Below are positions 1 to 64,000 of a stretch of DNA of 64,000 nucleotides, piece after piece. The stretch comes from Promethearchaeota archaeon (GTDB taxonomy: Archaea; Asgardarchaeota; Lokiarchaeia; Sigyniarchaeales; SOKP01), in assembly GCA_019058445.1 (NCBI GenBank), contig JAHPZA010000002.1, positions 96,001-160,000 of the forward strand, in the 5' to 3' direction. The translations under genes were made by a program, and so were the position numbers. A model generated the notes under the pieces. The model did no database searches and was not told the origin of the DNA. It saw nothing but the letters and a program-made list of their open reading frames with translations. Position 1 is the first letter of the stretch. Each line of letters starts with the position of its first letter.

Positions 1-845
1 AAGAATTAGCATTAACAGATGAGGAGAATGAATCACAAGCTGCTTCTACTTCTAAAAGAACAACTCAGAAGATTGTTGAGGTTAGGGATGAGAGTAAAGA
101 CCTGATTGATAGAAAAGATCAGATGGTAGAGGAATCAGTTCAGCTGCATTTAACAGAATCTATTACTAAGAGAAAATCTATAAAAAAGCAAATGCCTGAA
201 ACCTACATACGGGATAAATATATCATAGCCAAAAATTTTCCTAAAATTCGCCTTATCCCTTATACAGGCCAATTAAGCAATAATATCTATGTTGTATTAG
301 AAGGAACAAGTCAAGATGGAGAACAAGGATTATATATTTTGGACCAACACGCGGCTTCTGAACGTATCACTAAGGAATATTTTTTAAAAATGTATGAATC
401 ATCAAAAAGGAGTAAGCAACAGTTAATATCTCCTCTAAAACTAGAAGTAAATCCTTCTGAAAAATTCTTTATAGAAAGCAATTTAAAAGAAATTAATATG
501 CTGGGATTTACGTTTGAACATTTTGGGGGTAATACTTTTATTTTAAGAGAAATCCCGACAATTATGGGAAAACTTCCCGATGTAAAAATAATCAATGAGA
601 TTATCGCAGATATTACGGAAATCGGAAAAGATAAAACTTTTTCTGAAATTAAAGAAGAAATAATCAATTATCTCGCATGCCATAAAAGTATCCGAGGAGG
701 TGATGAATTAACTTTAAAAAATATAAGGAATTTGTTAATTGATTTAGCTAATTGTAAGAATCCTTTTCATTGTGCTCATGGGAGACCCACTCTTAAATTT
801 ATCTCATTTAAAGAGTTAGATAAGCTATTTAAAAGGACAGGTTAA
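1..845 (+). CDS. mutL: DNA mismatch repair protein MutL, C-terminal part (5' end outside the window)
   Basis: Frame is open from position 3. Contains the endonuclease motif DQHAASERITKE plus the ACH and CAHGRP motifs of the MutL C-terminal domain. Confidence 0.92.
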   Translation, partial: ELALTDEENESQAASTSKRTTQKIVEVRDESKDLIDRKDQMVEESVQLHLTESITKRKSIKKQMPETYIRDKYIIAKNFPKIRLIPYTGQLSNNIYVVLEGTSQDGEQGLYILDQHAASERITKEYFLKMYESSKRSKQQLISPLKLEVNPSEKFFIESNLKEINMLGFTFEHFGGNTFILREIPTIMGKLPDVKIINEIIADITEIGKDKTFSEIKEEIINYLACHKSIRGGDELTLKNIRNLLIDLANCKNPFHCAHGRPTLKFISFKELDKLFKRTG

Positions 846-924
846 ATTCTTTAATTGGATTTATATAAATCAAAATATAAATATAATTATTTTATCTATT
901 TAACTACGAGAATTAGTTTGAGAT

Positions 925-1425
925 TTGAAAATGCGAAAAAAGGATAAAAAATCGAAGAAGAAATCTAAGGAAGGAGAACAACGTCGAGAGAGTTTTCATC
1001 AAAAGGATAGTAAAATAAAAATGCTTTCAAAAGTTGATGAGTTGAAATTTCAAGCCATTAAAAGCTTATCGGAAGGAAACTTAGATGATGCTATTTATAA
1101 CGCTGAACAGATAATTCGACTAGCAATTCTTGCTGATATGCCATCTTATATTAAGGAACAAGAGGATTTTATTAATTCAATTGCGAAAGATGTTCAGAAA
1201 GATTACCTAATCAATGAAATTAAAAAGGCAAGTAAATCACTAAATGAAATGTATGATAAATTAGTATCCTCTAATCAAACGTCTCAAGCTCATGAAATTG
1301 TGAAAGGTTTTAAAAATAGATATCAAGACATGCCATTTTTTGACTCAATTGAGACCGTTAAAGAGCTTATTGAGAAAGATAAAAAAATATGGATACAGCA
1401 TATCACTAGTCTTGAGGATGAGTAG
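925..1425 (+). CDS. Hypothetical helical protein with basic N-terminus
   Basis: 166-aa ORF with normal composition; no recognisable motif. Confidence 0.65.
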   Translation: MKMRKKDKKSKKKSKEGEQRRESFHQKDSKIKMLSKVDELKFQAIKSLSEGNLDDAIYNAEQIIRLAILADMPSYIKEQEDFINSIAKDVQKDYLINEIKKASKSLNEMYDKLVSSNQTSQAHEIVKGFKNRYQDMPFFDSIETVKELIEKDKKIWIQHITSLEDE

Positions 1426-1472
1426 ACAATTCAATAAAAAAAGACATTAATAACTCAAACTTACATTCAATT

Positions 1473-1742
1473 TTATGCTTTTGAAAAGGCAATTCCTTCT
1501 ATTCCTTGAATCCCATCAACCTGACCGAATAACTCTTCAAGTTTATCCGTTCCTCCCCACTCTTCAGGATATCTAACTTGAACTCTCGCTTTTTTTAAAC
1601 CAAAGGCAACCGGGACAATATCATATTTTTCAATTGTACAGGAATCAGGTAAAGCAGCCTTTAATTTCCCTACAAATACTTCAAAATCAATATCTGTTTC
1701 TTCTGGTACTACATCAATTAATGCTACAAATTCTTTTCCCAT
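1473..1742 (-). CDS. ef1b: Translation elongation factor 1-beta (archaeal)
   Basis: 89 aa with PVAFGLKK motif and GTDKLEE; adjacent to the Zn-ribbon gene as in other archaea. Confidence 0.92.
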   Translation of the reverse strand: MGKEFVALIDVVPEETDIDFEVFVGKLKAALPDSCTIEKYDIVPVAFGLKKARVQVRYPEEWGGTDKLEELFGQVDGIQGIEGIAFSKA

Positions 1743-1744
1743 GG

Positions 1745-1921
1745 TTAGGGCCCCTCAAATTCACATTTTAAACATTTATATGTCTTTCCCATAGCTCTGC
1801 ACCGTTCGCATCTCCAAATTTCCACATCTCCGCACTGTGGACATGGGAAATGAACCGCATTTTCATAAGGCGCTATAGGTCTTCCACATGAAAAACACAC
1901 ATTCCTTTTAAATGTCGACAT
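1745..1921 (-). CDS. Small Zn-ribbon RNA-binding protein (DUF1610/HVO_2753 family)
   Basis: Four CxxC pairs, F.CP.CG, C-terminal FEGP; usual position upstream of ef1b. ATG at 1921 preferred over TTG at 1930. Confidence 0.88.
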   Translation of the reverse strand: MSTFKRNVCFSCGRPIAPYENAVHFPCPQCGDVEIWRCERCRAMGKTYKCLKCEFEGP

Positions 1922-2105
1922 AATTACCAAAAAAAAATATGTGATAGAATTAATTATTTTTGGTTTTTAGAAATTGAAAGAAATCAAAATTTAAATTTTA
2001 ACTCAACATAAAATATATATAGAAATATAATTAGATTATCTAATATATTATTAATTTCACACATGTTCTAATTATCCACCCCACACAAGAGGTTAGAAAG
2101 AATAT

Positions 2106-2639
2106 ATGCCAGAGAATAAAGTGAAAAAATATTTTAGCCTTGTTGAAGTATGGGCTTGGTGCGACATTTGTCAGGACATGGTTGCATTGAGCGTAGATAA
2201 AGATGAAATTCACAACGGTCTTGAAATGGGCATCTATACGAAAGAGTTCAAACATAAGAACCCCCATCCCGAATTAGAAGATCCTGATGATTTATCTGGC
2301 GATGAACATACAATATATGTATATATTAATGATAATTATGATGTCACAGGAGTGAAGTCATTTTTTGGAGATTCTCCAACCATAGAATCCTTAGAGGAAG
2401 CTGCTGCTGCATCAGGGGCTACTGAGGTCAGAATACCCATTATTATTAAAGATGTTCCGGCAACAAGTGTTCATTTAGGTATGATTACCCCCGATGAATA
2501 TAAAGTCTTAAAAATCTGTGACGGAATGAACACTCTTGAGCAGGTTGCCGAAATTGCTGGCCAAAACTTGGAAGATGTGGAAAAAATGATGGAAAAGCTC
2601 CATAAAAAAGGCTTAGTTGATGTGATTAAAAGAGTTTAG
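2106..2639 (+). CDS. Hypothetical protein: N-terminal CxxC/His putative metal-binding domain plus C-terminal winged helix
   Basis: WCDICQ...H...H in the N-terminal part; C-terminal VLKICDGMNTLEQVAE...LHKKGLV is wHTH-like. Confidence 0.7.
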   Translation: MPENKVKKYFSLVEVWAWCDICQDMVALSVDKDEIHNGLEMGIYTKEFKHKNPHPELEDPDDLSGDEHTIYVYINDNYDVTGVKSFFGDSPTIESLEEAAAASGATEVRIPIIIKDVPATSVHLGMITPDEYKVLKICDGMNTLEQVAEIAGQNLEDVEKMMEKLHKKGLVDVIKRV

Positions 2640-2745
2640 TCTTTTTCATCTAATTTTAAAAAAAAATTTGCAGCCTATTAAAAGATATGGCTGGAAGTTT
2701 TATCTTTTCTATTTAATCAGAGTTTCTTGTTAATGATAACAAAAT

Positions 2746-3522
2746 TTATTCGAGTTTTATTAAACCGAGAACTACAGGAACCACAAGATAGTGCGCTCGT
2801 GGAAACACTATTTCTATTAAATATGAAAGAAGCATAATAAAAACCTGATAAACAGGATCGGCATATGTCACATTTCCATTGGATAAGACTCCGATGTATC
2901 TAGTCCCAAGGATATGCATAGGCTCGAGGTTCACCACAATAAAAATGAATGAGCCTAACAGATAGTTTCTAAGGTGTTTAAGAAACCCTTCGCCAGCTAC
3001 AAACTTGGCAAGCACAAAACTAATTATGATCACTAAGGATAAATAAAGGATAGCGACAACACCGAACATGGGACGTACTGATGTTATAGGTTTAGTGCTT
3101 CCTAGAATACCAACGATAATTGAACATATAAATACGATAATCATCGTTATTATGAAAAGATTTCGGCGTAAATTAAATTCCTTCTCATCATCCCGCTTCA
3201 AATACATATCAAGAAATAAAAATCCTGAAACTCCATAGATAGCTCCCTCGCCTAATCCTTGAAAAAGCCATGTTAAATAGGTCGGAATTACAACCCCAAA
3301 TACTGTTACTGTCCAACTTTCAGCTCTCATCCCCAGTGAAGACAATATTAACTCTACAATCCCAAAAAAGATCGTTGAGCTAATGAAAATAACGATATAA
3401 TTATTATCTTCCTTTTTAAACGCAAAAAATAGAGAAATCGCGAGAGCTATAATCATAAGTAGTACCCGTGTCTCAAAATAACCTGCCTCATCAAAACTCC
3501 TCACCATTGCAAATCCATTCAT
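2746..3522 (-). CDS. Hypothetical multi-pass membrane protein
   Basis: About 7 hydrophobic segments. Confidence 0.7.
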   Translation of the reverse strand: MNGFAMVRSFDEAGYFETRVLLMIIALAISLFFAFKKEDNNYIVIFISSTIFFGIVELILSSLGMRAESWTVTVFGVVIPTYLTWLFQGLGEGAIYGVSGFLFLDMYLKRDDEKEFNLRRNLFIITMIIVFICSIIVGILGSTKPITSVRPMFGVVAILYLSLVIIISFVLAKFVAGEGFLKHLRNYLLGSFIFIVVNLEPMHILGTRYIGVLSNGNVTYADPVYQVFIMLLSYLIEIVFPRAHYLVVPVVLGLIKLE

Positions 3523-3673
3523 TACATTATCACCAATTTTTTATTTGAATTTCTTTTTTTATATTATTTTATTATCTTTTACTTTATATACTTAAGGCGC
3601 ATTTTCAAAAAAATATATATAAAAAAAGATTAATAGTATGAATTAAGAAATCAACTTATTTGGATGAGTAAAA

Positions 3674-4147
3674 ATGACAGAAAATTTTGAATTTAATCTT
3701 GGGAATTTAAAAATTGAGCAGCTAAGCTATGTATACAAGGATATTAAAAAACAAGCGAAAATTATGGAAGAACTGTATGGCATTCCTACTTTCGCACAAA
3801 TGGAAGATATAGTCCATCAAGAGGCTACTTATCGTGGTAAACCCGTAGAAATAACGGTAGATTATGCATTTAGCCGTTTAATAAATGTACAAATCGAGCT
3901 TCAACAATGGAAAAGCGGAGATTGCTCCTTTAAGGATTTCATCGATCAAGGAAAAGAAGGGCTTCATAGTATAGGTTTGTATGTCGATGATTTAGATACC
4001 TACGTTGCAGAATTTAAGAAAAGAGGTATTGAAGTATTACAAACCGGGCAGGTTGGTAAACAGAAATTTGTGTATCTGGATACTGAAAAAACTTTCGGAG
4101 TCCTTCTTGAAATTTCGACTACAGTTAAAAGGCGAAGAAAAAAATAA
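3674..4147 (+). CDS. VOC/glyoxalase family protein (methylmalonyl-CoA epimerase-like)
   Basis: IELQQ, GKEGLHSIG and YLDT...GVLLE motifs of the Glyoxalase_4 family. Confidence 0.82.
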   Translation: MTENFEFNLGNLKIEQLSYVYKDIKKQAKIMEELYGIPTFAQMEDIVHQEATYRGKPVEITVDYAFSRLINVQIELQQWKSGDCSFKDFIDQGKEGLHSIGLYVDDLDTYVAEFKKRGIEVLQTGQVGKQKFVYLDTEKTFGVLLEISTTVKRRRKK

Positions 4148-4224
4148 AGAATTCTACTAGTTTTTCATTAAGTATATATTAAAAATAACTTTTTTTTTAA
4201 TTTCTATTTTTTATTGATTAAAAA

Positions 4225-5106
4225 CTAATTATCTTGATCCCATGGTGCCAGTTCGGGCATGTTCCATTTATACGCCAAAAATTTTATTAACACCATTAAT
4301 ATTAGTCCAGTTAAAATTGAAACTGTTCCCGATATAATTATTGCCATATTTAAGATTCCCTCTTCTGTGCCCAATGGTATACTAAAAATAAGTAAATTTA
4401 ATGTAGAATTCCAGATAAAGTGGCTAATCCAGCTGGGCCACAGGCTGTTAGTTTTGTAATACATATATCCCCACATAAAACCAATTAGAAAAGGAGCAAG
4501 AAAATTTATGAAAACCGCATTGAATAGAGCCTGCATTAAGGTCATTTGGCCTGTTATATAATATTTCAGTGGCCATCTTAAATGCCATGCTCCGAAGAGC
4601 ACGGCTTGTAAAAAATTGGCCTTCCAAAAATCCACCCTAGTTAAAAATTTACGAGTCATTAATCCCCTAAAGAGTCCTTCTTCCATGCAGCAATTAACCA
4701 CATTCCCGAATACCAGCCATAGACCAAATATAACACCACCTCCTATACCCCCTTTAGGATCGGTGGGTGAAAAAATGATTGCTGTTTTTACATTGGAACT
4801 GGTTAGAACCAGAAATCCGGCTGTGAAATAAATCACCACCATTATGGTACTTACAAGCACCCCTATAAGAAAAGCCTGAAAAATCATGGTTCTATGAAGA
4901 CCGATTGCCGCGACACTTCTCTGTACCGACCAGAGGTATAAAACAATAATGAAAAAACCCAAAGCTTTGGATATAATTATTTCACCCCATAACTCGTCGA
5001 TGCGGAGTATGAAAATGTCAATTAAGCTAAGTATAAGGCATATAAGGGTAATAAGGGACAGAATTACAAATGGATGATTTTCAGCAAAAATCCGCCACTT
5101 TTCCAT
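4225..5106 (-). CDS. CPBP family intramembrane metalloprotease (Abi/CAAX type II)
   Basis: EEGLFRG, FGAWH and SHFIWN motifs. Confidence 0.88.
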   Translation of the reverse strand: MEKWRIFAENHPFVILSLITLICLILSLIDIFILRIDELWGEIIISKALGFFIIVLYLWSVQRSVAAIGLHRTMIFQAFLIGVLVSTIMVVIYFTAGFLVLTSSNVKTAIIFSPTDPKGGIGGGVIFGLWLVFGNVVNCCMEEGLFRGLMTRKFLTRVDFWKANFLQAVLFGAWHLRWPLKYYITGQMTLMQALFNAVFINFLAPFLIGFMWGYMYYKTNSLWPSWISHFIWNSTLNLLIFSIPLGTEEGILNMAIIISGTVSILTGLILMVLIKFLAYKWNMPELAPWDQDN

Positions 5107-5153
5107 AATTATAGCTTTAGAATGCTTATTAAATAAAATTTTATTTTTCCTAT

Positions 5154-5804
5154 TCAGTTCTTTTTGATAATTTTATTTCCCTTTTCGATTCCAAGATGCA
5201 ATGCTCGAATATTATCGTCCGGATCTCTTAACCATTCTTTAATGACTTCTTCATAATGTTTAATATCAATAAACGGAATTTTGCCTGTTGGAATCGCAAA
5301 GCCTAACATTATTATGTTTACCTGTTGGTTTCTGTTAAACTCTTTGAGCGATAGTTCGGTGGCATTCATGGTATAGACTTCTTCAGTATAACCCTTTAAT
5401 ATCTCTTTTATTTTTTCTAAGGAAGGGTATTGATCTAAATCAGCAGTGATTAAAATGGGAGGAATTGTACGCTCATTCAATACAAAGGTAGTTTTATTTG
5501 ACGCAAAAATACCTCGTCTCAAGGATTCCACGGGTTCAATACAAATATATAAGTCAGCATCCCCATAACAAATTAAGGAAGAGTTCAGGTTTTTCTTTGG
5601 ATCATCAGTGGCCTTTTTTTGATATCTTGTGTGGCTAATTATTGCTCCTTCGCGTTGAGCTAATCCATGTTGCTCTGCTCCAAGTATTATATCAACACCA
5701 GCTTTTTGCGCCGCAAATTCGATCAATCTTTTTAATGATATAACCCCTTGTCCCGCTGTGCCCGCAATGACCACATTTATGATATCAGTTTCTTTAAATT
5801 TCAT
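5154..5804 (-). CDS. iorB: Indolepyruvate:ferredoxin oxidoreductase beta subunit
   Basis: GTAGQGVI and HGLAQREGAIISH motifs; near iorA. Confidence 0.88.
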   Translation of the reverse strand: MKFKETDIINVVIAGTAGQGVISLKRLIEFAAQKAGVDIILGAEQHGLAQREGAIISHTRYQKKATDDPKKNLNSSLICYGDADLYICIEPVESLRRGIFASNKTTFVLNERTIPPILITADLDQYPSLEKIKEILKGYTEEVYTMNATELSLKEFNRNQQVNIIMLGFAIPTGKIPFIDIKHYEEVIKEWLRDPDDNIRALHLGIEKGNKIIKKN

Positions 5805-5893
5805 AAAATAACTCCAAATTTCATTTAATAATATGTCTAATATTATATTATTTAATTTGATAATTTTTTTTATATTATCTTAAATTGGTAAAT

Positions 5894-6967
5894 TTACGTT
5901 TCTCTCATAATTGTTTCATAAAGTTCTTTATTATTTTTTGGTATATTTATTTCATCTTGTTTTTTAGTGAGAGAGATCGCTTCATTTGGACAAATTATTA
6001 CACAATTACCACATCCAATGCATCTTTTCAAATTAATTGTTGCTATTTTATTTCTTAGTTTTATTGCATTTACTTCACATTGTTTTAAACAAGCGCGACA
6101 ACCCTCACATAATTCAGCATTTACTGTAGCATAATAACTATTTGTCCAAAATTTTGTTGGATTAGGAATTAATTTTTGCATAGATAAAACTCCACAACAG
6201 CATCCACAACATGAGCAAACAAATTCTGGTTCTTTTGAGTTTGAAATTTGAAGAACTAAACCATCTTCTTGATTCTTTTTTAAGATTTGAAGTGCTTCTT
6301 CTTTAGTGATTTGCTTTCCTAAACCTCTTCTTAACCATCTCTCCGCAATTTCATTAAAAACAAGGCATATATCTAATCGATCTGTTTTTTGACAAGGTCT
6401 ACCATTTATTTTTGCAGTTTTTTTACAAACGCAATCTAATAGGACAATGGGTCCTTCTAGATTCTTAATAATTGCTTTCAAATCATCATAATTGCCAACT
6501 AAATGTTCAGGTTCTACACTGTATTCAACAGGAATTGTGCGCATTTGAGGGATTTTTGAATTTACTAATCTCAAGGGAAATTGAGATTCTAACATATAAT
6601 CTATTCCCAGTTTTATATATTCAGGGGTGCGATTATAATTTACAGATTCGTCTAATCCTATAACTAATGGTAATAGTCTATAAAACATTATACCATCTCG
6701 TAATTTCCAGCCAATGATTCCTTTATTCACCATATTTTCTAAAATATTATGTAAATTGGTCTTAGTGTATTCTTCTTTCAAATGTTCAAAAATCTCTTCT
6801 ATATTTTGCTCTTTATAACTTAACTTCAATGCAACTTTAGCCTCTTCTGGTTGAAAAAAGTATTTTAATAAAGAGATATCCGAACCAGTAGTCGTGGGTG
6901 GAAATCCTACAGGTTGATTGTCTAAATGCTCTTGTAATTTGTGATAAATTTTATCTTCTAAACTCAT
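5894..6967 (-). CDS. 4Fe-4S dicluster-binding protein with Cys-rich central domain
   Basis: CVCKK, CSCCGCCC, CEGCRACLKQC and CIGCGNCVIICP motifs. Confidence 0.85.
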   Translation of the reverse strand: MSLEDKIYHKLQEHLDNQPVGFPPTTTGSDISLLKYFFQPEEAKVALKLSYKEQNIEEIFEHLKEEYTKTNLHNILENMVNKGIIGWKLRDGIMFYRLLPLVIGLDESVNYNRTPEYIKLGIDYMLESQFPLRLVNSKIPQMRTIPVEYSVEPEHLVGNYDDLKAIIKNLEGPIVLLDCVCKKTAKINGRPCQKTDRLDICLVFNEIAERWLRRGLGKQITKEEALQILKKNQEDGLVLQISNSKEPEFVCSCCGCCCGVLSMQKLIPNPTKFWTNSYYATVNAELCEGCRACLKQCEVNAIKLRNKIATINLKRCIGCGNCVIICPNEAISLTKKQDEINIPKNNKELYETIMRET

Positions 6968-7086
6968 TAGATTATACTCAATTTTTCAATTAATTATTCT
7001 TTATAAATAAAATTCAACAATCCTATTTAAGTTACGACTCCTTTGCCAGAGGTAACTGCAATTACTACGCTTTTTATATCATTTTT

Positions 7087-9042
7087 TTAAATTTCGCGAA
7101 AAGGAACCTCTGTTGCTAATGCATGTATTACGGATTTGTGAATTGCTCCATTTGGGCAGATTTGATAACAAACGCCACATCGTATACATCTATCCTCATC
7201 AATCTGCATCGTCTCTCTTCCGTCAATCTCTGTTCTCCTTATAGCAGGACAGCTAAGTATTCTACTACATTCATGGCAAACTTGACAGCCTGAGATATAA
7301 TAGGTGATTTCTTGTACTTTCTGCCCTTGCGCTTCAAGATCTCTGATCTGACTCATTCTCCATCTATGAGCTTGAAGTCCACATTCTCGTTTAAGAATTA
7401 TAACTTTTAATCCTTTTTCTTGAAGTGCCTCCTCAATGGATTTTGTCAATTTTTTAGGGTTATATGAATCTTCAATTCGAAGCCAGGGTACTCCTAACGC
7501 TTTGCAAATGTTTTCAATTGAGAAGCCTCGATTAATTAAGTAACGAAGTACATCATCTTGGTGACCAGTCATTGCAGTCCAAGAATTCTCGAAAATGATG
7601 AGCAACACATTAGAATTATAACCGACTGCTTCTGCCAAGGGTGCCATACCCGTATGAAAAAAGGTGGAATCGCCAATCATAGCAACTATTTTTTGATCTG
7701 ATTTGGTCGACATGCCTATGGCAGCACTTATTCCCCCTGACATGCATATTACGAGATCACTACATTCTTGCGGAGGGAAAAACGACATTACATAGCATCC
7801 AATATCTCCACAAATCACGGTATTTTCTAGCTGATTTGTGGCTTTTAATATGGAATAGAGTGTAGCTCGTTCGGGACAGCCAGCACAGAAAGTCGGAAAC
7901 CTAGCCGGAACAATCTCCTTATAAGAATTGAAATATTCGATTGCGTTCGTCATCTGTTCGCTCGGTGTTTTATCAAAAATTTTCGCTAAACTAGTAGCGA
8001 TTAATCCAGTGGAATATTCGTTATATTTTGGGAAATATTCTTGACCGATCATTTGAACATTCAATTTGTTATGATGAGCGATTTCCGACACTTTTACTTC
8101 TAAAAATGGTTCTAATTCTTCAATAATAATGACTTTTTCAAGGGAATTCAAGAAATTCGAGATCTCTTCATAATTTAAAGGATAAATCATCCCCAACTTT
8201 AAAACTGGTACATCATCAAGTCCCAATTGGTCCAATGCTTCCATGGTATAGCCAAAAGGCATTCCACTGGTAATGATTCCAATTTTATTTTCTCCCGGAA
8301 TTATTTTATTTACACCAAGTTCTAGTATGATTTCTCGAATTTTTTCAATTCTTTCATATAATCGTACGTGGTTATTTATGGCGTGAGGAGGGAGTGAATT
8401 AAACTTAGGAATGTTTCGGATAAATTCTCCTTTTGCTTTCCCCCTCTTTATTGGTCCTAATTCTACATAACCTCGGGAATGAGCGCTTCTTGTAGAGGTT
8501 CGAACTTCAAATACGGTATCATACTTTTCGGAAAGTTCAAATGCTAGTTTGGTGAAATCTTTACATTCTTGAGGTGTATGGGGTTCAAAACAAGGGAGAT
8601 GGAGCATCCAGGTGTAAAATCGTTCATTTTGCTCTTGATGAGAGCCTAAACTGCCCGGATCAGCTCCCACCAATATCACCATTGCACCAGGATTTGGGCC
8701 ATTTAAAGCAATCACGCTTAAGGCATCACTTGCTACATTTAATCCGACATGTTTCATTGGATTTAAACTTCTACATCCGGTCCAGGCAGCACCAGCACAG
8801 GCAGAAGTTGCAACCGCCTCATTTACCGCCCAATGATGTACCAAATACTCTTTTGCTTCAGGATTTTCTCTTAAGATTTGATGAAAATATTCTCCAATGT
8901 CGCTGGTGGGAGTGCCAGGATATTGAGACGCATATGATACCCCAGCCTCAAGGCATCCCCGTACTACAGCTTCATTTCCAAGCATTAATACCTTTCCTTT
9001 TTCGTCAGAAAAACGAGTATCTTTTATTGGCATGTGAATCAT
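7087..9042 (-). CDS. iorA: Indolepyruvate:ferredoxin oxidoreductase alpha subunit
   Basis: MLGNEAV, YPGTPTS, MKHVGLNVA, FCAGCP, TPP-binding GDSTFFH and C-terminal ferredoxin motifs. Confidence 0.93.
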   Translation of the reverse strand: MIHMPIKDTRFSDEKGKVLMLGNEAVVRGCLEAGVSYASQYPGTPTSDIGEYFHQILRENPEAKEYLVHHWAVNEAVATSACAGAAWTGCRSLNPMKHVGLNVASDALSVIALNGPNPGAMVILVGADPGSLGSHQEQNERFYTWMLHLPCFEPHTPQECKDFTKLAFELSEKYDTVFEVRTSTRSAHSRGYVELGPIKRGKAKGEFIRNIPKFNSLPPHAINNHVRLYERIEKIREIILELGVNKIIPGENKIGIITSGMPFGYTMEALDQLGLDDVPVLKLGMIYPLNYEEISNFLNSLEKVIIIEELEPFLEVKVSEIAHHNKLNVQMIGQEYFPKYNEYSTGLIATSLAKIFDKTPSEQMTNAIEYFNSYKEIVPARFPTFCAGCPERATLYSILKATNQLENTVICGDIGCYVMSFFPPQECSDLVICMSGGISAAIGMSTKSDQKIVAMIGDSTFFHTGMAPLAEAVGYNSNVLLIIFENSWTAMTGHQDDVLRYLINRGFSIENICKALGVPWLRIEDSYNPKKLTKSIEEALQEKGLKVIILKRECGLQAHRWRMSQIRDLEAQGQKVQEITYYISGCQVCHECSRILSCPAIRRTEIDGRETMQIDEDRCIRCGVCYQICPNGAIHKSVIHALATEVPFREI

Positions 9043-9075
9043 CCAAATGCATAATCAAATTAATTTATTATTTTA

Positions 9076-9107
9076 AACCTAAATAAAAAAACCTTATTAT
9101 TTAGGTT
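9076..9107. promoter_or_regulatory. Perfect 11-bp inverted repeat upstream of iorA (candidate operator)
   Basis: AACCTAAATAA (9076-9086), 10-nt spacer, TTATTTAGGTT (9097-9107); overlaps the AT-rich TATA region. Confidence 0.45.
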
Positions 9108-9192
9108 AATAATAGAGAGAAATTAATAAAGATACCTTTCTAAAGAGATATTATCTCAATGCATAAAAAAAGGGTAAAAAATTGAAAATATC

Positions 9193-10338
9193 CTAAAATG
9201 CAGGTTTCTTATCCGGTTTGAACTCACTAATACTATCTAGTATGAGCTTATTTAAATTCAGACACGCAAGATCTACTAATTTTGAATAAGGCTCCTCAAG
9301 AATCTTCGCGACCCCTTCTGGAGTTCCATCCCAAATAGGATTTTTTTCCCGAGCAATGATGGGCCTTAATTCTAACTTATGATTATCGGGTAACCCCACT
9401 CTCACAAAATAAACACTCTCATAATGTCGATGCAGACCTTTGCCGAGTCCACCCCATTGTTTTTTTCCTAATTGGTATGTCTCTATCCACCCCAGATCAA
9501 GAGCGATTTCAGGTTTAATGCTTATAGTTTCGCTTGTATCAGAGGGCTTATAATCGAATGATAAGATATTCCACACATTTAACGTCCATTGGGTTTTTAA
9601 TTCTTTTAAAATAATATTGGTAAATTTTTTATAACGATCAATAAAATCCGTAGAATCTTCTTTTCCTACAACCACGGGAACGCTGTATCTCCTTGGGATA
9701 AAACTACACCCTGAGGGACATTTATACTGCCAAGGACCATTCTTTTTTGCGCGCCACTTGTTTTTTTTAAATACATATGAATTATAGAATTTGGGAGCTA
9801 ATCTTTCGGCAATTTTCTCTTTAAGATTCAGTTTTTCAGGCATCGTCTCTTCATGCCATTCTCCTTGCCAATTATCTTCATCAATAATTAGACTAAACCA
9901 ACGCCACCCTCCAATTTGCCTCTTTTTAAATGAGCCTCCTGAATACCCCGGCGCATTTCCTAGAGAAGGACCAGGAAATTGCTCTTTTAAACAGTCTGCT
10001 TTATACAGACCAAAATCATTGGCATCTGATATAGAAACGATTGGTAAATATCTGCTAAAGATCGGTTCAAAAATAGCCCACATTCTTTGGGCCATTCCTT
10101 GAAAAAATGACATGTAGTCGGGATTGTCATACCCTAAGAGCGGTGGTTTGTGCCAACCAAGAATCATTATATTATCTCTTGGATTACAAATAAAATTCCA
10201 CAGCGCAACTTTATCTGGTTTACTCGCTTCTCTGACGATTTTTTTATTAACAGTAGCCTCTATAGAGCAATGTTGTGAAAATTTTTTCTCTTTATCTCTT
10301 ATTAGCTCATATCGTCCTAACCAAAGATATTTTCCCAA
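9193..10338 (-). CDS. Hypothetical protein (Trp/Gly-rich, no recognised domain)
   Basis: 381-aa ORF with TTG start and an upstream GGAG SD-like motif. Confidence 0.7.
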   Translation of the reverse strand: MGKYLWLGRYELIRDKEKKFSQHCSIEATVNKKIVREASKPDKVALWNFICNPRDNIMILGWHKPPLLGYDNPDYMSFFQGMAQRMWAIFEPIFSRYLPIVSISDANDFGLYKADCLKEQFPGPSLGNAPGYSGGSFKKRQIGGWRWFSLIIDEDNWQGEWHEETMPEKLNLKEKIAERLAPKFYNSYVFKKNKWRAKKNGPWQYKCPSGCSFIPRRYSVPVVVGKEDSTDFIDRYKKFTNIILKELKTQWTLNVWNILSFDYKPSDTSETISIKPEIALDLGWIETYQLGKKQWGGLGKGLHRHYESVYFVRVGLPDNHKLELRPIIAREKNPIWDGTPEGVAKILEEPYSKLVDLACLNLNKLILDSISEFKPDKKPAF

Positions 10339-10389
10339 TTATTACAGCTCCGATTGAATTGTTATTACCTTCCCTAGATTATGAAAAAA

Positions 10390-10528
10390 GTAATTTAAAA
10401 ATGTATTGACAAGCAAAAGACTATAAATAAATCTTCTTAAAAAGAAAAAATAGTTAGATCCAATAATCCGATTTCCTTATATTCCCGCTTGCTGACCCAT
10501 ATTTTGTAATTTAAAAATATACTGACAA
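10390..10528. repeat. 23-bp direct repeat pair flanking an actin C-terminus-like fragment
   Basis: GTAATTTAAAAATGTATTGACAA (10390-10412) vs GTAATTTAAAAATATACTGACAA (10506-10528), 21/23 identical. Confidence 0.7.
10437..10502 (-). pseudogene. Actin C-terminal fragment (IWVSKREYKEIG...), no start codon
   Basis: 10467-10503 matches actin 10675-10711 at 28/37 nt including a 16-nt exact block; amino-acid changes are conservative. Confidence 0.6.
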
Positions 10529-10626
10529 AGCATAATTAAATATAATGATAGTATGAACTAAGAATGAATCATATGATTCAAGAAATAAAGAAAATAAAAA
10601 AAATCTTAAAAAAAATAAAATTTTAT

Positions 10627-10647
10627 AAAAAACCCGTTTTTACGGGC
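10627..10647 (-). terminator. Hairpin plus U-tract terminator right after the actin stop codon
   Basis: Minus strand reads TAA-GCCCGT-AAAA-ACGGGT-TTTTT. Confidence 0.6.
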
Positions 10648-11793
10648 TTAGAAGCATCTGTGGATGACCTGAGGTCCCATTTCCTTATATTCCCTGCGTG
10701 TAACCCACATTCTGTGGAAGGTCTTTAAGGAACTTAAAATTGATCCGCCGATCCATACGGAGTACATACGCTCTGGAGGAGCGATGATTTTTACATCAAC
10801 CGACTCTGGAATCTGTTCTTTAATTTCCTTGGTTAATCGTTCTTTTATACCAGGGAACATTGTAGAACCACCAGAAAGGACAATATTGCTGTAAAGGTCT
10901 CTTCGTAAGTCGACATCACACTCGGAAATAGCTCCTACAATTACGTCATCTAAAGGCTCTAATTCTTTACCAATTACGGATGGATTAAAGAAACACTCTG
11001 GAGCCAAGAATCTCTCGACACCTACATTGATGGTTTCCCCATCAGGAAGCATGTAGCTCTTTTCCATGCCTGCCACTTTCTTGGAAAGCATCATCTCCTT
11101 TTCAGGATCAATTGCGACATAGCAAAGTTTCTCTTTAATGTCTCTTACAATTTCTTTTTCCGCTGATGTGGTAAAGGAATAGCCTTTTTGCCTGAGTAGT
11201 CTCTGTAAATAGGTAGTAATATCTCGTCCTGCAAGGTCAATTCTTTGGATTGCGTGGCTTAACGCGAAGCCCTCGAAAATTGGGACTACGTGTGAAACAC
11301 CGTCCCCGATATCAATAACGCATCCAGTTGTACGACCTGAGGCATATAGGGATAATACTGCTTGCATTGCGACGTAAAGCGCTGGGGTGTTAAAGGTCTC
11401 GAACATAATTTCAGCCATTTTCTCTCGGTTTGGTCTTGGATTTAATGGAGCCTCAGTTAAGAGAACAGGATGTTCTGATGGATCAATACGAAGATCTGTG
11501 TAAAAAGTATAGTGCCAGATCTTTTCCATAGCGGTCCAATCTTCAATTATACCATGTTCTACTGGGAACATTAACTTCAAAACACCTTTGAGTTGCATGG
11601 CTTCTTCTCCGATATAGTATTCACGGGTATAATGTTCAACATCGGTCATTATTGATTCATATTTTGGATAACCAATTAAGGTTGGGAATACTGATCGAGG
11701 TTGATCTTCCCCAGCGAATCCATTTTTTGAGATTCCGGTACCATTGTCAACCACTAACGCTTTTGCATTTAAAAAGCTTTCTTCTTCTCCCAT
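10648..11793 (-). CDS. Lokiactin (eukaryote-like actin)
   Basis: [66 protein letters not shown]-terminal HRCF; acidic N-terminus. Confidence 0.98.
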
Positions 11794-11894
11794 TTTTATT
11801 CAGCCTTGTTAATTATTAATTTTTTTGTTTTGTTTTGATATATTTTTTGATGAATCAAATTTACATTTATTGTGTTAATTTTTATTTTTAACTG

Positions 11895-11968
11895 TTTTTA
11901 TAACAAATTAGTTTTTTTTTATAACAAATTTTATTAGATAATATATTGTATGTTTATAAATTTGTTTT
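11895..11968 (-). promoter_or_regulatory. Putative lokiactin promoter (BRE-TATA) with a downstream direct-repeat pair
   Basis: Minus strand AAAACAAA-TTTATAAA at about 11968-11953; TTTTTATAACAAATT repeated at 11895-11909 and 11916-11930. Confidence 0.45.
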
Positions 11969-12022
11969 AATACAAAACCAAATCTTTTAGTCAAACAATT
12001 GTTTAACTAAATGTTTTTGAGT

Positions 12023-12087
12023 AAAAACCGTCCTAGGCGGGTTTTTCCGTTTTTTATTGTCGGATTCCTATTTCTCGGAAATAGGAA
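12023..12087. promoter_or_regulatory. Two palindromic sites between actin and the divergent wHTH gene
   Basis: AAAAACC-GT-CCTAGG-CG-GGTTTTT (12023-12046) and the perfect TTCCTATTTC-TCG-GAAATAGGAA (12065-12087). Confidence 0.55.
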
Positions 12088-12155
12088 ATTACGATAGATT
12101 TTATTTAGAACCATTCTTTTAAGTATTTAAAATAAATTTCTCTAAAACTAGACTT

Positions 12156-12659
12156 ATGAAGTTAGAAAAAAGCTTTCTTGCCATCCGAGTCTTGAAATAT
12201 ATAATGAACAATCCAAACTGCACAATCCCTCAAATCAGAGATTATTTCGGTATAGAAAGCTTTAATCCGCCACAACGTGAGGAGAAAAATTTATATAAAG
12301 TTATCTCTTATCTGGATAATGATGAGTTCATCGCTAAGATAGATAATCCTTCGATGTCATCAAGAGGGGCTCATTTTTTTCTGGAGGTAACACAGAAAGG
12401 AACAGACACAATTTCAGCGTTTAAAGAGCTTTTTTTAGACCTTCCGAGCGATCAAATTAGACCTGAGGATTTATCAACAAGATTTTCTAAGCTCTCTTAT
12501 GGAATTCTTAAGGATGTTTTGTATGGAATACTCAATGAATTGGATTACGAAACAAGACGGATCCTCAATTCAAAAAAACCAAGAATAAATGTGCTTATTG
12601 AAAAATGCCATGCAGAACTTCAAGAAGAAGTATCAAAGATAATTGAATCTTTAAAATAA
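12156..12659 (+). CDS. Winged-helix DNA-binding protein (PadR/MarR-like N-terminus)
   Basis: VLKYI...TIPQI...LYKVISYL...FI...EVTQKG wHTH pattern followed by a helical C-terminal domain. Confidence 0.7.
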   Translation: MKLEKSFLAIRVLKYIMNNPNCTIPQIRDYFGIESFNPPQREEKNLYKVISYLDNDEFIAKIDNPSMSSRGAHFFLEVTQKGTDTISAFKELFLDLPSDQIRPEDLSTRFSKLSYGILKDVLYGILNELDYETRRILNSKKPRINVLIEKCHAELQEEVSKIIESLK

Positions 12660-12819
12660 TTAATTCTTAAATCAGATAATTCTCGAATATTTGACAACTT
12701 TGTTGAATTAGGGAACTATTTGGGTTAAAAATTTGGTGTAAAAAATTTTCTTTTTATGAAAATCATGCTTTTTGTTTATAAAAAAGTATTTTTAGCAGTA
12801 ATAATATTATATTTTAGGA

Positions 12820-13935
12820 ATGACAGAATCGGACGTAAAAAAGATTCAGAAGCGAATTTATGCATTAGAACGCGAAAACGAGTTATTACGCCAGGAAATT
12901 GAGAATTTCAAAAAGGCTTTAGACAACTTGAAGAAAAATCCATTGATACTCGGCTCAGTTGAGAGGGTATTAGACGATGGGCGCACGATCGTTTCACACT
13001 CACCTGGAAGTAGAATCCTATTGCCCCCAAATGATCTCGTCAATCCATCTGCGGGCGATTCGGTAACCCTCCACCCCCAGAGTTATCAAATTTTAGAGAT
13101 CCTCTCAAGAAAAATCAGGGGGCATGTAGCAGCCATGGAATTATTAGAAACACCAAAAGAGACGTTTGCTGATATTGGAGGGTTAGATGATCAAATTCAA
13201 GCGATTAGAGAAATCATAGAATTACCATTAGTTCATCCAGATTTATTTGAAAAAATAGGCATAGATCCACCCTCAGGAGCCTTATTAGCCGGTCCCCCTG
13301 GAACGGGAAAGACCTTATTAGCGAAGGCAGTTGCAAATACAACCCATGCGCGATTCATTCATCTAGTGGGATCGGATTTAGTCCAAAAATTTATCGGCGA
13401 AGGGTCCAGAATGGTAAGAGAAGTATTTTCCCTTGCAAAAGAAAACACTCCAGCTATCATTTTTATAGACGAGATAGATGCAATTGCGATTAAGAGAACA
13501 AGCGAAGTATATAAAGGAGACCGTGAGGTACAAAGGACTTTCATGCAATTACTCAGTGAATTAGATGGATTTGCTAATATAGAAGGAATTATGTTTTTAG
13601 CAGCTACCAATAGGGAAGATGTATTAGATCCCGCGATTTTAAGACCCGGAAGGTTTGATCGGATAATTAGGTTTGATATGCCGAATGAAGAAGCTAGGTT
13701 AATGATTCTTAAAATTCACACGAGGAAACTGAACATAGATAATAATATTAATTTAAAAGATTTTGCGAAAAGAACCGAAAATTTTAGCGGGGCTCATATT
13801 AAGGCATTATGCACTGAGGCGGGCATGAGATGTCTAAGGGAGCGAAAAACGAAGATAACTCAGAATCATTTTGAGAAAGCATTATTAGAGATTATGGATA
13901 AAGAACATACTGTCAAGGAATATATTTATTCTTAA
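12820..13935 (+). CDS. pan: Proteasome-activating nucleotidase (AAA+)
   Basis: N-terminal coiled coil, OB domain, [23 protein letters not shown], and C-terminal HbYX motif (IYS). Confidence 0.93.
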
Positions 13936-14051
13936 GTGTTCTTCCTTTAACTATTTGGTAATATTAATATACGTAGCTTTAAATTTATTATATAAAGTAT
14001 AAATAACTGAATTCAATTTCTAGTTTTTAAGAATCGAGATTAGATTAATCT

Positions 14052-15497
14052 ATGGAACTAAATCCCACATATATTAAAGAGAATTTACACAAAATCGGGA
14101 TAAAAGAAGCGTCTGCTTTACTTAAAGAGTGGATAATTAGTTCGAATATTCTTGAATTGAGAAAAGATGCCTTAGAGCTCTTTGGTTCACTCGATGATGG
14201 AAAAAATTTTAAATTTCTTGAGCAGGTATTTCTTTCTGATGAAGATCTGGAAATTAGATTAATAGCAGGAAAAATTTTGGAACATAATTATATGAATCAT
14301 AAGAAATTAATCCCGCTTCTGGAATATTCATTAAAAAAAATTAAAGAGTTTGAACAAAAGTTCCTTGTTGTAGAATTTTTAAACCGAATTGATACGAGTG
14401 CTTCAAGAAAAATTCTTAAAAATTTTCTCAAAACCTATATTAAAGAAAAATTGGGTCGTAAACTACAAGAATTTCCAGAAGAAATTTTCACAAAAGATTA
14501 TCAATTTGCATTACCATCCCAAATCTTAGATATTTGTTTTAACCTAATTTTATATGACTTTTATACCTATGAATGTAGGTATAATATCTCCTTAAGAAAG
14601 GGATTAATCATTCTTTTAAACTGTGAGGGTGCAAATTTAAACAGTATAAAAGAAATAGCTGCTTTGCATCGTCTTTCACATTTAGAACATCTCTTACTTC
14701 ATAGGAATAATATTGAAAAGATCAATGGGTTAGACGATTTAAAAAAGTTAAAGGTTCTGGATTTATCAAACAATACAATTGAGACCATAGAAAATCTTGA
14801 AGGATTACCATTTTTAGAAGAATTAAATCTCTCACAAAATAAAATAGAGACCATAGCAAACTTAAATTCTCTAAAAGATTTGAAAAAATTGAATCTTGCA
14901 TCGAACTTAATCACTGAAATTAAAGGATTGGAGAGTTTAAGGAGTTTAGAAGATTTAAATCTTAATAAGAATAAGATAATGGAAATAAAAAATATTAGTC
15001 ATCTTCTTAATTTAAAAAGATTAAGCATATCATTTAATCAAATTACCTCTATATCTCAAATTGGTGCGTTAGAGAACTTAATTTGGCTAAATCTTAATGA
15101 TAACAAAATATCTCAAATACACGGATTAGATGGTATGCATAATTTAAAAGTACTTAATTTGACAAATAATTTGATAACAAAGATAGAGAACTTAGAAAAT
15201 TTGGAAAATCTAGAAAGATTGGAACTCTCGAATAATAAAATCCAAGAGATTAGAGGGTTGGAAAGTTTATTAAAACTCAATTCATTATATCTTAATGATA
15301 ATAAGATAAAAATTATGGAAGGCATTGATTATTTAGATAATTTAATCATTCTTAATATAGAAAATAATCAAATATCTGAATATAATGATACTTACAAAGA
15401 AAAATTGAAAAAATTATATTATATCTATTTGTCTGGGAACCCTCTCACTCCAAAAAGCTGGATATGCTATAAAAAGCATATGACCAGATATCCCTAA
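14052..15497 (+). CDS. HEAT-like N-terminus plus SDS22-type leucine-rich repeat protein
   Basis: About 12 repeats of LxxLxLxxNxIxxIxxLxxL (22-aa period) ending in LSGNPL. Confidence 0.9.
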   Translation: MELNPTYIKENLHKIGIKEASALLKEWIISSNILELRKDALELFGSLDDGKNFKFLEQVFLSDEDLEIRLIAGKILEHNYMNHKKLIPLLEYSLKKIKEFEQKFLVVEFLNRIDTSASRKILKNFLKTYIKEKLGRKLQEFPEEIFTKDYQFALPSQILDICFNLILYDFYTYECRYNISLRKGLIILLNCEGANLNSIKEIAALHRLSHLEHLLLHRNNIEKINGLDDLKKLKVLDLSNNTIETIENLEGLPFLEELNLSQNKIETIANLNSLKDLKKLNLASNLITEIKGLESLRSLEDLNLNKNKIMEIKNISHLLNLKRLSISFNQITSISQIGALENLIWLNLNDNKISQIHGLDGMHNLKVLNLTNNLITKIENLENLENLERLELSNNKIQEIRGLESLLKLNSLYLNDNKIKIMEGIDYLDNLIILNIENNQISEYNDTYKEKLKKLYYIYLSGNPLTPKSWICYKKHMTRYP

Positions 15498-15596
15498 AGA
15501 GTATTTTTAAATAATGAGATTTTAGGTAGTGAATTGATTTTTATAATCTAAATTATATTTATATTTCAACAAGCTCAAACAATATATCAAAGAACT

Positions 15597-16430
15597 ATGA
15601 CTCAAGATAATAAAATCACTATGTTTCAACCTCGGTTAATAAAGGAAGATGACATGTATGGTAAAATTGAGGGATATACATTAAATTTAATCAGACCCAA
15701 TATTTATCAATTTGCCTCAAAAGGTGCAGGGTGCCATATTTATCTTATAATAGGTGAGGAATTAAATGTTCTGATAGATACGGGGATTATTTCGAAGTTC
15801 AATAGTTTTAATTATTTGCTTACTACTGAAGTTGGATTACGCGTCGAGGACATTAATCTTGTTATCAATACTCATGAACATTTTGACCACATAAGTTCAA
15901 ATGCCTATTTCCATTGTGCAATTGCTGCACATCGACTGGCAGCTACGAAGATTCAACACACAGATGAATTAATTACAAAAGGAAAAAAATGGGGAATCGA
16001 CTTAACAGATTTAAAAGTAAATATTTGGCTTGAAGAGGGGAATATTATTGATTTAGGCAACGTATTTTTAAAAATAATTGCTACTCCTGGGCATACCTCG
16101 GGGTGCATTTGTGTTTATGATCCCTATAAACACTATATTTTTACCGGAGATACCTTATTCCAAGGATCATCGACGAATGTGTATGAATCTGGCTCCATAT
16201 CGGAATATATTAACTCATTACAACTATTAAATACTTTAAAAATTAGAAGTTTTTACCCAGGACATGGCAATTGGGTAATGGGATTTGATGACGTTAATAA
16301 AGAAATTGAAGATTCAATCCAAAACGCTAAAAAAGAACTTCAAGCTTTTATAGATAAAGTCAAAAGTAAATCTCTTGAATATGCGAGGCCACCTCCCTCT
16401 CTCTATAAAAGAGAGGAAGAAGATTTATAA
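15597..16430 (+). CDS. Metallo-beta-lactamase fold hydrolase
   Basis: THEHFDH, TPGHT, FTGD and PGHG motifs. Confidence 0.88.
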   Translation: MTQDNKITMFQPRLIKEDDMYGKIEGYTLNLIRPNIYQFASKGAGCHIYLIIGEELNVLIDTGIISKFNSFNYLLTTEVGLRVEDINLVINTHEHFDHISSNAYFHCAIAAHRLAATKIQHTDELITKGKKWGIDLTDLKVNIWLEEGNIIDLGNVFLKIIATPGHTSGCICVYDPYKHYIFTGDTLFQGSSTNVYESGSISEYINSLQLLNTLKIRSFYPGHGNWVMGFDDVNKEIEDSIQNAKKELQAFIDKVKSKSLEYARPPPSLYKREEEDL

Positions 16431-16435
16431 TCATT

Positions 16436-17047
16436 CTATAATGGGACCGGTTCGAGTTCAGATTTAGCTCCACAATAATTACAGAATTTTAAATTCTTAA
16501 TATAAAATTCTTGACAGTTTTTACAATATTGAAGATTTTGTTTAATTATTTCCTTAGATACTTTTAAAAAAGCTTTTTCAACATTCTCACCGGTTTTTGA
16601 TGATGTTTCAAGCGGATCCCCTAAACAATCAAATTTCTGGCTTGCCTTTTTAGCTTCTTCGACAGATATTACTCTCTGATCTTCCAAATCAATTTTTGTA
16701 CCAATTAAAATCTTAATTACTTTTTCTATCGCATTTTTATCAATAATCTTAACCCAATTTTTAACATCATTTAAGGATTCTTTATCAGTTATATCGTACA
16801 AAATAAGTGCTGCTGAGGCACCATTGCAGTAAGAAGGAAATAGTGTTCTATATTTCTCTTCTCCACCAAAATCCCAGATATGTAATTCAATACTTATATT
16901 ATCATTTACTTTGACTTTTTTTCGTTTAAAAGCGACGCCTATGGTTGACATGGTTTTTTCGTGAAATACATTATCACAGAATCGAGCGATTAATGAGCTT
17001 TTGCCAACGTCTTTTGATCCAGCAAGAACAATTTTATATTTTAACAT
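16436..17047 (-). CDS. Rab-like small GTPase with C-terminal double Zn-ribbon
   Basis: G1 GSKDVGKS, G2 STIGV, G3 WDFGGEE, G4 GTKID, G5 TSSK; tail CKNC...CNYC. Confidence 0.92.
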   Translation of the reverse strand: MLKYKIVLAGSKDVGKSSLIARFCDNVFHEKTMSTIGVAFKRKKVKVNDNISIELHIWDFGGEEKYRTLFPSYCNGASAALILYDITDKESLNDVKNWVKIIDKNAIEKVIKILIGTKIDLEDQRVISVEEAKKASQKFDCLGDPLETSSKTGENVEKAFLKVSKEIIKQNLQYCKNCQEFYIKNLKFCNYCGAKSELEPVPL

Positions 17048-17206
17048 TTCTAAAGATATTCTTATTTTAAGTTAATTAGAGACGATAATTGTATAAAAAC
17101 TTTTCATAATAAAAAAATGGCAAATTTTCTGGTTAAAATTTAAATCTTCAAATGAAAATCATAACATTTTTGTAAAAATAGCTTTCTTATAAATTCTTAA
17201 ACTCTT

Positions 17207-17773
17207 TCAAGGATTGTTTCGTAAATATTCCTCTATAAACAATTCCATGACTACTTCGTCATAATAAACAGCATCCATATAGAACTGTTTTTTCCTCACT
17301 CCAACCACTCTAAAGCCCATCTTTTCATAAAGATGGAGAGCACGCTCGTTGTTCGAAAAGCAGCTCAATATTATTTTTTCTTTATTATTTAGTTTGTTAG
17401 ATTCTCTAATCGCAATATCAATTAAATTTCTTCCAACACCCATATCCCGATATTTTTCCGAAACAATGATTCCAAGACTACCTACATGTGTTGCAGCTTC
17501 CCATTCTAAGTTTGAAATCTCGCATTGTCCGATAATATCGTAAGGTGGTTTATGATTAGTGATTTCGGCAACGATGCAAACTTCGTGTTCTCGTTTAATG
17601 TTATCATACCATGAATTTTTTTCAATTTCAGTTTTGACAGGGGTAAACACTGGAAGATAGGTTCCCTCTTCTAATACGTTATTAAAATTCCTCCATATGC
17701 CATCTATATCGGATTTTTTGACATGTCTTAAAATTACTGTTTCTTCTGTGTCAATCTTTAGCACTTTTTTCAT
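17207..17773 (-). CDS. GNAT family N-acetyltransferase
   Basis: YRDMGVGRNL and NERALHLYEKMGF motifs. Confidence 0.88.
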   Translation of the reverse strand: MKKVLKIDTEETVILRHVKKSDIDGIWRNFNNVLEEGTYLPVFTPVKTEIEKNSWYDNIKREHEVCIVAEITNHKPPYDIIGQCEISNLEWEAATHVGSLGIIVSEKYRDMGVGRNLIDIAIRESNKLNNKEKIILSCFSNNERALHLYEKMGFRVVGVRKKQFYMDAVYYDEVVMELFIEEYLRNNP

Positions 17774-17831
17774 TATTTTATTTATAGTTTTACAATTAAA
17801 AATATATATTTCTAAAATTTATTGTATTATT

Positions 17832-18269
17832 ATGGAGAACGAAAAAGATGATACGTCTAATAACGATAAAGAAGATTTAGCCGATGTTTTTAAAAAAGTT
17901 GGTCAAGACAAGGAAAAAGCAGTTGCTAAAGATTTAGTTCAATTAAAACATGTGGATACTAAAAAGCAAGAAGTCAGTCAAGAAACGAAAAAACTTGCGG
18001 ACGCTTTAAAGCAACAAGAAGAGGAGGAAAAACTTTCTAATGATGAAATCACTATTCTCGAGTCATTTATCGGGAAACGATTATTCCTTAGAAGAATCGC
18101 AATAGTTGTGAATCAAAGTAGAATTCCCTTAGGGATTGAACCATTTAAAAAAGAGGATTTAGAAAAATTGCTCGACCGTTTAATTCATTATGATTATATA
18201 GATTATGATATTATTAATGACGAGAGGGTTTATTTTCTAACAGAAAAGGGAAAAGAACATATTCAATGA
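17832..18269 (+). CDS. Hypothetical protein with charged N-terminus and C-terminal wHTH-like domain
   Basis: ATG at 17832 avoids overlap with the GNAT gene; C-terminal YFLTEKG wing motif. Confidence 0.65.
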   Translation: MENEKDDTSNNDKEDLADVFKKVGQDKEKAVAKDLVQLKHVDTKKQEVSQETKKLADALKQQEEEEKLSNDEITILESFIGKRLFLRRIAIVVNQSRIPLGIEPFKKEDLEKLLDRLIHYDYIDYDIINDERVYFLTEKGKEHIQ

Positions 18270-18316
18270 TAAGAAAGAAAAACAAATTTGTGATATTGGA
18301 TTTATATTTACACGCG

Positions 18317-18619
18317 TTAGTCCTTTTTTAGTATGAGACGATTAATAGGAATGTCCATATACTCCCCATCAGGAAGCTCTCGTCGTATTGTGAGAGGTAA
18401 TATTTGAGACTTTAACTCCAATTGTGCTATTTTAATCGGATCAATAACATTCATTGGCTTTTCAACTAATATTGGGGCTCCAAAACTTATTTGTAACGCT
18501 CTCGCACCTACAATCCTAGCCTTTTCATATCGGGTTAAGAAGATTGTGCCAATTTTAACATATTCTTGTACTTCTTTATATTTTTTACGTAATTCTCGAG
18601 ATTCTAAGAAGCTTGACAA
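18317..18619 (-). CDS. rpoK: DNA-directed RNA polymerase subunit K/Rpo6
   Basis: LTRYEKARIVGARALQIS and PLTIRRELPDG motifs. Confidence 0.95.
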   Translation of the reverse strand: MSSFLESRELRKKYKEVQEYVKIGTIFLTRYEKARIVGARALQISFGAPILVEKPMNVIDPIKIAQLELKSQILPLTIRRELPDGEYMDIPINRLILKKD

Positions 18620-18736
18620 AGTGATTCAAACCTAAAAATAAGTAGTTAAAAAGTAGAAGAATGGATTTGATTTAACTTTTTTGGTTTTTATTTCAACTTT
18701 GTATTCGAAAATAAGAGAAATGGTCAAAATAATAAA

Positions 18737-18874
18737 TGCGCAAGGGGGGATTTGAACCCCCGACCGTCGAGAGCTATGCTTACATAAGCATCACTTTACA
18801 CGGTGTGAGCGTTTAGCGTTTTCCATATATTTTATGTGAAAAATGTCGTTATAGCCAGGCTAAACCACTCGCGC
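18737..18874 (-). tRNA. tRNA-Val(CAC) with two non-canonical introns (18844-18813 at position 28/29; 18796-18766 at position 44/45)
   Basis: Spliced product GCGCGAG TG GTTTAGCCTGGCTATAAC G ACACG CTCACAC CGTGT AGGTC GGGGG TTCAAAT CCCCC CTTGCGC A is a 75-nt cloverleaf; both introns fold into BHB-like structures. Confidence 0.9.
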
Positions 18875-19090
18875 TTGCAAGATATATTTTACAATGAGCC
18901 ATGAGAATTAAATCTTTCAGATTTCTTTTTTTAAAATAAAGGAGGGTGATAATGAATTATTAAATTATTATTAAAAATTTTTAAGAATTTAAGAATTTTT
19001 TAAGTATTTTGTAGACTCCGCTAATTTATATAATATCTTTAAGTTAATTAATCAATGGTGTTAAAAGAAAGTTTATTTTCGGTGATTTAA

Positions 19091-21457
19091 GTTTTAAAAA
19101 CAAAGGAATATATATCCCATCCATTAGTCAAAAAGGATTTGGTACTCAGAAGAGAATACCAAGAGAATATTTTTATAAGTTGCTTAAAGCACAATTGTTT
19201 AGTGGTTATTCCCACGGGACTCGGGAAAACAATAATTGGATTAATGCTTGCAGTACATAGATTAACAGAGATACCTGAATCTAAAGTTATTTTTTTAGCT
19301 CCTACAAAACCGTTAGTAGAACAGCATTATCACTCATTTTTAGACCTTACTACGATATCCCACGAATCGTTGAAATGTATTACAGGCGCAACACAACCAG
19401 GGAAGAGAAAACTATTATGGGATGATTTAACCATCGCTTTCATGACACCTCAGGTACTCCAAAATGACATCATCTCAAAAACCTATTCGATACACGATGT
19501 ATCATTAATTATTTTCGATGAATGTCATAGAGCAGTGGGAGATTATGCTTATTGTTTTATTGCCAAAAAATATATGGATGACTCAAAATGCCCTCAGATA
19601 TTAGGGCTTACAGCCAGTCCAGGTTCAACGAAAGAGAAGATTAACGAGATTAAAGAAAATTTATTTATTGATCACGTTGAAATAAGAACAGAAAAGGATT
19701 CAGACGTAAAGCCTTATATTCATAATGTGGATAATGAATGGATAAAGATTAAGCTTCCAAGTGAATTTTTAGAAATCAAGAATATTTTAACTGAAAAATT
19801 AAAAGATGGGTATAAATGGTTAAAACAAAATGACTTACTTGATTCTTATGATGTGAACAAAATCACTCGTAAGGATATTTTAAAATTAAATAATCAAATA
19901 AATAAAAGAATTTCATACGCACGAGATGACAATGAAAAGTTTCAAATGTTTACTGCTAAAAAATTGGCTGCTAATGCCATTAGATTATCCCATATGTCTG
20001 AATTAATAGAAACTCAAGGCGTTAATGCGCTGAAAGACTATATTGAAAAAAATGAAGAAAAGATAAAGCGAAATACCGCAAATAAATCTTTAAAGGAACT
20101 ATTTTATGATAAGGATTTTAAACGTGTGAAAACCTTAACATTTCATGTTCAATCAAAAGGCATAGTTCACCCTAAATTAGAAAAATTAAAAGAACTTTTG
20201 AGTCAACAGCTAACTGAGAACAAAGATTCTCGAATTCTGGTTTTCTGCCATTTTAGGGATTCAGTGAATAATATTGTGAAAATTTTTAAAGAGGATGATA
20301 TAATAAAAGCTCATAAATTTGTAGGGCAAGCAACTAAAGGTTCAGATAAAGGTTTAACCCAAAAACAGCAGATAAACCTCCTTGAAGACTTTAAAGAAGG
20401 GATTTATAATACCCTAATAGGAACAAGTGTCGCTGAAGAAGGACTTGATATAGCAGAATGTGATTTAGTAGTCTTTTATGATGTTGTACCCAGCGCTATT
20501 CGTTCAATTCAACGTCGCGGTCGTACAGGTAGGAAAAAAGAAGGAAAAGTGTATGTATTGATGGCAGAAGACACTAGAGATGAGGGATATTATTGGGCAG
20601 AAAAAGTAAAAGAAAGAAATATGAAAGAAAGCTTGAGAATGATTAAAAGCGGTGAAAAAAAATCGAATTCAAAGCAACAAAAAAACATATTAAATTATGC
20701 TATACCGGAAAAAAAGGAAAAAATACAAGGTAACCATTTAGACAAAAACGATAATGAGAAGGAAGTAGAGAGGAGTGAAAAATACGATTCAAAATCAATT
20801 AACAAGATTGAGGATGCGAATAAATTCACAATAATATGTGACAACAGAGAAACTGCGTCACCAATAGTTCGAATTCTGTCATTATTAGGAATCAATTTGA
20901 AATTAGAGCAATTGCCTGTGGCTGATTATGTTATATCTGAAAGAGTAGGGATTGAGAGAAAATCTTCACAAGATTTTAACGATTCTATAAAGGATGGTCG
21001 TTTATTTAATGAATTAATTGAATTAAAAAACAATTTTGAGCGATCTATTCTTATTTTAGAGGGTGATCCTTTAGAAAATTCAAATATCAATGAAAATGCT
21101 TTATATGGAGCGATCACGTCTATAATTTTAAATTTAGGGATAACCATCTATAAAACTAAAAATCCAGAAGAGACTGCGACGTTTTTATTCCAAATGGCAA
21201 AAAAAGAGCAATCTGAAAAGACTACTCAAATGAAACTAAGGTTTGAAAAAGCTCCTTTAGATTTATCTCATCTTTTAGAGTTTATCATTGCTGGAATTCC
21301 CGGAGTGAATTATTCAAGAGCAAAAAATTTATTAAATGAATTTAAGACATTACAGCAGATATTTAATTCAGATATTCCTGATTTAACTAATGTTGATAAC
21401 ATTGGCAAAAAAATTGCTCAAGAAATCTATAAGATAAGCAGATATAAATACAAATAA
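19091..21457 (+). CDS. hef: Hef helicase-nuclease (FANCM/MPH1-like SF2 helicase + ERCC4 nuclease + HhH); true start uncertain, upstream of the TTG at 19139
   Basis: PTGLGKT, DECH, QRRGRTGR, ADY..S...IERKS..DF and C-terminal HhH motifs. The conserved YISHPL lies upstream of the first canonical start. Confidence 0.93.
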   Translation, partial: VLKTKEYISHPLVKKDLVLRREYQENIFISCLKHNCLVVIPTGLGKTIIGLMLAVHRLTEIPESKVIFLAPTKPLVEQHYHSFLDLTTISHESLKCITGATQPGKRKLLWDDLTIAFMTPQVLQNDIISKTYSIHDVSLIIFDECHRAVGDYAYCFIAKKYMDDSKCPQILGLTASPGSTKEKINEIKENLFIDHVEIRTEKDSDVKPYIHNVDNEWIKIKLPSEFLEIKNILTEKLKDGYKWLKQNDLLDSYDVNKITRKDILKLNNQINKRISYARDDNEKFQMFTAKKLAANAIRLSHMSELIETQGVNALKDYIEKNEEKIKRNTANKSLKELFYDKDFKRVKTLTFHVQSKGIVHPKLEKLKELLSQQLTENKDSRILVFCHFRDSVNNIVKIFKEDDIIKAHKFVGQATKGSDKGLTQKQQINLLEDFKEGIYNTLIGTSVAEEGLDIAECDLVVFYDVVPSAIRSIQRRGRTGRKKEGKVYVLMAEDTRDEGYYWAEKVKERNMKESLRMIKSGEKKSNSKQQKNILNYAIPEKKEKIQGNHLDKNDNEKEVERSEKYDSKSINKIEDANKFTIICDNRETASPIVRILSLLGINLKLEQLPVADYVISERVGIERKSSQDFNDSIKDGRLFNELIELKNNFERSILILEGDPLENSNINENALYGAITSIILNLGITIYKTKNPEETATFLFQMAKKEQSEKTTQMKLRFEKAPLDLSHLLEFIIAGIPGVNYSRAKNLLNEFKTLQQIFNSDIPDLTNVDNIGKKIAQEIYKISRYKYK

Positions 21458-21586
21458 AACCCTTTGCAATAAATTTTCTGTAATTAATTTTCCCTCAGTT
21501 TTATATACTAATGTTCAATTTACATGAACTATTTTGTATAACAATAAGAATTATATGATTTCTTTCTGATATAATATTGGGATATA

Positions 21587-22774
21587 ATGAAAGTTAATCA
21601 CTGGAATTTTGACGAAGTAATTGATCGTAAGAATACGTGCTCATCAAAATGGGATGGAACAGATAGATTTTTCCAGAAAAAAAATTTATTACCTATGTGG
21701 GTGGCAGATATGGATTTTCTTTCTCCACGTCCCATCATTGATGCTATAATTCGCCGTGCCGAGCATGGTGTATTTGGGTATACCTTTTTAAGTCCTGAAT
21801 ATTATAAAGCTTTAATTAATTGGTTTCAACGGCGCCATAATTGGCCAATAGAGAAGAAATGGATATTTTCTGCTCCCGGAGTTCTTCCTGGTCTAAGTTT
21901 TTCAGTCCAAGCATTCAGTAAACCAGGAGATAAAATTATTGTACAAAATCCGGTATATACGCCATTTTACCAAATTATTAAAAATAATGCTCGTAAAAGA
22001 TTATTAAATCCCTTAAAATTATCGAATGGTCATTATGAGATGGACTTTAAAGATTTAAGGGCAAAAGCACGCCATCCCCGAGCTAAACTTATGATACTCT
22101 GTAATCCCCACAATCCGACGGGAAGGGTTTGGACAAGGGAAGAGTTAATCACCCTAGGAGAAATCTGTCTAGAAAATCAGATTTTAGTCATTGCTGATGA
22201 AATACATTGTGATTTAGTATATTCTGGATATAAATACACACCATTCGCCTCAATATCTGATGAATTTGCCCAGAATTGTATTATTTGTAATTCTCCAAGT
22301 AAGACATTTAATATACCTAGTTTAAAACTCGCAAATGTTATTATTCCAAACGCTCAATTACGAACTAAATTTAGCAGAATTAGACAGAGTCATCACATTA
22401 CCACACTCAATTGCTTTGCATCAAGTGTATTGGAAGCAGCTTATAATGAATGTGAAGAGTGGTTGGATGAACTTAAAGTATACCTCAAGGAGAATTTGGA
22501 ATTTTTAAAACATTTTATTAAAGAAAAGATTCCTGAGATTAAAGTCATTGAGCCAGAAGGGACATATTTAGTATGGCTTGATTTTCGAGGATTAGGATTT
22601 GATAGCAAAGAAATAACCAAAATTTTGTTTGATAATGCAAAAGTAGCATTATGGGAAGGGCATCTCTTTGGAAAAGGTGGCACAGGATTTGAACGAATAA
22701 ATATTGCTTGCCCTCGTTCAATTTTAAGCGAAGGACTTAATCGGATCGTTAAAGCTATAAAAGAATTTTCGTGA
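21587..22774 (+). CDS. MalY/PatB family PLP-dependent C-S lyase/aminotransferase
   Basis: PMWVADMDF, CNPHNPTGRVW, DEIH and SPSKTFN motifs. Confidence 0.92.
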   Translation: MKVNHWNFDEVIDRKNTCSSKWDGTDRFFQKKNLLPMWVADMDFLSPRPIIDAIIRRAEHGVFGYTFLSPEYYKALINWFQRRHNWPIEKKWIFSAPGVLPGLSFSVQAFSKPGDKIIVQNPVYTPFYQIIKNNARKRLLNPLKLSNGHYEMDFKDLRAKARHPRAKLMILCNPHNPTGRVWTREELITLGEICLENQILVIADEIHCDLVYSGYKYTPFASISDEFAQNCIICNSPSKTFNIPSLKLANVIIPNAQLRTKFSRIRQSHHITTLNCFASSVLEAAYNECEEWLDELKVYLKENLEFLKHFIKEKIPEIKVIEPEGTYLVWLDFRGLGFDSKEITKILFDNAKVALWEGHLFGKGGTGFERINIACPRSILSEGLNRIVKAIKEFS

Positions 22775-22896
22775 AATCCCTTTCTTTTTAATAGTAAGAT
22801 AGTTAAAAGTAGTTAGATATTTAGATATTAAAAAGGCAATCGATCCATCTTTATAGAAAAAAAGGAAATGATAAAAAACTTTATTCTAGGTTGATA

Positions 22897-24183
22897 CTAT
22901 TTTACATCGCTCAAGTTTATACCTTTGGTTTCTTTCAAATATGAATAAGTTAATGGTATAATAATTAGATGTGGCAAGCTCAATATTATGAAAGTGAGTC
23001 CTAGACCAAAAAATAATATAAGAATGCTGCTGATAAACAAACCACTAGTCATACCGATAGCTACTATCAAAGTTCTTAATCCACTTCCCGTTCCTCTAGC
23101 ATCTGTAGGTGTTATTTCTACCGTTATTAACCTTGCAATGATTGTGATACCTTGACCTGTGATATAAGCGATTCCCACACTAATTCCTACTATTATTAAG
23201 ACAAGGACCCCTGAGAGATTCACACTCATGACTGTAACTATTATTGAGACTGGAGCCAAGACACTATATATATAGAGCATTGGTTTTCTCCCCCACTTAT
23301 CTGCGAGTATTCCTGTTATGAGATATCCTAAAATAACAGATATTGCGATGATATAGATTAAAAGATTAATTTCGGTCTCGCTCACGTGCCCACTACTTGC
23401 CCAATATGCTTCAATTAATCTATAGAACACGACATCTAAACCAGCAATTAAGCCAATTATCAATATTACTATGAGCTCCGTTCGTCGGGCATGATTGAAT
23501 AAAATTTTCAAATTTTCTCTAAACTTCGGCATTTCTTCTCTTAAAGCTCGGTTCTCCTTCATCTCTTCAAACTTTTGAGTCTCTTTAAATGTTAATAATA
23601 TAAGAAGACTCAGTGAGAAACCGAGAACTATCGCGAAATATGTCATGCCTCTCCAATTTGCCGAAGTCTCAGTTATAAATATAGAACGAAAAGTTGGGAG
23701 TAATAATGCACCCCCCATCCCGCCCATTAGCACAAATGTGTTCCATTGACCGCGTTTCTCTGGTGGACATTCTTCACTAATATAGATAGTCCAAATGTCG
23801 GAGCTAAAAAAGATATAAAGCATGAATAGATAAATGGTGTATTGAATAATATTAGTTGCCGTTGCGATCAAGAGTGAAGAAAAACCCATGCCAAACACAG
23901 TAAATGCTAGGAGTATTTTTCTTCCTTTGCGATCTGCTAGGAATTGATTTAATAGCACAAAATACGTCCCGATCGATGCAATTGCGATACAAAATGCATA
24001 TATTGAATGAGCTACATTTTCGGGATAATTTGATAAGAATTCGGCGATAACCTTACTAGGAATGACAGTTGGATAAAGAGTAGAATATGTATCAAGAATT
24101 TCAACAAGCATTAAGACGATAATCATGTATAATAAAGCAGCTTTGGATCTTTCCCGAGAAAAATCGTTTTTATTTTGAGTCAT
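22897..24183 (-). CDS. MFS transporter
   Basis: About 12 TM segments; LADRKGRK and LADKWGRK motif A. Confidence 0.88.
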   Translation of the reverse strand: MTQNKNDFSRERSKAALLYMIIVLMLVEILDTYSTLYPTVIPSKVIAEFLSNYPENVAHSIYAFCIAIASIGTYFVLLNQFLADRKGRKILLAFTVFGMGFSSLLIATATNIIQYTIYLFMLYIFFSSDIWTIYISEECPPEKRGQWNTFVLMGGMGGALLLPTFRSIFITETSANWRGMTYFAIVLGFSLSLLILLTFKETQKFEEMKENRALREEMPKFRENLKILFNHARRTELIVILIIGLIAGLDVVFYRLIEAYWASSGHVSETEINLLIYIIAISVILGYLITGILADKWGRKPMLYIYSVLAPVSIIVTVMSVNLSGVLVLIIVGISVGIAYITGQGITIIARLITVEITPTDARGTGSGLRTLIVAIGMTSGLFISSILILFFGLGLTFIILSLPHLIIIPLTYSYLKETKGINLSDVK

Positions 24184-24361
24184 GAAAATATATTTTAGTT
24201 TCTGGATATTTAAGGATTTTGGATAATACGCCCCAAAAATTGAATACTTTAGAAATTAACTTCTGATTAAAAGATTAAATATTTTTAAGCATAATTATTA
24301 TAAAGTAATATATTCGAATATATTTTATATATCATTAGATATTAATAGAGCTAAATTTACG

Positions 24362-24952
24362 ATGATAAAATTTAAAGTCGTTATCGCTGGTCAGAAGGAT
24401 GTAGGCAAAACCTCACTTCTTCGCAGGTATGCGACAGGTAAGTTCGATACCTCTACTCTAAGCACTATTGGCGTAGATTTTGAAACGAAAAAAATTATGG
24501 TTGATGATGTAGAGATATTGCTCAATTTATGGGACTTTGCGGGGGAAAAAAAATTCAGAACATTATTTCCTTCTTATGTTTCCGGAGCTTCAGGAGCTTT
24601 GATATTGTATGATATTACGAGTAAAGATTCTCTTTATGACCTTGAAAGTTGGATGAAGGTTATCGATAATGTGGATAATCCCCCAAGGACCAGGATTTTA
24701 ATAGAACATAAAATAGATTTAGAAGACCAGAGGGAAGTTTCTACAAAAGAGGCTAAAAAATTTCATAAAAAATATAATTTTAAAGGAGATATTTTAGGCG
24801 CATCGGCAAAAACTGGAGAAAATGTAGAAAATGTATTTGTGACTTTAGGAACTGAGATTCTGAAAAATTCATTACGTAAGTGCCCTAATTGTGGAAAACA
24901 TTATCCACTTGAACTTAAGTTTTGCCAATATTGTGGAACCAAAACGTACTAA
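24362..24952 (+). CDS. Rab-like small GTPase with C-terminal double Zn-ribbon
   Basis: GQKDVGKT, STIGVDF, WDFAGEK, EHKID, ASAK; tail CPNC...CQYC. Confidence 0.92.
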   Translation: MIKFKVVIAGQKDVGKTSLLRRYATGKFDTSTLSTIGVDFETKKIMVDDVEILLNLWDFAGEKKFRTLFPSYVSGASGALILYDITSKDSLYDLESWMKVIDNVDNPPRTRILIEHKIDLEDQREVSTKEAKKFHKKYNFKGDILGASAKTGENVENVFVTLGTEILKNSLRKCPNCGKHYPLELKFCQYCGTKTY

Positions 24953-25121
24953 CTTTGGTTTACGTTTAATTTTAATTTTTAAGAGATTCAAGACTAGGTT
25001 TTGAAATATTAATTCCAATTAAATTCAAGTAAAACGGAAATTTTTAAAAAATAATATATCTTAAAGAGCATTTATTTATAAAAAAAAGAAATTTATTATC
25101 CCAAATTTAAAGGTTTTAAGA

Positions 25122-26186
25122 TTGAATTACGAAATTTCTCAAGATATACAAGAAATTATAAATAGAATCGAAAAAGAAAATATTTCTTTTAAGAATAAAA
25201 CGGTGTTAGTTACTGGTGGTGCGGGATTTCTGGGCTCATGGACTTGTGATGTCTTAGTAGCACAAGGAGCTTATTGTATTTGTTTAGATAATTTATCATC
25301 AGGAAGGTTTGAAAACATATCACATTTAATGGATAAAAAGAACTTTCGATTTATTAATCATGATATTTCAGAACCAATATTTTTTGGTTTAACCCATCAT
25401 CCGAAAGGAATTTGTATTGGTGATATCAATAAAATCGATATAGTAATGCATATGGCAAGTAGAGCGTCTCCATTTGAATTTAAGAAATATCCAATTCCTA
25501 TATTAAAGAGCAATACGCTCGGAACAATGAATGCTTTAGGGATTGTAAAAGCACATAATGCATTATTTTTCTATACAAGCACGTCGGAAGTATATGGCAA
25601 TCCTCCTGATGAGGCAGTACCAACTCCGGAGACTTATTTTGGGCATGTTAATCCTGTGGGACCTCGTAGTTGCTATGACGAGTCAAAGAGGGCAGGAGAA
25701 GCTTTCGTGAAAGCATATGAGCTTCAACACGACATTAAAAATAAAATAGTCAGAATATTTAATACATCTGGACCACGAATTCGTTCTGGTCCTGAATTTG
25801 GAAGAGTTATTCCCAATTTTATATACCAAGCGCTTAATGACGAGGATATCACCGTTTTTGGTGATGGTTCACAGACTCGCTCCTTTACTTATATTGTTGA
25901 TGAGATAGAAGGATTTTTAAGAATGGTTTATAAACCAGAAGCTCTTGGAGAAGTTATAAATTTGGGAAATGATAAAGAGTTTACCATATTAGAATTGGCG
26001 AATATCATCCTTGAGTTAACGAATTCTCATTCAAAAATCGTTTATAAACATCTCCCTATTGATGATCCCGTAAGAAGGTGTCCGGATCTGAAAAAAGCAA
26101 AAGAAATTTTAAATTGGGAGCCCACAACCACCTTAAGGGAAGGGCTGAAAAAGACTATATCATGGTTTAAAAAGAATGAACAGTAA
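25122..26186 (+). CDS. NAD-dependent epimerase/dehydratase, UDP-glucuronate decarboxylase-like
   Basis: TGGAGFLG, STSEVYG, RSCYDESKR, GDGSQTRSF and DDP.RRCPD motifs. Confidence 0.9.
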   Translation: MNYEISQDIQEIINRIEKENISFKNKTVLVTGGAGFLGSWTCDVLVAQGAYCICLDNLSSGRFENISHLMDKKNFRFINHDISEPIFFGLTHHPKGICIGDINKIDIVMHMASRASPFEFKKYPIPILKSNTLGTMNALGIVKAHNALFFYTSTSEVYGNPPDEAVPTPETYFGHVNPVGPRSCYDESKRAGEAFVKAYELQHDIKNKIVRIFNTSGPRIRSGPEFGRVIPNFIYQALNDEDITVFGDGSQTRSFTYIVDEIEGFLRMVYKPEALGEVINLGNDKEFTILELANIILELTNSHSKIVYKHLPIDDPVRRCPDLKKAKEILNWEPTTTLREGLKKTISWFKKNEQ

Positions 26187-26703
26187 AATCGCTCAGAAGA
26201 AAAAATCCGAAATGGAAATTGCCAGCATTCAGTTTCAACGTCTTTTAAGATTTTCATTGATTTCTGGAATCCTTATTGTGTCCGGATTTATCGTGTATTA
26301 TATCTTAGTTCCTGAGGAAGGCTATGTAGGGTTTGGTATTTTAAATCATGATGAAAGAGCAGAAGATTATCCTACTACTGCTAAAGTGAACCAATCTATT
26401 GGATTTTATATAACTGTTGATAATGAGTTAGATCACGATTTTACTTTCAAGCTCATTATTTTATTAGGAAATGAGGATACAAAACTAACTCCCGACGAAG
26501 GTTCAAAACATGCGAATAAAACGTTTACGACAGATAAAGAAACGTTAAAGCCAACCAAGCATTGGATGTCTGATAAATTATATGTTTCGTTTCCGTATAA
26601 CGGAACGGATCAAATATTAATAGTAGAATTATGGAAATATAACGCAGATAATAGCAGAGAATTTTGGGATATATTATGGTTGCGAATTGATGTATATAGT
26701 TAA
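26176..26703 (+). CDS. DUF1616-like membrane-anchored protein
   Basis: One TM helix, then FGILN...AEDYPT and a C-terminal LWLRIDV pattern. Confidence 0.7.
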   Translation: MNSKIAQKKKSEMEIASIQFQRLLRFSLISGILIVSGFIVYYILVPEEGYVGFGILNHDERAEDYPTTAKVNQSIGFYITVDNELDHDFTFKLIILLGNEDTKLTPDEGSKHANKTFTTDKETLKPTKHWMSDKLYVSFPYNGTDQILIVELWKYNADNSREFWDILWLRIDVYS

Positions 26704-28076
26704 TGAGCGGCCCCGATAATTTGGACATCTTTTATTCTCACGTATGGAGCTTGATATCTCCCATATATTTTAAATTCTTTAGAAACTGCATCAAGATTAT
26801 TAAACAGTTCGAAAAGATTTATTCCGACCATAGTTTCATTCAAAGGTTTTTTAATTTCCCCATTTTCAATTAAATTACCTTGAAGGATTAGTCCTGAGAA
26901 ATCTGCTGTTGTAATGTTGGGGCTGTCTCCCGTATATTCTAAAATTATGCCTTTCTTCACATCTCTTATCATCTCGTTATAAAAAAAATCTCCAGGTTTC
27001 ATTATAAAATTAGTAGCTCCGATCGAAGGAACAGAACTATAAGAGCTTCGCACAGCGTTTCCTGTACTTTCAATTCCTTCCTTACTCGCAGTATAACTAT
27101 TATGCAGTAGACCATCTTGTAAGAATTTTCCAGATTGTATAACTGATTTATTTTTACATGGAACTCCCTCGGCATCAAAAGGAGAAGATCCAAGAGCACC
27201 GTCCATAAGAGCATTATCCTCAATATTTAGAAGTTCTGAACCGATAGTTTCATTTCTTTTCCCTATTAGAAAGCTTCTTTTATATTGAAACGTTTCGGCA
27301 TTTATAGCTGAAGCGAGTGGACTCAATATTAAACTTATTGTGCCATTCGGCGTTAAAATTAATGGAACTTTCATATTGTTGATTTTAATTCTGTTTAAAT
27401 TCCTTTTGGCCTTGGTCAATGCGCTTCTGGCAATGTCAATTGCATTGATTTCCTTCAAATTACGAGCAGATTGCCAATCAAAGCCGAAAGAAGTCTCATT
27501 ACTTACTTTATCTTTTACAATAATGTTCGAAGTAATTGAACATGAGGTTACTTTTCCATTTATTTCAATCCCGTTAGAATTAAACACATAGGCTTTAGTA
27601 TAACTTGAAGAAAAATCAGCAGATTGAGAAATAGCGAATTCATCCTCCTTACATACATTAATTAAGTCTTTTGCATAACTTATTGAATCTTCAATTTGAA
27701 GAGCTTTTAATTCTTTATCAAATAGACCCTTTACAGAAGGATATTTCTCGTAATGTTCTGGCAAATCTTTAAAATCTGGATCCCCTGTACCGGCATTCAT
27801 CATCCCGAGAGCGTTTGATATCATTTTTTCCATCGATTTTCTTTCTAAGTTATTTGTAAAGGCAAAACCCAGGGATCCTCTCTTATCAATGGCCCTAATC
27901 GAAACTCCAAGCGAACTTCCCATTTCATTATTTTTAACCGAATTTTCCTCAATTTCTATAGTTATAAATTTACTTTTACCGAAATAGACCTCAGCACATT
28001 TGAGATTACTGTTTTTAGTCTCAGCAAATTTAAGAGCATTACTCGCCAAGCTATAAAAATCTGGTTTGTCTTGCAT
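26700..28076 (-). CDS. pmbA: TldE/PmbA family protein
   Basis: FDAEGVP, STGNA and DFS motifs; lacks HExxH; paired with tldD. Confidence 0.88.
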   Translation of the reverse strand: MQDKPDFYSLASNALKFAETKNSNLKCAEVYFGKSKFITIEIEENSVKNNEMGSSLGVSIRAIDKRGSLGFAFTNNLERKSMEKMISNALGMMNAGTGDPDFKDLPEHYEKYPSVKGLFDKELKALQIEDSISYAKDLINVCKEDEFAISQSADFSSSYTKAYVFNSNGIEINGKVTSCSITSNIIVKDKVSNETSFGFDWQSARNLKEINAIDIARSALTKAKRNLNRIKINNMKVPLILTPNGTISLILSPLASAINAETFQYKRSFLIGKRNETIGSELLNIEDNALMDGALGSSPFDAEGVPCKNKSVIQSGKFLQDGLLHNSYTASKEGIESTGNAVRSSYSSVPSIGATNFIMKPGDFFYNEMIRDVKKGIILEYTGDSPNITTADFSGLILQGNLIENGEIKKPLNETMVGINLFELFNNLDAVSKEFKIYGRYQAPYVRIKDVQIIGAAH

Positions 28077-29522
28077 TTAATTCAAACCTCCAACAGTAAC
28101 ATCTTCGACACGAATATATGGTCCTCCGTCGCATACTCTTACTCCTTGACCTCCCTTCCCACAAGTCCCGTCACTTAGCCCTATCTCATTACCAATCGCC
28201 GAGATTTTATTGAGAACCTCAAGAGTCATCCCTGATAAAGCTACATCTCTCATTAAATCAGTCTTTTCCCCATTTTTTATTAAATAAGAAATTTTACATT
28301 TAAATTGAAAGTTCCCAGTACTTGGATCCGTATAACCATATTGAAAATCTTCACAGAGAATTCCATTTTTCATATCTTTTATCATCTCGTCCAATTCCCA
28401 GTCTTTTGGTTCAAGAAACGTGATCCCCATACGCACTTGAGGCTTTGAAGTATTGGTTGATGCCCTCCCATGTCCATTAGGAGAGACTCCCATTCTTGAG
28501 GAAGTTTCTAAATTATGTAAATAATTCCGAAGAATCCCATTTTTAATTATTTCCGTCTTTTGAGAAGGGATACCCTCATCATCCACGAAATAACTTCCAT
28601 ATAATTCATAGGGTAAATTATATTTCTTTCCTTGCCCCATGGTTGGATCATCGATAATATTGACATCCACATTAGCAATTTGTGTACCAGTTTTCCCTTC
28701 TAAGATACTTTCTTTATTTAAGACCGTATCCGCTTCAATCGCATGGCCAAGAGCTTCATGAATTAAGACTCCGCAAAATTTTGGGTCCATTATAACTGTA
28801 AATTTCCCCCCTACGGGCGATTTTGCCTTAAGTAATTCGACTGCTTCCTTTGCAGATTTGGAACCTAATATTTTAGCTTGATCTGTTTCAATTATCTCAA
28901 ATCCTCCAAGTCCTCCCACGGAATTTACTGATCTTTGAAGTATTCCGTTTTCTTGGGCATAGACTAAGCTAAATAATCTTATTAATGATAATTCTTGGTA
29001 TATAACGCTCCCAAATGAATTGATAAATAAATTGCTCCCATAGCCATCCATATAAACGGTATGGGTGTTTTTAATTTTGGGTGAGTATTTTGAAGCAATT
29101 TTTTCTTGTTGCTTTACTTGATTAATTTTTTCCTCTACGTGAATATCTTCAATATTTTTCTTACTCTCCAGTTTGAAATTTGTTATTAGCGCGTCTCTTT
29201 CCTTTATTTTAAATTTATTTTTACATAAGGATTCAGACAATCGGGCTAATTTTATTGCTTGTTTAAAACCCTCTATCACAGATGGTTTAGAAATATCCTG
29301 CAACGTATTAAATCCCCAACCTCCATTTACAAACGTTCTGATGCCACAATCTATAAGTTCGTAAGAGGAAACTTCCTTGCTTTTTTGGTCTGTAAAATCA
29401 AGGCTTGTACCAATTCCCACTCCAGATTTGATATCCCAGTATTCGATCTTGTTAGCGGCGAGTTGGTTTAATTTTTCAATTAATTGGTCATCAAATAATT
29501 TTAATTCATCAACAACTTCCAT
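28077..29522 (-). CDS. tldD: TldD family metalloprotease
   Basis: HEALGHAIEAD, DDEG and CGKGGQ motifs. Confidence 0.92.
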   Translation of the reverse strand: MEVVDELKLFDDQLIEKLNQLAANKIEYWDIKSGVGIGTSLDFTDQKSKEVSSYELIDCGIRTFVNGGWGFNTLQDISKPSVIEGFKQAIKLARLSESLCKNKFKIKERDALITNFKLESKKNIEDIHVEEKINQVKQQEKIASKYSPKIKNTHTVYMDGYGSNLFINSFGSVIYQELSLIRLFSLVYAQENGILQRSVNSVGGLGGFEIIETDQAKILGSKSAKEAVELLKAKSPVGGKFTVIMDPKFCGVLIHEALGHAIEADTVLNKESILEGKTGTQIANVDVNIIDDPTMGQGKKYNLPYELYGSYFVDDEGIPSQKTEIIKNGILRNYLHNLETSSRMGVSPNGHGRASTNTSKPQVRMGITFLEPKDWELDEMIKDMKNGILCEDFQYGYTDPSTGNFQFKCKISYLIKNGEKTDLMRDVALSGMTLEVLNKISAIGNEIGLSDGTCGKGGQGVRVCDGGPYIRVEDVTVGGLN

Positions 29523-29697
29523 TTTTCCACTTTTTTCTATTGATTTTATCTAAAGAAAAAAATAATGATATCTTTAAAAGTTTTAACAAAGAATCTTACT
29601 ATGCAAACTGCAACTTTTTTTTTCTACATTCTTTACAAGGAAGGAGTCTTAACCCATTTTATATTCTTTGTAGATTTTCCAAATTTAGGGGGATAAT

Positions 29698-29940
29698 TTA
29701 AATTAGAAAATCTTCATTTTCACTAAAAACAGATTTAGTTTTGGGATGATAAAAAGCCATAGGTGTATTATAGCTAAATTATACTGTAAAATTTCCAATT
29801 CTAAAAGCTAAGGCATTTGAATTTTGAGTTTTACTATTTTACTATTTCCATAATACCATCTATTTAATGTGATGGAGTAATTGTTTTGGTGTTCAATTAA
29901 TTTCTCTACTTTTTCAATTCTTGTTTTCTAATCTTGATTT
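29698..29940 (-). pseudogene. Degraded ORF remnant (8-bp duplication frameshift plus nonsense codon)
   Basis: Removing one copy of tandem AATAGTAA (29831-29846) joins ...RWYYGNSK to TQNSNALAFRIGNFTV*FSYNTPMAFYHP...SEN. Confidence 0.45.
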
Positions 29941-29983
29941 AAGGTTTTTTAAGATTATTATAGCTGCTTGGCAATCTATTATA

Positions 29984-30364
29984 TTATTTGGGAACTCCTC
30001 CTGCTCCTAGTTCAGAAAATTTTTTCAGGGTTGCATTTATACCATCATCAACAAGGTGATGTTGCGATTCATCTCTAATCATAGATTTTAAACGCCTTTT
30101 TAGAATTTCATTCAGTTCTTTAGCCACTTCAACAGCATTAGATCCTCTAGCTTCAATAGTAAAATCCAAACCAGGGTGATTTTTGTTCCACTCATTTATA
30201 GACAATAAAATGAATCCAGCAATTAAGTCTTTACTCAAAGGTATGTATTGTGAAGCTAATTCAGCGTAAAATTTAGTATTTTCCGTTTTTTCGATGGTTA
30301 GTTCAAGTGCAGAAATTTCTTTTTTAGCTTTATCTAACTTAGATTTTGACCAATTTATTGACAT
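29984..30364 (-). CDS. Hypothetical protein
   Basis: 126-aa ORF with ATG start and helical composition. Confidence 0.65.
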   Translation of the reverse strand: MSINWSKSKLDKAKKEISALELTIEKTENTKFYAELASQYIPLSKDLIAGFILLSINEWNKNHPGLDFTIEARGSNAVEVAKELNEILKRRLKSMIRDESQHHLVDDGINATLKKFSELGAGGVPK

Positions 30365-30653
30365 AACATATTAATTATAAAATTAGTATTTATATTTCTT
30401 TTGCATTAAATTCTATTCAACTTTCTTTATTGTTAGGAGAGATTCCATATTGATATGGTTCGAAAGATCTTCAAGTTGCTTTCTTTTTTTTTTCCAATTT
30501 AACAGTTTTTATTATATATAGGAGAAATTGACTTAATTTATTAAATAAATGATTTACTCTAAAGACGTTGTAGAAAGACAGATTAACTTTTTTATGTTTT
30601 TATTCAATAAATAAGTAATGGAATATAACAAAATAATTTATTAAAATTTTAAA

Positions 30654-31778
30654 ATGAAATTAAGCATTTATGGTACAGATTTTTTAATACTTATAGGAAA
30701 AGCTTTAGAAAGAGATGGGCATTGTGTTTTTTTTAATGAGTTTTCTCCTGATATTGATTTGATAATTATACAAAGTATGAAACAAATGTATAAGGTTTAT
30801 AGACTATTAAAAAGTATTAGAAAAAATAAAATCAAAATTATTAATTTTGTATTAGACATTCCTCCCTACAGATTGGAAAAAAGAAAAGGTCCAAGATCCT
30901 TAATTAGAACTGAAAATCAATTGTTATTTGATGACCAAAGAGCCAATAATACACTATTTAAGTATTTTCATCAAACTCTTTTTCATATTGGTGCCAAATA
31001 TTTATTGTTAAGTAAAATCTTAGGTTGTTTTTATTTAAATTCAATGAAAGGTAGTGGAATTTCTAAGTTTTTCTCAAGATTTATTCTGAAAATATTTAAT
31101 AAAACTTATATTAATAGAATATCATATCAAATATTTTATCGGAATTTTTTAAAAAAATCGGATTTGATTTTATGTGTATCAAAATATACTCAATATTGCC
31201 TCAAAAAATTCTTGAAACTTGATAGCAAATTATGCTATCAATGTGTTGATTCAGACTTCTTATTAAGTTTAGAATTACCATTTGAAAGTAAATATGACGC
31301 AATAAGCATAGGGAGGTTTGTTGATCGCAAGAGGCATGAGATATTTGTCAAAGCTGCTAAAAAATTAAGATTGAAAATATTAGTGATTGGAAGTCCAGAG
31401 GAACCATGGATCAAATTAGATTGTCCTCGTCATTATTTCCATAATATACATGATGTTTGGAGAGAATTATCAAAAGCACATATCTTCGTTGATTGCTCTA
31501 TATTTGAAGGTTTTGGAATGCCTCCGATTGAAGCAGCATATTTGAATAAAATTGTAATCGCATCAGATACATTTATTCACAGAGAAATTATAGGAGATTA
31601 TGCGCTCTATTTTAAAAAGGAAGATGTTGATGATTTAGTAGATAAAATACAAGTAGTTCGAAATAGGCATTATACTATTAACAAAAGGGAACTACAAAAA
31701 ATTAAGGAAAAATACTCTATTCAAGAAGCAAAAAAAAGATTATTAAATTATATTGAATCAGAATTTAAAATTTCTTAG
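30654..31778 (+). CDS. Glycosyltransferase family 4 (GT-B)
   Basis: IGRFVDRKR, EGFGMPPIEA and IASD motifs. Confidence 0.88.
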   Translation: MKLSIYGTDFLILIGKALERDGHCVFFNEFSPDIDLIIIQSMKQMYKVYRLLKSIRKNKIKIINFVLDIPPYRLEKRKGPRSLIRTENQLLFDDQRANNTLFKYFHQTLFHIGAKYLLLSKILGCFYLNSMKGSGISKFFSRFILKIFNKTYINRISYQIFYRNFLKKSDLILCVSKYTQYCLKKFLKLDSKLCYQCVDSDFLLSLELPFESKYDAISIGRFVDRKRHEIFVKAAKKLRLKILVIGSPEEPWIKLDCPRHYFHNIHDVWRELSKAHIFVDCSIFEGFGMPPIEAAYLNKIVIASDTFIHREIIGDYALYFKKEDVDDLVDKIQVVRNRHYTINKRELQKIKEKYSIQEAKKRLLNYIESEFKIS

Positions 31779-32022
31779 TTAACTGACTAATATCACTACT
31801 AATGTATTTCGAAAGATCTTCATTATGCATTCTTTTTTTAAATTCCTTTAGAATCGAAATTGCATCTTCTATTGAGCATTGTTTAGAGAATTTTGTTGAT
31901 TTTTGAAATTGGAAAGATCTATTACATTTCACACACTTTTTTGTTTTAATAAATCTATTAGTGTAATGCCACATACCACAGTGATAGCATCTAAAGAAAT
32001 AATAATTATTCATGTTGGGCAT
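31765..32022 (-). CDS. Small Zn-finger protein (DUF1922-like)
   Basis: Y.FRCYHCG...TKKCVKCNR pattern. Confidence 0.72.
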   Translation of the reverse strand: MPNMNNYYFFRCYHCGMWHYTNRFIKTKKCVKCNRSFQFQKSTKFSKQCSIEDAISILKEFKKRMHNEDLSKYISSDISQLTKKF

Positions 32023-32310
32023 ATTAATATCTTAATGAAAGCATTTGGTTAAAAATCCATTAAGTAACCTAATTTTGTAATTTTTTATCATTATTCTTAG
32101 ATATTTTGACAGATGTGGAGCTTTTCAAAGGAAACTAGGATTTACATTTAATATCCCTCTATATAGATTATATAGGATATATAGAGCGCTATATTCTATG
32201 GTCTATTAGAATAAATGTAATAAAAGTAAATATTCTATATAGCAAATCAGATTCATAATTGAAAATAATAGATTTTACAAAAAGAAAGGTTATAGGAGAC
32301 AGATTTTCTT

Positions 32311-32409
32311 ATGAAAGATAAGTATATATTTCTCATTGTGATTGCATTGGGAATTTTGGCAGGGGTAGCATACACCCTTATTGATAATTATATTAGATCT
32401 TTTATCTAA
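32311..32409 (+). CDS. Small single-TM membrane peptide (32 aa), not in the ORF track
   Basis: MKDKYIFLIVIALGILAGVAYTLIDNYIRSFI; GGAG upstream; ends 28 nt before the SBP gene. Confidence 0.55.
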   Translation: MKDKYIFLIVIALGILAGVAYTLIDNYIRSFI

Positions 32410-32437
32410 AACATAACTTGATTTATACACAAAAATC

Positions 32438-33568
32438 ATGAATCGTACGCGGAAAGCTGAAAAACGTAAGAAAAGAAAAATTATTTTATTGTTTATTTTA
32501 GGTTTCGCTATCGGTAACATCTCTACAAATATTGTATCATTTTTTTTTCAGGAAAAAGTCACTCACATATATATCATATATAGTTCTGAAAAGGCAAGCT
32601 GGATGACCTATGCTTATTCAGAGTTTTTAGAAGAGTGGAATATGAAGCACCCTGATGATAAGATAATAATACATATGCATCCTTATGGTTCATCGGACTC
32701 GATGATAAGCATTTTGAACGGAGAAATAACACCGACAATATGGAGCCCTGCAAGCTCCATATGGATGCCCCTATTAAATGAAAAATGGAAAGAATATATG
32801 GATACAGATAAAGATATTGTAGATATTGATGAAGCTGTAAAAATTATTTTTTCTCCTATAGTAATTGCCACATGGGAGGATTTTAACAAAACTCATAAAA
32901 TTCATGGATTTTCCGATTTATATGAGTTAAATAAAGATGATGATGTGGAAGTTAAAATGGCCCATACTGATCCAAGATTGTCAAATTCGGGATTTATGAG
33001 CACAATAATGGCATTATCTGCTAGCTCTGGAATCGATACTAAAGATTTAGAAATGGACGATTTAACAGATTCAGAAAACCAAAAATGGTTAACTACATTT
33101 GAATCTAGCGCTGTTATGTATGGAAAATCTACAGGATTTTTGGCTAGGTACATGCAAGATGGAGGTCCAGACAAATTAAATGTAGCCTTTCTCTATGAGA
33201 ATTTAATCAAAGATATTTCAAGTGAAGCGGAGGGAGGTAAAGTTATTGCTATATATCCAGAAGAGGGTACGATGTATAGTGATCATCCCTTTTGTATTTT
33301 AGATGCAGACTGGATTTCACCAAAACAACGAGAAGTAGCAGAGGAATTCCTAGATTTTCTGGAGGAAAGTAAAACTGTCAAAGATGCTATGGATTATGGT
33401 TTTAGACCAATCGATCAATCAATAGAATTAGACAAGGATGTGTTTGATTATGATGATAATGGAATTGCATATAATTTGACTGTTCCTGAATTAAAAACGC
33501 CTGATGATGGAGATGTATTAGAAAGAATCCCAGATCTATGGTTGCTTTGTAAAGCAACAGCGTATTAA
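32438..33568 (+). CDS. ABC transporter substrate-binding protein (membrane-anchored)
   Basis: N-terminal TM; YSSEK, WSPASS, TDP..SNSG, YPEEGT..SDHPF and GFRP motifs. Confidence 0.85.
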   Translation: MNRTRKAEKRKKRKIILLFILGFAIGNISTNIVSFFFQEKVTHIYIIYSSEKASWMTYAYSEFLEEWNMKHPDDKIIIHMHPYGSSDSMISILNGEITPTIWSPASSIWMPLLNEKWKEYMDTDKDIVDIDEAVKIIFSPIVIATWEDFNKTHKIHGFSDLYELNKDDDVEVKMAHTDPRLSNSGFMSTIMALSASSGIDTKDLEMDDLTDSENQKWLTTFESSAVMYGKSTGFLARYMQDGGPDKLNVAFLYENLIKDISSEAEGGKVIAIYPEEGTMYSDHPFCILDADWISPKQREVAEEFLDFLEESKTVKDAMDYGFRPIDQSIELDKDVFDYDDNGIAYNLTVPELKTPDDGDVLERIPDLWLLCKATAY

Positions 33569-33594
33569 TAATTAAAAATTATAAAGAGAATAAG

Positions 33595-35262
33595 ATGACA
33601 AAACAAACTGAAATTTTAAGTGAACGAGAAATAATTGATGAAATTGAATTACCTTTTAGTTTGAAATTCGATAGATTTTTTTCTAAGCCTGTATATCGTA
33701 AAAGTTTAGATGCAATAACTATATCTTTCTTTATCTTAGTTGTTATTGGCCCTATAATTTTCATTTTTTTAACAATCTTGCTGAATATTTCCACCATACA
33801 AAAGGAGGTTTTTAATGATAAATTGTTGGGAGATTTAAAATGGCAAATGATGCTTGAGTCTCTGATAATATCGTTTACAATCGCTGCAATTGCTGTGGCT
33901 GTCGATTTGGTTATAGCTTTTCCAACAGCCATTATTTTGACTCGTTATAAATTTAGAGGAAAGGAAATTATCGATGCCTTAGTGGATTTACCGATGGCAG
34001 TACCGACTGGAGCATTAGGCTTTTCCATTTTATTATTCTGGGGTCTTTTTCTCATTGAACCCGGATTCTATTTAATCCTTCTAGGACATGTAGTATTTAC
34101 TTTTCCTTATATAGTTCGTAATATGAAAATTGTTTTAGAAAAGGCAGATGTATTATATGAAGATGCTGCAAGAAGTTTAGGGGCACCAGGAGTTACTGTT
34201 TTTCGTACGATAACTCTTCCAATGATGAAAGAAGGTATTATCGCAGGAGCCATTCTTGCGTTCACGAGAAGCCTTGGCGAGACAGGAGCAACATTAATTT
34301 TATCAGGTTTAGTAGAGACATCACCTATTTTAATTGTCGGATTTCGTAGACAATTAGAGCTGCCTGCAGCTTCACTCCTTGCTGGAATCTTAATAGCAAT
34401 ATCAATTACACTTCTCTTTTCAGTTAAATTCTTTACAAGGAAGATTGGATTTCCTATTAAAAGTGTTTTACCCGAATTTGAAAGAAGATTAAGTCATAGA
34501 TATTTGCGGTATATAAGAGACGGATTGGTAGCAACGATTATTATTGTGATGATATTAGTTCCTTCATTTTACGTGATTTCTCAAGTATTTGATGTGACAA
34601 TAATTGATGAGGTATTTTTTGGCCCAGATTACAAATGGGCCTATTTATATGTAGCTTTAATGAATTCAATACAAATTGCTGCTCTAGCTGTTATTATTAA
34701 TCTGATTTTCGGTATACCTTTTGCTTTTATAATTGTCAAGAGAAATTGGGGAAAAGCCATAACTTTTTTAGATACAATCTTAGATATACCAATTGCAATA
34801 CCATCTGCTGCCCTTGGTTTTGCTGTATTTATGTTTTGGGGACCTGCCGGAATAGGCTTATTTCAACCAGGATTTTATATGATTCTATTTGTTCATGTTA
34901 CATTCACTTTTCCATATATGGTTCGACCTATTATTGGAGTTTTAGAATCTACTAATGTAGGGGTTGAAGAAGCTGCTCGAACTTTGGGAGCATCGAATAT
35001 GACTGTATTTAGGCGAATTACACTTCCAAGTATTAAGCAGGGAATTATTGCGGGGTGTATTATGGTTTTTACCCGCTCACTTGGAGAAACAGGGGCAACA
35101 ATCGTTGTTATGGGCGGGATACGAACAGTTCCAGTTTTAATAGTTGATTGGGTTGAGGCAAATGCTTTTCCTAGTGCTATATTCGCAAGTACTATCGTTA
35201 TTATTTTTAGTGCTTTCTTAATTTTTGCTTTAAGAACAGTTCGAAAAAAAGGAGGTGAATAA
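33595..35262 (+). CDS. ABC importer permease, two fused TM domains (FbpB/CysTW-like)
   Basis: Two EAA loops (EDAARSLGA, EEAARTLGA) and a duplicated FTRSLGETGAT. Confidence 0.9.
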   Translation: MTKQTEILSEREIIDEIELPFSLKFDRFFSKPVYRKSLDAITISFFILVVIGPIIFIFLTILLNISTIQKEVFNDKLLGDLKWQMMLESLIISFTIAAIAVAVDLVIAFPTAIILTRYKFRGKEIIDALVDLPMAVPTGALGFSILLFWGLFLIEPGFYLILLGHVVFTFPYIVRNMKIVLEKADVLYEDAARSLGAPGVTVFRTITLPMMKEGIIAGAILAFTRSLGETGATLILSGLVETSPILIVGFRRQLELPAASLLAGILIAISITLLFSVKFFTRKIGFPIKSVLPEFERRLSHRYLRYIRDGLVATIIIVMILVPSFYVISQVFDVTIIDEVFFGPDYKWAYLYVALMNSIQIAALAVIINLIFGIPFAFIIVKRNWGKAITFLDTILDIPIAIPSAALGFAVFMFWGPAGIGLFQPGFYMILFVHVTFTFPYMVRPIIGVLESTNVGVEEAARTLGASNMTVFRRITLPSIKQGIIAGCIMVFTRSLGETGATIVVMGGIRTVPVLIVDWVEANAFPSAIFASTIVIIFSAFLIFALRTVRKKGGE

Positions 35263-35264
35263 AG

Positions 35265-36410
35265 CTGCCAAGTATAGAACTCATGAATGTAACTAAAACA
35301 TTTGATGATGGGAAAGTTCTTGCTGTTGACAATATTTCTTTAATAATAAATGATGGAGATTATATATTTCTGCTTGGACCAAGTGGTTGCGGTAAAACTA
35401 CCACATTACGAATGATTGCAGGCCTAGAACAGCCAACAGAGGGAAAAGTGTTGATTGACGGTAAAGATGTTGAGGGAGTTCCGCCTGAAGACAGAGATAT
35501 GGGATTTATATTCCAGCATTTTGAAATATTCGATCAAATGACTGTTTGGGAAAATGTTACCTTTGGACTGGAAATGCGGGGATATGAGGAGGATTACATC
35601 ATTAAAGAAGCCAAAAAAGCATTAAAAACAGTTGAGTTATTAGAGTATGCTGATGAGTACCCTTCGATTTTTGGTAATCCAGGATTGCAAAAATTAGGAA
35701 TAGCAAGGGCCATAGCAACTGGGGCTAAAATTCTTATTATGGACGAACCACTAGGGTCTTTAGATCCCAAAGTTTCAAAAGTGTTTCGTCATGAATTAAG
35801 GAACCTCATTAAGGACTTAGGTCTTACTGCTATACATGTTACGCACAATCAAGAAGAAGCAATGGCAATTGCAGATAAAATTATTGTTATGAGGGCAGGA
35901 AGGATTCTTCAAATGGGCACACCATATGAATTATATGAAAATCCAAAAAGCATATTTGTTGCCAATTTTTTAGGAGAAACAAATTTTTTTCAGGGTTTTG
36001 TTCTAAAATTGCTCGGAGATGGAATAATAAAAATTTGGACTCGTTTAGGAGGTCCCAAATTATTTTGCAATGATTATGGTAATGGATTTAACTTAGATGA
36101 TAATATCGTTATAGCATTTCGGTATGAGGATATTTACCTATTTCCTTTAAATTATAATTTTGAAAAGAGCCGCTATGATTGGTCTAAAATGGAATTTTTT
36201 AAAGCCGTCTTAAAATCCAAGAGATTTATAGGGAGTACTAAAAGGTTTTATTTAGCTTTAGACAATGATGATAAATTCTTATCAACAAAACCGGGAACTT
36301 TTGTTGAAAACTACAAACCCGGAGAAGAATTAATCGTGGGTATCCACCAAGACGACATTCATGTATTTAAAGCCCCTGATGACCTTATGTATGAATTATC
36401 TTTAATGTAA
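35265..36410 (+). CDS. ABC transporter ATP-binding protein 1 (PotA/MalK-like), probable CTG start, degenerate signature motif
   Basis: GPSGCGKT, ILIMDEP, VTHN. Strong SD GGAGGTGA (35251-35258) precedes CTG at 35265, giving MPSIELMNVTKTF. Confidence 0.9.
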   Translation: MPSIELMNVTKTFDDGKVLAVDNISLIINDGDYIFLLGPSGCGKTTTLRMIAGLEQPTEGKVLIDGKDVEGVPPEDRDMGFIFQHFEIFDQMTVWENVTFGLEMRGYEEDYIIKEAKKALKTVELLEYADEYPSIFGNPGLQKLGIARAIATGAKILIMDEPLGSLDPKVSKVFRHELRNLIKDLGLTAIHVTHNQEEAMAIADKIIVMRAGRILQMGTPYELYENPKSIFVANFLGETNFFQGFVLKLLGDGIIKIWTRLGGPKLFCNDYGNGFNLDDNIVIAFRYEDIYLFPLNYNFEKSRYDWSKMEFFKAVLKSKRFIGSTKRFYLALDNDDKFLSTKPGTFVENYKPGEELIVGIHQDDIHVFKAPDDLMYELSLM

Positions 36411-36427
36411 AAGGAGGTAATATTTTT

Positions 36428-37651
36428 ATGGTAGAAATTAAATTAAAAAATGTTTCAAAGTCTTTTAAGGATTTGAAAGCACTTGACAATGTATCTCTTA
36501 CAATTAAGGATAAAGAATATTTCATAATACTCGGTCCGACTGGAGCTGGAAAAACAACCTTACTAAAAATAATTGGCGGACTTATCAAACCTGATTCTGG
36601 AGAAGTTCTTTTTAATAACAAAAACGTGACAAAGCTTAGTCCTGGAGAGAGGAACTTAGGTTTTATGTTTGAAAATTACGCATTATTCCCCCATATGACT
36701 ATTTATGATAATATTGCTTATAGCTCACGGGTTCATGCTCGAGACCCAAAACAGACTCAAAAAATAGTGGAACAAGTTTTAATGATGACTCTGTTGACTG
36801 GAAGAAACGAAGCCTTACCAGAGGAAATGAGCGGCGGAATGAAGCAACGAGTTGCACTCTGTCGTGCACTCATGAATTTAGAGCAAACCAAATTATTAAT
36901 ATTAGATGAGCCATTAAAAGCCCTCGATGCTGGACTTAGAATGAGTTTAAGAAGGGAATTATTATTAATGGCAAAATCTCAGTTATTAGAGTTAACTGTT
37001 ATACATGTGACGAATGAGGAAGAAGAAGCTATGATGCTTGCTGATAGAATAGCTGTTATGAATGAAGGAAAAGTTGTTCAAGTTGGAACACCTTATGAGA
37101 TATATTATCAACCTAAGAATCTTTTTGTAGCAAACTTTATGAGTGAAATAAATTATTTTAATGGCAAATGTGTAAAAAACGGAGAAGTGTTGAATCATAA
37201 TAATCTAAATTCTGAAAAATTGGATGATATATTTTTACAAATTAAAAAATCTTCAATTCCAATGCAAATCGATATCGGAATGAATAATTTTCTTACTGCT
37301 TTTATAGAAAGAAAGACCTATAACGAGATGAAAAATGGAGATAGAGTTCTATTGGTTGTTAGGGCCAATCATATTAAAATTCGGTTGGGTCATCGTAAGA
37401 AAGATAAACATAATGCCATCTTAGGAAGAATATCTAGAAGAAAATTTATGGGTGTTTTTTATCGATTTGAAGTGCTTGTAAAAATAAATGGTTCAGAAAA
37501 AATCATAATTGTAACAAATCCCGCTACTTCTGAAATCCATAATTCTATTTTAGAAGATTCAGAAGTTACAATTTATTTTCCGGAAGAGTTGGGAATTATC
37601 TTTAAGCATCCGGGAAAAGATGTTGTTAATAAAGTATTGAAATTAGAATAA
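36428..37651 (+). CDS. ABC transporter ATP-binding protein 2
   Basis: GPTGAGKT, MSGGMKQR, LILDEP; H-switch replaced (VTNE); SD GGAGGT upstream. Confidence 0.9.
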   Translation: MVEIKLKNVSKSFKDLKALDNVSLTIKDKEYFIILGPTGAGKTTLLKIIGGLIKPDSGEVLFNNKNVTKLSPGERNLGFMFENYALFPHMTIYDNIAYSSRVHARDPKQTQKIVEQVLMMTLLTGRNEALPEEMSGGMKQRVALCRALMNLEQTKLLILDEPLKALDAGLRMSLRRELLLMAKSQLLELTVIHVTNEEEEAMMLADRIAVMNEGKVVQVGTPYEIYYQPKNLFVANFMSEINYFNGKCVKNGEVLNHNNLNSEKLDDIFLQIKKSSIPMQIDIGMNNFLTAFIERKTYNEMKNGDRVLLVVRANHIKIRLGHRKKDKHNAILGRISRRKFMGVFYRFEVLVKINGSEKIIIVTNPATSEIHNSILEDSEVTIYFPEELGIIFKHPGKDVVNKVLKLE

Positions 37652-37685
37652 ATATGGTTAAAAAATACAATAAGAGGAAATAAAG

Positions 37686-38369
37686 ATGAGTTCATTATCT
37701 GAATGGTTTAAGTCTCGTAATGAGCAAAGTGTAATTAATAAGACATTAGTTCATATGCAAAAAATTCTGGAAGTTGTTGTTGAATTTGAAAAAGGATTGA
37801 CTTTTTACTTGGAAGAAAAAAATTTAGAACTCGCAATAAAAGTTTTCAACAGAGTTACGGAATTAGAACATCAAGCAGATAGAATCAGGCGGAATATATT
37901 AAATATGATCTCAAAAGCTGAAATTTCTATAACAATTCGTGAAAATTTAGTACACCTTACGCAAAGGATTGATGATATTGCAAATGCCACTAATGCTTGT
38001 GCCAGGATACTTCTCTACATGAACCATTCTGATTTTTTAAATTTAGAAAAAGAAGTTCATTCAAAACTTTTAGAAATTGTCAGAATTACTGTAGAGGCTG
38101 TTAAAAAAGTAAATAAAATGGTAAATGAAATATTAAAAATAGGTGAAGCTGAAATTCAAAAATTAGGGGAAGAGGTTAATATTTTAGAACACAAATGCGA
38201 TGAGTTGCGTTTTGATATCAATAAAATACTAGTTTCCAACCATCCGGATATTAATCCGTTCAGTGCAATCGAGATTCATAATTTTATATCAATAATAGAA
38301 GCTATTAGTGATAATGCTGAAGATGTTGCAGATTACATAATAATGCTAACAGTTGCAAAAAGAACATAA
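37686..38369 (+). CDS. DUF47/PhoU-like phosphate transport regulator
   Basis: LEHQADRIRR, DDIAN, LEHKCD and SDNAEDVAD motifs. Confidence 0.85.
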   Translation: MSSLSEWFKSRNEQSVINKTLVHMQKILEVVVEFEKGLTFYLEEKNLELAIKVFNRVTELEHQADRIRRNILNMISKAEISITIRENLVHLTQRIDDIANATNACARILLYMNHSDFLNLEKEVHSKLLEIVRITVEAVKKVNKMVNEILKIGEAEIQKLGEEVNILEHKCDELRFDINKILVSNHPDINPFSAIEIHNFISIIEAISDNAEDVADYIIMLTVAKRT

Positions 38370-38619
38370 TGGTAATACAAAACTCAAGGTTTTTTTTTTG
38401 TTATTTTATTCAAGTATGAGTTTAATTCTAAAATAAGAATAAATCAAGAAATCACAATTTTTTGGATATCTTTCTTAGGTTCTGCTATGGTTTTTTTACC
38501 TCTTTTTCATCTATATAGTCTATTTAGAGAATAATAATAATTCATATATGAATAATAAATTTAAATTATCTCTATAGATTATGTAAAATATATTTAGATT
38601 AGATTCACATATTAGAATA

Positions 38620-39291
38620 ATGATTGATCTTACTGATTTATCTGATAAAAACTTAAAGAAGTTAAAAATTGACGATTTAACCCATATGTTCATGGACAGT
38701 ATAAATGAACAGACTTTAAAAATGATCGAGGGAATAAATTATCTAATAAAAGAAGACTTCGATAATTTTGAAAAGAATTTAAGGTATGTTATTGACACTA
38801 AAACTGAAATTCAAATAAAAAAAGCATTTGAAGCGAAAATATTTAAGTCTAAACTTATGTTCTCAAAAGCAGATAGATTAAAGGTTTTTTCTAAAATAAA
38901 TGATATAAAAGATATTGGAGAATATTTAGCAAATAAATTACTTGTTTATAAAGTAGTATTTCCTGATGAAAAATTTAAACTCAGGATTGAGCTTATTCTT
39001 AAATATCTTAGAGAAATTTCGGTTAATTTGGTTGACGCGGTAAAGACAATAGGGACAGATTTAACACATGCCCATGATATCTGCGAACACATTAAAGATG
39101 AAAGAAGAAAAATGAGAGTTGAGGAGTGGAATTTATTAAGACGGCTTTGGAATTATGAAATGGATTATATTCCTAAAGAATTCATATATCTTAAAGAGAT
39201 GATTGAGGGCATTATGATGTTAGCCGACCATATTAAGAAATTTTCGGAGTATATTCAGTTCTTGGCTACTAAATATTATTACTTTAAATAA
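38620..39291 (+). CDS. Divergent DUF47/PhoU-like helical protein
   Basis: Similar length and helical repeat pattern; lies between a DUF47 gene and pit; acidic motifs degenerate. Confidence 0.55.
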   Translation: MIDLTDLSDKNLKKLKIDDLTHMFMDSINEQTLKMIEGINYLIKEDFDNFEKNLRYVIDTKTEIQIKKAFEAKIFKSKLMFSKADRLKVFSKINDIKDIGEYLANKLLVYKVVFPDEKFKLRIELILKYLREISVNLVDAVKTIGTDLTHAHDICEHIKDERRKMRVEEWNLLRRLWNYEMDYIPKEFIYLKEMIEGIMMLADHIKKFSEYIQFLATKYYYFK

Positions 39292-39313
39292 TCAAAACCT
39301 TGGGGTTAAATAT

Positions 39314-40345
39314 ATGGAATTTGAAATAGCGGGTATTATAGTTATTTTTTTAATCACATTAGCTATAGGGTTAGCATTTTCTATTGGTGCGAACGATGAG
39401 ACATCAGCACCCTTAGCCGCTGCGGGAACATTAAAGATAAGAATGGTGTTAATAATTGGGGGCGCGGCAATTGCATTTGGTACGATCTTCTTATCCCAAG
39501 GAGTCGCGAGTATGGTTGGAGAGAAAATTTTAGGACCGGGAATTAAATACACTATTTTCATGCTTTTTGCGGTATTAATAAGCAGTATAATATGGCTGGT
39601 GATCGGGTCCTTTGCAGGAATACCTTTATCCAGTACTCACAGTCTTATAGGGAGTATTTTTGGGGTAGTTATTGTATATGCATTGTTTTATGGAGGTGTG
39701 GATCCTGCCACAGCATTTAATTGGGATAAATTAGGAAGCGTTGTTATCTCATGGTTTTTAAGCCCATTATTTGGTCTTTTAGTAACGTACGGACTATATA
39801 AGCTAATCGAGAAGTTTTATTTATCAAAAAAAAAAGGATTAAATGAAATAGAGATTTCTGAGAAGAAATTTGCGTGGGCACTTGTGATAGCAATTATATT
39901 TGCAGAAATTTGGGTTGGAGCAAATTCAGCAGAAGCACTTGGTATATTATATGCGCTCTACAGCAATGGAGAAATAGATTTAGTTACTTATTATTTTTTT
40001 GTGGTAATATGTGCAATCCTAGCATTTTTGGGGTTATACATTGCTGGTCGCTATGTGATACGTAATTTGGCTAGTCAGCTAACGGATGCCCGTCCCTCTG
40101 ATGGTTTCATTATACAACTCAGTGCGGCTATAATATTAATGTTTTGCACCGTTTTTTATAGCGTTCCGATTAGTCACAGCCATGTCATCGTATTTAGTAT
40201 TATAGGCTTAAATATTGCGCAAAAGAAAGAAGTGGATTATGGAAAATTAGGCAAAATGTTTGTATTTTGGGTCTTAACGTTTCCGTTAGCAGCCCTTATG
40301 GCCGGACTTATCTACTTCGGATTTCTTTCATTTGGATTTTACTAA
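39314..40345 (+). CDS. pit: Inorganic phosphate transporter (PiT family)
   Basis: SIGAND, GIPLSSTHS, VGAN and PISHSH motifs. Confidence 0.9.
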   Translation: MEFEIAGIIVIFLITLAIGLAFSIGANDETSAPLAAAGTLKIRMVLIIGGAAIAFGTIFLSQGVASMVGEKILGPGIKYTIFMLFAVLISSIIWLVIGSFAGIPLSSTHSLIGSIFGVVIVYALFYGGVDPATAFNWDKLGSVVISWFLSPLFGLLVTYGLYKLIEKFYLSKKKGLNEIEISEKKFAWALVIAIIFAEIWVGANSAEALGILYALYSNGEIDLVTYYFFVVICAILAFLGLYIAGRYVIRNLASQLTDARPSDGFIIQLSAAIILMFCTVFYSVPISHSHVIVFSIIGLNIAQKKEVDYGKLGKMFVFWVLTFPLAALMAGLIYFGFLSFGFY

Positions 40346-40407
40346 TCTAAATAAAATATATATTTCTATATTTATTATTTAATCAATGAAAAAAAAAATA
40401 TGGTAGA

Positions 40408-41106
40408 GTGGAAAAAGTGGGTTCATTAATTGAATATTTTAAAAAAAAAACCGCTGAAAATGTGCTGGAAAAAGCAATTAAACATGCCCAAAAAGTACAA
40501 GATTGCGTAAAAGAGCTTGATAAAGGTATTGAGACCTTACTTGAGGAGAGGAATGTTGAAAAATCCCATGAAATCTTTCATAATGTTGACTTGTTAGAAG
40601 GTGAAGCAGATACTATCAGAAGAGATATATTAGCAGATATTTCAAAAGGAGAACTAAATCCTAGCGTAAGATTAGATTTATCTCATTTAATTAAACGATT
40701 GGATGACGTTGCGAATTGCGCAAACGGAGTCGCTCGAAGAATTGCAACAATCCCGAAGGTTTTTTGGGAACAAAGCAGCGCAAAAACAATAGAATTAATA
40801 CGAAATATGATGAAAATTACTGTAGAATGTGGTGATTACCTGGATAAAATGGTACTTGATTTATTAGAAGAGAGAAAGAATTTAAAGGAATATAGTAGAC
40901 AAATAAACATTCTTGAACATAAAGTAGATCTACTAAATATTGATTTAAGAGGAAGTCTTCAAGAAACTGATTATAAAATCAATGCTTTTACAATTTTTAC
41001 TGTGGGAAACACGATAGATATTTTAGAAGCAATTTCAGACGCAATGGAAGTTGTAGCTGATTATATTATGCTTTTAATGAGAAGTGCGAGTGCAAGTTCA
41101 TTATAA
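40408..41106 (+). CDS. DUF47/PhoU-like phosphate transport regulator
   Basis: LEGEADTIRR, LDDVAN, LEHKVD and SDAMEVVAD motifs. Confidence 0.85.
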   Translation: MEKVGSLIEYFKKKTAENVLEKAIKHAQKVQDCVKELDKGIETLLEERNVEKSHEIFHNVDLLEGEADTIRRDILADISKGELNPSVRLDLSHLIKRLDDVANCANGVARRIATIPKVFWEQSSAKTIELIRNMMKITVECGDYLDKMVLDLLEERKNLKEYSRQINILEHKVDLLNIDLRGSLQETDYKINAFTIFTVGNTIDILEAISDAMEVVADYIMLLMRSASASSL

Positions 41107-41275
41107 TTTTTAAGTGCTTTTTTTGCTATTTTAGGCTTTTATCTAAATTAGATATTAGAATAAATAGCTAATTTGTATCAAATAACATCAGTTTAATAAA
41201 TTCCTAATGAAAAATATAATAACTACTTGTATTCTTTATTTCAATTAGGGAAAGGAAAAAAATAATTGAACGAAA

Positions 41276-42628
41276 ATGGATCATAATTTTATACATCCAG
41301 TGGAGACCCGTTATCGTACAGAAATCGCAAAATTGTTTACTGAAGAGCAAAAATTACAAAATTGGATGCGAGTAGAATCTGTATTAGCGAGTGTTCATGC
41401 GGAATTAGGTAACATACCAATAGAAGCCGCAAAGGAAATAGAGAAAGCTAGAAAAAATGTAAAGTTAGAAAGAGTTAAAAAAATCGATAACGAAATTCAT
41501 CATGATTTAATGGCTATGGTAAAGGCTCTGGCCGAGCAGTGTAAAGGAGATGCTGGCAAATATATTCACCTAGGCGCAACAAGTTATGATATTGAAGATA
41601 CTGCTATAGCATTACAGTTAAAAGAAGCATTAAAGTACATAAAGGATTCTCTATTGGATTTGTTAAAAGAATTAATTAGATTAATGGAAGAGAATAAAAA
41701 GCTTGTTTGTATAGGGCGAACTCATGGTCAACATGCAATTCCCACTACATATGGGATGAGGTTCGGGATTTGGGCATATGAAATTGATAGACATTTAGAG
41801 AGAATCTCTGAGACATTAAATCGGATTTCATTCGGAAAAATGTCTGGAGCTGTGGGTACCATGGCAAGTTTTGGTGAGAAAGGAATTCAGATTCAAGATG
41901 CGGTTATGAAGAAATTAGATCTAAATCCCGTATTATTGGCAAATCAAATTGTTCAGAGAGATCGTCATGCTGAGGTAATTCTATTAACGTCAATGATAGG
42001 ACAAACTCTGGCAAAAGTAGCAAGAGAACAACGAATTTTACAGCGCAATGAGATTGGGGAGATGTTTGAGCCTTTTAAGAAGAGCCAAGTTGGTAGTTCC
42101 ACAATGCCACATAAAAGAAACCCCCATAAATCAGAACGCATATGTAGTTTAGCACGAGTGATAAAATCAAATGCTTTAGTTGCCCTAGATAATATAATTT
42201 TAGAAGATGAAAGGGATTTAACAAATTCTGCATCCGAACGAGTTATTTATGCTGAAAATTTTATATTTCTTGATTTTATGATAAAACAACTTACACAAAT
42301 TCTTCAGGGGTTAGAATTCAATGAAAATAAAATAGAAGCAAATCTTAATCTTACGAAAGGAGCGTGTTTGGCCGAAAGAATAATGGTTGAATTAGTAAAT
42401 AAGGGAATTGGAAGACAAGAGGGGCATGAAATACTTCGACAGGCTGCCATTCAAGCTCGCAATGAAAATATCTATATGAAAGATATCCTAATTAAACATG
42501 ATAAGATAAAAGATAAATTCACAAAAAAAGAATTAGATGATGTTTTCAATCCCCATAATTATATTGGCAAGGCAGTTGAACAAGTTGAAAATCTAACGAA
42601 AATTCTAAAAAATAAATATAAAATATAA
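41276..42628 (+). CDS. purB: Adenylosuccinate lyase
   Basis: GRTHGQHA and GSSTMPHKRNP motifs. Confidence 0.95.
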   Translation: MDHNFIHPVETRYRTEIAKLFTEEQKLQNWMRVESVLASVHAELGNIPIEAAKEIEKARKNVKLERVKKIDNEIHHDLMAMVKALAEQCKGDAGKYIHLGATSYDIEDTAIALQLKEALKYIKDSLLDLLKELIRLMEENKKLVCIGRTHGQHAIPTTYGMRFGIWAYEIDRHLERISETLNRISFGKMSGAVGTMASFGEKGIQIQDAVMKKLDLNPVLLANQIVQRDRHAEVILLTSMIGQTLAKVAREQRILQRNEIGEMFEPFKKSQVGSSTMPHKRNPHKSERICSLARVIKSNALVALDNIILEDERDLTNSASERVIYAENFIFLDFMIKQLTQILQGLEFNENKIEANLNLTKGACLAERIMVELVNKGIGRQEGHEILRQAAIQARNENIYMKDILIKHDKIKDKFTKKELDDVFNPHNYIGKAVEQVENLTKILKNKYKI

Positions 42629-42635
42629 TTAGATT

Positions 42636-43814
42636 ATGACCGATAATAAAGATATATATTCTCAATTAGGAGTCTCATCTAAAAAAGAAGATGTTCATAA
42701 AGCTATTGAAAAGTTCGATAAAGGTTTATTTCCAGGAGCATTTTGCAAAATTGTAGAAGATGTAAATGGTCGCCCTGACTTTTGCTCAATTTTCCATGCG
42801 GATGGTGCTGGTACTAAAACAAGTTTAGCTTATATGTATTACAAAGAAACCGGAGACATCTCGTCATTTCGAGGGGTGGTAAGAGATGCTATTGTCATGA
42901 ATATTGATGATATGCTTTGCGTAGGTGCTACTGGGCCTATGTTTTTATCTAATAATCTTGGCAGAAACAAGACATTTATATCCGGAGAAATTGTGGCAAC
43001 GATTATCGATGAATACTACGAATATAGTAAAAAATTGACATCATTAGGATTAAAAACAATAATGTGCGGGGGTGAAACTGCCGATATTGGAGATTTAGTG
43101 AAGACGTTAGTAGTTGATGCATCGGCATTTACTGCAATGAAACGAGAAAATGTGATAAATGTTGAAAACATCCAGACGGATGATGTGATAATTGGGTTAG
43201 CTAGTTACGGAAAGGCTTCATATGAAGAAGAATACAATAGTGGAATCGGTAGTAACGGTTTAACATTAGCTAGGCATGGTACAATTAAGCATGAATATTT
43301 TAATAAATATCCTGAATGTTTTAATGAAAATATTGATGAAAAACTATTATTTTTTGGAAATTATAGATTAACCGATAGAATAGAAAAGCTTGGACTTACA
43401 GTTGGTAAAGCATTATTATCTCCGACGAGAACGTATGCCCCAATTCTATTAAATGCCCTAAAAGAATATAGAACCGAAATTCATGGGATAATCCATAATA
43501 CTGGAGGGGGCCAAACTAAAAACCTTCACTATGGAAAGGGGATAAAATATCTTAAAAATAATCTCTTTACTCCTCCAAAAATCTTTGAAATAATTCAAAA
43601 TTCATCTGAAACTCAATGGAGAGAGATGTTTAGTGTGTTTAATATGGGACATAGAATGGAGTTATTTTGTAATGAGTCAATTGCAAGGGAAATCATTGCA
43701 ATTGCTAAGAAATATGATATTGAGGGAAAAATTATCGGGCAATGTGAAAAATCTGCTTTTAAAGAAAAAAACATGGTTGAGATTAAATCTGAATATGGAA
43801 GTTTTATATATTAA
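42636..43814 (+). CDS. purM: Phosphoribosylformylglycinamidine cyclo-ligase (AIR synthase, long type)
   Basis: HADGAGTK, MNIDD, GGETAD, GSNGLT, HNTGGG and VFNMGH motifs. Confidence 0.9.
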   Translation: MTDNKDIYSQLGVSSKKEDVHKAIEKFDKGLFPGAFCKIVEDVNGRPDFCSIFHADGAGTKTSLAYMYYKETGDISSFRGVVRDAIVMNIDDMLCVGATGPMFLSNNLGRNKTFISGEIVATIIDEYYEYSKKLTSLGLKTIMCGGETADIGDLVKTLVVDASAFTAMKRENVINVENIQTDDVIIGLASYGKASYEEEYNSGIGSNGLTLARHGTIKHEYFNKYPECFNENIDEKLLFFGNYRLTDRIEKLGLTVGKALLSPTRTYAPILLNALKEYRTEIHGIIHNTGGGQTKNLHYGKGIKYLKNNLFTPPKIFEIIQNSSETQWREMFSVFNMGHRMELFCNESIAREIIAIAKKYDIEGKIIGQCEKSAFKEKNMVEIKSEYGSFIY

Positions 43815-43828
43815 TTAGGTGATGCTTT

Positions 43829-44779
43829 ATGGGAAAGAAATTTGATGTAATTTGTTCAGGAGCAGCTTTGGTTGATATGGTTGCCAAGGTAGAGAGACAT
43901 CCGTTGGATGATGATGAAGTATTCGTTTCAGATTTAACACTGTTATCAGGTGGTGCCGCGGCAAATACTGCTTATGCTTGTGGAAAATTGGGGTTAACTT
44001 CTGCTTTCTTGGGGAAATTAGGAGAAAATGATGTATTTGGGAGTAAAATAATTGAAGATTTCAACGAAGTGAACGTGAGTACTACATTATTGAAGTATTC
44101 GAAACAATATGGCACGGGTTCGGCTTATGTGGCGCTCAATAAAGAAGGAGATCGGAGGATATATGCCCATAGTGGAGCTGCGAATTACCTTTCAAAAGAA
44201 GATATCATAGAACAAGAAATTTTAGCTACAAAGGTAATATTTTTAAGTAGTCTAAAGAATCTGGAACCTTTTATTGAAGCTGCTAAAATAGGTAAAAAAA
44301 ATGATATTCCTGTTATCTTGAATCCAGGCATGTTAATTATTGATCAAGGGTTTAATTCCATAACAGAATTACTTCAAAAAATTGATATTTTTATCCTATC
44401 TCAAAGAGAATTTTCTACGCTTTTACATATTCAAGAAAACCTAGAAGATCAAATTATAATAGAAAAAGCGAACATTCTCTTAGAGCTTGGAATAAAAGTA
44501 CTTATAGTGACTATGGGAGAAAGAGGTGCGTTCTTATTAACTGGACAAGAGTCAGAATTAATTCCTTCAGTTAAGGTTAAGCAAGTAATTGATACAACTG
44601 GAGCAGGCGATGCGTTTTCTGCAGGATTTATTTACGGATTTGTAAATAACTTAAGTTATGCATTTGCAGATTTAAAGCAAAATGTAACCATCGGGAATTT
44701 TGTGGCTGGTGAATGCATACAAAAATTAGGTGCCAGAAATGGTATTCCTACTTCTAAGAAAGTAAAACTAATTCTATAG
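43829..44779 (+). CDS. PfkB family carbohydrate/nucleoside kinase
   Basis: GGAAANTA and DTTGAGDAF motifs. Confidence 0.92.
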   Translation: MGKKFDVICSGAALVDMVAKVERHPLDDDEVFVSDLTLLSGGAAANTAYACGKLGLTSAFLGKLGENDVFGSKIIEDFNEVNVSTTLLKYSKQYGTGSAYVALNKEGDRRIYAHSGAANYLSKEDIIEQEILATKVIFLSSLKNLEPFIEAAKIGKKNDIPVILNPGMLIIDQGFNSITELLQKIDIFILSQREFSTLLHIQENLEDQIIIEKANILLELGIKVLIVTMGERGAFLLTGQESELIPSVKVKQVIDTTGAGDAFSAGFIYGFVNNLSYAFADLKQNVTIGNFVAGECIQKLGARNGIPTSKKVKLIL

Positions 44780-44871
44780 TTTAATCAAAACAAAAAAGTT
44801 TATAATTTTTCAATAAAATTATTTGTTAATTAAATTTTCTACAATTTCAAAACTTCTACGGATGACTCAGA

Positions 44872-45930
44872 TTGACTGAGATAAAAAATCAAATAATAGC
44901 TGAAAGAGGCAGATTTCTTTTAGAAGTGTTTCTTATCTTTTTTGGAATTATGCTGTTCTCTCTTATTCCATGGTTTGTGCTGCCACTGTTTATGAATACT
45001 GAATCCATTTTTTATGGTCCACTATATTATTTATTGCGAGCATTGGCAATAATTATAAGTGTTCCTTTGTTCTTATTTTTCTCCAATAAAATCCTTGAAA
45101 CACCTAAACGGACTCAAATTATAAGGGAAGATATTAATCCTGCGTTAGAGTATTTAAAATTATATTCATTTCCAGAGAATAGTTTTAAAGACCAATTGTT
45201 ATATGGCATTTTACTTTTATTTATAATCTTTATTCCTTTAGATTTTCTCGTATATTTTTTGATACCCGATATGTTAAAATACACGGGCGAAGTATTATCT
45301 TCCCAAGCAACGGATTCTTACTTCTTACAGAGCTATTTTGTGTTCCTTTTTTCAGTAATCATAATACAGATATGTGTTTCTATCTATGAGGAATCGGTAT
45401 CGAGAGGATTTTTAACGATGAGAGGCAAGGAATACGTCCATAAAATATCGGCAGTTATTATTGCTTCTTTATACTTCGGTTTGATGCATTTTGCTTATTT
45501 TCTTACTCCCACAAGTAAGAACTATCCGTTCTGGTTTCCATTTATTTGGTTTTTGCAAACATTTTTAGTCGCTATTATTCTATCAATATTAGTATTAAAG
45601 AAAAAGAGTTTATTTCCTGTCATTTTTGCCCATGCGCTAAATAATATTATATCGGCTCATGCGGTGTGGAATTATCTTCAAGGTAATGATTTCAGCTTAA
45701 TGGTATATTATATATACATTCCATTAATGATTATTGGGGTGATCCTATTTATTTGGCAGTTTTCGACCATAAAAACAGGAGTTTCAGTTATATATGCTGA
45801 TATCAAAGAGTACTTTAAGCCTGATGAGAAATTCGGAGAGGTAAAAGGAGATGTATACTTTAGAATATTAATTGATTTACTTATTGGAATTGTAATTCTG
45901 GCACTTGGTTTATTTATTTTTGGAGTTTAA
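44872..45930 (+). CDS. CPBP family intramembrane metalloprotease
   Basis: EESVSRG, FGLMH and AHALNN motifs. Confidence 0.85.
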   Translation: MTEIKNQIIAERGRFLLEVFLIFFGIMLFSLIPWFVLPLFMNTESIFYGPLYYLLRALAIIISVPLFLFFSNKILETPKRTQIIREDINPALEYLKLYSFPENSFKDQLLYGILLLFIIFIPLDFLVYFLIPDMLKYTGEVLSSQATDSYFLQSYFVFLFSVIIIQICVSIYEESVSRGFLTMRGKEYVHKISAVIIASLYFGLMHFAYFLTPTSKNYPFWFPFIWFLQTFLVAIILSILVLKKKSLFPVIFAHALNNIISAHAVWNYLQGNDFSLMVYYIYIPLMIIGVILFIWQFSTIKTGVSVIYADIKEYFKPDEKFGEVKGDVYFRILIDLLIGIVILALGLFIFGV

Positions 45931-45945
45931 AGAAGGTTTTGTAAA

Positions 45946-46467
45946 ATGGTCAAATTTGGGATATTATCCGATACACATATAACCTCTGAAGTTGATCCGA
46001 AAAAAGCAAACGATTTATTGGAACAATTAAAAGATGTGTTTAGGGATGTAGATGAGATTATTCATGCAGGAGATGTCTGTGAAGAGTTTTTTCTGGACAA
46101 GCTTAAAAATATAGCTCCTACTAAAGCTGTAAAGGGGAAGTTAGATAAAATAAAAGATTCCAAAGAATTTATCACGTTTAATGCTGGTATATACAATGTT
46201 GGTGTTATCCATAAACCACCTGAAAATTTGGAAGCTTTTTTTAAAGAGAATGATTTACATATATTAATCTACGGTCACACCCACATCCCTCTAATAAAAG
46301 GAACACAATATAATACTTTAATTTTGAATCCCGGATCTACCACTTACCCCAAACCCCCTCCTAAAAAACCTATGTTTAAAGAACCTGTTGCCCGACCCAG
46401 TGTAATGACATTGGAAATCGATGAAAATGACTTGCTAAAAACGTTTATAATAAATTTGAAGATTTAA
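45946..46467 (+). CDS. YfcE/Vps29-like metallophosphoesterase
   Basis: LSDTH, HAGD, GHTH and NPGS motifs. Confidence 0.9.
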   Translation: MVKFGILSDTHITSEVDPKKANDLLEQLKDVFRDVDEIIHAGDVCEEFFLDKLKNIAPTKAVKGKLDKIKDSKEFITFNAGIYNVGVIHKPPENLEAFFKENDLHILIYGHTHIPLIKGTQYNTLILNPGSTTYPKPPPKKPMFKEPVARPSVMTLEIDENDLLKTFIINLKI

Positions 46468-46586
46468 TTATTATAACTAATTTACATTAATGTTAAATAT
46501 TTCTTTTTCCTTCAATATAAATGGGATGAATTAATTTTTATTTTTTTTTTGAAAATCGCTATTATGTGGTATAAGCAATCATAGAA

Positions 46587-49219
46587 ATGGTGTTTTATCA
46601 ATCAAAAATGATAAATCAGAGAGAACTAAAGCATTAAATGAAATAGCAGAAAAATATTCTGCTATTGTAAAAGCCTTTGATGGTTTAATATATATATGTT
46701 CACAAGATTATAAAGTTGAATTTATGAATGAAAGATTTATCGAAAGAACTGGTTATGACGGAGTAGGAGATCTTTGTTATAAGGCATTACATAATTTTGA
46801 CTCTATTTGTCCTTGGTGTGTTAATGATCGTGTGTTTTCAGGAGAGACGGTAAAATGGGAAGTAAAAAGTCCTAAAGATAATCGTTGGTATTATGTAGTT
46901 AACACTCCGATATCTCATCTTGATGGAACTATTTCTAAGATGGCAATGATATTGGATATCACTGAACAAAAAGAAGCTCAACAAAAATTAAAAGAGTCTG
47001 AGGAAAAATTTGCTAAAGCCTTTAACAGTAATGCATTATCAATGTCAATAAGTTCAATTGAAGAAGGACGGTTCGTCGAAGTTAATGATGTTTTTTTAGA
47101 TGACCTCGGATTTAAAAGGGAAGAAGTCATCGGCAAGACATCAGAAGAACTAAATATATGGGTTGAGAGAAGTCAACGAGATTTATTGATACAAACCCTT
47201 AAAGAAGAGGGAAAGGTAACCAATATGCAGTGCAAATATAGAACCAAAGAAAACAAAATTAAGTATGGACTTTTTTCTGTAAATATAATAATTCTTAATG
47301 AAAAACCGTATCTTTTAAATATAGTGAATGACATAACAAGACGAGTTCACTATGAACAAAAATTAAAAGAATCTGAGGAACAATATCGAACAACCATAAA
47401 TTCTCTAGCTGATCCATTGCTCGTTATAAACAGAGATTTTAAAATTGTTCTCTTAAATTCCGCATTTAAACAATGGCTTGATGATTTAAGTGTTAAAAAG
47501 GATATATTGGGTCTAACGGTCTTCGAGGCATTTCCCTTTTTACCTGATGAAGTTCGCGAGGAATATGAGCGAGTATTCAATAATAGAGAGATTACTTTTA
47601 CTGAGGGAAGCACACTTTTAGATAATAAAGAAGTCATTACAGAGTCGAGAAAAATTCCGATATTTAAGGAAGGAAATGTTAGTCAGGTTATAACTATTGT
47701 GAGAGATATAACTAAAAGGAAGAACACAGAAAAAAAATTAAAGGAATCCGAAGAAAAATACCGTGCATTGATAGAAAATGTTAATGATGTAATCTTCACT
47801 CTTGATATTGAGGGTAATTTTACATATACTAGTCCAGTCATAGAACAGTTTAGTGGATATAAAGTCGACGAGATTATTGGAAAAGCATTTTCTTGTTTCA
47901 TATTTCCTGAGGACTTACCCCACTTGTTAGCCAGCTTTGAACGCACTCTGGCGGGTCGGAAAGAACCATTGGAATTTCGGATTATAGTTAAGGATGGTTC
48001 AATACGCCACGTACTCACCTCAAGCAGTTTGATTATAAAACAAGGTCAGCCTGAGGGATTGATTGGCGTGATGACCGATGTCACTAATAGAAAGAAAGCA
48101 GAGATAAGACTAAAAGAATCTGAGGAAAATTATAGATTAATTACGGAAAATGCTAATGATTTAATTAGTATCGTTAATCCAAATTTCAAAGTCGAATTTA
48201 TCAACGAACAAACTTACTTTAATATTTTAGGTTATTCCAAAGAGGATATTATTGGAAAAACGGGATTTAATTTTGTACATCCTGATGATTTGGAGCGAGG
48301 TATTAATGCATATAAAGAGGGACTTGTAAAAAGTGAGGGAATCGTCGAACTGCGACTTAGACATAAACAAGGACATTATCAATGGTTTGAATTTAAAGGA
48401 AAAAAATATTTGGATCCTAAAGGAAATATAAAGGGATTATTAATAGGCAGAGAGATCTCTAAACGTAAAGAAGCAGAACAATTAATTTTAGAAGAAAATA
48501 GGAAATTATTAGAATTGGAGAATATGAGAGAAAACATTATCAATAGAATTTCTCATGAATTAAAAACACCTCTAACCCTAGTAATTTCTGGTTCCGAACT
48601 TCTTACAACAGTATATAGGAATCAATTAAAAAAAGAGGCTCAGGAAATAACAGAAATGATTAATAGAGGGGGTTCAAGATTAAAATTATTAATTGAGAAT
48701 TTATTGGATACATCTAAAATTGATAATCATAAATTTGAATTAACCAGAAAAAGAGAAAATCTTATTGATTTGATTTCAGAAAGCATAAAAGATTTATCTT
48801 TTTTTGCTCAAAATAGACAACTTAATATCAACTTAAACCTCCCCAATACAATATTTTTTAATATTGATAAGTTTCGAATGCAGCAAGCTATTACAAATAT
48901 TTTATCAAATGCGATTAAAAACACACCAAAGGGGGGAGACATATATATAACTGCAGAAGAAAATTTGGAATATATTAAAATTAAAATAAAAGATACTGGT
49001 GTTGGTTTAACTAATGAAGAAAAAATAAGACTATTTGAAAAATTTGGCAAAATAGAAAGATACGGCTCGGGATTGGATGTAGATATTGAGGGATCGGGAC
49101 TTGGTTTATATATTTCAAAACATATCGTAACTGCTCATAATGGTGAGATCCTTGTTGAATCTGAAGGAAGAAATAAAGGAAGTCTTTTTATTATAAGATT
49201 GAGAAAAAAAGAAGAGTAA
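46587..49219 (+). CDS. Multi-PAS sensor histidine kinase; 5' end possibly interrupted by a 29-nt intron (46593-46621)
   Basis: Five PAS repeats linked by KLKESEEKYR-type helices; SHELKTPL, NAIK, DTGVG and GSGLGL. The first PAS domain begins upstream of the ATG at 46724. Start coordinate is inferred. Confidence 0.88.
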
Positions 49220-49378
49220 TATGATTTAAAAATATTTTGAAATGAATGTCCCAAACTCCAACCTAAGAAAACCATATTTAGAGAATCTATCATCATAATA
49301 AAATATATAATATTAGATCTCGATGAATATAATATTTTAAAAATTTTTATTATAAATTTGAAAACGTTAATGATACTT

Positions 49379-49720
49379 CTAAGAGTCTATTAATAAAGCA
49401 TTTAAAAATTCATCGATTTTAATTTTAAGAGTCTCCATTTTACAATTATTTTCTATGTATAATAGCAATAAAGTCTCTTGTTCGAGATAACCTATTAATG
49501 TTAGTGAGGAATCTTTATAAATAAAATGAGTTAATGAAAGATCCATTATTTTTTGAGACATTATTTGGGAAAAATCGATAAGTAATTTTTTGAAATCACT
49601 TGAGTTGCTGGGATATTGATAAAATTTTAGACTTGATGAAAATTTTACAATTCCTACAGAAATTATATTTGGAATTTGCTTGAATCCATCAATAAATTTC
49701 TTATAATCCATAAAACTCAC
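49379..49720 (-). CDS. Hypothetical small alpha/beta protein (roadblock/profilin-like size)
   Basis: 113 aa; overlaps the end of the longin-like gene, suggesting translational coupling. Confidence 0.55.
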   Translation of the reverse strand: MSFMDYKKFIDGFKQIPNIISVGIVKFSSSLKFYQYPSNSSDFKKLLIDFSQIMSQKIMDLSLTHFIYKDSSLTLIGYLEQETLLLLYIENNCKMETLKIKIDEFLNALLIDS

Positions 49721-50477
49721 TTATTTCTTGAAATTTCTTGTTGAATTTTTCAATATCAGAGATAGGATCTAATTTTCCAGGTAAAAATATCAATATGTCA
49801 AGATTTACAGCAATATGGTAAACGTAAATCGAAAATCTATCGTAATCCGTAAATGCAAGTTGTATATCATCCGGATCTAAAAAATTAGAGGTTAAATCTG
49901 CTAATTTTTTTTGTTTTTGGACAAATGAATCAATAATTTTACTTTTTAAAAATGTAACTAATTCAAAATCATTAGATTCTCGAAAATATTCGCTGTCTTT
50001 CTTATAATTATAATATATTCTGTATCCATAAATTTCTGGAAAGATATTCATCATTTTCATTAATGAGTTATTTATATAAGAAATAGTTTCTTCATCGCTT
50101 AATATAAATATCTTTTTAGCTACTTCAATTAAATCATCAAATATATGTATTTCACCCTCCCATACGTTCCAATCCACATGGTCATTAAATAATTTTGCGA
50201 CACGTTTAATTTTTGGTAAATTTAATTCTGTATTATCATTTTTATCACATATTAAGGCTACTAATATAAAACCATGTTTATAAGTCAGAATTTTTTTTTC
50301 ATGAGTAATAAAACTATGAATTTGTCCCATACTTAATTCATGGAGGAGAGATTCAATCGCTTTTACAACTCCACTCATTAACAATCCTTTACCTTTATCT
50401 ATACCAGTTTCAGATAATTTAATACTAGCAAGGTTACTTCCCGATTCAGAATGTAAAATTATTAAATTATATTTCAA
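49701..50477 (-). CDS. Longin-like domain protein with a second small alpha/beta domain
   Basis: LIILHSESG.NL...LMSGVVKAI..L.HEL..GQIHSF...VALICDK matches the Asgard longin pattern. Confidence 0.62.
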   Translation of the reverse strand: MKYNLIILHSESGSNLASIKLSETGIDKGKGLLMSGVVKAIESLLHELSMGQIHSFITHEKKILTYKHGFILVALICDKNDNTELNLPKIKRVAKLFNDHVDWNVWEGEIHIFDDLIEVAKKIFILSDEETISYINNSLMKMMNIFPEIYGYRIYYNYKKDSEYFRESNDFELVTFLKSKIIDSFVQKQKKLADLTSNFLDPDDIQLAFTDYDRFSIYVYHIAVNLDILIFLPGKLDPISDIEKFNKKFQEISEFYGL

Positions 50478-50585
50478 ACTCGTATTAATTCCTTTTGTCT
50501 GTATTATCTAAAATCTTTTTCAATATTTGTATAAATAATTATTTGATTATTAATAACACTTATGTGAGGTATTAGAGAAAAGCTA

Positions 50586-51632
50586 TTAGAAATAAGCATA
50601 CTTTAAAGCTAAAGATATAAATTCTCCAATTTTTTCAATAGATACATTATGTGGGATCATATGTTGAGTTGCCAATACATAACGACCATTTGGTTTACCT
50701 ATTTTTATAGTTTCTCTTATAATATGTTCCATGAAATCTAATGTCCAATCTCCTAATTCTAAATTATTAACATTTCCGAATAAAGTATATTTCCCCTCTG
50801 ATTTCTTTTTTAATTCTTCAAGATCATCGTTTGCTGATGGGAACGTGCCAATAACTCCTGTTTTATTAAATAGATCTGCAAATGGAAGAATATTCCCTCC
50901 AGCAGTATAAAACACAATTGGGACTTTAAGGTCTCGAGTAATTCTTTGATAGAGGGGAATTACTAGTTCTTCAAACATTTCTCTAGGGATACTTGTAGCT
51001 GTTGCAAGCCCATCGACTAATACTAATATATCTGCTCCGGCTTCTATATGTTCTTTTGCCCATTGTTCTCCAAATTTTAAAGAAAAATCTAAAACGCTTT
51101 GAATTTTATCAGGATTAATCAGAATAGATTCAAACCAGGCAGATGCCCCCATTAATAGAGATGGAAACGAAAATGGACCAGTTTGCACCGATAATATTGG
51201 TTTTTTTCCTTTATAAAGCTCTGTTAATCCTTTAGTAGTAGTTATAGTCTTTTGGTATGCTGGATGTTCATTTAACGTAGGGATCTCATTATTAGTAAAA
51301 AAATCTATTGTTTTCGCGATTGGTTCACCTGTGTTTGGAGAACCGCCCTCAAAAAATAATGTATTCATTCCAAATATTTCAGACTCAATTGCAAGATAAT
51401 AAAAATTAGAGACATAATCAAGATTTAGTAACTCCTGTAGCTTACTTTGTCCCTCTATCACGCTTTTTGCTGAAGAGTAATATTTTTTAATTGAGAGGTT
51501 TAATAACTTTGAACAAAGAGAATCAATCATAGGGAATATTGGAATTCTATCAGTAGGTTTCCCTAATACCGTGGCCATAATTCGATCAATAGCATTCGAT
51601 TTATCTTTCTCATAACCTTTAACTAAAGACAA
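50586..51632 (-). CDS. MtaA/CmuA-type methylcobamide methyltransferase (UROD family)
   Basis: DRIPIFP, GPFS, AGAD and LFGNV motifs; coupled to the corrinoid protein gene. Confidence 0.8.
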   Translation of the reverse strand: MSLVKGYEKDKSNAIDRIMATVLGKPTDRIPIFPMIDSLCSKLLNLSIKKYYSSAKSVIEGQSKLQELLNLDYVSNFYYLAIESEIFGMNTLFFEGGSPNTGEPIAKTIDFFTNNEIPTLNEHPAYQKTITTTKGLTELYKGKKPILSVQTGPFSFPSLLMGASAWFESILINPDKIQSVLDFSLKFGEQWAKEHIEAGADILVLVDGLATATSIPREMFEELVIPLYQRITRDLKVPIVFYTAGGNILPFADLFNKTGVIGTFPSANDDLEELKKKSEGKYTLFGNVNNLELGDWTLDFMEHIIRETIKIGKPNGRYVLATQHMIPHNVSIEKIGEFISLALKYAYF

Positions 51633-51634
51633 TT

Positions 51635-52345
51635 TTACATCCCCCTTTTAAAATATCTTCTTAGTATTTTAAATCTCTTTTTTCTTTTTGAAACTCGCCC
51701 TATAATTTTATCCATCAAAAGATAGACATCTTCTGCAGAACCATCTGCTCCAACTTTCTCAATTAAACCATAATTATAGTTAAATGGAGCACCTCCTACA
51801 AAAAATTTAACTTTATCTCTGAGGTTTCGTTGAAACAATATATCTCCAACTCTTTTTACTCCAATTATATTATGTAACATCATTGTACTTACAAAAATAT
51901 ATTTTGCATCATGTTCTTGAGCAGCATCAACAAATTTCGCAGGTTCCACATCTAATCCTAGATCTATTACTTCGAAATTTTCCATTTCAAGAAATAATTT
52001 TAAAATTTTCTTTCCTAGTCCATGAAAATCGTTTTTAATAGTACCAAGAACAATTTTATCTTTAATATTTTCAGTTTGGTTATCTTTAATTAACCAAGGT
52101 TTAATTTTCTCTAGACTATCTTCGGCAATCTTCCCAACAGCTAATAGTTGAAATGCTGAAATGTTAATATACCCCTCATCAAAATAACTCTGAAACTTTT
52201 TTAGAATATCTAAAATGCCCTTGGTTATCAATTGATCAGGAGGAAGTCTTTCAGCTAATGCATTATCAACAAGAGATAATGCCTCTTTATATTTTCGCTC
52301 ATATGTATAGCTATAGAATTTATCTTTAAATTCTGTAATGTTCAT
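51635..52345 (-). CDS. Cobalamin-binding (corrinoid) protein
   Basis: DFHGLGK (DxHxxG), DLGLDV, VGGAP and GADG motifs. Confidence 0.9.
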   Translation of the reverse strand: MNITEFKDKFYSYTYERKYKEALSLVDNALAERLPPDQLITKGILDILKKFQSYFDEGYINISAFQLLAVGKIAEDSLEKIKPWLIKDNQTENIKDKIVLGTIKNDFHGLGKKILKLFLEMENFEVIDLGLDVEPAKFVDAAQEHDAKYIFVSTMMLHNIIGVKRVGDILFQRNLRDKVKFFVGGAPFNYNYGLIEKVGADGSAEDVYLLMDKIIGRVSKRKKRFKILRRYFKRGM

Positions 52346-52746
52346 CTAATATAACTTCGGTTAAAATAACTTCCGTGATTGCTTATATAGAATATTAAGT
52401 CTAATTTTATTAAATTCTTTACTTTATAAAATATAAAATTTTTATTAGCATGAAAAAATAAATGAATTTTAGGCTATTATCTAATGTATACTATAAACCC
52501 CCTGCCCACTTTAACATTCGCAGATCCATCTATGTGTATTGCTTTTTCGTGAATGTTGCAGAATTCGGTGATTCCTTTATCTATACACCGGAAAAGGAAC
52601 ACATTGAAAGATCCTTACCACCAAAAGAAGAGGCTATAATTTATAAAGATGTGGATCTCTTCAAATTATGCTCCGAACGCAAAAAATAGGAAGGAGAGTA
52701 AAGTAAAGTATAAAAATTTATCCAAAGTACGAGATAAAGAATTTAA

Positions 52747-53391
52747 TTACTTTTTACCTATGGCAGCAATATATCCTTTTTTCTCTTCAATATTTATTGA
52801 TATTTCATTAAAACCTGCTTCCAGCATAAATTGTTCCATTTCTTGAGGAGTATGGATTGGAAAATTACCTAATTTCGACCATTTTTCATTCCGTTTACGA
52901 AGTTTCTCATCATTACACTTATAAGCTTCATTGACTAAAAGTAATGTGCCTCCTGGCCTTAAAACATTAAGTATTCCCTTAAGATCATTAATTAAATCCG
53001 GCCAAAAATAATAAGTCTCAAAACCAGTGACCAAATCAAACGAGCTTTCAGAGAAGGGTAATGAAGAGACTGAACCTTTTTTAATTTCCACAATTCCATT
53101 TTTGATGAATTTCTCGTTTAATTTTTTTGAAACCTGCACAGAGACATCAGAATAGTCAATTCCATATACTTTACCTCCATTGATTTTCTGAGCAAAATTG
53201 TATATAATCATACCTCCACCACATCCAATGTCCAAAATGATATCCCTTGGATTAAATGAAATATAAGTCACGCCCCAAAACGCCATTTCAGAATGTCCTT
53301 TATTCATTCCTTTAGCAATCCATTTTCCAAATAGCCCTTTTGGTTTTCGGCATTGATTAATGAATTTTTCTTTTAATCCCATAAAAGTCAC
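52747..53391 (-). CDS. Class I SAM-dependent methyltransferase
   Basis: LDIGCGGG, GIDYS, LPF...FDLV and VLRPGG motifs. Confidence 0.9.
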   Translation of the reverse strand: MTFMGLKEKFINQCRKPKGLFGKWIAKGMNKGHSEMAFWGVTYISFNPRDIILDIGCGGGMIIYNFAQKINGGKVYGIDYSDVSVQVSKKLNEKFIKNGIVEIKKGSVSSLPFSESSFDLVTGFETYYFWPDLINDLKGILNVLRPGGTLLLVNEAYKCNDEKLRKRNEKWSKLGNFPIHTPQEMEQFMLEAGFNEISINIEEKKGYIAAIGKK

Positions 53392-53573
53392 ATTAATTTT
53401 TTAATTTTAATTGCATTTATTTTTTATCAAATTATACAGGTTTGTTGAAGAGGGATAAAAAACGGAAAATGTAGTTATAACCATTGAACATTGAATCAAT
53501 TATATATACAATTTAAAATTTAAAATAAGTATTTAGTAAATTATATCAATTTGTCCATTATGAATGAGTTAAA

Positions 53574-54227
53574 ATGACAAATATTGATGAGATATCCAAG
53601 AAAAAAGCTGCAAAAGCAGCAGGTCTCTCCTTTATAGCAATATTAATTCTAGGTCCAATCGCTATTCTCTTTATTCTTGATAGTTTGTTAGTGACAGGAA
53701 ATGCAGCAACAACCCTCAGTAATATTAGGGCTAATCAAATGCTTTTTGGTCTCGGGATTGGGCTATATCTTTTCATCCTTGCATTAGATGTTATTATTTC
53801 AGTAGCACTTTATATTATTCTTAAACCAGCAGATAAGAATTTAGCTATGCTTCAAGCGGTCCTTAGGTCGCTTTATATCGCGACTATGGCAATATTTCTT
53901 ATTGCTCTAGCATTCTTATATGTCGAAGCGTACTTTTATGCAGAACCTATTGCTTATATATTTTTTATCTCTCATCTCTTTGTACTAGGTATTGTAGTTT
54001 TCAAGGCAGGCTACGTTCCTAAAGTTTTAGGGGTCTTATTGATAATCGCTTCCATTTCTTATATAATCCTAACTTATGGAATGTATATTTTTCCTGAAGA
54101 CCTGAATGAAATTTTAATGATGATTGCCTTCCTTCCAGCTGTTATAGGTGAAATAACCTTTGGAATCTGGATTCTAGTGAAAAGTTCTAAACTCCAGGAG
54201 AGAATAGATGATAATATAGATAAATAG
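53574..54227 (+). CDS. DUF4386-like membrane protein
   Basis: GNAATTLSNI, PKVLGVLL and GEITFGIWILVK motifs; multiple TMs. Confidence 0.78.
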   Translation: MTNIDEISKKKAAKAAGLSFIAILILGPIAILFILDSLLVTGNAATTLSNIRANQMLFGLGIGLYLFILALDVIISVALYIILKPADKNLAMLQAVLRSLYIATMAIFLIALAFLYVEAYFYAEPIAYIFFISHLFVLGIVVFKAGYVPKVLGVLLIIASISYIILTYGMYIFPEDLNEILMMIAFLPAVIGEITFGIWILVKSSKLQERIDDNIDK

Positions 54228-54420
54228 ATTTAACTCTTTTTTGATTTTTTATTTCAATACTAAAAAAGATATATTTTTTTAATATCATACTTTCTCCTCA
54301 CACTAAAAATCCGATAGTAAGACTTTGAATAATTATATATACTTTTTTAGATCAATATATATCTTAAGCAAATAATCTTGAACTAAGATGATAAATTGCA
54401 TTCTGTAAAGGAGAACTTGA

Positions 54421-57111
54421 TTGATTGTTAATTTAAAAAATACTGAAAAGCGAGATATAACTGATTTGGGGGGAAAAGCTGTTAGTCTTAGTAAATTAAT
54501 CCGGAACGATTTTCCTGTACCCGATGGATTTGTTGTCACCACAGAAGCATACTCATTATTCTTGAAAAATAATGATCTCATCGAAATTATTAATAACAAA
54601 TTATCGAGCATTAATTACACTAATCATGATATAATAGAAAATTGCTCTAATGAAATTCAAGAGGCAATAAACAAAGGTAATTTGCCAACAGTTGTTATCG
54701 AAAGAATTAAAGAAGCTTATGACAATCTATATACTACCAATGTAGCAGTACGATCATCTGCAACCGCAGAAGATCTGCCAACAGCCTCCTTTGCTGGGCA
54801 ATATGATACTTTTCTAAATTTAAAGACACTAGGACAAGTAACTCAACATATCAAATCCTGCTATGCCTCTCTCTGGACAAGTAGGGCCATGGTATATAGG
54901 TATGAAAACCGTATTCCACAAAGCGATGTTAAACTAGCGGTAATTATTCAAGAAATGATTTCAGCTAAAAGTGCTGGAGTTCTTTTTACAATGAATCCTA
55001 TATCGATGAATAAAAAGGAATTAGTAATTGAATCCAATTATGGACTCGGAGAATCCATTGTTTCGGGCCAATGCAGCCCTGATCAATTTTTGGTCAAAAG
55101 AGAAAGCCACCATGGACTCGGAGAATTTATGATTGTAGATACTCAAATTGGAAAAAAAAATGTTGCGGTGTATCCAAAAACTTTAGAAGCTGAGAGCGGA
55201 ACTATGTTAACTGAGCTTACCGAAAATGAAAATAAATGCTCTTCTTTAACGAATCAGCAAATTATTCGCCTTTCTCAAATAAGTTCTCAAATCGAAAGGA
55301 TTTTTAAAGCCCCTCAAGATATAGAATGGGCGATAGATCAGGATGATAAAATTTATATTCTCCAATCCAGACCAATCACTTCTCTGGAATCTATTAAACA
55401 CGAGGATGATGTGTATTGGACTAGAGGTTATAGTGACGATTATTGGAACGACTGTTGTACTCCTTTATTCTTTGATTTGTTGGGAGATCCGCTGACCAAT
55501 ATTGTGAGTGTAGAACTTAATAATATCATGGGATATAAAGACATTGACACAAACCTATTGAAATTGTACCACGGTCATGTGTATTTCAATTTAAACGTTT
55601 TACGGAATAGAGTCAAATACGAAATTCCTAAAATTTTCCGAAATGAGGATCTGTTGAACTACTTTCCCGAAGGTTCGGGACATTATGGGAAAGAAACAAT
55701 GAAAAATCTTCCTTTCCGAATATTTAGGCGGATATTTTCTGAAGTTCGCATCATGATTTTCGATCCCAATGGTTCGATGTCAAAAACAGCTCCTACATAT
55801 TATGAATGGAGTAAAACTGAATTCGAACCATTTTGCAAAGAATTTGACTTAAGACTTGAGAGGTTATCGAAAAATGGAGATCTTCTCGGGTTGGCTGATT
55901 TAGCATATAAACTTGATCGTGTAATGGTTTCCCATTACCGCTTAATCCGGTACGGTCTTGCTGTTCATAATATAGGGATGAATTTAATGCTTCAATACCT
56001 TCTTACCAAATTTTTAGGGAAAGAAGATTCCTTACATTATTATCCCATATTGATTTCGGGATTGGAACATAAATTAACCGAAACAAATGATGATCTTCGG
56101 TATTTGGCTTCTATTATCCAAAAATCTCCCGAACTGGAATCAATAATTAATGAACAGGATTCACAAGATTTATATGCATACATTTCATCGAGTAAAAATC
56201 CTAAAGTACAAAATTTTTATAAAGAATTTAACGGCTTTTTGGATAAATTCGGTGAACGCGGATTTACTAGGGAAGTTTTTTACCCTAGATGGAATGAAGA
56301 ACCCCGATACTTATTCGATATCCTAAAAACATTAATTAAAGGTAAGGATCGGGACTACAGGGAAATTAAAGAAAAACAATTAAAGTACAGAGAAAAAATT
56401 GAAAAACTTGTAGAAGCAAAAATACGGTCACAACGATTTGGACTAATTAAATGGCTGTTATGTTCAAAAATATTAGATTCTGCCCGTACCTATCTCATAT
56501 TTCGAGAAGGACAGAGATATAATCTCGATCGCTGGACATACAGAAATCGAAAGGTTTATTTGGAAATTGGTAAAATTTTCAAGCAAAAAGGGATATTAAA
56601 GGACACTGATGATATTTTCTTTTTGCATAGAAGGGAAATTAAAAAAATATTGGACCAACCAGATGTGGAGTTTACTTCTATAATAAAAAAGCGACGGGAT
56701 GTATTTTTTAAATATGAGTATACCATTCCCCCTAAATTCCTTCATGGTTCCCGTGAATTTGATGATTTGTTTCAATATGATCAAGAGAGTCTTTCTTTTA
56801 AAGGGATTCCTGCGAGTCAAGGAATATTAACGTCAAAAATTCGCGTTATTAATAAGATTGAAGAGATCTCAAGTGTACAAATAGGAGAAATACTTGTTGT
56901 TCCAAAAACAGATCCAGGTTGGACTCCCGTTTTTTCAAAACTCGGGGGATTAATAACCGAAACGGGAGGTATACTGTCCCATGGTGCTGTTGTTTCTCGT
57001 GAATATGGCGTTCCTGCCGTCACCAATATTATTAATGCTTGTCAGCTCTTTAAAACGGGTCAGGTAGTTACTATTAACGGATATAATGGGACGGTTGTAA
57101 TAAAAAAATAA
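54421..57111 (+). CDS. PEP-utilizing phosphotransferase (PPDK ATP-grasp + central domain + swivel His domain; rifampin phosphotransferase-like architecture)
   Basis: GGKA, AVRSSATAED..SFAGQ, QDIEWA, LQSRPIT, TDPGWTP and GGILSHGAVVSREYG motifs. Confidence 0.9.
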   Translation: MIVNLKNTEKRDITDLGGKAVSLSKLIRNDFPVPDGFVVTTEAYSLFLKNNDLIEIINNKLSSINYTNHDIIENCSNEIQEAINKGNLPTVVIERIKEAYDNLYTTNVAVRSSATAEDLPTASFAGQYDTFLNLKTLGQVTQHIKSCYASLWTSRAMVYRYENRIPQSDVKLAVIIQEMISAKSAGVLFTMNPISMNKKELVIESNYGLGESIVSGQCSPDQFLVKRESHHGLGEFMIVDTQIGKKNVAVYPKTLEAESGTMLTELTENENKCSSLTNQQIIRLSQISSQIERIFKAPQDIEWAIDQDDKIYILQSRPITSLESIKHEDDVYWTRGYSDDYWNDCCTPLFFDLLGDPLTNIVSVELNNIMGYKDIDTNLLKLYHGHVYFNLNVLRNRVKYEIPKIFRNEDLLNYFPEGSGHYGKETMKNLPFRIFRRIFSEVRIMIFDPNGSMSKTAPTYYEWSKTEFEPFCKEFDLRLERLSKNGDLLGLADLAYKLDRVMVSHYRLIRYGLAVHNIGMNLMLQYLLTKFLGKEDSLHYYPILISGLEHKLTETNDDLRYLASIIQKSPELESIINEQDSQDLYAYISSSKNPKVQNFYKEFNGFLDKFGERGFTREVFYPRWNEEPRYLFDILKTLIKGKDRDYREIKEKQLKYREKIEKLVEAKIRSQRFGLIKWLLCSKILDSARTYLIFREGQRYNLDRWTYRNRKVYLEIGKIFKQKGILKDTDDIFFLHRREIKKILDQPDVEFTSIIKKRRDVFFKYEYTIPPKFLHGSREFDDLFQYDQESLSFKGIPASQGILTSKIRVINKIEEISSVQIGEILVVPKTDPGWTPVFSKLGGLITETGGILSHGAVVSREYGVPAVTNIINACQLFKTGQVVTINGYNGTVVIKK

Positions 57112-57210
57112 CGTATTTTAATAAATTCCCACCATAATTTCCAGCAAATTTAAAAAATATTGAGCATTGAAAACTAAAATAAATCAATAATAAAATTAAT
57201 AAAGTGAAAA

Positions 57211-58044
57211 ATGAATCATATAGAAGATGAATATGAGGGTGTAGATGGTACTAAATTATATTACCAAGCGTGGATTCCAGAAACTCCCAAAGCTGTCGTG
57301 CAGCTCATTCACGGTTTTGCCGAACATTCCGGGAGATATAAAAATGTGGCAAATCAGTTAGTGCCTAATGGCTATTTAATTTATGCTCACGATCTTAGGG
57401 GTCATGGGAAATCTGAAGGTGAAGAAAACTATGTGGATTCAATGGATCAATACGTCGAGGATGAGAAAAATTTTTATGATACCATTAAGCAAAAACATTC
57501 TAATCTAAAGATCTTCATGCTAGGGCATTCGATGGGATCTGGCATTGCAATGTACTTTACGAAAAAATACGAAAGCCTCTTAACCGGATTGATTCTCTCT
57601 GGAACCGCAAAATATTTCGGAGGAGAAGCTGGTAAAGTGAAGAAGGTTTTTGCAAAAAAGATGTCAAAAACTTTCCCTAAATTAAGAGCTAGTTCTGGGG
57701 TTGATCCTCAGCTACTGAGTCATGATCCTGCAGAAGTAGAAACATATAAGAACGATCCTCTAGTACATTATAAGAAAATTACAGCTCGGCTTGGATGGGA
57801 AATGATTAAAGGTTTTGAAGAAGCTACTGAAATCGTTGGGGACTTTAAACTTCCTGTTCTTATTCAAAGGGGAGGTGAAGACAGTGTAATGACAGGAACA
57901 GAAGAATTAAAGGATGCATTTACAGTTAGTGATTTAACCTATATAGAATATGAAGGATTATATCACGAAATTTATAATGAATTAGAAAAAGATCGCACGA
58001 AAGTTTTACAAGATTTAACTGATTGGCTTGATAAGCATCTTTAA
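57211..58044 (+). CDS. Alpha/beta hydrolase, lysophospholipase/monoglyceride lipase type
   Basis: HGFAEHSGRY, DLRGHGKS, GHSMG and YHEI motifs. Confidence 0.9.
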   Translation: MNHIEDEYEGVDGTKLYYQAWIPETPKAVVQLIHGFAEHSGRYKNVANQLVPNGYLIYAHDLRGHGKSEGEENYVDSMDQYVEDEKNFYDTIKQKHSNLKIFMLGHSMGSGIAMYFTKKYESLLTGLILSGTAKYFGGEAGKVKKVFAKKMSKTFPKLRASSGVDPQLLSHDPAEVETYKNDPLVHYKKITARLGWEMIKGFEEATEIVGDFKLPVLIQRGGEDSVMTGTEELKDAFTVSDLTYIEYEGLYHEIYNELEKDRTKVLQDLTDWLDKHL

Positions 58045-58063
58045 ATTCATAGATGTTATTCAA

Positions 58064-58975
58064 TTAAACTTTTTCCGTTCTTAGATGTTCTGACATCCCT
58101 GATCCAATTTCATTGTTATCCAAATCTTTCATTACAACCATTTCCTCGAATAATTCAGTAAAACCATCCGGAAATTGTCTTGCAAACCGAAAAATAGAAT
58201 TTTTATCGATTAATTTCGCTTCAATATTATAGTTTTTTCCGTGTACATCCGTAATATGGTATGTCGTAATAAGAGGAGTTTTTAATTTATCGTTATCGTC
58301 AATTATATCAATTTCCACATCTCTAATAGGTATAGTTCCATTATTATCTGCTATATACCTGGAGACATCGATTTTATTCTGATAATAATCTTTTCTCAAG
58401 CCGCAGTTCCAATCTTTAAACTGAAATTGACCTGCAATCCAATGGTCAACCCCATGCCAATCTCTTATTCCCCAACTTTTATCTCTTTGTCCGAATCCCC
58501 GTATCTTTCTTACTTTGCCGTCCCTATATATAAATTCTCCCGTAATTATCCCGGATGATTCAAAATGAGTATGCCATGCCACAGAAAAATCATTTTTAAA
58601 AACGTGCGTATTAAATCTGGTATCCCAGTTTATCTTGAATTCGAATTTCGTACAATTATAAATAATTTCCCAATTTTGGAACGGTGTAATTAAATTATAG
58701 GCGAGTCTTTTATCCCGCAGCATAATCTCTATATCTTCAACATATTTGTGAAGGATTGGCTCCCGATAGTAGATTATCCTTTTATTATCCACAAATAGGG
58801 AGAAGAATAATTCCCTTCTTTGTTCATTAGGAATAATTCCGATGGTAGAACATCCGGTAATTCTATTTCCGAGATCAATCCAATTCCAATAGTAAGCTTC
58901 ACGCCATTTTTGAATCTCTCCAGGTTTGTGGAGTAACTCATCGTCGTCCTTTAGAGTATTATTTTTATCTTTCAA
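58064..58975 (-). CDS. Beta-barrel (AttH/tocopherol cyclase-like) hypothetical protein, paralog 1
   Basis: WREAYYW, HFES and GQRDKSWGIRDW motifs. Confidence 0.7.
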   Translation of the reverse strand: MKDKNNTLKDDDELLHKPGEIQKWREAYYWNWIDLGNRITGCSTIGIIPNEQRRELFFSLFVDNKRIIYYREPILHKYVEDIEIMLRDKRLAYNLITPFQNWEIIYNCTKFEFKINWDTRFNTHVFKNDFSVAWHTHFESSGIITGEFIYRDGKVRKIRGFGQRDKSWGIRDWHGVDHWIAGQFQFKDWNCGLRKDYYQNKIDVSRYIADNNGTIPIRDVEIDIIDDNDKLKTPLITTYHITDVHGKNYNIEAKLIDKNSIFRFARQFPDGFTELFEEMVVMKDLDNNEIGSGMSEHLRTEKV

Positions 58976-59112
58976 TTCTATACTTAAGTATAAAGCTTTT
59001 TTTAAAATTTTAAATAACTTTAAAACCTTAAATTATTTAAACTTTTTAAACAACCATTCAAGATGTTTTACTTAATTGTTTACAAAAAAATGGAAAAGAG
59101 AGGCATTTAAAG

Positions 59113-60102
59113 ATGGAACCAATCACACATAAATGTGATTCTGATCATCCAGAGTGGAATGAGTCTTACTATCTAGCATTTTTTAACAAAGAGCAGAATA
59201 TAGGCGGGGTAAGCAGAATCGGATTTAAACCCAATAAAAGGGAAGGAATGACTTTTTTCTTTTTGTTCTTACCTGATGGGACAGCTGCTATATATCATAA
59301 AGAAGAAGAAATTAATGACTATTTAAATTTTCCGCCTGTGGGTGGTATGATTCATAATTGTCAATCCGATGGAAAATGGAATTATGAATTTGAGGGCAAG
59401 ATGGTTTTTCTACATAATCCAGAAGATCTACCGAAGATAAGTGAACAATCAAAATTGAGTTTGTTATTCAAAGTAATTCGTAAAAAATTATACAAAAAAC
59501 AAGTTAAAATGCGTCTTACATTTACACCTATTAATGATGTGTATGAATATAGCGAGTTCATGACTCCTGAATCTTTAGAACTCGGAAAGAAAGCAGGAGA
59601 TGAGCACTGGGAACAAATTGCGATTATATCTGGAGAAATAAAAATAGGAAATAAAACATATCTTATCGAAAATACTATCGGACAAAGGGATCATACTTAT
59701 GGGATTAGAGACTGGACGGGAGTTGGTGATTGGTTATATTATGTAATTTGGTTTAATAAAAACTTGGCGATTAATCCTGCAGCTATCATAGCTGATGATG
59801 GCCGTTTATCTATAGGGGGTTTTCTCTTTAAAGATGGAAAAAATATTCCATTAAAAACCGTTCGAATTATAGATCAGCAATTTCGAGAAGATGATGTCCT
59901 GCCTATAAGTTCCGAATTAGAGATTGTCGATTTTTCAGGAGTGAAACATATCTTAAAAGCAAAAGTTGGACCTATTATCCCAGTCCCATTTGAAGATAAA
60001 GAAGGAAACAAATCGATTTTAGTTCAATCATTTGGAAGTTTTGAATTAGATGGGATTTCGAACGGGTACGGAACATTCGAAACCTTAAGACGAGTGAATT
60101 AA
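59113..60102 (+). CDS. Beta-barrel (AttH/tocopherol cyclase-like) hypothetical protein, paralog 2
   Basis: WNESYY, HWEQ and GQRDHTYGIRDW motifs. Confidence 0.7.
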   Translation: MEPITHKCDSDHPEWNESYYLAFFNKEQNIGGVSRIGFKPNKREGMTFFFLFLPDGTAAIYHKEEEINDYLNFPPVGGMIHNCQSDGKWNYEFEGKMVFLHNPEDLPKISEQSKLSLLFKVIRKKLYKKQVKMRLTFTPINDVYEYSEFMTPESLELGKKAGDEHWEQIAIISGEIKIGNKTYLIENTIGQRDHTYGIRDWTGVGDWLYYVIWFNKNLAINPAAIIADDGRLSIGGFLFKDGKNIPLKTVRIIDQQFREDDVLPISSELEIVDFSGVKHILKAKVGPIIPVPFEDKEGNKSILVQSFGSFELDGISNGYGTFETLRRVN

Positions 60103-60258
60103 CATTATTTTTCATCCTAAATTTTATAATTTTAAGGATTTTTGATATTTAGTAAGTGATAAAGGAGTTTAAAATAGAAACCAATAAACATAAAATTAAA
60201 TATGTTTTAGTTTTTATTATTCATACATAGAAAAATTCAGCGAGATGACAATAAGAAT

Positions 60259-60657
60259 ATGGTTTCCCGCTTGGAATTAGTGCTTAAAGAATTAAATGAA
60301 AATGGGAACTTTCGGGCATCCTTGTTCTCAACTAATACGGGTTTAGTTCTCGCTTCACAAAAAGCAGAGGAAGTTGACGAGAGGGTTGTTGCTGCCATGG
60401 GATCGCTACTGAGCGATGCAGCAATAAAGGCTGGTGAAGAAATGGATTTATCTGAAGCTGAGGTAATGAAAATTTTTTATAGAAAGGATTATATTATCTG
60501 TAGGACTATCTTTATGCCAGATGGCAAGACTCAATTTTTATTAGCCGTGTTATCAAAAATTCCTGAAAGTGATGATGTAGAGAAATATTTCGACCAGCTC
60601 TTAGACTGGGCTGTGGAGAACTCTACTCCAGATTTAGAAAAACTCTCAAGTATATAA
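60259..60657 (+). CDS. Roadblock/LC7 domain protein
   Basis: 132 aa; GLVLAS...DERVVAAMGSLL pattern. Confidence 0.82.
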   Translation: MVSRLELVLKELNENGNFRASLFSTNTGLVLASQKAEEVDERVVAAMGSLLSDAAIKAGEEMDLSEAEVMKIFYRKDYIICRTIFMPDGKTQFLLAVLSKIPESDDVEKYFDQLLDWAVENSTPDLEKLSSI

Positions 60658-60772
60658 CTTATGCAAAATTAATGGTTCTCTATTTTTTATTTTACAGAGG
60701 AGCTTAAATAATTAAAATTGTTTATAATTTAGAATTGTAAATTATAAATATCTATTTTACGTCTCTACATTT

Positions 60773-61810
60773 ATGAAAGCGGCATTTATTAAAGAACATG
60801 GTGATTTGGATAAAGTTCAAATAGGAGAAGTAGATGTACCTCAAGTTGGTCCTAATGAGGTACTTATTGAGACTAAATTTGGGGCATTAAATCATCTGGA
60901 TCTTTTTGTAATTAGAGGTTGGCCTGGATTAACCCTATCGATGCCACATGTCATTGGAGCGGATGGTAGTGGGATTATAAAGGAGGTAGGCTCAGAAATT
61001 TCAACTTTATCTCAAGGTGATCATGTTACCATTAATCCCGGACTGAGTTGCGGAAAATGCAATATGTGTCTTTCGGGTCAGCAAGTACTTTGTAAACAAT
61101 TTTCCATTTTAGGGGAAAATAAATGGGGTACATTTGCTCAATATGTTAAAATCCCAGAAATTAATGTTTTAAAGATACCAAAAGATTATCCATTTGATAA
61201 AGCTGCCGCGGCTCCTTTAACTTTTCTAACTGCTTGGAGAATGTTAACCACTCAGGGAAAAATTAAACATGATGATTTTGTATTTATCCATGGAGCAGGT
61301 GGAGGAGTATCGTCTGCTGCAATTCAAATCGCCAAATATCTAGGGGCAAAGGTTATAGCAACTACTAGTACAGTTGAAAAAATTGAAAAAGCGAAAGAAT
61401 TGGGCGCAGACCATGTTATTAATTATAAGGAAATGAAAGATTATACAAAATTTGTATATACAGAATTAACTAACAAGCAAGGGATAGATATTGTTATTGA
61501 CAATGTTGGGCAGGCAACATTTCAAACGAGTATTCAATTGTTAAGACCTGGAGGAAGATTGATAACCTGCGGAGTAACATCCGGTCCATTTACAAAAATT
61601 AACGTCACAAATATCTTTTGGAAGCATTTAGAAATTAAAGGTTCTACGATGGCTAATCAAGGTGAATTTCGGGAAGTTATGCAGTTAGTATTAGCAGGCA
61701 AATTACATCCCGTTATTGATAAAATATATACTCTTGAAAAGGTCAAAGAATCTGAACAATACTTAAGTGAGGGAAACCAATTCGGGAAAGTCTTAATAGA
61801 GGTTTCTTGA
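60773..61810 (+). CDS. Zn-binding alcohol dehydrogenase / quinone reductase (MDR family)
   Basis: Structural Zn site CGKCNMC..C, GAGGGV, LNHLD and GKVLI motifs. Confidence 0.9.
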   Translation: MKAAFIKEHGDLDKVQIGEVDVPQVGPNEVLIETKFGALNHLDLFVIRGWPGLTLSMPHVIGADGSGIIKEVGSEISTLSQGDHVTINPGLSCGKCNMCLSGQQVLCKQFSILGENKWGTFAQYVKIPEINVLKIPKDYPFDKAAAAPLTFLTAWRMLTTQGKIKHDDFVFIHGAGGGVSSAAIQIAKYLGAKVIATTSTVEKIEKAKELGADHVINYKEMKDYTKFVYTELTNKQGIDIVIDNVGQATFQTSIQLLRPGGRLITCGVTSGPFTKINVTNIFWKHLEIKGSTMANQGEFREVMQLVLAGKLHPVIDKIYTLEKVKESEQYLSEGNQFGKVLIEVS

Positions 61811-61816
61811 TTTCTT

Positions 61817-62473
61817 TTAAATTATGGACTGGTAAAATTTAAATACTTCATCAGCAGCTTGTGTATCATATCCCCAGTAGAAATGATCACATCTCTCTAG
61901 GATCTTAAAATCCTTTGGATCGTTATAAAAATCGTAATGGCTCTGAAAATTACTGTAATTGGCCACATCATCTCTATCTCCTTGAATAAACAATTTCGGT
62001 TTAGTTGATTGGGATAATTTTTTATATTTCGTACCCATAAAATCCCAGGGAAATGAAATAGAAGTATATCCTATTATCTTTTTGGAGTGATTAACTGTAG
62101 AACATCCAATAGCAGCTCCATAGGAATATCCACAGATTAAGATTTTCTCGACTTGTTTAGTATTGATTAAAAAATCGATGCACGCTTTAACATCACTTAT
62201 TTCTCCTCTTCCACTTGAATGTGAACCAGTAGATCTTCCAACGGCTCTGAAGTTAAAGCGTAAGCAAGAGATATCATTTCGCTTAAAGATATTAAAGACC
62301 GCAGAAATAACATTGTTGTACATATTTCCCCCAAATTCCACTTAACTGAGAAACTCTCAATCAATCTGAGGATGCGGGTGGCATACGAGAACTGCGGAGG
62401 ATTTATTTGAGCTTGATTCAAAATATTCTGCTTCTAGTTGAATATCATCATTAGATATGAAAATATTTCCCAT
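61817..62473 (-). CDS. Alpha/beta hydrolase (HPHP-GGxMxN family), two exons 62473-62366 and 62335-61817 separated by a 30-nt BHB-type intron; 208 aa when spliced
   Basis: Exon 1 MGNIFISNDDIQLEAEY...AVLVCHPHPQ plus exon 2 FGGNMYNN...RFNFR..GYSYG..QGDRD..CDHF. The insert contains TGA and TAA in frame. Confidence 0.85.
62336..62365 (-). other. Putative BHB-type mRNA intron
   Basis: ATTGATTGAGAGTTTCTCAGTTAAGTGGAA; 10-bp hairpin, central helix CCTC/GTGG, bulges AG^A and AA^T. Confidence 0.8.
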
Positions 62474-62522
62474 AATATTAATTAAGTATTGAGATTATAA
62501 AAAGTATATAAAAGAGAAATCG

Positions 62523-63383
62523 ATGATTATGGGCTACAATAAAATCGTCATTGAGAAAAAATTACGCGATTTTTTAGAAGAAGATTGTAACTTTATCGAT
62601 GTCAGTAGTATTAACATTCCCGAGGATGCTGAAGTTACAGCCAAAATTATCGCTAAAAGCAGTGGTTTTGTTTCTGGGCTTGGGGAACTAAAAATCTTGT
62701 TTGATATGTTGAATATAACCACAACTTTCTTAAAAAAAGATGGGCAAAAGGTGAAGAAAAGAGAAGTTGTAGTGGAATTAAAAGGAAAAGTTAAAAATAT
62801 CCTATTAGGAGAAAGAGTTGGTCTTAATCTCGTTACTCATATGAGTGCCATTACTACAACAACCAGAAAATTTGTTAAAATTATTAAAGAGTCAGGGAAA
62901 AAAGTTAAAATAGCATGTACACGAAAAACATTGCCCGGAATTCGAATTTTTGAAAAAAAAGCAGTGACTTTAGGTGGTGGTGATCCCCATCGATTTTCAT
63001 TGGATGATATGATTTTGTTAAAAGATACTCATTTAAGATATTACAAAGGTGACATTGAAATGCTACTTAGAGACGTGAAGGAGACTGCTAGCTTTTCCAA
63101 AAAAATTGAAATCGAGGTTGAAAAACCTAATGATGCTTTAATCGCAGCACAAAATGGAGTCGATATTATTATGCTAGATAATATGTCTCCTGATCAGGTT
63201 GAAGATGTTATAAGGTTACTAAAAGAGCACAATTTACGAGATGATGTTATAATAGAAATTTCTGGAGGGATTAATGAAGAGAATATCGTCGATTATCTAA
63301 TCTCTTCACCTGATATCATTAGCACAAGTGATTTAACCCAATTTCCCTCAGAAAAGGTGGACTTATCATTGCGATTCGATTAA
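62523..63383 (+). CDS. nadC: Nicotinate-nucleotide diphosphorylase (quinolinate phosphoribosyltransferase)
   Basis: TRKTLPG, HRFSLDD.ILLKDTH, IEIEV, IMLDN and SGGI motifs. Confidence 0.95.
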   Translation: MIMGYNKIVIEKKLRDFLEEDCNFIDVSSINIPEDAEVTAKIIAKSSGFVSGLGELKILFDMLNITTTFLKKDGQKVKKREVVVELKGKVKNILLGERVGLNLVTHMSAITTTTRKFVKIIKESGKKVKIACTRKTLPGIRIFEKKAVTLGGGDPHRFSLDDMILLKDTHLRYYKGDIEMLLRDVKETASFSKKIEIEVEKPNDALIAAQNGVDIIMLDNMSPDQVEDVIRLLKEHNLRDDVIIEISGGINEENIVDYLISSPDIISTSDLTQFPSEKVDLSLRFD

Positions 63384-63384
63384 A

Positions 63385-63777
63385 CTAATCTATAATGATC
63401 TCGTGAATTGAACTAATTACTTCTTTAATTTTAGATAAAGAATTTTTTAAATCTTTAATTAAACCAAATTCTCCTACAGCCAAGATAAGTTCAATTTTTT
63501 TATCAACAATACGCCAATCGGTTATAGTCTTTATTATTTGTTTATATTGAGTATAAATTTCAGTTATTTCATCAATTATGACTTCTTTAAAGGGATAAAC
63601 CAAACTTATGGTCATAATTTTATAACCTTCTAGATTTTCAAATTTCTCTTGATCTTCAATGAAGTTAACTATCGCTTCCCTTAAGGCTTCGCTTTTTGAA
63701 TTGAACCCGCTTACATTTCGCACTTTTTCAAACCGTTCTAATAAATCATCACTTATTTGTAGTGAAATAATTGGCAT
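63385..63777 (-). CDS. CopG/NikR-like ribbon-helix-helix transcriptional regulator
   Basis: MPIISLQISDDLL...GFNSKSEALREAI RHH domain plus an ACT-like C-terminal domain that lacks the NikR His ligands. Confidence 0.82.
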   Translation of the reverse strand: MPIISLQISDDLLERFEKVRNVSGFNSKSEALREAIVNFIEDQEKFENLEGYKIMTISLVYPFKEVIIDEITEIYTQYKQIIKTITDWRIVDKKIELILAVGEFGLIKDLKNSLSKIKEVISSIHEIIID

Positions 63778-63957
63778 TATAAACTCACATAGTTAAATTT
63801 TCTAATTAAAAACAATTCGAACATAAATAAATTCTATAAATTACGTATTTTTTTAAATTCATTTAATTTTTTATAATTATAATCACAAGCTTTAATATTT
63901 TAAAAAAGAACTAAATTACCATTTAAAACGAAACATCCGTAGAAATTAGGGATTAAT

Positions 63958-64000
63958 ATGGAAAATACAAATTCTAATAAACTTAGTACTAGAACAAAAC
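63958..64000 (+). CDS. Start of an ORF running off the window
   Basis: ATG GAA AAT ACA..., open to the end of the window. Confidence 0.35.
   Translation, partial: MENTNSNKLSTRTK

What the first reader, a model, noticed from the sequence alone, without database searches (positions are those of the whole stretch)
62336..62365. BHB-type intron inside a protein-coding gene (alpha/beta hydrolase) of an Asgard archaeon
Seen: an ATG at 62473 opens 36 codons ending in ...VCHPHPQ. A 30-nt insert with two in-frame stops (ATT GAT TGA GAG TTT CTC AGT TAA GTG GAA) follows, then FGGNMYNN resumes in the same frame. HPHPxxGGxMxN is a contiguous family motif. The insert folds as central helix CCTC/GTGG (3 of 4 pairs, U-U mismatch), bulge AGA, hairpin TTGATTGAGA/TCTCAGTTAA (10 bp, loop GTT), bulge AAT. 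Established: the archaeal tRNA splicing endonuclease cuts after the second nucleotide of each 3-nt bulge. Applying that rule gives exactly CAG|TTT, restoring HPHPQFGGNM and a 208-aa protein with an intact GYSYG...D...H triad. The crenarchaeal cbf5 gene is the well-known archaeal mRNA-intron precedent. Inference: this lineage splices ordinary mRNAs with EndA/RtcB, which matters for the origin of eukaryotic mRNA splicing, and gene callers truncate such genes.
Basis: partly seen in the sequence, partly recalled or inferred. Interest (0 to 1): 0.95.

Follow-up and report, generated by a model that had tools for sequence, protein, structure and literature searches.

The report
tRNA-type mini-intron in Asgard hydrolase gene
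A 30-base hairpin insert with two stop codons splits an otherwise intact alpha/beta-hydrolase gene of a Loki-type Asgard archaeon; its shape, its relatives and the codons around it indicate that the tRNA-splicing enzymes cut it out of the mRNA, which is documented in archaea for only one other protein gene (cbf5).

Summary
On the minus strand, exon 1 (62473-62366, 36 codons ending VCHPHPQ) is followed by a 30-nt insert (62365-62336, two in-frame stops) and exon 2 (62335-61817).

Removing the insert gives a 208-aa protein. Its junction, HPHPQFGGNM, is contiguous in more than 90 homologues and in solved structures.

[quoted passage not shown] The standard cut rule removes exactly these 30 nt.

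Comparison with relatives carries most of the weight:
- 20 unique related Promethearchaeota sequences (of 108) carry inserts of 30, 32, 33 or 34 nt at the same site.
- Both exons are intact in all of them, and the BHB rule restores the frame in every case.
- The helices covary.
- Synonymous codons next to the intron are fixed to the pairing versions: Gly GGG in 20/20 intron-bearing genes against 24/88 intron-less ones.

EndA and RtcB are encoded in the genome. Eight further genes there (EF-2-like, YchF-like, CODH, Sir2 and others) carry 29-32-nt BHB inserts with continuous Pfam matches across the cut.

No RNA data were available, so splicing is inferred and not shown. I found no paper reporting this in Asgard archaea. 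Earlier notes of this scan describe the same thing in other Asgard genomes.

Confidence is 0.88.

The parts
62366..62473 (-). Exon 1: ATG plus 35 codons, ending ...AVLVCHPHPQ. It encodes the N-terminal strands up to the oxyanion-loop motif.
   Evidence: It is homologous to the N-termini of 208-213-aa relatives. dN/dS is about 0.24-0.30 against near relatives. The region aligns to residues 9-44 of PDB 3trd through homologue P0003.
62336..62365 (-). 30-nt BHB mini-intron (type A), with in-frame TGA and TAA. Predicted cuts fall after 62366 and after 62336.
   Evidence: It is single-copy in the genome. Homologous 30-nt introns occur in L003, L004/L091, L031 and L045/L046.
61817..62335 (-). Exon 2: FGGNMYNN... 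to the stop codon (61817-61819). It carries GYSYG, GDRDD and CDHFY.
   Evidence: Pfam Abhydrolase_11 7.2e-09, profile positions 12-166. Database gene calls start only at the internal Met, giving 168 aa.
62368..62371 (-). Central helix H, 5' strand CCUC (exon 1, Pro-Gln codons).
   Evidence: Pairs with GUGG at 62338-62341: C-G, C-G, U.U, C-G. The third pair is U-A or U-G in L004, L031 and L045.
62338..62341 (-). Central helix H, 3' strand GUGG (intron).
62365..62367 (-). 5' bulge AGA. Predicted cut AG^A, between 62366 and 62365.
   Evidence: Cut rule applied. The same rule reproduces ARAGORN's intron boundaries in tRNA-Ala, tRNA-Tyr and tRNA-Thr of this genome, and gives the Pfam continuity 457|458 in the CODH gene.
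62335..62337 (-). 3' bulge AAU. Predicted cut AA^U, between 62336 and 62335.
62342..62364 (-). Inner helix h': 10 bp (UUGAUUGAGA with UCUCAGUUAA) and loop GUU.
   Evidence: There are compensatory changes at pairs 2 and 7 among type A copies, and 96% of cells are paired.
62373..62378 (-). Outer helix h, 5' strand (His-Pro-His codons, CCCGCA).
   Evidence: Pairs with UGGGGG at 62328-62333, with one G.G mismatch and a U.U next to H. The synonymous sites here are constrained in intron-bearing genes only.
62328..62333 (-). Outer helix h, 3' strand (Phe-Gly-Gly codons, UGGGGG).
   Evidence: Gly1 is GGG in 20/20 intron-bearing sequences against 24/88 intron-less ones.

Best explanation
The 30 nt at 62365-62336 are an archaeal bulge-helix-bulge (BHB) intron inside the mRNA of an alpha/beta-hydrolase gene (Abhydrolase_11-like, 3trd/Atu1826-like).

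Proposed mechanism:
1. The gene is transcribed from the ATG at 62473.
2. Exon codons (CAC CCN CAU CCU ... UUU GGG GG) pair with each other and with the 3' end of the intron. This forms outer helix, 3-nt bulge, 4-bp helix, 3-nt bulge and a 10-bp intron hairpin.
3. The splicing endonuclease EndA cuts after the second nucleotide of each bulge (CAG^A and AA^U).
4. RtcB ligates the exons. The product reads HPHPQ-FGGNM and encodes a 208-aa enzyme.

Shown here:
- the sequence, the fold and the frame restoration
- conservation of the structure across divergent intron copies
- intact exons under purifying selection
- codon constraints specific to intron-bearing genes
- presence of EndA and RtcB
- the same kind of insert in at least 8 other genes of this genome

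Inferred, not shown: that cleavage and ligation actually occur on this transcript.
For: 1. Junction. 103 intron-less loci have exactly 6 nt between HPHP and GG. Full-length homologues read HPHPQ[FY]GGNM. PDB 3trd, 2i3d and 2fuk keep the motif contiguous.

2. Same site, different inserts. 16 unique intron-plus-flank sequences (20 unique loci) carry 30-, 32-, 33- or 34-nt inserts. In each, the best BHB register gives in-frame HPHPQ[FYM]GG. Every one has an ATG-initiated exon 1 and an intact exon 2, and the spliced proteins are 208-213 aa. Lengths that are not multiples of 3 rule out read-through.

3. Unconstrained local scan. The expected cut pair is the top BHB hit in 14 of 20 sequences.

4. 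Structure conservation. 93% of cells are paired in type A and 91.4% in type B, against at most 64% and 77% when partners are slid. The covariation score is reached by 11/500 and 0/500 shuffles. There are compensatory changes in the inner helix, and an A-U to G-C exchange between two exon wobble positions.

5. Exon synonymous sites, intron-bearing against intron-less:
- Gly GGG 20/20 vs 24/88
- Pro CCT 20/20 vs 47/88
- His CAC 19/20 vs 39/88
- wobble complementarity 16/20 vs 28/88

6. Selection. dN/dS is about 0.24-0.30 for exon 1 and 0.07-0.12 for exon 2 against near relatives.

7. Machinery. The EndA catalytic subunit (202 aa) and RtcB are present. Asgard EndA is reported as (alpha-beta)2 with the L1 loop, which gives broad substrate range (PMC5829648).

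8. Same genome. 29-32-nt BHB inserts occur in EF-2-like, YchF-like, octopine-DH-like, Prismane/CODH (Pfam profile 457|458), SIR2 (103|108), BKACE, GH38 and flavin-reductase genes.

9. Chance. 13 of 200,000 shuffles reach the observed fold.

10. The insert is unique in the genome, so it is not a repeat.
Against: - No RNA evidence exists for this locus or its relatives.
- This copy's BHB is imperfect. There is a U.U in the 4-bp helix (U.C in L003), and the outer helix has U.U and G.G mismatches.
- RNAalifold prefers a 5-bp core (adding U-A), which would misplace the 3' cut by one nucleotide. The MFE z-score is only -1.46.
- My genome-wide ORF-fusion screen gave no clean excess of the true cut rule over cuts shifted by 1 nt. 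The extra cases therefore rest on individual Pfam continuity, not on statistics.
- The intron-bearing sequences are related to one another, so the counts overstate independence.
Confidence: 0.88

Rival explanations
1. The gene is a pseudogene. A small hairpin-forming insertion destroyed the hydrolase gene, and the BHB-like fold is coincidental.
For: The insert carries two in-frame stops. This copy's BHB has mismatches. Its terminal branch is somewhat long, 0.12.
Against: - 20 unique intron-bearing loci keep both exons intact, with ATG starts.
- dN/dS is far below 1 in both exons.
- The helices covary.
- Synonymous exon sites are fixed to the pairing codons only when the insert is present.
- Single-copy or essential-type genes (EF-2-like, and eS26 as the only match in the genome) are interrupted in the same way.
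Confidence: 0.04
2. The transcript is not spliced. The cell makes a truncated 168-aa enzyme from the internal Met (GGNM), possibly with a separate 38-aa N-terminal peptide, as a split protein.
For: Gene callers predict exactly this 168-aa product in 24 database entries. An ATG lies 4 codons into exon 2.
Against: - The missing 40 residues align to the N-terminal strands of solved homologues, and the break lies inside the conserved HPHPxxGG loop.
- This reading gives no reason for BHB covariation, for the exon wobble constraints, or for keeping exon 1 open and under selection when inserts shift the frame (32 and 34 nt).
Confidence: 0.04
3. Ribosomes hop over the insert by programmed translational bypassing, as in phage T4 gene 60.
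For: A stop codon lies shortly after the break, and the gap contains a stable hairpin.
Against: There are no matching take-off and landing codons. The codon before the gap is CAG or CAA, while the triplet before the resumption is GAA, AAA, AAG, ACG or AUA. The conserved features are those of a BHB (two 3-nt bulges across a 4-bp helix), not of a bypass element. The organism has a heavily used EndA system: ARAGORN finds only 23 tRNAs, 19 of them with introns.
Confidence: 0.01
4. The insert is an assembly or sequencing artefact.
For: None beyond the fact that this genome is a metagenome-assembled genome (MAG).
Against: Homologous inserts occur at the same site in independent assemblies from different projects: JGI metagenomes, several NCBI MAG series and GTDB representatives.
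Confidence: 0.01

Closest known systems
cbf5 pre-mRNA intron of Crenarchaeota (Aeropyrum, Sulfolobales, Desulfurococcales; Watanabe 2002; Yoshinari 2006; Yokobori 2009, PMC2738675)
   Same: It is a short BHB intron inside a protein-coding gene. It is removed by the tRNA splicing endonuclease of the hetero-oligomeric, broad-specificity type. Its distribution is patchy, with lineage-specific loss, and it causes gene-prediction errors.
   Different: The gene is different (a metabolic alpha/beta hydrolase, not an RNA-modification enzyme), and so is the phylum (Promethearchaeota, Asgard). Here the intron is one of at least nine in a single genome. Two intron sequence families occupy the site in registers 1 nt apart. 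Splicing of cbf5 was shown by cDNA, whereas here it is inferred.
BHB introns of archaeal tRNA and rRNA genes, including the heavily interrupted tRNA genes of Asgard archaea (PMC11291895; bioRxiv 10.64898/2026.10.13.758758)
   Same: The motif is the same: a 4-bp helix, two 3-nt bulges and a cut inside each bulge. [quoted passage not shown] Gains and losses recur.
   Different: The host RNA is an mRNA. The exon half of the motif must therefore be built from codons, and only synonymous sites are free. Those papers do not report protein-gene introns.
Unconventional HAC1/XBP1 mRNA splicing (IRE1 nuclease plus tRNA ligase/RtcB) in eukaryotes
   Same: It is spliceosome-independent. A protein endonuclease cuts an mRNA at paired stem-loop sites, and RtcB-type ligation restores a reading frame.
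   Different: The nuclease is different (IRE1, not EndA/TSEN), and so is the recognition motif. That system is regulatory and stress-induced. Nothing here indicates regulation. This comparison rests on general knowledge and was not tested here.
PDB 3trd / 2i3d (Atu1826) / 2fuk (XC6422) alpha/beta hydrolases; Pfam PF20408 Abhydrolase_11
   Same: They share the host protein's fold, the HPHPxxGGxMxN loop and the GxSxG, D and H residues.
   Different: These bacterial genes are uninterrupted. The substrate of the family is unknown.

Membership tests
Archaeal BHB (EndA-type) intron | [quoted passage not shown] | tested here: met
   This copy has CCUC/GUGG with one U.U mismatch and bulges AGA and AAU. 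Relatives have 4/4 pairs: L004 CCUC/GAGG, and all 11 type B copies UCCU/GGGA.
Archaeal BHB (EndA-type) intron | Flanking helices: h' (within the intron) and h (exon with exon). | tested here: met
   h' is 10 bp. h is 5 of 6 pairs after a U.U mismatch. h is relaxed in this copy and better in relatives.
Archaeal BHB (EndA-type) intron | Cutting after the second nucleotide of each bulge yields a functional mature RNA. | tested here: met
   The rule restores HPHPQ[FYM]GG in frame for inserts of 30, 32, 33 and 34 nt. The same rule reproduces the intron boundaries of tRNA-Ala, tRNA-Tyr and tRNA-Thr and the Pfam continuity in 8 other genes.
Archaeal BHB (EndA-type) intron | Orthologues lacking the insert at precisely the same position. 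| tested here: met
   103 loci lack the insert, including same-genus genomes G007, G009, G006, G004, G005 and G001.
Archaeal BHB (EndA-type) intron | The structure is maintained by selection (covariation). | tested here: met
   The sequences are related, so the shuffle counts are not probabilities.
Archaeal BHB (EndA-type) intron | Splicing endonuclease and RtcB ligase are encoded by the host. | tested here: met
   PF01974 scores 68 bits on C9 (a 202-aa ORF). PF01139 scores 574 bits on C1. A beta subunit was not looked for.
Archaeal BHB (EndA-type) intron | Excision and exon ligation observed at the RNA level (spliced junction, circular or linear intron). | not testable with these tools
   No RNA run was listed for this stretch. 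No full-length database protein is at least 95% identical to a spliced product of an intron-bearing locus.
Alpha/beta hydrolase, Abhydrolase_11-like (3trd/Atu1826 group) | Pfam match above the curated cut-off. | tested here: met
   Exon 2 alone scores 36.1 bits against PF20408, cut-off 27.
Alpha/beta hydrolase, Abhydrolase_11-like (3trd/Atu1826 group) | Nucleophile elbow GxSxG plus the acid and His residues. | tested here: met
   GYSYG, GDRDD and CDHFY are present. The same positions are conserved in the P0003-3trd alignment. Catalytic activity was not tested.
Programmed translational bypass (T4 gene 60 type) | Identical take-off and landing codons flanking the gap. | tested here: not met
   CAG or CAA before the gap, against GAA, AAA, AAG, ACG or AUA before the resumption.

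The most novel reading that the evidence does not exclude
This intron belongs to a genome-wide, evolving population of roughly 30-nt BHB mini-introns in ordinary protein genes of Promethearchaeota. On this reading, mRNA splicing by EndA/RtcB is a routine step of gene expression in these relatives of eukaryotes. Introns are repeatedly and precisely lost, and possibly gained or exchanged, at sites where codons can build the exon half of the motif. The exons adapt their synonymous codons to the splicing machinery.
Probability: 0.55. Interest if true: 0.93.

Novelty: new member of a known kind. Interest (0 to 1): 0.85.

Why it matters
Protein-gene introns removed by the tRNA-splicing enzymes have been documented in archaea only for cbf5 of Crenarchaeota. 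In seven full-text searches I found nothing on Asgard protein genes.

If it holds, three things follow.

1. Asgard archaea must splice mRNAs of ordinary metabolic and housekeeping genes before translation. In these prokaryotes, transcription and translation then cannot be fully coupled for such genes.
2. Standard gene callers systematically truncate or split these genes. 24 of the 120 listed homologues of this one gene are truncated in public databases. This biases metabolic reconstructions and counts of eukaryote-signature proteins for Asgard MAGs.
3. The exon codon constraints give a clean natural example of selection on synonymous sites for an RNA-processing structure.

The link to spliceosomal introns is only indirect.

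Tried and rejected
- **RNA evidence.** The look-up of sequencing runs (kind rna) listed no holder, so read laying could not be used.
- **Spliced forms in databases.** I looked for full-length database proteins nearly identical to spliced products of intron-bearing loci, which would have pointed to RNA-derived contigs. None reached 95% identity. An exact look-up of the 208-aa spliced protein was left out, because that sequence has no reference and would have had to be typed.
- **Genome-wide ORF-fusion screen.** I combined a BHB geometry scan with 'both flanks open, frame restored' and compared it with cuts shifted by 1 nt.
  - There was no clean excess. The background comes from same-strand gene junctions and from short open wrong-frame stretches. 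The shifted controls are themselves contaminated by real introns.
  - A codon-usage filter did not help, and it even rejected this locus.
  - Ranking by structure score and then checking by Pfam did work. At high score, 8 of 12 passes are exactly 30 nt.
- **False positives in this window.** Two screen hits (8793-8820 minus, 21849-21877 plus) lie in continuous ORFs.
- **ARAGORN as a calibration of the cut rule.** Most of its calls in this genome are unreliable. Only tRNA-Ala, tRNA-Tyr and tRNA-Thr were usable.
- **RNAalifold on type B.** It gave a poorly defined core, because MAFFT misaligns loops of unequal length. I therefore counted pairs on a stated structure instead.
- **Repeat or mobile element.** A blastn-short search of the intron against the genome found only the intron itself.
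- **Look-alike stretches in other windows of this scan.** None were found.

Full report
**1. What is in the sequence**

The gene lies on the minus strand.
- An ATG at 62473 opens 36 codons ending ...SSAVLVCHPHPQ. The last base of exon 1 is 62366.
- The next 30 nt (62365-62336) contain in-frame TGA and TAA.
- From 62335 the same frame reads FGGNMYNNVISAV... to a stop at 61817.
- Joining 62366 to 62335 gives a 208-aa protein with GYSYG, GDRDD and CDHFY.
- Exon 2 alone matches Pfam Abhydrolase_11, Abhydrolase_1 and Hydrolase_4, starting at profile position 12.

The neighbours are ordinary genes: a zinc-type alcohol dehydrogenase (60773-61810, plus strand), a divergently transcribed quinolinate phosphoribosyltransferase (62523-63383, plus strand) and a NikR-like regulator.

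**2. The junction is real**

A protein search with exon 2 found 399 homologues, mostly from Promethearchaeota MAGs.
- The full-length ones (208-216 aa) read ...CHPHPQ[FY]GGNM... without interruption.
- The closest solved structures (3trd, 2i3d, 2fuk) also keep CHPHPxxGGxMxN contiguous. Their alignment to homologue P0003 begins at residue 7, so exon 1 encodes an integral part of the fold.
- 24 of the 120 listed homologues are 168-170 aa and begin at the Met of GGNM. One of them is this window's own gene call (P0001). These are truncated predictions.

**3. The fold**

- central helix CCUC/GUGG with one U.U
- bulges AGA and AAU
- a 10-bp hairpin with loop GUU
- an exon-exon outer helix, CCCGCA with UGGGGG, with one G.G and an adjacent U.U

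Cutting after the second bulge nucleotide on each strand removes exactly the 30 nt.

The plain MFE fold contains the hairpin and the outer helix, but draws the core as UCC/GGA. Its z-score is only -1.46.

At the fixed frame-restoring cut pair, 13 of 200,000 shuffles of the insert reach at least 3 central pairs and a 10-bp inner helix.

**4. Relatives**

I collected 137 loci from same-genus and same-family genomes, JGI metagenomes and GTDB genomes.
- 103 loci have exactly 6 nt between HPHP and GG.
- More than 20 loci carry an insert at that point: 20 unique loci, or 16 unique intron-plus-flank sequences. The insert lengths are 30, 32, 33 and 34 nt.
- Every one has an ATG-initiated exon 1 (31-35 codons to HPHP) and an intact exon 2. 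The spliced proteins are 208-213 aa.

There are two intron sequence families.

| Family | Loci | Central helix | Cuts |
|---|---|---|---|
| Type A | this window, L003, L004/L091, L031, L045/L046 | CCUC/GNGG | CAR^A ... AA^U |
| Type B | L007, L033, L034, L036, L048/49/97, L056/57, L089/94, L096, L099, L100, L113 | UCCU/GGGA | CA^A ... AN^R (one nt upstream) |

In type B, the third base of the Gln codon comes from the 3' bulge. It is a purine in all 11 copies, so Gln is kept.

For every insert length, the BHB rule gives in-frame HPHPQ[FYM]GG. In a scan of all cut pairs within about 150 nt, the expected pair is the top hit in 14 of 20 sequences. This window's copy ranks third.

**5. Selection on the structure**

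Pair counts:

| Measure | Type A | Type B |
|---|---|---|
| Cells paired | 93% | 91.4% |
| Cells paired with partners slid (maximum) | 64% | 77% |
| Shuffles reaching the covariation score | 11/500 | 0/500 |

- Compensatory changes occur in the inner helix: U-A to A-U, U-A to C-G, G-C to A-U and G-C to C-G.
- One outer-helix pair is formed by two exon wobble positions, the Pro codon third base and the Phe/Tyr codon third base. It changes between A-U and G-C.

Exon codon choice differs between intron-bearing and intron-less genes:

| Site | Intron-bearing | Intron-less |
|---|---|---|
| Gly1 = GGG | 20/20 | 24/88 |
| Pro2 = CCT | 20/20 | 47/88 |
| His1 = CAC | 19/20 | 39/88 |
| Wobble pair complementary | 16/20 | 28/88 |

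The sequences are related to one another, so these are not independent trials. However, the intron-bearing genes fall in several separate clades.

dN/dS against near relatives is 0.24-0.30 for exon 1 and 0.07-0.12 for exon 2.

**6. Distribution**

On the protein tree, intron presence needs about 9 changes. Well-supported branches force at least 5.

Close pairs with and without the intron exist: L094 and L041, L045 and L052, and the type A clade next to intron-less L002/L032.

Within each family, the inner-stem sequences resemble one another, although pairing to the exons does not constrain them. This favours inheritance with repeated precise loss, or exchange, over many independent insertions. 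The direction of change could not be established.

**7. Machinery and context**

- The genome encodes an EndA catalytic subunit (202 aa) and RtcB.
- Asgard EndA has been classified as (alpha-beta)2 with the L1 loop. This is the broad-specificity type also found in the Crenarchaeota that splice cbf5 (PMC5829648).
- ARAGORN finds only 23 tRNAs in this 4.6-Mb genome, 19 of them with introns. This fits the heavily interrupted tRNA genes reported for Asgard archaea.
- The cut rule reproduces ARAGORN's boundaries in tRNA-Ala, tRNA-Tyr and tRNA-Thr.

**8. Other protein genes in the same genome**

A geometry scan ranked by structure, followed by Pfam searches on the two exons, gave eight further cases.

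| Gene (Pfam family) | Place | Insert | Profile continuity |
|---|---|---|---|
| EF-2-like GTPase (GTP_EFTU) | C10:684116-684145 | 30 nt | 2-33 / 48-187 |
| Obg/YchF-like GTPase | C6:1272337-1272367 | 31 nt | P-loop split |
| Octopine_DH-like | C4:159314-159342 | 29 nt | not measured (exon 1 too short for Pfam) |
| Prismane/CODH | C6:396802-396833 | 32 nt | ...457 / 458... |
| SIR2 | C9:775863-775892 | 30 nt | ...103 / 108... |
| BKACE | C3:396671-396701 | 31 nt | exon 2 from 18 |
| GH38 | C9:6926-6955 | 30 nt | exon 2 from 14 |
| Flavin_Reduct | C10:5858-5887 | 30 nt | exon 2 from 35 |

The only eS26 match in the genome has two stops inside it.

The statistical version of this screen, true cut against cuts shifted by 1 nt, gave no clean excess. 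At high structure score, 8 of 12 passes are exactly 30 nt.

**9. Rivals**

- Pseudogene, split protein and artefact are each contradicted by the intact, selected exons, by the frame-shifting insert lengths, by the constraints on RNA pairing and by the independent assemblies.
- Translational bypass fails for lack of matching take-off and landing codons.

**10. What is known**

- The held literature documents mRNA BHB introns only for crenarchaeal cbf5 (PMC2738675).
- Papers on Asgard introns treat tRNA genes only.
- Seven searches found no report of protein-gene BHB introns in Asgard archaea.
- Earlier notes of this scan describe the same phenomenon in this genome and in other Asgard genomes. 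Two of them claim RNA-derived contigs lacking the intron in a Jordarchaeum. I did not check those claims.

**11. Verdict**

This is a real feature, very probably a spliced BHB intron (confidence 0.88). It is a new member of the cbf5-type class and sits in a lineage where such introns appear to be common. Direct RNA evidence is still missing.

Noticed in passing
L138:2217-2246 (G000 C10:684116-684145, minus strand): A 30-nt BHB insert splits an EF-2-like translational GTPase gene of 61 + 689 codons. GTP_EFTU profile positions 2-33 lie in exon 1 and 48-187 in exon 2.
   Followed up: partly
L148:236-267 (G000 C6:396802-396833, minus strand): A 32-nt BHB insert lies in a Prismane/CO-dehydrogenase family gene. 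The Pfam profile ends at 457 in exon 1 and resumes at 458 in exon 2.
   Followed up: partly
L139:238-268, L140:215-243, L150:442-471, L147:85-115, L149:71-100, L151:158-187: Further 29-31-nt BHB inserts in YchF/Obg-like GTPase, octopine-DH-like, SIR2, BKACE, GH38 and flavin-reductase-like genes of the same genome. In each, exon 2 starts partway into the Pfam profile.
   Followed up: partly
L144:1501-1722 (G000 C6:441732-441953, minus strand): The only ribosomal protein eS26 match in the genome has two stops inside it, and the frame changes after ...CGRFVAR. This is consistent with an insert of about 29 nt. My simple BHB scorer did not find a clean motif there.
   Followed up: partly
window 18737-18874 (minus strand): Rfam finds a tRNA spread over 138 nt (35.3 bits), while ARAGORN reports no tRNA in the window. 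It is probably a tRNA gene with one or more non-canonical introns.
   Followed up: no
G000 C1:204546-204575 (minus strand): A high-scoring 30-nt BHB candidate near a contig end, in sequence that translates to nothing sensible. It is possibly an rRNA mini-intron.
   Followed up: no
whole genome G000: ARAGORN calls only 23 tRNAs in a 4.6-Mb genome that is 92% complete, 19 of them with introns and several with implausible identities (Pyl, SeC, Stop). Most tRNA genes are evidently too interrupted for standard finders.
   Followed up: no
window 62474-62522: The 49-nt spacer between the hydrolase ATG (62473, minus strand) and the divergent nadC ATG (62523, plus strand) is AT-rich, with TATA-like runs (TTTATATA, TTTTTATAA) about 30-40 nt upstream of the hydrolase start. 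This fits exon 1 being the true 5' end of the gene. It was read by eye and not tested.
   Followed up: no
L033, L034, L036, L089/L094 (loci): In type B introns, the last base of the Gln codon is supplied by the third nucleotide of the 3' bulge. It is A or G in all 11 copies, so CAA/CAG (Gln) is preserved while the neighbouring bulge bases vary.
   Followed up: yes
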